This document shows positions 1 through 34,756 of a stretch of DNA of 34,756 nt, in pieces. Source of the DNA: a virus. Taxonomy: Duplodnaviria; Caudoviricetes. The stretch is from positions 1 to 34,756 of the IMG/VR virus record IMGVR_UViG_3300010271_000143. One strand, 5' to 3'. Position numbers and translations under genes: made by a program. Each line of letters begins with the position of its first letter. Positions within the stretch are counted from its first letter, which is position 1. The notes below the pieces were generated by a model. The model ran no database searches, was not told the origin of the DNA, and saw only the letters and a list, made by a program, of their open reading frames with translations.

Positions 1-402
1 TTAAATGGTCATTTTTTCATAAACATGTGTTTTTAATAATTCATATTCGTCATCATCAAAAGTATCTAATTCATTAATTGGAGTAAACATTTCATCTACA
101 AGATTATTTTTATCATCCACAAAAAATTCCCATTTATAAATCCAATTTTTGCTATATATACCATACAATTTTGACAAATCCAAATACACATAATCCAATT
201 TAACAGTATTAAAATATTTCTTTAATTCATTATAAAAATATTGTGAATAATCTGTTGGATTATTATGCTCATCTGATTCTACTATTATATATCTTTTATT
301 ATTGATAGTTTCATATAAGATAATTGTAGCTGCCCCAAAAACATGATTATTTTCAGAAAATGTTATTTTACCACATTTTTTTTTCCAGCTTATATCTTTC
401 AT
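1..402 (-). CDS. rnlB: RnlB/LsoB-like antitoxin (likely start ATG 402, 133 aa; ORF track gives GTG 432)
   Basis: Small acidic protein directly downstream of the RnlA-like gene; segment NNPTDY..FYNELKK..YVYLDLSKLYG resembles the RnlB-family pattern; RBS GGAGTG upstream of ATG 402. Confidence 0.6.
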   Translation of the reverse strand: MKDISWKKKCGKITFSENNHVFGAATIILYETINNKRYIIVESDEHNNPTDYSQYFYNELKKYFNTVKLDYVYLDLSKLYGIYSKNWIYKWEFFVDDKNNLVDEMFTPINELDTFDDDEYELLKTHVYEKMTI

Positions 403-463
403 AATATTTATCACTCCACACATATTTGGCACCTACTTATTTTAAATTATATCCTTATTATAA

Positions 464-1552
464 CTATTTTATGATAGAATGAAAAGTATTTTTTATTATT
501 TCTAAGCTTTTATTATATCTATTAATAAAATCTTGGTAATTATCTACGATCATTCTAGGCTTTGGCCCACTATGATTCAGTGGATTTCTAGATACCCACA
601 TTTGATCGCAAAGAACAGATAATGCTTGTAATTGTTTCTTACGTTTTCCCTCATCTGACGATAGGTTGTCATGAAAGCAAGCTTTTAATTGTCTATCCAT
701 TTCAAATACACTTCCAAAATCCCACTGATTATTCATATCAATTTGTTTAACAATTCCCAACGTAATCAGAACTTTCTTAAAATATCCTTCCATCGCTTTT
801 AATACAGGACCTAATACAACCGAATAATCTGGCATTTTCATCTTTGAACTTACAATGCATTGTGCTGAAATCAATACATTTAAATCATGTGAATATAAAA
901 AGTTAGCAACTTCTTCTGATAGTGTATTTTTTACTATTGTCTGATTAAAATCAATATTCTTAATATCATCATCAGTTATCAAAGCATCATTCGTAAACCT
1001 CCGAATTATTTGACTTATTGGAACCTTTAATGTTCGCTCAACCAAATAACAGACATCTTCCCATAAATTATACTTCAAACCTACAATTTGTAAACTACCA
1101 TTATTAAATTGAATAACCGTAACACTTTCCTTCGAATCATTATTAATAATTTTTAAACGATAGGCTTCATTATTTGAACGTTTTTCTTCTTTTATTTGTA
1201 AATGACTAAATTCGCTATACAAAAGTTTTTTTATTTTATCAATTTCAAAAGTTTTTAGTCCTCTATAAGTAACACTACGATTTTCTACCTTTTCAATTTT
1301 TTCATAATTAACAAACTCATTGTATACTAGTTTATTTAAATTTTTATCTTTTCCAGCAGTATTATCAAGAGTTAATCCTCTTGCAGTTACATATATTCTA
1401 AGTAGTCCTTCTTTGGCTTTAGTATTAAGTTTGAAGTTATAAAGTTGAGGATTATTTACAGATCTATCAACAGAACAATTAATATTATATTTCTTGCATA
1501 TTTCTGTTAATACTTCAACACATTCATCAACTGTCATATTTATATTTTTCAC
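464..1552 (-). CDS. rnlA: RnlA/LsoA (RNase LS)-like HEPN endoribonuclease toxin
   Basis: 362 aa, similar in size to RnlA; N-terminal LRIYVTARGLTLDNTAGKDKNL motif, MPDYSVVLGPVLKAMEGYFKK (RNase LS-like) and C-terminal HEPN R-X4-H motif RNPLNH. Confidence 0.8.
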   Translation of the reverse strand: MKNINMTVDECVEVLTEICKKYNINCSVDRSVNNPQLYNFKLNTKAKEGLLRIYVTARGLTLDNTAGKDKNLNKLVYNEFVNYEKIEKVENRSVTYRGLKTFEIDKIKKLLYSEFSHLQIKEEKRSNNEAYRLKIINNDSKESVTVIQFNNGSLQIVGLKYNLWEDVCYLVERTLKVPISQIIRRFTNDALITDDDIKNIDFNQTIVKNTLSEEVANFLYSHDLNVLISAQCIVSSKMKMPDYSVVLGPVLKAMEGYFKKVLITLGIVKQIDMNNQWDFGSVFEMDRQLKACFHDNLSSDEGKRKKQLQALSVLCDQMWVSRNPLNHSGPKPRMIVDNYQDFINRYNKSLEIIKNTFHSIIK

Positions 1553-1617
1553 TATAAATGTTCCCCCTTAAAATACATTAATACAAAAAAATTCAAAATT
1601 ATTGAATACTAGTAATA

Positions 1618-1646
1618 TTATTCTCTATAAATAAATAAAATCCTTC
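1618..1646 (-). promoter_or_regulatory. sigmaH-type promoter for the rnlAB-like operon
   Basis: Minus strand GAAGGATTT-N11-AGAGAATAA matches the sigmaH consensus RNAGGAWWW-N11/12-RNNGAATWW. Confidence 0.65.
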
Positions 1647-1689
1647 ATTATTTCACATTTTTGTATTCCTAATTAAATCTACATTTTAA

Positions 1690-1720
1690 ACAAAAAAACA
1701 AGGGCAGCCGAAGCCGCCCT
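1690..1720 (-). terminator. Intrinsic terminator after the endolysin
   Basis: Minus strand AGGGCGGC-TTCG-GCTGCCCT followed by TGTTTTTTTG. Confidence 0.85.
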
Positions 1721-1769
1721 ATTTCTTATAATTGTATATCTTCTCAACCAAATTTGTGTTAGAAATTTC

Positions 1770-2642
1770 TTAGCCTATATAATCACCAATTTTTATCAAT
1801 AACCAGAATACATCTGTATCCTGATTAGCCTTTTGTCTCCACAAATCAACATTACTGATAATACTCCAATGATTTAAAACATTTAAACAATAATTGAAAT
1901 CTCGTCCCATAGGATTTTTAACGCTACCACCATTTTTCATAATGTAAATATAAGCCTTCTTTAATAACCAAGCTACATCGGAATCAGCATATGCTTTTGC
2001 ATTCCAGTATTCTTTATTTGAAATTATATTTCTCCATAAAAATTCCTGAGTACAATCTTCGATAGTAGGTACATATTCTTGTGAAATATATTTAATATTT
2101 AGATATTCACAAATACCTTTAAGAATCGCCTCGGCAAAGTCATTTTGTCTGGTAGCTAATTTATTAGCATCATTTGCATTGGAAATAAATGCAGTTTCTA
2201 CTAAAATTGCAGGCATATTTGTCGAACGTAAAACTTTAAAATTTTCAACTTTTATACCACGGTCACGTGTTTTAAGGTCAGCAACAATGTGATTTTGTAC
2301 AACTCTAGCCAATTGCTCTGCTTTACCACATAAAGCATATACCCATGTTTCTGTTCCATTAGCAGTTACATCAGAATGTCCATTACAATGAACACTCACA
2401 AAGTAATCTGCTCTAGCATTATTTGCTATATCGCAACGTTTTTGTAGCGAAGAATTTACATCATATCCTAGATTAGTTTCTTTCGTAGGACGAGTTTCAA
2501 CAGTTTCAAATCCGTGGTCACGTAATCTTTTAGCCAACTGGTGCGCAATAGCAAATGTTACGTCTTGCTCTCTTAGACCATTACCTGCTCTCCCAGTATC
2601 ATATCCTGAATTGTTATGCCCAGCGTCTATACAAAACTTCAT
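1770..2642 (-). CDS. Endolysin, N-acetylmuramoyl-L-alanine amidase (Amidase_3) with a duplicated C-terminal putative cell-wall-binding repeat
   Basis: IDAGH..E, SVHCN and ILVETAFISN zinc-amidase motifs; two C-terminal repeats IISNKEYWNAKA..DSDVAWLL / IISNVDLWRQKA..DTDVFWLL. Confidence 0.95.
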   Translation of the reverse strand: MKFCIDAGHNNSGYDTGRAGNGLREQDVTFAIAHQLAKRLRDHGFETVETRPTKETNLGYDVNSSLQKRCDIANNARADYFVSVHCNGHSDVTANGTETWVYALCGKAEQLARVVQNHIVADLKTRDRGIKVENFKVLRSTNMPAILVETAFISNANDANKLATRQNDFAEAILKGICEYLNIKYISQEYVPTIEDCTQEFLWRNIISNKEYWNAKAYADSDVAWLLKKAYIYIMKNGGSVKNPMGRDFNYCLNVLNHWSIISNVDLWRQKANQDTDVFWLLIKIGDYIG

Positions 2643-2644
2643 TC

Positions 2645-2902
2645 CTAATCCCTCTTTTCGGTCTGTTTTATCAACTGATTAGTAAAAACGGCCCCGCCTG
2701 CCGCCAGCGCACCTTGAATAATTGCTTCGACTGAAAATCCCATTAAACCTATTGCCAATGCTACGCCAACTGCTAACAATATCCATGGAATACACCAGTC
2801 AAAAATTCTTGGGGTTTGTTTCAAAAACACGCCCACTATATAAATAACCGGTACCAAAACATATACATTTTCACTTATGAATTCTAATACATCCATAATC
2901 AA
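2645..2902 (-). CDS. Phage holin
   Basis: 85 aa with hydrophobic helices, LVPVIYIVGVFLK..IPWILL..IIQG..NQLIKQ pattern typical of clostridial phage holins; immediately upstream of the lysin. Confidence 0.9.
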   Translation of the reverse strand: MIMDVLEFISENVYVLVPVIYIVGVFLKQTPRIFDWCIPWILLAVGVALAIGLMGFSVEAIIQGALAAGGAVFTNQLIKQTEKRD

Positions 2903-3117
2903 AACACTCTCCTTTCCAAATCCTCTATACGGTGATTAGCAACTTTCATTTTTTCTTCTAAAATATAAGTCCTTTCGATAATTGAATTGTGTTTATCTAC
3001 TTTCTTTTCCAGTTCTTTAAGTCGGTAGTTAGTAAGCTTGCTGCTTGCCATTATTCCACCTAAGGAACCTATTACTGTTCCAGCAAAAGCTATTAATGCT
3101 ACAATTATTTCATTCAT
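2899..3117 (-). CDS. Small lysis-cassette membrane protein (N-terminal TM plus coiled coil)
   Basis: N-terminal hydrophobic helix, YRLKELEKKVDKHN..KVANHRIEDLE coiled coil; overlaps the holin start. Confidence 0.75.
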   Translation of the reverse strand: MNEIIVALIAFAGTVIGSLGGIMASSKLTNYRLKELEKKVDKHNSIIERTYILEEKMKVANHRIEDLERRVF

Positions 3118-3137
3118 GCTGCCTTCCTCCCTAATGA

Positions 3138-3170
3138 AAATTAAGCAGGAGCAAAATAAATCACTCCTGC
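3138..3170 (-). terminator. Probable terminator between tail and lysis genes
   Basis: GCAGGAG-N12-CTCCTGC hairpin followed on the minus strand by TTAATTTT. Confidence 0.5.
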
Positions 3171-3201
3171 CGTTTAACTATTCAGAGTATGAAGTTGTTT
3201 A

Positions 3202-3528
3202 TTATTCTTCCGCCTCCCCTTCCGGAAGAACATCTTCTTCATCAGCTGTTTCCTCTTCTGTTTCTTTATTTAAATCCTCTGTTGGCTCTTCCGTTTCATC
3301 CTCTTCAGTATCATTTTCAATTTCTTCTGATGTCTCTGTGTCTGTATTCTCTTCTCCTGAACCTTCATCTATAGAGTCATTAATTTCACCATCTGTCTCC
3401 GTTTCTGGCTTTGCTAATATCTGTTGACAGTCTTCCTCACTAATTAAGCCGGCAATAACTGCATTTCTTACTCTTTCTTCAGAAATCTTCCCTGTATCAT
3501 ATAATCTTTTTAGTATAATGCTCCACAT
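3202..3528 (-). CDS. XkdX-like protein with a ~65-aa highly acidic C-terminal extension
   Basis: N-terminal 40 aa (LKRLYDTGKISEERVRNAVIAGLISEEDCQQIL) fit the XkdX pattern; the rest is E/D/T-rich. Confidence 0.7.
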   Translation of the reverse strand: MWSIILKRLYDTGKISEERVRNAVIAGLISEEDCQQILAKPETETDGEINDSIDEGSGEENTDTETSEEIENDTEEDETEEPTEDLNKETEEETADEEDVLPEGEAEE

Positions 3529-3531
3529 TTA

Positions 3532-3858
3532 TTACACCCCCATCATATCTAGCATCGCTAATGCCAATGTGTCAATTTGTTCCTGCAATAAATCTTCCTT
3601 TGTTGGAATATCTGGCGCACTTAACTTTGCTTCTGCCTCATCAATAGATTCAGCTACTATTGACTCAGCTTTTAACCTTATTGCTTCATCCGGCTGTTCA
3701 ACTTCTACAACATCAAACTCTATCCGTTCAGATGCCAACTGACTTACCCAGAAATCCTTTTCTTGCTCTGAAAAGCAAATGTGAGTTTCATCTTTCGTTA
3801 TAACTTCATGAGTTGCAAAAACTATTTTATTGCCTTGCAATCCTATAATCATCGGCAT
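3532..3858 (-). CDS. Tail fibre-associated small protein (XkdW-position chaperone-like)
   Basis: C-terminal PTKEDLLQEQIDTLALAMLDMMGV motif typical of genes between a tail fibre and XkdX. Confidence 0.6.
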   Translation of the reverse strand: MPMIIGLQGNKIVFATHEVITKDETHICFSEQEKDFWVSQLASERIEFDVVEVEQPDEAIRLKAESIVAESIDEAEAKLSAPDIPTKEDLLQEQIDTLALAMLDMMGV

Positions 3859-3866
3859 TTCCCTCC

Positions 3867-4739
3867 TTATGACCTATTGGATGACGTTGTTATGGACCCG
3901 GTACCTGAAACTGTTGGTGACTTACCGTAGCAGTCATTATTTGCCACCCTAGAATAATTTCCTGAACTATAAATGCTTTGAGTTGTACAATTTCTTGTCA
4001 TATTCATTTGAATATCAGCATACGTACTTAAATTATATATACCGTTCACGCAATTTCTCACTTTGTTCATGTGAATCATTGAATTAGTACCGCTTGCCAA
4101 GTAAATACCAAAGGTACAATTCACCAGCAAATTCTTAAATACTTTCGCATCATTACCTGAAAGGTAAAGCCCGTATCCATTAGTTACTGCATTCATAACT
4201 GTTACATTAGTTACTAATATATCATTACATGAAAGTAGCCTTATACCGGTGACATTATTAGCGTTTGTATTACCATTACAATCAATCCTTATACCTTCTA
4301 TCCTCATTCCTGTTTTAGCATTTGCATAGAACATATTGCATTTTTTACCGGCCTGTATGGTATTTGTATCAAGCTTTATATTAGCATTGAATCCAATAAT
4401 AGAAATGTTGTCCTCCAACTCTACCAAATTAAATACTCCATCGACTTCAGTGACCCCATCTTTATTAAAAAAGTAATCACCTGGCATTAACAAGATTGTA
4501 CCGCCTGCAGTTCCATTTAATTTAATTCTATTAATAGCCAATCTAAGTTGTTCTTGGTCGCCTACAGCATCACATATAAAATCCGCTTTTTCCTTATTGA
4601 ACGAATTTACTGCCGCCACTATTACAAATCCATCAGTGACCAAGTCATCTAATTTATCAAAATTCTCATTGATAACCGCTATATCTTTTTTATCCGTATA
4701 TTCAGGCTTTTTTAATTTCTTTTTCACCGTTGTTAGCAT
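3867..4739 (-). CDS. Tail spike/fibre with a right-handed parallel beta-helix (pectin lyase-like, putative depolymerase)
   Basis: Phage fibre N-terminus LKKPEYTD..DIAVINENFDKLD; GGTILLMPGDY motif; repeated N-x-GIYL/N-C beta-helix turns. Confidence 0.8.
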   Translation of the reverse strand: MLTTVKKKLKKPEYTDKKDIAVINENFDKLDDLVTDGFVIVAAVNSFNKEKADFICDAVGDQEQLRLAINRIKLNGTAGGTILLMPGDYFFNKDGVTEVDGVFNLVELEDNISIIGFNANIKLDTNTIQAGKKCNMFYANAKTGMRIEGIRIDCNGNTNANNVTGIRLLSCNDILVTNVTVMNAVTNGYGLYLSGNDAKVFKNLLVNCTFGIYLASGTNSMIHMNKVRNCVNGIYNLSTYADIQMNMTRNCTTQSIYSSGNYSRVANNDCYGKSPTVSGTGSITTSSNRS

Positions 4740-4750
4740 CCATATCCCTC

Positions 4751-5707
4751 CTAATTTTCAAATTCAAACGATTCGTTCGTTGCTAAAGGATACCATTTCC
4801 CCAATTGCCAACTGGATACAACATTATCAGGAATAGCATTTGCCGGTACGAAATATCCTGAATTGTTAGCCAGGTAAACATTATACCATTTACCTCCCAT
4901 TTTGAAGTTTAATATGTTTCCTCCATTTTGCATTGATTGAATGATATTTTCCGGTGTAAGAGCGGAAGATGCTAAATTATATACGTCCCTTCCTATCATT
5001 ATTGAATTATCTTCTATTTCATCTTTTCTTGCCCGATACTTTTCTATTGCTATCTCTTGTTCATATGCGCTTTCAAAGCCTTCTCCGCCTATCTTAAGGA
5101 TATATGATTTTCCTAAATACTGATTTGATAATCTGAATCTAAATAAAAAGCTCCCACTCTCTGCGGTTTCGGTCTGATTGATATACCGAATTCCTTGTGG
5201 AAAAGGCAATTCTTTATCGTGCAATAAAATTGTTATTTGACGCTTCCCTGGCTCATTTACACTTCCAAAAACACTTATTAAGCCATTTTGATTCATTACC
5301 ACTACATTTTTTGCATTAGCTGCTTTTACTTCTGCTTCTTTTTTCACGCGTATATCCATTGTTCCATCCTCTTTTAACTTACCTGCCCCTACGACCTCTA
5401 AGCCCCGATACAAAGCAACTTGTACTTTATGAATTGGTTGGAATATAACTGGTATGCTCATAATTCCTTGATTTAACATTGAAATTTCACCAATGGTGGC
5501 ATCATTCACGACTATCTGCCAATAATCAATATGAGCTTCATCAGGAACTTTAATTTCTAATAAACTGCTTACATCGGTCTTTTGTGTAAGCGTCCAATGG
5601 CCTTGATATACGTCAACCTTCTCTCCATTTAAGAAGAGGCCTGCTATAAAAACTAATATTGCCGCCACACCTCCGGCTACTGTCTTTTTAACTTTGTTGT
5701 TATCCAT
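4751..5707 (-). CDS. Membrane-anchored/secreted multidomain protein resembling clostridial cell-surface proteins
   Basis: N-terminal basic plus hydrophobic signal/TM; Ig-like middle domain (YINQTETAESGSFLFRF..YILKIGGEG); C-terminal DNSIMIG..YNL..NFKMGGKWYN domain. Confidence 0.6.
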   Translation of the reverse strand: MDNNKVKKTVAGGVAAILVFIAGLFLNGEKVDVYQGHWTLTQKTDVSSLLEIKVPDEAHIDYWQIVVNDATIGEISMLNQGIMSIPVIFQPIHKVQVALYRGLEVVGAGKLKEDGTMDIRVKKEAEVKAANAKNVVVMNQNGLISVFGSVNEPGKRQITILLHDKELPFPQGIRYINQTETAESGSFLFRFRLSNQYLGKSYILKIGGEGFESAYEQEIAIEKYRARKDEIEDNSIMIGRDVYNLASSALTPENIIQSMQNGGNILNFKMGGKWYNVYLANNSGYFVPANAIPDNVVSSWQLGKWYPLATNESFEFEN

Positions 5708-5719
5708 CTGTCATCCTCC

Positions 5720-6541
5720 TTATCTGATTAATATGCCATATCCAGATCCATTGCTAAGTGTCATGGCATGAAATCCGGCTTCCAATCTATGTATACCTGT
5801 CTCCAAGTCTTGGCCCCAAGTTTGTTCACTCCCCCATGGCTCAAACAAACTATCCAGCCAGTTTTCATCCGGATTCGGTGGGTTAGCAGTATCCCATGCC
5901 CTAATTGCAAGATTATTAATTCCACTTAACAATGCTTGATTTACCCTTATTGCATTTGCTATTGGAGTTACATCTGACATTCTTACTCCATTTGAGTATA
6001 AGGCCCAATGTGTAACATTATAAGCTGCAAAAGGTTTAATAAAGATATCCGATGTCATTCCTGATACCACCGAAATGATTGTAAATGAGCCACATGGCAT
6101 AATTGCGGTTTTCTCAACGATAGCCGCTATGGCCGGATACTGATCACTGGCCTTTAAGTTTGCAGAGCTATCAATATCAGCGCGAACTGTCGCACTGATA
6201 GCCGGTGTAGTAATTCTGCTTTCAATCCCATCATAGATATACAATTCAAAGTATAACAGACCGGGTACTGCAATAGCGTCAGTTTTTATAATATATTCGC
6301 ACTCACCCTGTTCAGCATTTGTAATGACAACATCATCATCTACATACGCTGTTCCATTTGCTCTCCGGAACCCTATCAAAATCTTCTTTCCAAGCAATGA
6401 TTTTGGCTCTTCATTATCAAAAATTTTAAAAATTACTTTATATGCATTCTTGTCACCAGATACAAAATAACAGCCTTTCCCTATAACATCCTTTACCTTT
6501 CGCGTAAAAATATCCAGTTCAAATACATTTGGTGTTCTCAA
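5720..6541 (-). CDS. BppU-family baseplate upper protein / receptor-binding adaptor (likely start TTG 6541; ORF track 6559)
   Basis: FVSGDKNAYKVIFKI..GFRRANG..ITNAEQGECEYII..PGLLYFELYIYD is a BppU N-terminal pattern; RBS AAAGGGGAG 6 nt before the TTG. Confidence 0.8.
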   Translation of the reverse strand: MRTPNVFELDIFTRKVKDVIGKGCYFVSGDKNAYKVIFKIFDNEEPKSLLGKKILIGFRRANGTAYVDDDVVITNAEQGECEYIIKTDAIAVPGLLYFELYIYDGIESRITTPAISATVRADIDSSANLKASDQYPAIAAIVEKTAIMPCGSFTIISVVSGMTSDIFIKPFAAYNVTHWALYSNGVRMSDVTPIANAIRVNQALLSGINNLAIRAWDTANPPNPDENWLDSLFEPWGSEQTWGQDLETGIHRLEAGFHAMTLSNGSGYGILIR

Positions 6542-6569
6542 GGTGATCTCCCCTTTCATTATTTAATAA

Positions 6570-6600
6570 TAAAAAAAGAAGCGCTGATTAAAGCACTTCT
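6570..6600 (-). terminator. Intrinsic terminator inside the tail gene cluster
   Basis: Minus strand AGAAGTGCT-TTAATC-AGCGCTTCT followed by a T-run. Confidence 0.75.
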
Positions 6601-6935
6601 AAAAGTCCATATTTTTGTTTCTGTTCACGTCCCCAAGCTCTGCACTCTTCGACATACTGATTATATGCTATAAACTCTTCATTTTGTGGATTTAAAATTC
6701 CAAGTCTCAGCATTTTAAACTCTTCATTTTCATCCGGATATCTTTCACGAATTTTAGCGACAACTTGTCGGTCAATACTTTCTTCTGTGACTGGTTCCGG
6801 TTCCGTCTCCTTATCAAAAGTCAAAATTGCTCTATCTTTAAAAAATTCTTCTTGAACCACCCTCTCATGCCTTTCTACAGCTTCTTTAATCAGAACTTTT
6901 CTCTCTTCCAAAGTTTTATATTCCACAGTCCTCAT
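6588..6935 (-). CDS. Putative tail fibre assembly chaperone
   Basis: IRERYPDENEEFKMLR..EFIAYNQYVEECRAWG motif seen in small genes following tail fibres; position. Confidence 0.55.
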   Translation of the reverse strand: MRTVEYKTLEERKVLIKEAVERHERVVQEEFFKDRAILTFDKETEPEPVTEESIDRQVVAKIRERYPDENEEFKMLRLGILNPQNEEFIAYNQYVEECRAWGREQKQKYGLLEVL

Positions 6936-6944
6936 TATACCACC

Positions 6945-8021
6945 TCACTTCAATTCCATATCCTCCATATATGCCCTTAAATTTCTTATACCACCAATTA
7001 CAATATCTCCATATCTATAGCTTCTATACCAGTTATAAATAATTTTAAATGTTACAGATGCACCTGGATTAATTACTATTGAATCAGTAGTAAATACTGC
7101 CTCTTGCCACGCATATGGACTATATGGGCTAGTTGTATGAAGTATTTCTCCGGTATTAACATTCACTAAAGAAAAATCAAAATTTGCTTGCTCTTCCCAC
7201 ATATCAAATGTTATCTTTAAAAATCTCTTTTTATAGCTAGGGCTTACTATAAGTCTCATATTAAACTCACCTGTGCCACTAGCATTTTCATATTGCAACC
7301 CTTTGTTATGCTTCTCTTCTGACAAATTACTTGCTTCAAGCGTATAGATTATGCTTCCATTTGCATCTCTTTTAGCAACAAATCGATAAAAATCACTTGC
7401 ATGATAATTATCAAGCGTGTCAGCATCACCAGTTATCGATGCCGGCAACTTGCCTTGTGCATTTAGCCTTAATATCTTATTAGCCTGTGGCACTGTTACG
7501 ATATCATCATTATTTGGCACATAATACGGTACTGCCTTGCCACAAACATTTATATCATCACGTTCATCTGTTATAGCAGATTGAGATATGCTTGTTACCC
7601 CTGCAGCAACATATATTTGAGCCAAACTTATTTCATATATTTGACTTGTTCGTGTGAGTGCCGGTGCAGCAGGATTGGATGCAGGAGTTCCTTGTATTAT
7701 TAAAGCTTCAATTACTCTGTTCATTACTACATCAAGCCTTAGTACTACTCTGTCTATTCTATTCAGTGTTGCATCAGCTGCGTTAATTGTTAGTACTTTA
7801 TTGCTATCATTCTTATACCAATATCCGTTTATCCATGCCTGGCCGGATTTCACTTCAACAGTCATCCCTGCCGGATCAGTAGATGTTACTTGTAATTCAT
7901 TGCCTACTTCCGGAAAATAACCGTTTTTAAAAATTCTACTAAATACTTCCGCAAATTCTATTTGATTATATTGTCTTGTATCACCCGCTTTACTGCCAAA
8001 AAACCTATATTGTTCTGCCAT
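6945..8021 (-). CDS. Baseplate/tail fibre protein with a variable C-terminal receptor-binding domain
   Basis: FF.S..GDTRQY..EFAEVF, VKSGQAWINGYWY, RIDRVVLRLD, YEISLAQI..ITDER motifs of siphovirus minor tail proteins; DADTLDNYHASDF fibre motif; divergent C-terminus. Confidence 0.8.
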   Translation of the reverse strand: MAEQYRFFGSKAGDTRQYNQIEFAEVFSRIFKNGYFPEVGNELQVTSTDPAGMTVEVKSGQAWINGYWYKNDSNKVLTINAADATLNRIDRVVLRLDVVMNRVIEALIIQGTPASNPAAPALTRTSQIYEISLAQIYVAAGVTSISQSAITDERDDINVCGKAVPYYVPNNDDIVTVPQANKILRLNAQGKLPASITGDADTLDNYHASDFYRFVAKRDANGSIIYTLEASNLSEEKHNKGLQYENASGTGEFNMRLIVSPSYKKRFLKITFDMWEEQANFDFSLVNVNTGEILHTTSPYSPYAWQEAVFTTDSIVINPGASVTFKIIYNWYRSYRYGDIVIGGIRNLRAYMEDMELK

Positions 8022-9064
8022 TACTTATATACCTCCTGCAATACATTTTTTCTATCTCGCTTAATCAGACTTACCAAGTCCGGTATCTCTTTGCCCGCCT
8101 CAATTTTCAATTCATAGCCTTTGTCAGAATAATCTTCCGTGGCAGATATTATTCTTGTATGCATTGTTGCATAATCGCTTACAACCGTTATGATATCGCC
8201 GACATTGTAATCTTTTTCATAAACAAAACTTTTATTTTCCTGTACTACATCAAACGTTAACGAAATTTCCTCTTTTACTTCTGCAAGCTTTTCTTCTCCT
8301 CTTTGAATTAGTAGCGAGTCATCTTCAATATCTCTTGCATCTACAAATATTTCTCTCCTGCTTAATCCAGTTGCTGTACCTACTTCTACGACTGCTCTTT
8401 CTGCCGCTTCACCTTGTCCTGCTACAATCGCCACGTTTTTGCTCTGCTGTCTATTGTGAATAAATTCAAGATTACTAATATTATCAAATCTTTCCGAAAA
8501 AATAACGGGACTATTTTCTGATTGATTTGTACTTAAATCTTTTCCTTGCAATACATTTAATACAAATTGTTTGTTTTCAAATGTGCACTTATATCCTAAT
8601 CCACTTGCAATACATAATTCTGTTATTAACTCTTGCAATATGTTAAACCTTGCTTGTGTAGTTGTAGAATCACCACGATTATAATTAATCCCAAGCGTGA
8701 TTAAATCTGTATTATTGCTAATATAATGATGTATTGCTGATTCATAATTTCCTGTAAAAACATCATATCCGGTTCCGGTAGAAACTCCATATTTGCAAAT
8801 CGTATTCTGCATTATATAACTTGCAACATCAATTGTTTGAATTTCAATCGTATCTAAGGTACCTTTAAAATAAGTAATAACATAAGGGCATTTTTTATGA
8901 ACCAAAAAATTATCTATGTTAACAAGTTGTGAATTTCGTTTTTGTTTCGCTATTGACATATTTAATTTATTTGCAGCTCTATAATTGGTTTGCACTGAGA
9001 GTGTATCAAAATCATCTATAATACCTATAAAATTTAAGTTTTTATCATAAACTTTAATCTCCAT
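8021..9064 (-). CDS. Siphovirus ReqiPepy6 Gp37-like tail hub (Tal) protein (likely start ATG 9064)
   Basis: KNVAIVAGQGE..R, GLSRREIFVDARD, YEKDYNVGDIITV motifs; follows Dit. Confidence 0.88.
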   Translation of the reverse strand: MEIKVYDKNLNFIGIIDDFDTLSVQTNYRAANKLNMSIAKQKRNSQLVNIDNFLVHKKCPYVITYFKGTLDTIEIQTIDVASYIMQNTICKYGVSTGTGYDVFTGNYESAIHHYISNNTDLITLGINYNRGDSTTTQARFNILQELITELCIASGLGYKCTFENKQFVLNVLQGKDLSTNQSENSPVIFSERFDNISNLEFIHNRQQSKNVAIVAGQGEAAERAVVEVGTATGLSRREIFVDARDIEDDSLLIQRGEEKLAEVKEEISLTFDVVQENKSFVYEKDYNVGDIITVVSDYATMHTRIISATEDYSDKGYELKIEAGKEIPDLVSLIKRDRKNVLQEVYK

Positions 9065-9066
9065 GT

Positions 9067-9918
9067 CTACACCCCCGAGTATTTTGGATAAAACGATAAA
9101 ATACAACTGCTATTTGCATCTGATTCTGCTGCTGTGTACTCTAATTGGTTTTCTCCGACTCGCAAGCTGAAAAAATCACTATTTTCATCAACATAATGAA
9201 ATGCATTCTCTCCGTTTATACGTACATATTTATTACCATACTCAGTACCAATTTCTAATACATCTTCTGCCTCTATAGTCCTGTTTATTTTGATTTCTGC
9301 ACCGATAGTTGTATTTTTTATCGCTGGATTAACCAATTTACCTGTTAATTTCAAAAATACTGGTGCTTTCGTATCGCCTGGATTATTCACTATCATTTTC
9401 GTACCGACTTGCCCAAAATTGATTGGAAAGCTCATAGGAAAACTAAATCCACCTTCAAAACTGGCCAAACGAAAACTGATTGGTTCAATTTCAGTCCAAT
9501 AAGGATCCGGACAAAGTATATCGATTATAAAATTTTGATACTTGAATGTTTGTTGCTTTGAAAATTTAGGCCCTACTTCAACCTGACACTCTATTTGCCT
9601 TTTTATGTTCCCGTATTCATATATTATTTTTCCTTTAGACTTTGGAAAGAAAACTCTTAGCAATCTTGCCCTGTATGCTGCAATTTCCTCTTTAGACTTA
9701 CCTTTGATAGCTCCGGTTAATGTTAGTTCCCTATTCATTAGTCTTACATTAGTTACAGTGGACCCATCTTGGCCTATGCTTTGAACTCTTATTACTTCTG
9801 CTGTTATCCCGTCAACTCCGGATAGTTCTTGAAAAAAATAAGGGAAAGAATACGTTAATGATATACTTTCCCCGACTTCATTTATATATGTTACTTTTTC
9901 GTATCTATTTTTAAGCAT
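9067..9918 (-). CDS. Distal tail protein (Dit)
   Basis: GQDGS..RELTLTG, IDILCPDPYW, NPGDTKAP, FFSLRVGENQLEY; follows the tape measure gene. Confidence 0.9.
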   Translation of the reverse strand: MLKNRYEKVTYINEVGESISLTYSFPYFFQELSGVDGITAEVIRVQSIGQDGSTVTNVRLMNRELTLTGAIKGKSKEEIAAYRARLLRVFFPKSKGKIIYEYGNIKRQIECQVEVGPKFSKQQTFKYQNFIIDILCPDPYWTEIEPISFRLASFEGGFSFPMSFPINFGQVGTKMIVNNPGDTKAPVFLKLTGKLVNPAIKNTTIGAEIKINRTIEAEDVLEIGTEYGNKYVRINGENAFHYVDENSDFFSLRVGENQLEYTAAESDANSSCILSFYPKYSGV

Positions 9919-9929
9919 ATGCTCAACCC

Positions 9930-12827
9930 CTAATATCCAAGCGCTAAATCTCTCTGAGTCTTTTGTATTTGCCTACCTAATTCAATCGGATTCGGCTGCG
10001 GATTGTACACGTTTATTATGGTATTACCGCCTTTTTGTTTTTCAGAAGCTTCTTGGTAATAAGGTTCTATGATTCTTTTTGCCTGTTCGGTTGCATAATC
10101 AAATATATCTTTTTCTGAATATCCAAATTGTTTTAATATCTGTGCCTCTTGAATTGTTGACCTGAAAGCAGCCTGAAAATCTCTTTGATAAGAAGTAGCT
10201 TTTTCTTTTTGAACTCTATTCCGCTCTGCTAGAGCAGCTGTTTCTAACTTTAATGCGTCTGTGGTTTCATATATTTCATTCTTCAGTTTTTCGTATGCTA
10301 TTTTCTCTTCAAGCAGCTTTTGTGTATACTCTTGCGCTTGCTTTGAACTTTCTCCGAATTCATATATAATATCATTAAGTGCTTGTTCTGTCACCTTAAT
10401 ATTTTCTGCCAATATAGCTAATTGTTTCTCCTGCGCTTGTAATTTCATGTTTAATGCTTCTGCAGTACCCTCTAAATCTTTATTTTGTAGTTCCCAAAGT
10501 TCTAATTCTTTATTAATAATACTAATAGCCAAATTTGTATTTTCTTTAACTTTGTTAAATGCTTTATTGATTATTTCAGCCATGTTTAAAACTGCTTCCT
10601 CAGGTTTTTTACTATTATCCTCTATACCCTTTGCAAGCCCTTCTGCAATATACCTGCCATATTCGGCCATTAACTTACTTGGCGACTCAATTCCAAAGAA
10701 TTCTTTGATTGTTTTCCCTATTCCGGATACAAAACCTGTAACTTTATCCTTAATCCATTGTGCCATACTACTTATGCCATTCCATAGTCCTGTTACAATG
10801 TCTTTGCCAAATTGTACAAAAGCGCCTAATTTTTCTTTTATATCTAGTAATAGATTATCAACCCATTCCCGGAATTGTGGATTGATATTATATAACAGCT
10901 TTACTGCTCCAGCTATCGGATTTGTAATGAACAGTAATATTTCTTGCCAGTTATTCTTAAAAAAGTCCACAACAAGCTTAAATGCATTAGGAATATCTTC
11001 TTTAAAAAGTTTTACAATCCAATCCCATACTGATATTGCAGCATTTTTAATAGCATCCCAAGCACCAATTATGCTATTTCTAAAATCTTCATTAGTATGC
11101 CACAATGTTACCAATCCCGCTGTCAATGCTGCTACCGCTGTAATGATAATTCCTATTGGACTTGCGCCTTGAACAGCATTTAAGGCTGCTTGTGCAATGG
11201 TCATGCCTTCAGTTGCTGCTTTCCATTTTTTCATAGCTTCTACAACAGCATTTACAGTAGTCATAACTTTCCACCCAGCCATTGCAGTAGCGATTGCTGC
11301 GGCTCCAGCTGCAATATTCCCTGCATTATCTATTAGCCAAGTGAATCCATCAACTATTGGTTGCGTATCTACATCCTTAAGCTTTTCTGACCATTCTTTT
11401 ATTTTAGGCAATAACTGTTCTCCGATTGTTATTGCTACATCCTGCAAGTTATTTTTTAAAATTTGTATTTGGCTTGCTGTGGTCGAATAACGTTGTTCAG
11501 CTTCATTCGATAAAGCTGTATTTTCTTCCCAAGCCTGAGTACCTATTGCAAGTGATTCAGAAAATAAATCACTTGCACCTGCTGCTCTTAATAATGCATC
11601 TCTTAATCTTACTTCTGATATTCCCATATCATCAAGTATTTTAATTGCAGAAAGCCCTCTTTCTTCAGCACTTCCTAAGCCCTGAATGAATGCAATTATT
11701 GCACTTGCAGCATCTTCTTGAAACGCTCTTCTAAATTCTTCACTTGTCATTCCTGCAACCTGTGCGAATTCACTCAATCGTTTGCTATTCGTTTCAACTG
11801 CTAGCTGCATATCCACCATAACTTTTGAAAATGCAGAACCTCCAGCCTCGGCCTCGATTCCAACGGATGAAAAAGCAGCGGCAAAAGACATTATTTGAGC
11901 TTCTGTCAACCCTATCTGAGCACCAGCGCCGGCTAATCTTTGCCCCATACTTACAATATCAGCTTCTGTTGTAGCAAAATTGTTTCCTAAAGCAACTATT
12001 GTGCTGCCAAGCCTATCGAAATTTTCCTGGTTCATTTGTGTAATATTTGCAAATTTGGCAAGTGCACTTGCGGCTTCTTCTGATGATAGATTCGTTGCTT
12101 CACCCAAATCTATCATTGTTCTTGTAAATCCTAAAATATTTGGTGTTTCGATACCTAATTGTCCTGCTGCTTCTGCTACTTCTGCAATAGCTGTCGCTGA
12201 AGCAGGTATTTCCTTTGACATTTCTCTTATTCCCTTGCTTAATTCTGCCAATTGTTCCTCTGTTGCATTCACGGTTTTCTTCACACCCGCAAAAGCACTT
12301 TCATAATCAATTGCTGCTTTTGCAGATCCTATAACAGTACCCGTTATAGTTGTAGCTGCTGTTATAGCTGCTTTTTTGATTACATCAAAAACACCTTGTA
12401 ATTTTTCTTGAGCGTTTTTAAATTCTTCGCTATTTTTAAATGCCTCTATTTGTGATTTTGCGTAATTCTTCATTGCTTCTTCATTTTCTTTTAGCTCTTT
12501 TTCCATTTTGTTTAGCTCGGCTGTTGCTTTATTTACTTGTGCTTGCCAACCTTGCGTTACCCGATCATTTTCTCCATATTTATTGCTTGCAGCTTCAAGA
12601 CCTTTTTGCAGTTCAGCTAATTTTTGTTTTTGTACATCAATTTGTTTATTTAACACCTCATTTCTTGCTGTCAAAGCTCGTATGCTTTTGTCGCTTTCAT
12701 CAAATTGACTAGCTACCGCTTTCATTTCATAGCCTAGAGCTTTCATTGTTGCATTTATATCCTGTATGGCTTTCCTAAACTCTTTTTCACCTTCTATTCC
12801 AATTCGAGGACCGATGTCGTATGCCAT
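9930..12827 (-). CDS. Tail tape measure protein (TP901-type core)
   Basis: 965 aa alanine-rich helical protein; AIDYESAFAGVKKTV..AGQLGI..LGNNFATTE core; W/F-spaced repeats; GIESPSK motif. Confidence 0.97.
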   Translation of the reverse strand: MAYDIGPRIGIEGEKEFRKAIQDINATMKALGYEMKAVASQFDESDKSIRALTARNEVLNKQIDVQKQKLAELQKGLEAASNKYGENDRVTQGWQAQVNKATAELNKMEKELKENEEAMKNYAKSQIEAFKNSEEFKNAQEKLQGVFDVIKKAAITAATTITGTVIGSAKAAIDYESAFAGVKKTVNATEEQLAELSKGIREMSKEIPASATAIAEVAEAAGQLGIETPNILGFTRTMIDLGEATNLSSEEAASALAKFANITQMNQENFDRLGSTIVALGNNFATTEADIVSMGQRLAGAGAQIGLTEAQIMSFAAAFSSVGIEAEAGGSAFSKVMVDMQLAVETNSKRLSEFAQVAGMTSEEFRRAFQEDAASAIIAFIQGLGSAEERGLSAIKILDDMGISEVRLRDALLRAAGASDLFSESLAIGTQAWEENTALSNEAEQRYSTTASQIQILKNNLQDVAITIGEQLLPKIKEWSEKLKDVDTQPIVDGFTWLIDNAGNIAAGAAAIATAMAGWKVMTTVNAVVEAMKKWKAATEGMTIAQAALNAVQGASPIGIIITAVAALTAGLVTLWHTNEDFRNSIIGAWDAIKNAAISVWDWIVKLFKEDIPNAFKLVVDFFKNNWQEILLFITNPIAGAVKLLYNINPQFREWVDNLLLDIKEKLGAFVQFGKDIVTGLWNGISSMAQWIKDKVTGFVSGIGKTIKEFFGIESPSKLMAEYGRYIAEGLAKGIEDNSKKPEEAVLNMAEIINKAFNKVKENTNLAISIINKELELWELQNKDLEGTAEALNMKLQAQEKQLAILAENIKVTEQALNDIIYEFGESSKQAQEYTQKLLEEKIAYEKLKNEIYETTDALKLETAALAERNRVQKEKATSYQRDFQAAFRSTIQEAQILKQFGYSEKDIFDYATEQAKRIIEPYYQEASEKQKGGNTIINVYNPQPNPIELGRQIQKTQRDLALGY

Positions 12828-12841
12828 ATTCTCACCTGCCT

Positions 12842-13096
12842 TTATAAGGGGATAACATCATCGATTGTAACTTCTTTCGTCAAGCTTTCATATGTTATAC
12901 CTTTCAACCTCATTATTAATTCATTATCAAATGTCTTTTGGTAAGCTTTATACAACTTCCAAAACTTCCGCCACGTCATATGTCCAACCTGTTTTTCAGT
13001 AAAACCCAGTTTATTCATGCCAATATACAAAACCCACGCAAAATCAATTTTTATCTCTCCGATTGGTTCTGATTCTGCGTGGGTATCGTGTTTTTT
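12842..13096 (-). CDS. Tail assembly chaperone T segment (expressed as a G-T fusion via -1 frameshift)
   Basis: The -1 frame from the slippery site is open: KKHDTHAESEPIGEIKIDFAWVLYIGMNKLGFTEKQVGHMTWRKF...; joins the ORF-track ORF 12842..13030. Confidence 0.8.
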   Translation of the reverse strand, partial: KKHDTHAESEPIGEIKIDFAWVLYIGMNKLGFTEKQVGHMTWRKFWKLYKAYQKTFDNELIMRLKGITYESLTKEVTIDDVIPL

Positions 13097-13437
13097 TCTT
13101 CATCTGTTTTTACAGATTCAATTGTTAAACTTTGAATTAACGCCGGTCCATCTTTTAAACCTAGTGCGGATACAATTCTGCCTACTTGCTTATGACTTAA
13201 AAAAGCTCTTTTTTCGCCTTTTTCTTCATTCTCAATATCAATACCTTCATTAATCATTTCTTTAAAAATCCATATAAGATCTTTAATTTTTATTTCTTCG
13301 CCTTCACCTGGTTCTAAAGCATTCATCCATTTTTCCATACTTCCATACTCTTGTTGTATGGCCTCCATAACATTTAAAGTAAAAGCTATTGGATATTGTT
13401 GCCCATTAACCGTAATATGTTTTAAAGTATCTAACAT
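13051..13437 (-). CDS. Tail assembly chaperone G
   Basis: Between major tail protein and tape measure; YPIAFTLNVMEAIQQEYGS motif; ends EEKN at the slippery site. Confidence 0.85.
   Translation of the reverse strand: MLDTLKHITVNGQQYPIAFTLNVMEAIQQEYGSMEKWMNALEPGEGEEIKIKDLIWIFKEMINEGIDIENEEKGEKRAFLSHKQVGRIVSALGLKDGPALIQSLTIESVKTDEEKNTIPTQNQNQSER
13090..13096 (-). promoter_or_regulatory. Programmed -1 ribosomal frameshift site A-AAA-AAC
   Basis: X-XXY-YYZ heptamer, in frame near the 3' end of the chaperone G gene. Confidence 0.8.
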
Positions 13438-13453
13438 AACAACCCTCCTATTT

Positions 13454-13484
13454 CAAAAGAGGATGATATAAAATCACCCTCTTT
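13454..13484 (-). terminator. Hairpin/terminator after the major tail gene
   Basis: AAAGAGGGTGAT-TTTAT-ATCATCCTCTTTT on the minus strand. Confidence 0.6.
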
Positions 13485-13493
13485 CTGTTATAG

Positions 13494-14021
13494 TTATGCA
13501 ATTCCTGCTTTTTGATTAAGATATGCCTTTGCTTCATCTTCCGTATCAAATGTGTTTTCCATTTTCCAGTCTCCGTTTTCATCTACCATTATTGTTCCTT
13601 CCAATACAGGCGTATTAAAAGTTACTGTTTCACCTTTTGTTGAATTAGTATCTGCCGGCTCTGCAAATTGGACCGCCGGAAGCCATATTGCCCTATACTT
13701 TCTTACACCATTCACTATCTTTACCCCATAAAAGCCTATTCCAACGATCGGACTCTCATCATCTTTATTAGCTGTTAATTCGCCTGTAGTTTCATCAATT
13801 TTATGCCCTAAAAATTCTGTTTGAATAGTATCACTTAAATCATCAACCCCAAGCGTAATAGTCCCTGACTGAAAAGACTTATCACTTTCTGCTAATACAT
13901 CATCAGCATATAGCTTAACATCGCTATATGTGATTGATATATCCGCTTGTATAGCTTTCGCTATAACCCCAGAGTTTGACTTACTTTTATATACCGGATA
14001 TTTTAACCCTATTTTGGCCAT
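13494..14021 (-). CDS. Major tail protein, phi13 family (likely start ATG 14021)
   Basis: MAKIGLK..KLYADD..ITLGVDDL..VGIGFY..WLPAVQFAEP..TKGETVTFNTP; RBS AAGGAGG. Confidence 0.92.
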   Translation of the reverse strand: MAKIGLKYPVYKSKSNSGVIAKAIQADISITYSDVKLYADDVLAESDKSFQSGTITLGVDDLSDTIQTEFLGHKIDETTGELTANKDDESPIVGIGFYGVKIVNGVRKYRAIWLPAVQFAEPADTNSTKGETVTFNTPVLEGTIMVDENGDWKMENTFDTEDEAKAYLNQKAGIA

Positions 14022-14034
14022 CTTATTTACCTCC

Positions 14035-14460
14035 TTACAATGCATAAATTGTTAATTCTATATCTAATGTTTTTCCCATTTCTTCGATTGCCTTTTTCTT
14101 AACCCTATTTACCGCCGGTCTTACAAACGGTCTTTTAGGTTGAGTGCTGGTACCGCTTTCCATCGCCCTGGCTTTTAATGCGTTTGGCACACCTTTTCGG
14201 TCATATCCATCAAAGCCGATCTTTGTGTTTGTATTACCCATCGAATCAATATCCGGTGGAGCAATACCAAAAGAATCTAATAAATCACCAGTAGAATATT
14301 TCGAACCGGCCAAATTTTTTTCAAGTTCTTTTCTTATTTCGTCTGCAATAGGATTAGCTCCAGCCATAACTACTTTTTTTGCAATCTCCGGAGCATCTTT
14401 CCCAAACTTTGAAAGCTTTAAAGCATATTCGTCCAGTCCTTTGATTGTCATTCTTGCCAT
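14035..14460 (-). CDS. HK97 gp10-like tail completion/neck protein (likely start ATG 14460)
   Basis: IKGLDE..AGANPIADEIR..TGDLLDS..ESGTSTQPKRPFVRPAV. Confidence 0.88.
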   Translation of the reverse strand: MARMTIKGLDEYALKLSKFGKDAPEIAKKVVMAGANPIADEIRKELEKNLAGSKYSTGDLLDSFGIAPPDIDSMGNTNTKIGFDGYDRKGVPNALKARAMESGTSTQPKRPFVRPAVNRVKKKAIEEMGKTLDIELTIYAL

Positions 14461-14777
14461 TATATCAACTCCCACACCCATTCATAATGGATATAACCGG
14501 TATCATCTTCATGCTGTATAGAATTCAAACGCCATGATATTTCTGCTTCTGTAAGTTTGTCTTGAATTTGCTCAACAACAGGGTCATATTCAGTTTTTGT
14601 GAAATAATCAATTGTACCTTGAATTGAAAAGTCTTCTTTTTTATCATCCGCATTAAGCGAATTTCCTTCGGAATCTTCTGCCCACACGATATAGTTTCCA
14701 GTTTGGCCGGTAGCAGAATAGTGAAATACTGGCGGACCTATGGAAACTAGAATATTTTTCAAATCATTCAATGTCAT
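14460..14777 (-). CDS. Putative tail terminator protein
   Basis: Position; YIVWAED..GTIDYFTKTEYDP..EDDTGYIHYEW pattern. Confidence 0.75.
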   Translation of the reverse strand: MTLNDLKNILVSIGPPVFHYSATGQTGNYIVWAEDSEGNSLNADDKKEDFSIQGTIDYFTKTEYDPVVEQIQDKLTEAEISWRLNSIQHEDDTGYIHYEWVWELI

Positions 14778-15114
14778 ACGGCGTCACCACCTTCACAAGA
14801 GTAAGGTCTGTGATCGGTTCTCCACTCTCTTCATCAATGCCGTGATATGCTCTGGTAACTTTGTATTGTTCGCCATCAGCCAGAATAACAATGTTGTGAT
14901 TGGTAATGCTCCGATTCTGGAGGATGCGGATTCGAGCTGATGTTTCAACCATTTCTTGCATGGCTGCATCTTTTGGAACCGTTTCAAAATTAAGTTCACC
15001 ATACCAAGATTCATATTTTGGTGTCAGCGTCATCTTCGGCATATCACCTGGTGATGCTACGTTTTTGATGTCATAGACAGTACAGATGCCTCTATCCAGA
15101 ATCACTGCTGACAC
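14764..15114 (-). CDS. Head closure / head-tail joining protein
   Basis: Position after the connector; beta-rich, DGEQYKVTR..TDLTL C-terminus. Confidence 0.75.
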   Translation of the reverse strand: MSAVILDRGICTVYDIKNVASPGDMPKMTLTPKYESWYGELNFETVPKDAAMQEMVETSARIRILQNRSITNHNIVILADGEQYKVTRAYHGIDEESGEPITDLTLVKVVTPYDIE

Positions 15115-15385
15115 GCTCCTTCAGCCACCGCTCACGCCTGGCCAGACGCAACCATTCAGGCATGCCGGCATTCTGGTCCCTGTTCTGGTACCGCCACACT
15201 ACATAGTCAGCCAATAGAACCTCATCATCCACATTTCCGGCGACAAGTTTGATACCTATCCTGTCAAGCTCAGCATCTGCCGCTTCTATTCTTTTCTTCA
15301 GATAGTCATCCAAGGATGTATCAGAGGCCAGGCGGTTCAGCCTGGCCTTGACAATTCCAAGAACGGTTTCTTCGGTGTATGCCAT
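15092..15385 (-). CDS. Head-tail connector (gp6-like)
   Basis: Helical 97 aa, LDDYLKKRIEAA..L..GI..DYVVWRY..MPEWL pattern. Confidence 0.8.
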   Translation of the reverse strand: MAYTEETVLGIVKARLNRLASDTSLDDYLKKRIEAADAELDRIGIKLVAGNVDDEVLLADYVVWRYQNRDQNAGMPEWLRLARRERWLKERVSSDSG

Positions 15386-15391
15386 ATGGCA

Positions 15392-15571
15392 TCACTCCTT
15401 ACTCTTTTTAGGCTTTACAGCTTTGGACGTTATAAAATTTGACGCTTCTTTTGTCCTTTTGATATATCCCTTTTGTATCATCTCATCCAAGTATTTACCA
15501 TCATATTCATCGCCAACATGGTATATCCTGCCGGTATATGGGCATTTAAACCCACCTATCACTCTATGCAT
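15392..15571 (-). CDS. Small 59-aa head-associated protein missed by the ORF track (MHRVIGGFKCPYTGRIYHVGDEYDG...KPKKSKE)
   Basis: Translated by hand; RBS GGAGGG; fills the gap between capsid and connector; Y-x-x-G-D motif common in genes at this position. Confidence 0.75.
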   Translation of the reverse strand: MHRVIGGFKCPYTGRIYHVGDEYDGKYLDEMIQKGYIKRTKEASNFITSKAVKPKKSKE

Positions 15572-15585
15572 GCTCTATCCCTCCA

Positions 15586-17022
15586 TTACTGATTAGCACT
15601 ATCCTGCGGGAAAGTAATTGAAGTTGTCGGAGCAGTATTGTTAATATTCACAATGACAAATCCTTCGCCGAACACAGGCATACCATCATAACGGGCAGTG
15701 CCACGGAATACAGTTTGGTCCTCAGTAAACTTCACATGTTCGGAAGATGCAAGATTTGCGCCAGCCCTTTCAGCAAGCAGATACAAATCTCCATAACCAC
15801 CAATAATGTCGTTATCAGGCACAAACGGCAATTCAACAATATCACCGCCTTCAATCGGCATGGTGCTGTTGACGCCAGCAACAAGCGCACCGGCAGCATT
15901 GAATGTTACAGCTTTAGATAACAGTTTCATTCTGGTCTTTCTGTTCATAGCCCAGAATGTACCCCCAGCGCTGTAGTTGGGCTCTGCAACTCCAAGATAC
16001 AGAAGAAGTTCTGCAAAGAATTCCTGAGAAGTCATTCCGGTGGGGTCAAACTTTATCAAATTAGTTTCACTGAGATTGGTCCATTCAGGAGCATTTGCAC
16101 CCCAGTTTGACGGTTTTTCGGTTTGTGCAAGTCTTGTTGCAATACCAAGAGGCATTTTCACACCGGTACCATACAGTATGGCTTTATCTACTGCAAGCCC
16201 AATAGCTTGACCAAGTACATCCATAATTTCATTGGCAAGATTAAGGTCGCTATCTTCAAGCGTTGGATTCGGAATTGCGATAAACCCGCCTACTTTGTAT
16301 CCGTCAACTTCAACCTGGTTAAGACCGAAACTCAATTCATTCAGCTTGCCAACAGCTTCTGTCCAAATTCCTTCCGGTACCGCACCCATGATATTCTGAC
16401 GAGCTTTACCTCCAACGGGTTTGACACGGATTTTTGTAATAAGCTTACTGTATCTATAAAGATTGTCTCTCAGCAAATCCAGCATTACATCAGGAATGGT
16501 TAATTCAGCACCGGTAACAGCCCTTTTTTCACCTTTAAATTCGCGAACACGAACCAAAAATTCTTTTACGTCCTCTCGATTAATAAAAGTATCAATCTCA
16601 CTTCTATTCATGCCTTGAAAAAATCCTCTTCTCATTCTTACCTCTCCACCTTCCTCTTTTTTTCTTTCATGACTTTCAATTTTTGGTACAGGGTTTGACG
16701 CCCTGCTGTTAAGCTCATCGAGCTCTGCTTGAAGCTTTTGGATTTCATTCTCTAATTTTTGCTTTTCATCTTCATGCTGTTTGAGTTCCTCGTTAAATGT
16801 TTCCTGCTCTTTCTCAAATGCCTCAACCGATTCATCAACAGCATTCTTGTCCTCTTCCGGAGTTTCATCCGTAATTTCATTGATAGCTTCCTCTAATTCT
16901 GCCTCGCGTTTCTGAAGTTCAGCTTTTCGCTGTTCAAAATCTGCATCCTTTGATTTGAGATCTTCAAGTTTCTTTCTCAAATCCTGAATTTTCTTAGTTA
17001 TTACTAATTGTCTCAATGCCAT
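15586..17022 (-). CDS. Major capsid protein, HK97 fold, with an N-terminal coiled-coil delta (scaffold) domain
   Basis: ~130 aa E/K-rich coiled coil, then TIPD..LEDSDLNL..DKAILYGTG..P.GI, F..DQTVFRGTARYDG. Confidence 0.96.
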   Translation of the reverse strand: MALRQLVITKKIQDLRKKLEDLKSKDADFEQRKAELQKREAELEEAINEITDETPEEDKNAVDESVEAFEKEQETFNEELKQHEDEKQKLENEIQKLQAELDELNSRASNPVPKIESHERKKEEGGEVRMRRGFFQGMNRSEIDTFINREDVKEFLVRVREFKGEKRAVTGAELTIPDVMLDLLRDNLYRYSKLITKIRVKPVGGKARQNIMGAVPEGIWTEAVGKLNELSFGLNQVEVDGYKVGGFIAIPNPTLEDSDLNLANEIMDVLGQAIGLAVDKAILYGTGVKMPLGIATRLAQTEKPSNWGANAPEWTNLSETNLIKFDPTGMTSQEFFAELLLYLGVAEPNYSAGGTFWAMNRKTRMKLLSKAVTFNAAGALVAGVNSTMPIEGGDIVELPFVPDNDIIGGYGDLYLLAERAGANLASSEHVKFTEDQTVFRGTARYDGMPVFGEGFVIVNINNTAPTTSITFPQDSANQ

Positions 17023-17609
17023 TTTTTTAACCTCTCCTTTCTTTCATTTTTCCATTTTTCTATTTGTCTCTTTTTAATTTGTTCAAAATCTTTCTTCCGG
17101 GCCTGCACAGAGGTGTCTTCGTAGGCTGGGAATGTAACAACTGAAACTTCATAAAGCTTAACGCGCTTGATTGTCCAGTGAACCGATCCATCGTCGTTAT
17201 ATGCAGTATCTTCTTCAAGAATGTCAAAACCAAAGCTACACTGGTTCACGTCTCCACGCTCAACTCTGGCATACAAGTTCATGGCATCCTGGTCCTTTTC
17301 GTTAATTTCAATACGCCCCCACAGTCCACGACTATCAACTTTGAGCTCAAGAGTACCAGCCTTATTTCGTCCAAGCACTAACGTCGTATCATGATTAATC
17401 AACGCCCGAATGTCATCACTTAAAGCATCATCAAAAGCATGTGGATCAATGCTCTCTGTAGCTCCCGGCCAAAGTTCATATGTATCGCCAAATACTGCGA
17501 AATAACCTTCAATGTACTTTTTATTATCAGTTTCTGCAGCCCGAAATTGTGTAGCTTGGCATCGCATTTGTCGAATCGATCTATCCTTCTCCACCTTCAT
17601 CACCTCCAA
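17013..17609 (-). CDS. HK97-family prohead protease (true start probably a few codons downstream)
   Basis: IEGYFAVF, LINHD..LGR, RGDVNQCSFGF, EVSVVTFPAY motifs. Confidence 0.95.
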   Translation of the reverse strand: MEVMKVEKDRSIRQMRCQATQFRAAETDNKKYIEGYFAVFGDTYELWPGATESIDPHAFDDALSDDIRALINHDTTLVLGRNKAGTLELKVDSRGLWGRIEINEKDQDAMNLYARVERGDVNQCSFGFDILEEDTAYNDDGSVHWTIKRVKLYEVSVVTFPAYEDTSVQARKKDFEQIKKRQIEKWKNERKERLKKWH

Positions 17610-18780
17610 TCAGCTTTTTCTGTTGACCAAGCATGCTGGCCGGAATATAATTTTCAAGAGCAAGCAACTCATCCATCTCAGGATCCGGGGACATTCCAAT
17701 CCAGTCACGCCACTCATTCCTACGCATAGCCATACGGTCCACCATTGCAGAACCGGCGGATACAATATCTTGCAAACTATACGAATACAAACTTCGTGGA
17801 TTAAACCGCCAGTATAGGTCTGGCGAGTACAGAAGTTTCCGGGTAAGTTCCTGTTCAATGGCCTTTGCTTTTCCAAGTATCCTGGAACCAATGAAATTGT
17901 TGTATTCTTCCCGGTCAAAACTACCAACGCCAACTAAAAAAGGCGGTACGCCGAATATTCCGGCAACCGTCCTTTTGTCGAGCTCTATATTTTTTGCTAT
18001 AGCAAGATCATTAAGTGTTAATGGTTTAACCTGTTCTACACTGAAAGCTTCTGCTGGGATAAACCATGGCCGACCGTTTTCACTGGCATCAAGGTACTGC
18101 TCGGATAACTTTTTTCGTCCCTCTTTGCTTGCAAATTCCTCTGTCAATCCATCGACTTTTACAATGATTGAAGGAGCTGGACTTTCAAGTAATGCTTGCT
18201 TTGTGGCAGTAGCTTGTTTTAGTCCCTTAACAATATCCCTCAATACTACCTTATAACCTGTGCCTACCCATGGCCGTTCAGGGTTTGGATTAATTACAAA
18301 GTGCAGAACCTCGTCCGGAGAAAAAGTTTTATCTCCATACCTGATTATATAACCATCGGCAGTATCTACAAATGTAACCTGTGAAGGCTTTAAAGGTTCC
18401 AAATTTTCCAAATATCCATCTGCCGTATACCTTGGATACGTAACCTGGTTCCCATTTCCTTCTAACATTAAAGTCCAAACAAGATTATATATAAAAGCCT
18501 TTCGAGTCATCCATTTATTTGGTTCAATATCAAGCTTTCTGGACAATTCGTTCTTTACTCTTACATCCCCCCGGTCTGTGTTCTGCATAAGATATATGGT
18601 CATATTACTAATTAAATCCGCATATATATCTACACACATTTTCACTTCCGGACAATTAGCAAGCTTTGTGTATCCATTTGTGACCAGGATATCATATGCA
18701 TCCGGTGAGCAAAGCCATACCATACTTCTTTTCTGTGGAGCGTCTCTACTCTGATTATTGGGTTTTCTTTTTTTACTCAT
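17581..18780 (-). CDS. Portal protein (HK97 family)
   Basis: [41 protein letters not shown]. Confidence 0.95.
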
Positions 18781-20554
18781 CTAACCACCCCTTTGCTTTT
18801 TGCGACTTTTCTAAATTTTCAAGCATACGAACACAGGCAAATACAGCTGCATCAAATACATCAATACGATGTGTTTCTTCGACTTTTTCGTACTGGATCA
18901 TATCGTCCGTTTTTTCTATTGCACGGACATTGGCCACACAGTATTCAAACGGTTCAGCGCCAAAATAATAGAGCTTCCCGTCCTTCGCCTTTTTCTCAAT
19001 ATGACGGAAGCCCTCCGACTTTTTGTAGTAATATTGCGGTTGGTCAACAATTGTAAAACCTTTTTGTTTCATGCCAATAAAGTATTCTCTGCAGAATTTT
19101 CTATCATGGCCGACTTGCTTAATCTTGAATCCATCTTTTCGCATCTTATCAAACCAGTTCACCACATCAGAATGGTTTACTGTTGGATTATTGCACATAT
19201 CGAGCCAGCCATCATCCTGCCAACCAAATAAAGGGATATTGTCCTCTTCGGCTTTCACATGTGCCGCTACAATCGGGAACCAGCAATGCGGAATAATAAT
19301 ATCAATATCTTTGTATGACCCATAAAGTGCGGACGTTGTTAAGTCATGCAACTTTGACAGGTCCGCACCACCATACCAATTAATTGATAGTGCTTTCACA
19401 AATTCAAGTTTTCTCTGCAATGGCCATGACGGGTCTATGCCTAAATCTTTTTCAGCTTTTCGATTACTCACCTGAAATTCAACTAGATTAAAATATGCCT
19501 TCATTGAGGATGTATATATATTTAAAGACTTCGCAAGGAAATCTTTTCTTTGCTGGGGATCGTTCTGCGCTTGAAGCGCATCATTCATTATGTCAGCTGG
19601 CCGGATCGTCACTCCATAACTTGGATTTGCCTTTTCATGTTCAATTGGGTTGGTATAATCTACATTGCCGTTCTCATCTTCATCTGCTTTACAAATAAAA
19701 ATAAAATAAGCATCGTCTTGTACAATGCCGTCTAAAACTTTTTGACAATATTTCAAACGCTGATAACAAAAGCTGGTTACATCGTCACCAGCAGTAGTAA
19801 TACCAATTACCAATTTATTTGTATAAGCCTTTGTTGCTTCTTTTAAAATGTTATATTGCTTTGGTGATTTGTAAGCGTGCATTTCATCAGCAATAACGAT
19901 ATTGCAGTTGAAACTGTCTTGTGCATCCGGGTTACCAGCCAGGGCTTCAAGATGTATCATGCCGCCATCGAAATCATCGTGGGAAATAGAGTGCTCCATG
20001 TTGTTGTCAAGAATGCGCCAACCATCAGCTATAGCGGTATTTTTATCTGGATACCAAACCTTAGTCAGATTGTAAATCCAATTTTCAAAACTCTTCATTG
20101 CCTGTTTAAGTACAGCACCAACGACATATACTGTCGAACCACTCTTGCGTTCCAGGATGCCGAGTGCCCAAGCCAGTGCTGAAGCAAATATCGTTTTACC
20201 GTTTTTTCGAGGAATAAAAATAAATGCCTCTTTAAACCGGCGCTCATTTGTACCAGGAATATAAAAAATCAAAATCGCATATATAACAAATTTCTGCCAA
20301 GGTTCCAATAATAATGGTTTCCCTCGCAAAGGAGTACCATCAAGAGCTTCTCCCTGCCGATGTTTAAAAGTTTTTTGAATGATATCAATAACAAAGTCCG
20401 CATCTTTTGTGCGGACCTCCCATTTACCTGATTCAATGTCATCAAGAAATCGCTTACAACATTGTATTCGTTCCTTATTTGCTAAAATTTTTCCACTAAC
20501 AACGCCTTGAGCATACTCTAATACCTCCGCAACGTATTTTCCTTTTAATTTCAT
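18773..20554 (-). CDS. terL: Terminase large subunit (cos-type, Terminase_1)
   Basis: LEPWQKF, Walker A PRKNGKT, Walker B IADEMH, ITTAG, GADLSK..D, RIDVFDA nuclease motifs. Confidence 0.97.
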
Positions 20555-20904
20555 TTGCTACTCAACTCTTTAAGCATTACTGATAAACCAGATTCTTTTT
20601 TCTTTTTGAAGGCGGCCTCATCAGCTTTGAGCAAGCCCTGCGGAGTGAGTCCAAGCTGTGCGGCATATGCCAGGATATCCTTCCGGAGCGTTTCAAGGGT
20701 TGTTACAATAGGAGCTTTCTTAGTACCTGTATTTGTATATTCATCAAACTTATAATCAGATTCTATAAAGCGTTCAGTCAAAATTTTATACTGTTCCCGG
20801 AGTTGTGAGTATACCTCAATAATTGGTTCAAATTCAGGTTTGTATACGCCAAGCGATTTCATATAATCCCTTGTTTGATTAATTATGCTTTTTGGTCGTC
20901 CCAT
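20551..20904 (-). CDS. terS: Terminase small subunit (P27 family)
   Basis: P-x6[16 protein letters not shown] motif; between HNH and terL. Confidence 0.92.
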
Positions 20905-20954
20905 CTCATCAACTCCTTTCCATTTTCTGGTCTAATAAAATTTTCACCTTTTGC

Positions 20955-21022
20955 CAGAGAGGGAAAGAGGGCCCAGCGCCAGTCCTCGTGGTTTATCAAT
21001 CAATTTTAAAAAGGTGGGGGGA
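20955..21022. other. Candidate cos packaging site
   Basis: GC-rich island between HNH and terS (minus strand CCCCCCACC...GGACTGGCGCTGGGCCCTCTTTCCC), the usual location of cos in HNH/P27-TerS phages; the exact cut is not determinable. Confidence 0.55.
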
Positions 21023-21030
21023 TCTACTTT

Positions 21031-21372
21031 TCACCACTCACCTGCATATTTTTCTATCCAATCTATTCCAACCTTACCCATCCTTTTAACCCACTCAAGT
21101 CCAAGAGCAGTCAACTTATTTGTGTTTCTGTCATGCATCTTGTCATGACATTTATTACAAAGACTTATCAGGTTATTACTTGCCAATGCTAATGTCGTAT
21201 TAAAAAGCAAACACCACATCAATGGTATGATGTGGTGTACTGTAGTAGCCGACGTAGTCTTTCCGTATCGTTTGCATTCTTGACACCGGTATTCGTCACG
21301 TCTAAGTATTTTAGACCGTTTGGATAACCAACGTGTACTTTTATAAAACGACCTCATTCTTTCCTTAAGCAC
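21031..21372 (-). CDS. Terminase-associated HNH endonuclease
   Basis: FYKSTRW..RDEYRCQEC..VHHIIP..NLISLCNKCHDKMH. Confidence 0.95.
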   Translation of the reverse strand: MLKERMRSFYKSTRWLSKRSKILRRDEYRCQECKRYGKTTSATTVHHIIPLMWCLLFNTTLALASNNLISLCNKCHDKMHDRNTNKLTALGLEWVKRMGKVGIDWIEKYAGEW

Positions 21373-21397
21373 ATACTTTCGCCTACCTTTGTTGCAT

Positions 21398-21427
21398 AAA
21401 AAAAGACATCATAAAGATGCCTTTTTT
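21398..21427. terminator. Bidirectional terminator downstream of the ltp-like gene
   Basis: AAAAAAAGACATC-ATAAA-GATGCCTTTTTT. Confidence 0.75.
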
Positions 21428-21443
21428 GTGTTTATTCACAATT

Positions 21444-21989
21444 TTATTTTGGTAAATTATCAATAGCATATTGTGCTTCTTCTTTCGTAAATTTCTCTCC
21501 ATACTCAGAAATTAATTGATCATATATAGCGCTTGGTGACATAGACATTTGCTCTTGATATATGATCGCTTTTTTTAAAGCATTTTCTTTCCAATCAGCT
21601 TTTACGTTCTCTATAGCATACTTAGCTGCTTCCTCAGAAAACTTTTCTCCATATTCAGACACAAGCTGATCAAATAAAGCAGCTTTTGACATATGCATCT
21701 GATTGGCATATATCTCTGCTTTTTTAAGTGCAGACTGATACTCTTTAGGAATGTTTTCTTTAGACTGCTCTTGTTTATGTGATTCCTGAACTGTTTTTTG
21801 GGTTGTATTTGCCTGCTCTACAGGTTTCTGTTGTGATACTTCTTCTGTTGTATTTGTTTGTTCCATAGGCTTTTGTGTTACTTCATCTGGTTTATCACCA
21901 CTATTACTTAAAGCTCCAATAATAATTATTATTACAATAACCCAAAACCACCAACGTTTAAATATAGATTTCTTCTGTTTTTCCTCCAT
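21444..21989 (-). CDS. ltp: Ltp-family superinfection exclusion protein (membrane-anchored, two Ltp repeats)
   Basis: N-terminal KKSIFKRWWFW plus TM; two repeats AL.KA..Y...M.MS...(F/Y)DQL.SEYGEKF..E.A.YAI.N. There is no lipobox cysteine, so it is TM-anchored. Confidence 0.92.
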   Translation of the reverse strand: MEEKQKKSIFKRWWFWVIVIIIIIGALSNSGDKPDEVTQKPMEQTNTTEEVSQQKPVEQANTTQKTVQESHKQEQSKENIPKEYQSALKKAEIYANQMHMSKAALFDQLVSEYGEKFSEEAAKYAIENVKADWKENALKKAIIYQEQMSMSPSAIYDQLISEYGEKFTKEEAQYAIDNLPK

Positions 21990-22012
21990 TTAGATTCCCC
22001 CTTTCAATTCCA

Positions 22013-22041
22013 ATATTCTCCACAAAAGAGGAAAATCCTTC
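22013..22041 (-). promoter_or_regulatory. sigmaH-type promoter for the ltp-like gene
   Basis: Minus strand GAAGGATTT-N11-GGAGAATAT, followed by RBS GAAAGGGGG. Confidence 0.65.
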
Positions 22042-22118
22042 TTTTATTTACTAAAAAAAGAGTTTTTTCACTTTATAAGATTGATTATTTTAACATTTTA
22101 TAAAAAATTTTTCAAAAA

Positions 22119-22152
22119 ATACTTGACGCGTAACAAGTATGTATGTTATAAT
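22119..22152 (+). promoter_or_regulatory. sigmaA promoter with an overlapping palindromic operator
   Basis: TTGACG(22123)-18 bp-TATAAT(22147) with TGn extension; perfect inverted repeat ATACTTG-N8-CAAGTAT (22119-22140) covers the -35. Confidence 0.8.
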
Positions 22153-22178
22153 ATAATCAGAAAGGAGGTGAACGGCGA

Positions 22179-22292
22179 GTGATAGAAACAATAAAGGACT
22201 TAGTTGAAATCGGTGTACTGCTCCTCACAGCGGCCAAACTAATAAAGGAGCTAACCGATAAACCTAAGTCCAAGCGGAAGGGGAGAAAATAG
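22179..22292 (+). CDS. 37-aa hydrophobic peptide with a basic tail, type I toxin-like (MIETIKDLVEIGVLLLTAAKLIKELTDKPKSKRKGRK)
   Basis: Hand-translated; very strong RBS AAAGGAGGTG 8 nt upstream of the GTG; amphipathic/hydrophobic helix plus K/R tail. Confidence 0.75.
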   Translation: MIETIKDLVEIGVLLLTAAKLIKELTDKPKSKRKGRK

Positions 22293-22332
22293 CTCCCCTT
22301 CTAAAAAATATTATATCACAACGCCGGAAAAT

Positions 22333-22488
22333 ATGAAATATAATTTTACAACTGTTGTTCTGATAGCACTCGTAATTCTCAACATCTTAGATGGTGACTT
22401 TACCAATCCGTCTTGGTTAGATTACATTAAATTTATTCTGCTTGCCATCGCTTTAGTACTCAGTATAGCAGAAAGGAGGAAAGACTAA
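22333..22488 (+). CDS. 51-aa two-TM membrane protein (MKYNFTTVVLIALVILNILDGDFTNPSWLDYIKFILLAIALVLSIAERRKD)
   Basis: Hand-translated; two hydrophobic helices; TAA overlaps the next ATG (TAATG); no linear SD upstream. Confidence 0.72.
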   Translation: MKYNFTTVVLIALVILNILDGDFTNPSWLDYIKFILLAIALVLSIAERRKD

Positions 22489-22706
22489 TGTATAATTTCA
22501 AATCCAAAGACGAACTTGTAGCATGGCTATCAGAAAACATTATTACTACGGCTGAAGCGGCTGAATTACTCGGCTGCTCTCGCCAGAATATTGACGACTT
22601 AATCAAACGCGGCAAACTTAAACCTATCAAATCAATTAATTATGTGCGGTTATTTTTAAAAGATGATATCGTTGCAAGGCTTAATCAAAAGAGGACTGAT
22701 ATATAG
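22488..22706 (+). CDS. HTH_17/MerR-like DNA-binding protein, probable autoregulator of the moron
   Basis: ITTAEAAELLGCSRQNIDDLIKRGKLKP; RBS GAAAGGAGG. Confidence 0.85.
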   Translation: MYNFKSKDELVAWLSENIITTAEAAELLGCSRQNIDDLIKRGKLKPIKSINYVRLFLKDDIVARLNQKRTDI

Positions 22707-22750
22707 GTCCTCTTTTTTAATTTTTTCTGTTTTGCAGTTAATCTGGCCAT
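22685..22750 (-). pseudogene. Remnant N-terminus of a pac-type (Terminase_2 family) small terminase, MARLTAKQKK...
   Basis: RBS GAGGTG plus ATG; the first 10 aa match the M(A)xLTxKQxxF start of Terminase_2 proteins, then the frame runs into the moron terminator. Confidence 0.55.
22687..22718. terminator. Bidirectional terminator closing the three-gene moron
   Basis: AAAAGAGGAC-N10-GTCCTCTTTTTT. Confidence 0.8.
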
Positions 22751-22782
22751 AACGTTCACCTCACCTGCCTTAAATATCTATA

Positions 22783-22812
22783 CAAAACACAAGGACCCAC
22801 CAAAGCGGGTCC
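22783..22812 (-). terminator. Hairpin in the late leader
   Basis: Minus strand GGACCCGC-TTTG-GTGGGTCC-TTGTGTTTTG. Confidence 0.55.
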
Positions 22813-22860
22813 CTTCTTCAAAAGGGAGTAGATTTACTTACAACTTTACTAACTATATAT

Positions 22861-22897
22861 ATAATACCATAAAACTTGAACCTATTACTGACATCTT
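22861..22897 (-). promoter_or_regulatory. Candidate activator-dependent late promoter
   Basis: Extended -10 TGgTATTAT without a consensus -35, immediately after the late activator gene. Confidence 0.5.
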
Positions 22898-22901
22898 TTA
22901 A

Positions 22902-23336
22902 TTAAATTCTTAATCCTCTTTCTTGTGCAAATAATAATCTAGCCTTACTTAACCATCTGTATATCTGTCTTTCGGATGCCGGTATGTGTATCTCAGCATA
23001 ATGCACCCTGCTTTTTATGTCTCCTCTTCTTAACTCTCTCCAACAATCCTTAAAATAAACATACTCTATAGCCTTTAGTATACTGCCACCCTGAGGCAGC
23101 TTCTCTATAAGATGCATTGCTTTTTCGACTGCCTCTAGATCCGCAAGTTCTGCTGCATTTTCCTCTATAGCTCTCTCTTTTGCAATCAAAGCACCCTCAG
23201 TTGGATTAACCACTCCTACACCTTTTTGTTTTTGCATATCGGCGACTATTTTTTCTATGTACTTTTTAGAACCACCCGTCTTTGCATAAAATCGGAAGGC
23301 TTCTGTTGCATAATCCCTGATGTGGTCTTTCTTCAT
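22902..23336 (-). CDS. Late transcriptional activator (RinA/ArpU-like)
   Basis: Last early gene; AVEKAM..IEYVYF..ASERQIYRWLSKARLLFAQERGL C-terminal HTH. Confidence 0.75.
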   Translation of the reverse strand: MKKDHIRDYATEAFRFYAKTGGSKKYIEKIVADMQKQKGVGVVNPTEGALIAKERAIEENAAELADLEAVEKAMHLIEKLPQGGSILKAIEYVYFKDCWRELRRGDIKSRVHYAEIHIPASERQIYRWLSKARLLFAQERGLRI

Positions 23337-23349
23337 CCCTATACCCCCG

Positions 23350-23436
23350 TTATTTATCGCTTTTCTTCACCTGCCATAACCAAACGTAACCGATAACCAT
23401 CAAGTAAACCAAAATTAGCAGCAATATGTACTTCAC
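23350..23436 (-). CDS. 28-aa single-TM peptide (MKYILLLILVYLMVIGYVWLWQVKKSDK)
   Basis: Hand-translated; GTG start with RBS GAGGGG; ends just before the activator RBS. Confidence 0.5.
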   Translation of the reverse strand: MKYILLLILVYLMVIGYVWLWQVKKSDK

Positions 23437-23466
23437 TCTAACCCCTCACTTTCGCTAAACTGTCCT

Positions 23467-23640
23467 TTAGTTACCTTGTTTCATTATTTCTGGTGTTTTA
23501 GGCTCAAATTGTTTTAAGTATTCAATTCTTGCTTTTAAATCTCCAAATGCAAAATAACCTCCTCCACACTCGCATTTTTCAGTTTCATTACTTACTTCTT
23601 TCAAACATTTTATACAAAAACTTTTTTATTTTTCAACCAA
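23467..23640 (-). pseudogene. Disrupted zinc-ribbon gene (FCIKC..KCECG)
   Basis: The CxxC/CxC frame is separated from RBS AAGGGG and its TTG starts by an in-frame TAA or a 1-nt homopolymer frameshift. Confidence 0.4.
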
Positions 23641-23641
23641 C

Positions 23642-24049
23642 TCACCCCTTTACAACTTTTAAATCTAGCTCAGGATACTTAAGCCTAAACTGCTTAAAAG
23701 TCCTCTTCCATTGTTGACTTTCAAATCCTTTCACGTCCACAATTTCATACGTATCATCGTTTTTAAAAACAATAAAATCAGCTGCATATGTAATTGCTCT
23801 ATCCGTATCATTACCCTCTACAAGTACAAACTTTGGTTGCAGACAAAAACCTTTTATTTCTCCTGCCCTCATAAGCAGTTTTAAAGAACTGTAATAATTA
23901 GCTTCTTGCTGACTATCGAAAAGAATGCCGTCTACACATACATGCTTTGCATTATATTTGGTTTTCTTAGGCTTTAATTCCTGTTTTGGCTGTTTGCCAA
24001 TACGTTTTAAATATTCCTGAAGTTGCTCTTCTGTCCATCTAAGAGTCAT
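23642..24049 (-). CDS. DUF1064 family PD-(D/E)xK nuclease-like protein
   Basis: KYNAK..DGILFDSQQEANYY..LQPKF..YAADF..VDVKG. Confidence 0.88.
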   Translation of the reverse strand: MTLRWTEEQLQEYLKRIGKQPKQELKPKKTKYNAKHVCVDGILFDSQQEANYYSSLKLLMRAGEIKGFCLQPKFVLVEGNDTDRAITYAADFIVFKNDDTYEIVDVKGFESQQWKRTFKQFRLKYPELDLKVVKG

Positions 24050-24068
24050 AATGTACTCCTTCGCCTAT

Positions 24069-24410
24069 CTATACCATGTATTTTGGCGGCATTGGGAATT
24101 CTTCGCCTTGTTTCTTCCAAAGGTGTAAAACGTACGGATGGTTATTAATATAATCTGCTTTTTTCGGATGATATTGTACTACACATTCATCATCCCTGAA
24201 GAAAATATATTTTACCGTACACATTTCATCCCATGTACAACAACGGTTTTTATAACTTACTGAAACGTGATCCCATCCGCCACCCCAACTGAATACAATC
24301 ATCGCAGGTTTTCTGCTGCCATTTAGATAGGCATATGCATAACCACCATCTGAACCAATTTCCTGAATGATAATTCTTTTGTCTTGCTTAAGCTCTTCAA
24401 GGGTTTTCAT
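24069..24410 (-). CDS. Conserved phage protein of unknown function
   Basis: GWDHVSVS..R..TWDEMC.VK.IFF..QYHP..YINNHPYVLHLW motif common in phage early regions. Confidence 0.75.
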   Translation of the reverse strand: MKTLEELKQDKRIIIQEIGSDGGYAYAYLNGSRKPAMIVFSWGGGWDHVSVSYKNRCCTWDEMCTVKYIFFRDDECVVQYHPKKADYINNHPYVLHLWKKQGEEFPMPPKYMV

Positions 24411-24958
24411 CTGCCATTCCCTCCCGTAATAAATCTTACATCCATCTTTGCCGCTATTCCTTGTATGAGCTGCTTTGTCGATTCCGGTAACATTGCATAT
24501 TCCCTTTCCTGTGCTGCTCTTACCTTATAACTCCGCATAAAATTGGACTGTATCACACTATTAACTACATCGCTGTCCATTAATGCCCATTCTCTGAGCT
24601 GATTAGGGCTGCCAACTATCTTTTGCAGTAATGGCGGCAGGTTTTTGAAATTTTCTGTGGCGTTATAGTAGCTGATAGCTCCTCGCACCCTGTCCCAAGC
24701 TTCCATCTCAGTCATTACTTGAGGCTGTGTTATCATAGCAATTTTTTCTTTGACATCTGCTATTGTTGGAGGATATTTCAAAGTACATATAAGAGCTCTT
24801 ACAGCTTCCGTAACTATAGGCGCAGGATTATCTGCAAACATTGTGGCCCATAAATCAACTGTATTCCTTGCATCATCTTTGGTCATGTCTTTATAAAAGT
24901 TCGGATATGCAGCTTTTAAAATTGCTAATATGGCCTTTGTCTCTTCCCTCGTCATCAC
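24407..24958 (-). CDS. Replicative helicase loader/inhibitor (SPP1 G39P-like)
   Basis: MTREETKAILAILKAAYPNF..W..YPPTIAD; follows the initiator. Confidence 0.85.
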   Translation of the reverse strand: MMTREETKAILAILKAAYPNFYKDMTKDDARNTVDLWATMFADNPAPIVTEAVRALICTLKYPPTIADVKEKIAMITQPQVMTEMEAWDRVRGAISYYNATENFKNLPPLLQKIVGSPNQLREWALMDSDVVNSVIQSNFMRSYKVRAAQEREYAMLPESTKQLIQGIAAKMDVRFITGGNGR

Positions 24959-25659
24959 ACATCAACCTCCATAAAAATATTGCTGGAAGGCTTGTTTTGC
25001 CGTCTCTTGCTCTGCTCTTCCTCATATCGTTGAATAACCCAATTCAGAATAGCCCTATAGTCAGACTTGTAGCGTTTACCGTTGGCACCCTTATAATTAT
25101 CCAAAATCTCAATACAACGCTTTGCACCATCTTCACCGAGTTTCGCCACGAGTGCCTCATATTCGGCATTGGTCAGGCTGACAAAGTCGGCATATTTGAT
25201 TTTTTCAGGTTGGCTTTTTTCTTTGCGTGCGTGCGTATTTGTATTCGTATTGGATTCGGATTCTGATTCGGATTCGGATTGGATTGGATTACGGGGACAT
25301 TTGATATCATTTGATATCATTTGATTACAAGTTTCATCAAAAGCAGGATATTTACTCTTTTTAGCACGTATCTGCTGATGCTTATCCCAAGTTACCAATT
25401 GCAGGTACGGTCTCCCGTCATACTCGTACACGGTTACAATACCTACCGTCGATAACTTATTTAAAGCATCAGAAATTTGTTTTTCTGTGACGTTTTTAAG
25501 AGGAAATAATCTTGCTTTTAGAATTGCTGGTCTTGCATCAAATCTACCATAATCATCACAGTTTACGATTAGTCGGTAAAAAAATACTTCCTCAAACCAT
25601 GTTAATTGATCTATTGTATCGCTTGTACAGATTGATTCTTTAATTATGCGGTTTGGCAT
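24955..25659 (-). CDS. Phage replication initiator protein (likely start ATG 25659)
   Basis: MPNRIIKESI..DDYGRF N-terminal wHTH-like region, low-complexity linker, C-terminal EYEAL..YKSDYRAILNW; RBS GGTGGTG. Confidence 0.85.
   Translation of the reverse strand: MPNRIIKESICTSDTIDQLTWFEEVFFYRLIVNCDDYGRFDARPAILKARLFPLKNVTEKQISDALNKLSTVGIVTVYEYDGRPYLQLVTWDKHQQIRAKKSKYPAFDETCNQMISNDIKCPRNPIQSESESESESNTNTNTHARKEKSQPEKIKYADFVSLTNAEYEALVAKLGEDGAKRCIEILDNYKGANGKRYKSDYRAILNWVIQRYEEEQSKRRQNKPSSNIFMEVDV
25234..25330. repeat. Repeat cluster within the initiator gene, candidate origin iterons
   Basis: CATTTGATAT x2 plus CATTTGATTA (25298-25327, containing TGATATCA palindromes), next to (G)GATTC(G) and GTATT repeats encoding SESESESES-NTNTNT. 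Confidence 0.6.
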
Positions 25660-25716
25660 ATCGTCACCACCTGACATCCTTTTTACAGGCGGCTAAATTA
25701 AAGCCGCCTTATTTAA

Positions 25717-26547
25717 CTATTTCGTGTCACCTGCCTCATCATTTATTTCTTCAATTGTTTCTGTCTCTAACACAATATCTTCTGTTGTGTCTGCATTCTC
25801 TATTGCTTCATCTGCTAAATAAACGGTATCTGAACTATCTTCTACATATGCCTGCTGCATTTCTACACTCATAACTCCGTATTTTGAAAGTAAAAGTCGT
25901 AAACAGGTTTTCAATGCCATTGCGTCAAAGTCAGTAGCCCATACACTGTTTTTGTTCCCGTAGCTTTTGCTGTACTGCTGGGCATGCTTCGTTACTTCTT
26001 CAACCGACATATAAAGCGTCTTTCTAAAACCGTTCAGTGTTTCAATAAAAGCAAAATAACCTATTTTCTTGTCGCTCGTTCTCTTTTCCGGATCTATCTC
26101 TATCTCTCCGGTAAGTTTGTCACACTTGACCAACTCACCCTCATACACTACATCTGCATTAATATAACGATATGCACCGGTCCTCATGCAAAGCTGAATA
26201 TAACCTTTATAACCAAGTTGGAAAGTCGGAATGTACTGTCCTGTTTTGCCATCACGATATGGTACAATCCATGCAAAACCAAGCTGTTTATTGATAGGTA
26301 ATTTAAGACTCGCAGCTTTTAAAGCTTCCATGACAACATTTTTAGGGTCACATAGTTGTAAAGTTTTATCAGTATTATATAAATCAATAATACTTGCTAC
26401 AAAAGCTCCTGAATTTTCGGCTAAAACAGCCTTAAATTGCTCTTGTACACTCTGTGCAGCTAAAATATTCTTAAGCTTATCAATCGGTCTTGCAACGGCA
26501 GTTTTGCCGTTATTAGATGTTGCCTGTTGAATTAATCCTTTTGTCAT
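25717..26547 (-). CDS. recT: RecT/Redbeta-family ssDNA annealing recombinase
   Basis: LGFAWIVPY..FQLGYKGYIQL..RTG..VYEGE..W..DFDAMALKT. Confidence 0.95.
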   Translation of the reverse strand: MTKGLIQQATSNNGKTAVARPIDKLKNILAAQSVQEQFKAVLAENSGAFVASIIDLYNTDKTLQLCDPKNVVMEALKAASLKLPINKQLGFAWIVPYRDGKTGQYIPTFQLGYKGYIQLCMRTGAYRYINADVVYEGELVKCDKLTGEIEIDPEKRTSDKKIGYFAFIETLNGFRKTLYMSVEEVTKHAQQYSKSYGNKNSVWATDFDAMALKTCLRLLLSKYGVMSVEMQQAYVEDSSDTVYLADEAIENADTTEDIVLETETIEEINDEAGDTK

Positions 26548-26549
26548 AA

Positions 26550-27497
26550 TTACGATACCTCCTTAATTTTAAAAACTCTTACGGTTTGCGCAGGCTTGAG
26601 ATATTTTTTATATATATCTTCTTGCTCTGATTGAAGTTTTTTAGTATCTAATGTTTGCCGGACTTGGTTTTTCCACTCTACAACATATCCTTGAGCCCTG
26701 CCTATTTCTGCATCAGCTAAAGCAAGCTGCAACTCTTGTTTGATTGCGTCTCTTTGTTTCGTTAACTCATTGACTTGCTCATCAAGCTCTAAATACTGCT
26801 GTATTTTGCTTTCATGTCCGTATAATGCGACTTCTTCTCGCTCATTAGCTTCCGGGAATAGTTGTTTAATAAGTTCTGATGTGCTCTTTGCTCCGTCTGG
26901 TGCAGGTGGGATTTTTTTCGTTATATGTTCTGTCCAAAAGTACTTTTCTGCTTCTATAAGAGCCTGTATTTCATTTTCATCACGTTCGATAGTAAATACA
27001 TGAAATGCTTTGTTTAGTACTAATACTGCTAAATACCAACGTTCTGCACCGGTGACGGCCATATAGTGCATACACTGTACATAATAGTTTGCCGGGAATT
27101 CTCCTTGTGCGAATTTGGTTTTATTCAGAATAGATGTTGTTTTGCATTCTAAACCGGCATTTTCACCTACTACCCAACGGTCTATATTTGCAGTCATAAA
27201 AGTGTGTTCTGGATGTTTCAGTATTGCATTTCTTCTGCGGACCTTTTTCCCCGTTTCTTCACAAAACCTTTGTGCAACATAGTCCTCTAAATCTCTGCCC
27301 TGTCTCATGGCTTCATTATCGGGCTGCTCTTCTTTTAGCCCGATTTTATCTGCATATACATCAAATGCCGACTTATATCGGTCAAGTCCGACAATGGCGG
27401 CTGCATCACTGCCGCCGATCCCTTGCCGGCGAATTTCAAGCCATTCATTCCGTGTCATATCTATCGTTTTTGCAAGCGTTACCGCTGTCATAATCAT
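26550..27497 (-). CDS. YqaJ-like (lambda exonuclease family) recombination nuclease
   Basis: EWLEIRRQGIGGSDAAAIVG, ANIDR, GLECKT, YYVQCMHYM. Confidence 0.95.
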   Translation of the reverse strand: MIMTAVTLAKTIDMTRNEWLEIRRQGIGGSDAAAIVGLDRYKSAFDVYADKIGLKEEQPDNEAMRQGRDLEDYVAQRFCEETGKKVRRRNAILKHPEHTFMTANIDRWVVGENAGLECKTTSILNKTKFAQGEFPANYYVQCMHYMAVTGAERWYLAVLVLNKAFHVFTIERDENEIQALIEAEKYFWTEHITKKIPPAPDGAKSTSELIKQLFPEANEREEVALYGHESKIQQYLELDEQVNELTKQRDAIKQELQLALADAEIGRAQGYVVEWKNQVRQTLDTKKLQSEQEDIYKKYLKPAQTVRVFKIKEVS

Positions 27498-27609
27498 TCA
27501 TCTCCTCTTCTTTTTATTTCCCCTGCCCCTCTTGTACTTGCCCGCTAAAGCACTTACTGGCCGCCTTGACAGCGAAGCACGGAGCGTTCGCAGGGGTAAT
27601 TTTTAAGCA

Positions 27610-27686
27610 TTGACACATTAAACTATCAATGATAAAATGAAATTGATGAATACTTTTATTTTTGCACTTGAAAAAGTGCTTTTTTT
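27610..27686 (+). ncRNA. Candidate ~45-nt sRNA with its own sigmaA promoter and terminator, antisense to the early operon
   Basis: TTGACA(27610)-17 bp-TAAAAT(27633) with TGn; terminator GCACTT-GAAA-AAGTGC-T7 (27664-27686); no ORF between them. Confidence 0.55.
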
Positions 27687-27828
27687 ATGCCCTAAAATCA
27701 ATATGTTCAGGCTTTTTCTTTTTGAAGAGTCTGTACTCTGTAATTTCTGCTCCCCACATCCATCCGGCTGCGAAACACACTGCACATAATCCGATTAGCA
27801 ATATCAATACTTGTGTGTTACTCGGCAT
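27685..27828 (-). CDS. 47-aa single-TM protein (MPSNTQVLILLIGLCAVCFAAGWMWG...)
   Basis: Hand-translated; RBS GAAAGGGGG; co-oriented with the early operon. Confidence 0.65.
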   Translation of the reverse strand: MPSNTQVLILLIGLCAVCFAAGWMWGAEITEYRLFKKKKPEHIDFRA

Positions 27829-27845
27829 TTAATCATCCCCCTTTC

Positions 27846-28028
27846 TTAAGCAATCAATTTAGCTAAACGAACGCAATTTTTTGCCAAATTCAGTACTTCT
27901 GGAAGAGTTGCTTTCTTTTTGAAATAAATTTTATTGAACTTGATATCTTTATCTAGTAAATTACATAGATACAAGAACTGTGAATCCGATAAGTCCCCTG
28001 TTTTTGCTTCGATTAATTTTCTTAACAT
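27846..28028 (-). CDS. Hypothetical early protein (likely start ATG 28028, 60 aa)
   Basis: RBS GAGAGG; the longer ORF-track version overlaps the upstream gene. Confidence 0.6.
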   Translation of the reverse strand: MLRKLIEAKTGDLSDSQFLYLCNLLDKDIKFNKIYFKKKATLPEVLNLAKNCVRLAKLIA

Positions 28029-28033
28029 TATGT

Positions 28034-28471
28034 TCATCCTCTCGCAAATACTACTGATAGACCGGCACCTACCATTTCCAAAAGTTCTTTTTCGATGTCC
28101 TGCCAAACGTCATGCTCATGTTCATCAATCACACCATCACAGGCCACATCAACCATGCGATGGTTTATGTCTGTGACGTCTTTGACTTCCTTTTGCAGTT
28201 TCAGGACCGACCTTGGCAAATCTAAGATGTGTAATTCCGGAAGGAACCTCCTGCCAACTTCTGTAGAATTTTTCAAATGTAAATATGCTAAATATTTTGC
28301 TCCGTATACTTCTACCATCCGGCATACTATGTCATCCGGTGGAGTTGTTCTGCCTGCTTCATATTCCAGCAAACTACGTGCTGATATATGTAGCTGTTCA
28401 GCTGCTTGTTCTTGTGTGAATCCTGCAGAAAGTCTGGCACTTTTGTAGACATTTCCGCAAGTTCTCTTCAT
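28034..28471 (-). CDS. XRE HTH regulator with a CII-like C-terminus
   Basis: TQEQAAEQLHISARSLLEYEAGRT HTH; DGVIDEHE motif of CII-like phage regulators. Confidence 0.8.
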   Translation of the reverse strand: MKRTCGNVYKSARLSAGFTQEQAAEQLHISARSLLEYEAGRTTPPDDIVCRMVEVYGAKYLAYLHLKNSTEVGRRFLPELHILDLPRSVLKLQKEVKDVTDINHRMVDVACDGVIDEHEHDVWQDIEKELLEMVGAGLSVVFARG

Positions 28472-28597
28472 TCCATCGTCACCTCCTCTCGTGTATAATC
28501 AAGATAAAGAATTCTCTCCTGTTCCTTTCAATATTTGCCCGTCCTCGCTTTCCGACAAACCTCCCTCCTGCTTGTTCTGGAAAGCTTCTTTTGAATC

Positions 28598-28840
28598 TTA
28601 CGGCTCAACTCTTCTAAGTTGTCCGTAATTAATAATGTTTTCATAATCATAATCACAATCTTCTCTGACATTCTCTAAAGCTTTTTGTTTAAGGAATTCG
28701 TCTACCTGCTCAATATCAAATATATATCTGTTGCCTGCTCTAAAGTGCGGAATTTTACCTGCACGTGCCTGAGTATAGAGAAAATGTTTCGATACTCCCA
28801 ATGCTTCCGCCGCATCTTTTAATAGCATCCTTTTAGCCAC
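28598..28840 (-). CDS. Excisionase-like HTH_17 protein
   Basis: LKDAAEALGVSKHFLY..ARAGKIPHFRAGNRYIF. Confidence 0.85.
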   Translation of the reverse strand: MAKRMLLKDAAEALGVSKHFLYTQARAGKIPHFRAGNRYIFDIEQVDEFLKQKALENVREDCDYDYENIINYGQLRRVEP

Positions 28841-28864
28841 TTAAACAACCTCCTTTCATCATCC

Positions 28865-28893
28865 TTGTCCACCGCCTTCAACTATGGTAAAAT
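28865..28893 (+). promoter_or_regulatory. sigmaA promoter for the counter-oriented Zn-ribbon gene
   Basis: TTGTCC-17 bp-TAAAAT with TGn, followed by RBS AAGGGAGGTG. Confidence 0.65.
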
Positions 28894-28916
28894 TTTGTGG
28901 AAGGGAGGTGACATAT

Positions 28917-29189
28917 ATGGCTACTCGTGCTGATATAGTCTGCAAAAACTGTGATAATACTTTTCATGTGTTCTGGCACAACTGGGAAAAACAACTTCCA
29001 CTTGAATGTCCTTACTGCAACAAGAAAATCGATGATACAATGACCGAAATGATTAAACATGCATTGGCATGTGTCTGGGAAACAAATTATCATTTCAGGA
29101 AGTATCACGATGAACGTAACGAGCCATTGTTTGAAGTAAACATTACTGAAGTCCATGTTCCAATTGATAAATTTGACTTATATGATTAA
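28917..29189 (+). CDS. Zinc-ribbon protein (CKNC...CPYC), counter-oriented in the early operon (likely start ATG 28917)
   Basis: Own promoter and strong RBS; two CxxC pairs. Confidence 0.75.
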   Translation: MATRADIVCKNCDNTFHVFWHNWEKQLPLECPYCNKKIDDTMTEMIKHALACVWETNYHFRKYHDERNEPLFEVNITEVHVPIDKFDLYD

Positions 29190-29361
29190 AAAAATCATTT
29201 GCTACCAATGGTGTTATATTACATTCCCTAAGAACTCCTAAAACTGTTTGAACTATTAAGTTGTATTTTTCTTTGCCACAGGAGCTTATCAATAATTTAC
29301 GCTTGTTTTCTAAAGCTTCTGTGGTAGTTTCAAGCTTATTTATCAAATCCACCGCCCTCAC
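29143..29361 (-). CDS. Hypothetical protein downstream of cro
   Basis: GTG start overlapping the cro stop, RBS GAGGGGAG; 3' end overlaps the convergent gene. Confidence 0.5.
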   Translation of the reverse strand: MRAVDLINKLETTTEALENKRKLLISSCGKEKYNLIVQTVLGVLRECNITPLVANDFFNHISQIYQLEHGLQ

Positions 29362-29585
29362 CTCCCCTCAGTGCCGGTTTTGAATAACTTGCCCTCGTCC
29401 TGATAAAAGAGTGTCCAATCAAAGCTCAGAACTGCGGCTATTTTTTTTGCGACTTCAACAGAAGGGTTTGCGTTCCCGTTTTCAATTTCAGTTATCATTG
29501 TTCTTGAAATTCCTACTTCTTTTGCAAGCTGCTCTTGCGTCAAGTTATTTGACTTACATCTTAATTCTTTTAACCATATCCGCAC
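29358..29585 (-). CDS. Cro-like XRE repressor (likely start GTG 29585)
   Basis: LTQEQLAKEVGISRTMITEIENGNANPSVEVAKKIA; divergent from cI; RBS GGAGGTG. Confidence 0.9.
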   Translation of the reverse strand: MRIWLKELRCKSNNLTQEQLAKEVGISRTMITEIENGNANPSVEVAKKIAAVLSFDWTLFYQDEGKLFKTGTEGR

Positions 29586-29602
29586 ATTTTTCACCTCCAA
29601 AA

Positions 29603-29722
29603 GTCAATTTACTTGACCTAGTCTTATTATAAGTCAATATAATTGACTTTGTCAAGTATAGTTTTATAAAATTGTCAATTTTTTTGACATGCATTGATGT
29701 CAATAATTTTGACATGTATAAT
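29603..29722. promoter_or_regulatory. Lysis/lysogeny switch: four GTCAA-N5-TTGAC operators and divergent promoters
   Basis: Operators at 29603-29617, 29633-29647, 29674-29688 and 29699-29713; leftward TTGACA-18-TATAAT (29655..29626); rightward TTGATG-17-TATAAT (29694..29722). Confidence 0.88.
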
Positions 29723-29750
29723 AGATATATAAATATTGGTGGTGAATGTT

Positions 29751-30182
29751 ATGATAGGACAAAGACTAAAAACCCTTCGAGAAGAAAAAGGATTAAAACA
29801 AATTGATATTGCAAACATGTTAGGAGTAAGTCGTACTACATACACGCAGTACGAAACAGGAAAAAGTGAACCCGACCTTGCTACGGTTGCAAAACTTTCA
29901 AGTTTCTTTCAAGTTTCATCCGATTTTCTATTAGGAAAAACCAACATTCGAAATCCGGCCGATGAATTTCTCGTCCAAGCCAAAGAACAATACGGCTCAC
30001 GAGGTAAAAAGCAAGCCGAAGAGCTGTTAGAAAATATGCAGGCTTTATTCGAAGGCGGAGAGCTTCCAGACGAGGATAAAGACGAGTTTTTCCGTGCAAT
30101 TACCGAGATATATTTTGATGCTAAAGAAAAGAATAAAAAGTATACTCCTAAAAAGTATAGGAAACAAGATAATGAGTCATAG
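29751..30182 (+). CDS. CI/ImmR-like XRE repressor lacking an S24 autopeptidase domain (likely start ATG 29751)
   Basis: RLKTLREEKGLKQ..YETGKSEPD..VSSDFLLG; C-terminal ALFEGGEL..YTPKKY. Confidence 0.92.
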   Translation: MIGQRLKTLREEKGLKQIDIANMLGVSRTTYTQYETGKSEPDLATVAKLSSFFQVSSDFLLGKTNIRNPADEFLVQAKEQYGSRGKKQAEELLENMQALFEGGELPDEDKDEFFRAITEIYFDAKEKNKKYTPKKYRKQDNES

Positions 30183-30235
30183 GTTGTTTAACAGTGAAGC
30201 AATAACTAAAAATGACTATAAAAGGAGGCTTATAT

Positions 30236-31045
30236 ATGGATAAGTATTGTTCTAACTGTGGAGAACCTATACACGGGAATTTCTGCTCTAATTGCGGTAA
30301 ACCTGTAAAAAGCAATGTAGGAAACAATCACATAACCAATCCCGTTAACGTTTCAGGTATTAAAAGTAACAAAAAAGGCAGTGGCTGTTTAAAATTTTTT
30401 CTAGTCGGTTTCTTGTGTTTCGTCACAATATCTATAATCTCATCAATATTGAACATCAATAAAAATCCAAATCTTTCAACTAATAATAGCAAACAAACAG
30501 AGTTTCAAAAAATAACTGAAACTACACCTGAACAAGCAGATGCAATATTAAATATTCTTAAACAATGTGGAGTAGATAACATAACCTCTATTGTACCAGA
30601 TGAAATGTTAAACGATATGCATGAGGAAGGCGAAAAAGGTTATCGCTTATCTGCAAACGGTATAAATAATATTATTCTATATTTAAAATCAGATAAGACA
30701 GTAAATAAGGTACGGTATGCCGACAATGAACTCTATTCCAACGGAACTATACATTCAACATTAAAAGATTATACATTCACGCTTGATGAAAAAAGCAATT
30801 TAAAAACTTCGTGTCAAGAAGCAATAAAATCAATATTAAAGTCGCCTTCTACTGCAAAATTTCCAAATATAACAGAGTGGAAATTTGCTAAGCAAAACGG
30901 TCAAATAATTATACAAAGCTATGTTGATTCTCAAAATTCATTTGGAGCAGAATTAAGAAGCCAATTTCAATTTATATTAGATGCCAATGACTATACAATT
31001 AAATCTTTAATATTTGATGGCAAAGAAATGATAAATAACAATTGA
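30236..31045 (+). CDS. Zn-ribbon plus TM plus extracellular-domain membrane protein (likely start ATG 30236)
   Basis: CSNCG..CSNCG, one TM helix, C-terminal LKSPSTAKFP..VDSQNSFGA motif; RBS AAAGGAGG. Confidence 0.75.
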   Translation: MDKYCSNCGEPIHGNFCSNCGKPVKSNVGNNHITNPVNVSGIKSNKKGSGCLKFFLVGFLCFVTISIISSILNINKNPNLSTNNSKQTEFQKITETTPEQADAILNILKQCGVDNITSIVPDEMLNDMHEEGEKGYRLSANGINNIILYLKSDKTVNKVRYADNELYSNGTIHSTLKDYTFTLDEKSNLKTSCQEAIKSILKSPSTAKFPNITEWKFAKQNGQIIIQSYVDSQNSFGAELRSQFQFILDANDYTIKSLIFDGKEMINNN

Positions 31046-31064
31046 TAACAAAATAAAGCACTGT

Positions 31065-31520
31065 GTGGTGTCAACCATGAGGGACTACATCGAGTACAAG
31101 GCAAAAAAGTTGATACACAAGTACAAAACCAGAAATCCTTTTGAACTTGCTGAAGCACTTAATATTACTATTAAGTTTTATGATTTCAAAGAACTTAAAG
31201 GATTTTATACATATTACAAACGAAACAGATATATTGGTATAAATCAAAATCTATGTAAGATTGAGCAAGCGCTTTGCTGCGCTCATGAAATTGGGCATGA
31301 TCAGTTACACAGGCACTTAACCTACTACATGAAAGATTATAATTTTTTCACCAACTCAAAAGCAGAATATCAAGCAAATCTTATGGCTGCACATATACTA
31401 GTTCCTGATGAACTTTTGGACAAATATTCTACAACCAACCTTACCATAGAACAGATTGCTTCTAAAGAAAATTTATATCCCAACCTAATTAAATTAAAAT
31501 TCAGTTTAAATATGCTTTAA
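31065..31520 (+). CDS. immA: ImmA/IrrE-family metallopeptidase (anti-repressor)
   Basis: TRNPFELA, CAHEIGH (HExxH), EYQANLMAAHILVP. Confidence 0.92.
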   Translation: MVSTMRDYIEYKAKKLIHKYKTRNPFELAEALNITIKFYDFKELKGFYTYYKRNRYIGINQNLCKIEQALCCAHEIGHDQLHRHLTYYMKDYNFFTNSKAEYQANLMAAHILVPDELLDKYSTTNLTIEQIASKENLYPNLIKLKFSLNML

Positions 31521-31547
31521 AAAATATTTTATAAAGGAGGACATACG

Positions 31548-33017
31548 GTGAACAATTTTTCACAACACGTGCCGGGCTTCAGAAGTAACACTACGTGGAA
31601 AAAGGTTGTAGCCGTTATTTACTACATAATGGCACTATTAATGCTAAGTGAAGGCTGGGGAATGTGTCTGTTTGCTTTATCATTACCTTTTTTAGTATTT
31701 TCTTTCATAGACATTACACATTATAAGAAAAAAGCTATACCTCTTAAAAATGCACTCATTCCGTTCATCTTGTCACTAACTATTGCAGTAATCGGTTCAA
31801 ATATGATACCTAATGAATCAAAAACAGCACTTAATGAACCAGTAAAATTAGAAGAACAATCAGAGCAAGAACGACAAGCAAAATCAGCCGGAGAACAATT
31901 AAAATTAGAGCAACAAGTTAATCTTGAATTAAAAGCGGAGGAAGAAAAACATAAGGCTGAAGAAGAGGCTAAAAAATCTAATTCCGAAGTAAAGGGTCAA
32001 CTAAAGGTACATTATATTGATGTTGGACAAGGTGACAGCATACTTGTACATACAAATGATGTGGCTATGCTTATTGATGCAGGCGAACGTGGATATGGAC
32101 CCGGTGTTGTAAATTATATTAAAGATCAAGGTATAAATAAATTAGATTATCTTATATTGACACATCCACATGCAGACCATATTGGAGGAGCTACCTATGT
32201 AATAAATGCTTTTGACATAGGAAAAATAATTATGCCAAAAGCATCACACACATCACAGACATTTGAAAACTTATTAACCACAATACAAAACAAAGGAATG
32301 AAGATCACCTCCCCTAATCCAGGAGATGAATATCAACTCGGCAGTGCAAAATTTATCATAGTTGCTCCTAATAGTTCAAGTTACAATGACTTAAATGACT
32401 ATTCTGTAGTTTGCAAAGTTGTGTTTGCTGATACTTCTTTCCTGTTTACAGGAGATGCTGAAAGCATTTCTGAAAATGAAATAATTAACAAAGGATTTGA
32501 TATAAAAGCAGATATCCTTAAAGTAGGCCACCATGGTTCCGATAGCTCTACTACAGAACAGTTCCTAAAAACTGTAAGTCCAAAATATGCTATAATAAGT
32601 TGTGGTAAAGGCAATCAATACGGTCATCCTACACAGGCAGTATTAAATAGATTGGCAGCAAATAATGTGGAACTATATAGGACTGATGAGTCTGGAACCA
32701 TAGTAGCTACCAGTGATGGAAAAACAATAACATTTGATAAAAAGGCCAGTCCTATAAAACAAAACGCACCACCCGAGCAAGAAAGAAAAGCAGAATCTAC
32801 TCCAAAAACACAACCACAACAAGAAGCTAAATCTACAATTAAGAGTACACCTACACCTGAAACTGATAATGTACAAGAAGTTTATATAACAAATACAGGT
32901 GAAAAATATCATAGATCTAATTGCAGATATTTGAGAAAAAGTAAAATACCTATAAGCTTAAGTAAAGCAAAAAGCTCTGGTTATGAACCATGCAAAGTAT
33001 GTAGTCCACCCAGATAA
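31548..33017 (+). CDS. Membrane-anchored ComEC/Rec2-like metallo-beta-lactamase-fold hydrolase (putative nuclease) with a C-terminal Zn-binding domain
   Basis: N-terminal TMs (PGFRS..WKK), IDVGQGD, THPHADHIGG, FTGDAE, VGHHGS, YGHP, YRTD..G; C-terminal TGEKYH..C..GYEPCKVC. Confidence 0.9.
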   Translation: MNNFSQHVPGFRSNTTWKKVVAVIYYIMALLMLSEGWGMCLFALSLPFLVFSFIDITHYKKKAIPLKNALIPFILSLTIAVIGSNMIPNESKTALNEPVKLEEQSEQERQAKSAGEQLKLEQQVNLELKAEEEKHKAEEEAKKSNSEVKGQLKVHYIDVGQGDSILVHTNDVAMLIDAGERGYGPGVVNYIKDQGINKLDYLILTHPHADHIGGATYVINAFDIGKIIMPKASHTSQTFENLLTTIQNKGMKITSPNPGDEYQLGSAKFIIVAPNSSSYNDLNDYSVVCKVVFADTSFLFTGDAESISENEIINKGFDIKADILKVGHHGSDSSTTEQFLKTVSPKYAIISCGKGNQYGHPTQAVLNRLAANNVELYRTDESGTIVATSDGKTITFDKKASPIKQNAPPEQERKAESTPKTQPQQEAKSTIKSTPTPETDNVQEVYITNTGEKYHRSNCRYLRKSKIPISLSKAKSSGYEPCKVCSPPR

Positions 33018-33039
33018 ATAATGAGGAGGTAACAAATAT

Positions 33040-33237
33040 ATGAAAGTTGTAATAGATCGTTTTGAAGGCGATTATGCTATTGTTGAATTAGATGATATGT
33101 CTATGGTAAATATGCCTAAACAACTTATCCCGAAAAATGCAAAAGAAGGTGATATAATATCAATTGAAATAGATAATAATGAAACTAATGAAAGAAAAAA
33201 AAGAATAAAAAAATTAATGGATAATTTGTGGGAATAG
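33040..33237 (+). CDS. DUF3006 family protein
   Basis: VIDRFEGDYAIVE..P..AKEGDII..ET.ERKKRIKKLMDNLWE. Confidence 0.9.
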   Translation: MKVVIDRFEGDYAIVELDDMSMVNMPKQLIPKNAKEGDIISIEIDNNETNERKKRIKKLMDNLWE

Positions 33238-33242
33238 TATCT

Positions 33243-33271
33243 CTGCCGGCTACAGCTGGCAGTATATTTTT
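33243..33271 (+). terminator. Probable terminator ending the lysogeny operon
   Basis: CTGCCGGC-TACA-GCTGGCAG-TATATTTTT. Confidence 0.55.
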
Positions 33272-33276
33272 AAAAC

Positions 33277-33296
33277 TATAATCGAACATATGTTTT
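33277..33296 (+). promoter_or_regulatory. -10 element plus LexA (Cheo/SOS) box upstream of the integrase
   Basis: TATAAT (33277-33282) directly followed by CGAACATATGTTTT, matching the Firmicute GAAC-N4-GTTY consensus. Confidence 0.7.
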
Positions 33297-33313
33297 GTAA
33301 AGGAGTGAATAAA

Positions 33314-34756
33314 TTGGCATCAATAAGAAAAAGAGGCAAAAACTCATATCAAATTATTGTTTCCTGTGGATACAATATAAACGGTAAAAAGTTAATCAAA
33401 ACAAAAACTGTTAAACGTCCTGCGAATATGACGGACAAGCAATGGGAAAAAGAACTTAATAAGCTTGTTTTAGAATTTGAAATGCAAATTGAAAAGGGTG
33501 TATATTTTGAACCGTCTAAATTTACAGTATCAGACCTTATAACAAAATGGCTCGAAAAACGCGGCAAAGATTTTGCAATTAAAACACTTAGTAGATACGA
33601 ATCAATGCTTAATGGTCGAATCAAAACAGCTTTAGGACATCTAAAACTGGAACAGATAAAACCCTTGCACTTACTTGATTTCTATAGTAATTTACAAGAA
33701 TCCGGTATTAGAGAAGATACAAAATATATAGCAACGCCTGACTTTAAAGAATTAATCAATAGCAATAAAATAAACTCAAAAGAACTTGCAGCAGCTGCTA
33801 ATATGTCCGAAAGAACATTAAAAGGGGTTTTATCCGGAAAATCTACTACAACAGCATATCAAATAACAGTTGCCCTTAAGAAAAAATTCAATACAGATGT
33901 GAAATTTAGTAAGTTGTTTACTCCTGCTTCTCCCCTAAAACCATTAAGTAATAAAACAATACAACATTACCACAGAGTATTAAGCGTAATGTTTAATGAT
34001 GCCGTAAGCTGGGGCATAATGAAAGAAAATCCATGCTCAAAAGTGAAACCTCCAAAAGTAGAACGCAAAGAAATGCAATATTTAGATGAAAAAGAAACAT
34101 ATAAATTACTTAAATGCCTTGAAGCAGAAGATATAAAAACACAAACACTCTTTACGCTTGCATTGGTAACAGGTTGTAGACGCGGAGAACTTTGCGGATT
34201 GCAATGGGAACATATTGACCTAGACAAGGGGCTTATTAATATAAAACAATCGGCTACATACACGGCAAAAACGGGAATTCAAATAAAACAACCAAAAACA
34301 ACATCCTCTATTCGTACAATAAGTATACCAAATTCAACTATACAACTACTTAAGAAATATCGAAAATGGTGGCTTAAACAAAAAATTAGTGTGGGAGATA
34401 TGTGGCAAAAGGAAGATAAAGAGCGCCTGAAAGATGATTGGAAAGATCCTGAATGGGTGTTTACAACTTGGAATGGTTATATAATGCATCCGGACAGCTT
34501 AACGGCCGCATTTAAAGATTTTTTAAGAAAGCATGAGCTGCCTAATATAAGACTTCATGATTTACGCCATACTGCAGCAACAATGTTAGTACATGCCGGA
34601 TTAAATGTTAGAGCTATTGCCTCACGTCTTGGCCATGCTAATCCAAATGTTACCCTTTCAGTATATTCACATACATTACAAAGTGCTGATAAAGAAGCTG
34701 CGAATATGATGGAAAATCTCATAAACAAAAACAAATCAGAAGAAATTAATATTTAA
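33314..34756 (+). CDS. int: Tyrosine integrase (likely start TTG 33314)
   Basis: Arm-binding N-terminus ASIRKRG..YQIIVS; catalytic GCRRGE, HDLRH, LGH, VYSH; RBS AAGGAG. Confidence 0.97.
   Translation: MASIRKRGKNSYQIIVSCGYNINGKKLIKTKTVKRPANMTDKQWEKELNKLVLEFEMQIEKGVYFEPSKFTVSDLITKWLEKRGKDFAIKTLSRYESMLNGRIKTALGHLKLEQIKPLHLLDFYSNLQESGIREDTKYIATPDFKELINSNKINSKELAAAANMSERTLKGVLSGKSTTTAYQITVALKKKFNTDVKFSKLFTPASPLKPLSNKTIQHYHRVLSVMFNDAVSWGIMKENPCSKVKPPKVERKEMQYLDEKETYKLLKCLEAEDIKTQTLFTLALVTGCRRGELCGLQWEHIDLDKGLINIKQSATYTAKTGIQIKQPKTTSSIRTISIPNSTIQLLKKYRKWWLKQKISVGDMWQKEDKERLKDDWKDPEWVFTTWNGYIMHPDSLTAAFKDFLRKHELPNIRLHDLRHTAATMLVHAGLNVRAIASRLGHANPNVTLSVYSHTLQSADKEAANMMENLINKNKSEEINI

Follow-up and report, generated by a model that had tools for sequence, protein, structure and literature searches.

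A small operon in a temperate siphophage prophage encodes two short hydrophobic proteins, and in predicted folds the start codon of the first gene pairs with a sequence just upstream of the second. Judged by sequence comparison among related cassettes, this long-range helix is a real, widespread, and selected RNA element, and folding together with strong comparative support predicts very confidently that it silences the first gene (ORF1). We lean towards a switch in which full-length mRNA would silence ORF1 and feed the second gene (ORF2) through a split ribosome-binding site (RBS), with 3′-trimmed mRNA freeing ORF1 and being cleared by an antisense RNA; that the Shine-Dalgarno sequence (SD) is used across the helix for ORF2 we regard, taken by itself, as probable.

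The prophage operon and its relatives

The window—the whole stretch of 34,756 nucleotides that was analysed—is an entire temperate siphophage prophage, with integrase, repressor, recombinases, terminase, tape measure, and endolysin. The cassette is a small plus-strand operon, opposite in orientation to the phage genes, that is ordered promoter, SD, ORF1 (37 aa), ORF2 (51 aa), ORF3 (HTH_17), and terminator (Table 1), with a transcription start predicted at about 22159; it is flanked by a late-regulator-like gene (22902–23336) and an Ltp superinfection-exclusion gene. An earlier sequence-only reading had proposed the helix and the shared SD; the antisense extended −10 box, the HTH_17 third gene, the −35 palindrome, and the type I toxin-antitoxin (TA)-like architecture go beyond it.

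Table 1. Features of the cassette, in window positions
Feature	Position	Strand	Evidence
Palindrome TACTTG-N8-CAAGTA over the −35 box, likely ORF3 operator	22120..22139	.	sequence
SigmaA-type promoter TTGACG-18-TATAAT with TG extension	22123..22152	+	11/12 consensus match
Extended Shine-Dalgarno AAAGGAGGUG, candidate shared SD	22161..22170 (GGAGG 22164-22168)	+	sequence; 0.95 unpaired, fold to 22347
Long-range helix 5′ arm, including ORF1 GUG	22173..22184	+	fold; swap rank 0 of 160
ORF1, 37 aa, hydrophobic segment and basic tail, type I toxin-like by sequence	22179..22292	+	
Hairpin internal to ORF1	22196..22271	+	predicted fold
GC-rich hairpin across ORF1 stop, without U tract	22276..22302	+	fold; candidate 3′-trimming barrier
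Antisense promoter: TG-n-TATAAT 22318-22310, weak −35 22337-22332	22310..22337	-	motif match
Long-range helix 3′ arm	22314..22326	+	fold
Unpaired 6-nt spacer, helix to ORF2 AUG	22327..22332	+	sequence; homologue mode 6-7 nt
ORF2, 51 aa, two hydrophobic segments, AUG start, without SD	22333..22488	+	
ORF3, 72 aa HTH_17 protein, own SD 22470-22479	22488..22706	+	PF12728 E 6.6e-12; phrog_4691
Intrinsic terminator-like hairpin, operon end	22687..22716	+	sequence motif

The Ltp-type lipoprotein gene (21444–21989, minus strand; PF07553, E 5e-48) is divergent from the cassette, and together they are a moron region. On the other side lie a hairpin with flanking A and T runs (22687–22716) and a minus-strand terminator (22791–22814), which insulate the cassette from opposing phage transcription; on induction, phage transcripts reading through them would be a source of antisense RNA. 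Elsewhere, accessory genes at 31548–33017 and 30212–31045, beside the integrase and a metalloprotease, have PHROGs of unknown function as their best matches.

ORF1 has the size expected of a type I toxin (hydrophobic and under 60 aa). Neither window peptide has a Pfam match, and ORF1, whose homologues were aligned, has none among the PHROGs either; a database search with ORF2 gave 45 matches at E≤0.001, itself included, mostly of 47–57 aa. Both genes are under purifying selection, with differences at the three codon positions of 0.20/0.12/0.40 for ORF1 (29 pairs) and 0.27/0.13/0.44 for ORF2 (25 pairs). A predicted ORF1-ORF2 complex scored 0.05, a value that speaks neither for nor against an interaction. 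We think it doubtful that ORF2 is an antidote or immunity protein; the sensor of transcription shut-off or superinfection that the sequence-only reading had suggested is improbable.

A third ORF of at least 45 aa follows in 64 of the 82 complete cassettes. Twenty-two of these match the window's HTH profile, and the others look by eye like what we take to be Cro/XRE, ribbon-helix-helix, or AbrB proteins; ORF1, ORF2, and the RNA layout are retained across cassettes, and the third gene is exchanged between small DNA-binding folds that seem unrelated. Palindromes with perfect arms of at least 5 bp occur in 46 of 80 homologous promoters, as against 25% of shuffles, and ORF3 is likely an autorepressor acting at the −35 palindrome.

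Relatives were gathered by HTH-anchored searches and promoter-plus-SD pattern scans, giving a sample of at least 795 sequences, many of them overlapping. A detector blind to the helix yielded at least 846 anchors, at least 206 distinct small hydrophobic ORF1s, and at least 148 then followed by a hydrophobic ORF2. Merging at 75% identity produced 101 cassettes, and removal of seven by eye on their proteins left 94 non-redundant cassettes (at least 94 overall). These comprise 81 in class A, with an SD-less ORF2, and 13 in class B, in which ORF2 has its own SD, under a class rule that was refined after a first look, with a net four cassettes changing class and one (L472) still wrongly in class B. 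Kinship inflates counts, the 94 cassettes falling into 40 ORF2 clusters; the helix-AUG geometry described below is present in 23 of the 36 clusters containing at least one class A cassette. Two new patterns provided a hold-out set of 242 loci with 12 new cassettes, of which 11 are class A and none was removed.

Cassette relatives are found in Acetivibrio, Clostridium, and Sporomusa genomes, and the pattern search matched in 18 of 401 genomes. Many of the 80 loci from the HTH-anchored genome search encode longer proteins whose HTH is C-terminal, and lack the cassette, and a close HTH homologue (63%) in L002 and L010 stands without ORF1 or ORF2 upstream. Searches of annotated phages by blastn and tblastn with the cassette DNA, ORF2, and one ORF1 homologue gave no match. 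One homologous cassette (L183) is covered by contigs of three RNA libraries, which carry neither strand nor ends, and one raw-read run contained 0 reads from it.

A long-range helix over the ORF1 start

In the window, CGGCG (22173–22177) pairs with CGCCG (22322–22326) and, after a 1×2 loop, GUGAUA (22179–22184) pairs with UAUCAC (22314–22319), for a helix of 11 bp. The sequence-only reading had these 5+6 bp right; two further pairs that it placed between 22186–22187 and 22311–22312 are absent from both the MFE and the centroid structures. The region folds at −58.4 kcal/mol (z −6.52; none of 200 shuffles is equally stable), which upholds the existence of the helix, and the pair 22174–22325 has a probability of 1.0 in the fold of 22159–22347 and of 0.64–0.98 in longer windows. 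Burial of the ORF1 GUG, another of its claims, recurs in 4/4 fold windows and extends to the homologues, 78 of the 81 class A folds having a buried ORF1 start. Loss of the helix on 3′ truncation, as had also been put forward, is seen in predicted folds: with the 3′ arm removed the first 37 nt, including SD and GUG, are wholly open in the window, and the ORF1 start is free in 52/81 truncated homologues versus 3/81 at full length.

The SD had been read as unpaired. Its freedom is 0.95 in the short window and drops to 0.13–0.46 once ORF2 coding sequence is included. This pairing looks compositional, because codon-shuffled ORF2 pairs as strongly (SD freedom across the 81 homologues is 0.45, versus 0.40 with shuffled codons); in folds of naked RNA, possible partners of the 5′ arm or the SD are the coding stretches 22365–22380 and 22400–22409. 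Free SDs do not separate the classes, being found in 67/81 class A and 9/13 class B cassettes. ORF2 itself lacks an SD in register, as claimed (best duplex 0; loose −3.5 kcal/mol), and its AUG is 0.79 free in the window fold.

Selection on the helix was assessed by a swap test, in which energies were computed for all combinations of 5′ and 3′ arms and those of cognate pairs were compared with swapped ones. For the 81 class A cassettes cognate arms pair at −11.3 and swapped arms at −5.5 kcal/mol (p<5e-5); the corresponding values are −11.8 and −7.0 within the window's ORF2 family (n=25), −11.6 and −6.6 for the window's 10 closest relatives, and −10.0 and −5.2 for the hold-out (n=11), each at p<5e-5. 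The excess of cognate pairing disappears once the windows are moved off the arm, and the 13 class B cassettes do not show it at the arm's position; pairing is better on the sense strand than on the antisense (55 versus 23). In an alignment of eight sequences one helix pair appears as G-C, A-U, and C-G; five cells show two-sided change, a weak signal alone, as 17 of 500 shuffles score as high. The structure is thus kept by compensatory change, as in a split RBS, and the check that the sequence-only reading had named, conservation in homologues, comes out in its favour through partner-specific arm changes in the 81 cassettes and in the hold-out.

Placement of the helix between SD and ORF2

A helix-blind duplex search over 120 nt placed the end of the best duplex 5–8 nt before the ORF2 AUG in 45/79 cassettes, versus 8.9% of 7347 swaps; this wide search missed the window itself, where pairing inside ORF2 (22365–22380) was preferred. 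With a narrower search window the AUG lies 5–9 nt past the helix in 67/79 (mode 6–7 nt), a figure to be read against the 51% of duplex-forming swapped pairs that also end at 5–9 nt because GUG/CAC is shared. Pairing falls from 0.62 at position −9 to 0.16 at −6 before the AUG. The AUG keeps its distance from the helix with a standard deviation of 2.0 nt, and is tied neither to the antisense −10 (distance 6–32 nt, standard deviation 6.1; 36/54) nor to the ORF1 stop (gap 34–86 nt, standard deviation 10.7). A tie to the antisense −35 was considered and rejected.

The other end of the helix lies 4–7 nt from GGAGG in 57/79 cassettes, even where the ORF1 start is 9–13 nt away, and its position against ORF1 spacing has a slope of 0.21±0.13, where tracking of the start codon would give 1; the helix 5′ end tracks the SD and not the ORF1 start codon. 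Linear SD-to-ORF2 distances of 148–255 nt shrink in the folded form to 9–14 nt in 57/79 (mode 12), as compared with a linear ORF1 spacing of 7–8 nt. The sequence-only reading equated 8 nt linear with 2+6 nt folded, which is right in this copy (counted from GGAGG, 10 nt linear and a predicted 4+6 nt folded, a functional spacing for an SD-AUG helix) but is not general, given modes of 12 versus 7–8. In the hold-out the spacing is looser, with 3/10 at 5–9 nt, 8/10 at 4–11 nt, and sums of 9–14 nt in 7/10. Compensation between left and right spacers was not found (Spearman +0.15 to +0.28), and avoidance of pairing in the spacer is unsupported, observed equalling expected at positions 2–5. One homologue (L582, 345–560) has an N-terminal extension of ORF1 matched by extra 3′ arm, and its spacing stays 5+7.

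The 13 class B cassettes are without the class A helix-AUG geometry; they mostly keep a long-range helix, with scattered 5′ starts (−7 to +18), followed by a normal SD. From the layouts of the two classes, therefore, an ORF2 either carries an SD of its own or starts at an AUG close beside the helix. This geometry, as read from the sequences, favours a shared SD and stops short of proving it.

A hairpin of −8 kcal/mol or better follows the ORF1 stop in 81/81 cassettes (median −16.4 kcal/mol) and is likely a barrier to 3′ trimming; a role as terminator was rejected, as only 6/81 have five or more U after it. An antisense extended −10 is present in 57/81, versus 3/81 in each of two control windows, and in the window sits inside the helix 3′ arm; from this promoter signal an antisense RNA is predicted to start at about 22303 and to run back over ORF1. 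The Listeria rli48 model (Rfam RF01479), in its full length, matches the window's antisense strand below threshold (E 2.9e-4, 34.1 bits) at 22167–22322, a span that takes in ORF1, the hairpin, and the −10 box. Further matches are full-length in L079 (570–729) and partial in L286 (586–698), with full-length matches at 31–34 bits as against a gathering score of 100; Listeria phage A118, 17–30 kb, has none. The parts of three papers on rli48 that were available describe it without a TA role (PMC5689173, PMC6786865, PMC2996996). As a lead only, these sequence matches suggest that rli48 comes from a cassette of this kind, as its antisense RNA.

The SPbeta yonT-yoyJ/SR6 locus passed the helix-blind detector and is among the 94 cassettes. 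It shares with the window an extended SD, GUG start, hydrophobic/basic ORF1, hairpin, second membrane ORF, antisense extended −10 promoter between the genes, and start-burying helix, and the window repeats its order of toxin-like gene, antisense promoter, and second membrane gene on one mRNA. The third genes differ, an HTH protein following in the window and yonU having its own promoter in SPbeta. Comparison of the window peptides with YonT and YoyJ by hhalign gave probabilities of 0.9% and 0.2%, values of low power for such short peptides; the window cassette has the same architecture as yonT-yoyJ and is a candidate member of its family. The SPbeta fold has an 8-bp helix that covers the yonT GUG. 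Its 3′ arm is located after the SR6 −10 box and 5–9 nt before the third in-frame yoyJ AUG, an ambiguous geometry of 4+5 or 8+9. The three AUGs are at L287 positions 16685, 16721, and 16742, the first (the annotated 83-aa start) inside the post-stop hairpin and the second overlapping the helix arm. The fit of the third to the geometry of the other cassettes suggests, from sequence, a 64-aa YoyJ.

Published work on this locus, available in part, bears on these points. YonT is toxic and yonT could not be cloned (Reif et al. 2018, PMC5848175), and RNase III is essential partly owing to yonT (Durand et al., PMC3531473). A 217-nt yonT RNA was seen (PMC5848175), which by arithmetic on positions ends before the 3′ arm; yoyJ homologues with a shortened ORF were called RBS-less (PMC5848175). 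Decay through SR6 and RNase III is reported, SR6 is stable (>60 min), and YoyJ is weakly toxic (PMC5848175); because of the last two a simple toxin/immunity pair fits poorly. A 2019 review states that the yonT-yoyJ/SR6 structure had not been probed (PMC6562991), and the available part of the PMC5848175 account has neither a long-range helix nor a shared SD. We infer that yonT constructs without the arm would free the toxin and that constructs without the upstream SD would silence yoyJ.

Proposed switch, alternatives, and known systems

As read from sequence, the operon has one promoter and one strong SD, followed by ORF1, the hairpin, the antisense promoter, the SD-less ORF2, and the HTH gene. 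The full-length mRNA is predicted to pair the ORF1 start with the arm just upstream of ORF2, looping out some 130 nt, and a 30S subunit at the free SD would then initiate at the ORF2 AUG, 4+6 unpaired nt away. By analogy with yonT and AapA1, trimming to the post-stop hairpin would remove the arm so that the same SD serves ORF1, and antisense RNA and RNase III would clear this trimmed, ORF1-active mRNA. ORF3 would repress the promoter at the −35 palindrome. Intact mRNA would thus give ORF2, and damaged or trimmed mRNA ORF1. More tentatively, such an mRNA-integrity switch, with one SD for two genes, may be widespread in Bacillota prophages, yonT-yoyJ being a mis-annotated member with a downstream yoyJ start; the antisense RNA and the interchangeable DNA-binding repressor would, just as tentatively, be further layers of it.

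The helix might instead only silence ORF1, with cleavage (by RNase III, for example) releasing an ORF2-ORF3 mRNA whose short leader permits SD-free initiation. A preference for AUG is a trait of leaderless-type initiation, and ORF2 starts with AUG in 79/81 cassettes (under a start rule that preferred AUG) while ORF1 does so in 26/81; a fixed cut would also give a fixed helix-to-AUG distance, and a bicistronic yoyJ/yonU RNA, an apparent processing product, was seen (PMC5848175). Processing does not, however, predict a helix 5′ end that tracks the SD, a cut inside these short, bulged helices would presumably leave a leader of more than 6 nt, and yoyJ alone gave barely any or no product in vitro, though from the longer annotated start (PMC5848175). 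We consider this account unlikely.

Translational coupling, in which ORF1 ribosomes melt the helix or reinitiate so that ORF2 is made together with ORF1, is slightly less credible again. Long-range coupling helices are known from the MS2 coat and replicase genes, and the 3′ arm, at −7 to −20 relative to the ORF2 start, falls within the 30S footprint. Yet the stop-to-AUG gap is variable and holds the stable post-stop hairpin, the start that the helix covers is that of ORF1 itself, the ORF2 AUG being free, and there is no ORF2 SD to unmask.

Marginally weaker still is the idea that the helix, 6–7 nt before the AUG, replaces the SD:anti-SD duplex, the upstream SD being dispensable. The right spacer is the tighter (standard deviation 1.3 in one measurement; 1.8 versus 2.0 for the left in another), and the missing left/right compensation agrees with this; the left spacer is narrow too, however, and tied to the SD, and class B helix starts are scattered. 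That complementarity and spacing are by-products of the antisense promoter (TG-TATAAT reads ATTATA-CA) and GUG starts is disfavoured and very improbable: the window's inner helix does use the −10 box, present in most class A cassettes, but outer pairs vary and covary, within-family swaps fail, and the −10-to-AUG distance is far from constant.

If the shared-SD switch is true, a ribosome can use an SD 150–250 nt upstream across a looped-out gene, one SD makes two genes mutually exclusive, and the split RBS reaches beyond local hairpins to act as a regulatory switch. Several oddities of the B. subtilis locus would be accounted for—yoyJ untranslatable alone, RBS-less homologues, and an unclonable yonT—and the cassette would be a potential compact part for synthetic either/or expression. 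A large family of small-protein cassettes also emerges from the analysis.

Several pieces of the proposed switch are already known: type I TA, long-distance silencing, and the split RBS. The combination appears new, a toxin and partner sharing an SD not having been found in literature searches of open-licence papers and preprints, available in part, nor in the available parts of two reviews (PMC6562991, PMC6563280). In the T4 gene 25 and gene 38 mRNAs an intervening helix brings SD and AUG closer together, from 27 to 11 nt and from 22 to 5 nt, respectively (PMC3014915), and thrS also has a split RBS (PMC3936740). The folded spacing of 9–14 nt resembles that of gene 25; the T4 helices are local hairpins serving one gene, whereas the cassette loops out a whole ORF and its SD has a competing start.

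Among silencing structures, the helix can be compared with the fbi/tac pairing of hok, a long-distance interaction that silences a type I toxin mRNA. The lambda S105/S107 holin and antiholin are a case in which RNA structure picks between the starts of a lethal and a modulating membrane protein; there, one ORF has starts two codons apart, whereas the cassette has two ORFs about 150 nt apart. Full-length aapA1 mRNA of H. pylori is silent through 5′-3′ long-distance pairing and 3′ trimming activates the toxin, the trimmed form of such mRNAs being likewise the one that is active and exposed to antisense RNA (PMC8167048). As described, aapA1 and hok hide the SD and switch nothing on, whereas the cassette hides a start codon, leaves the SD free, and places the next gene at the base of the helix.
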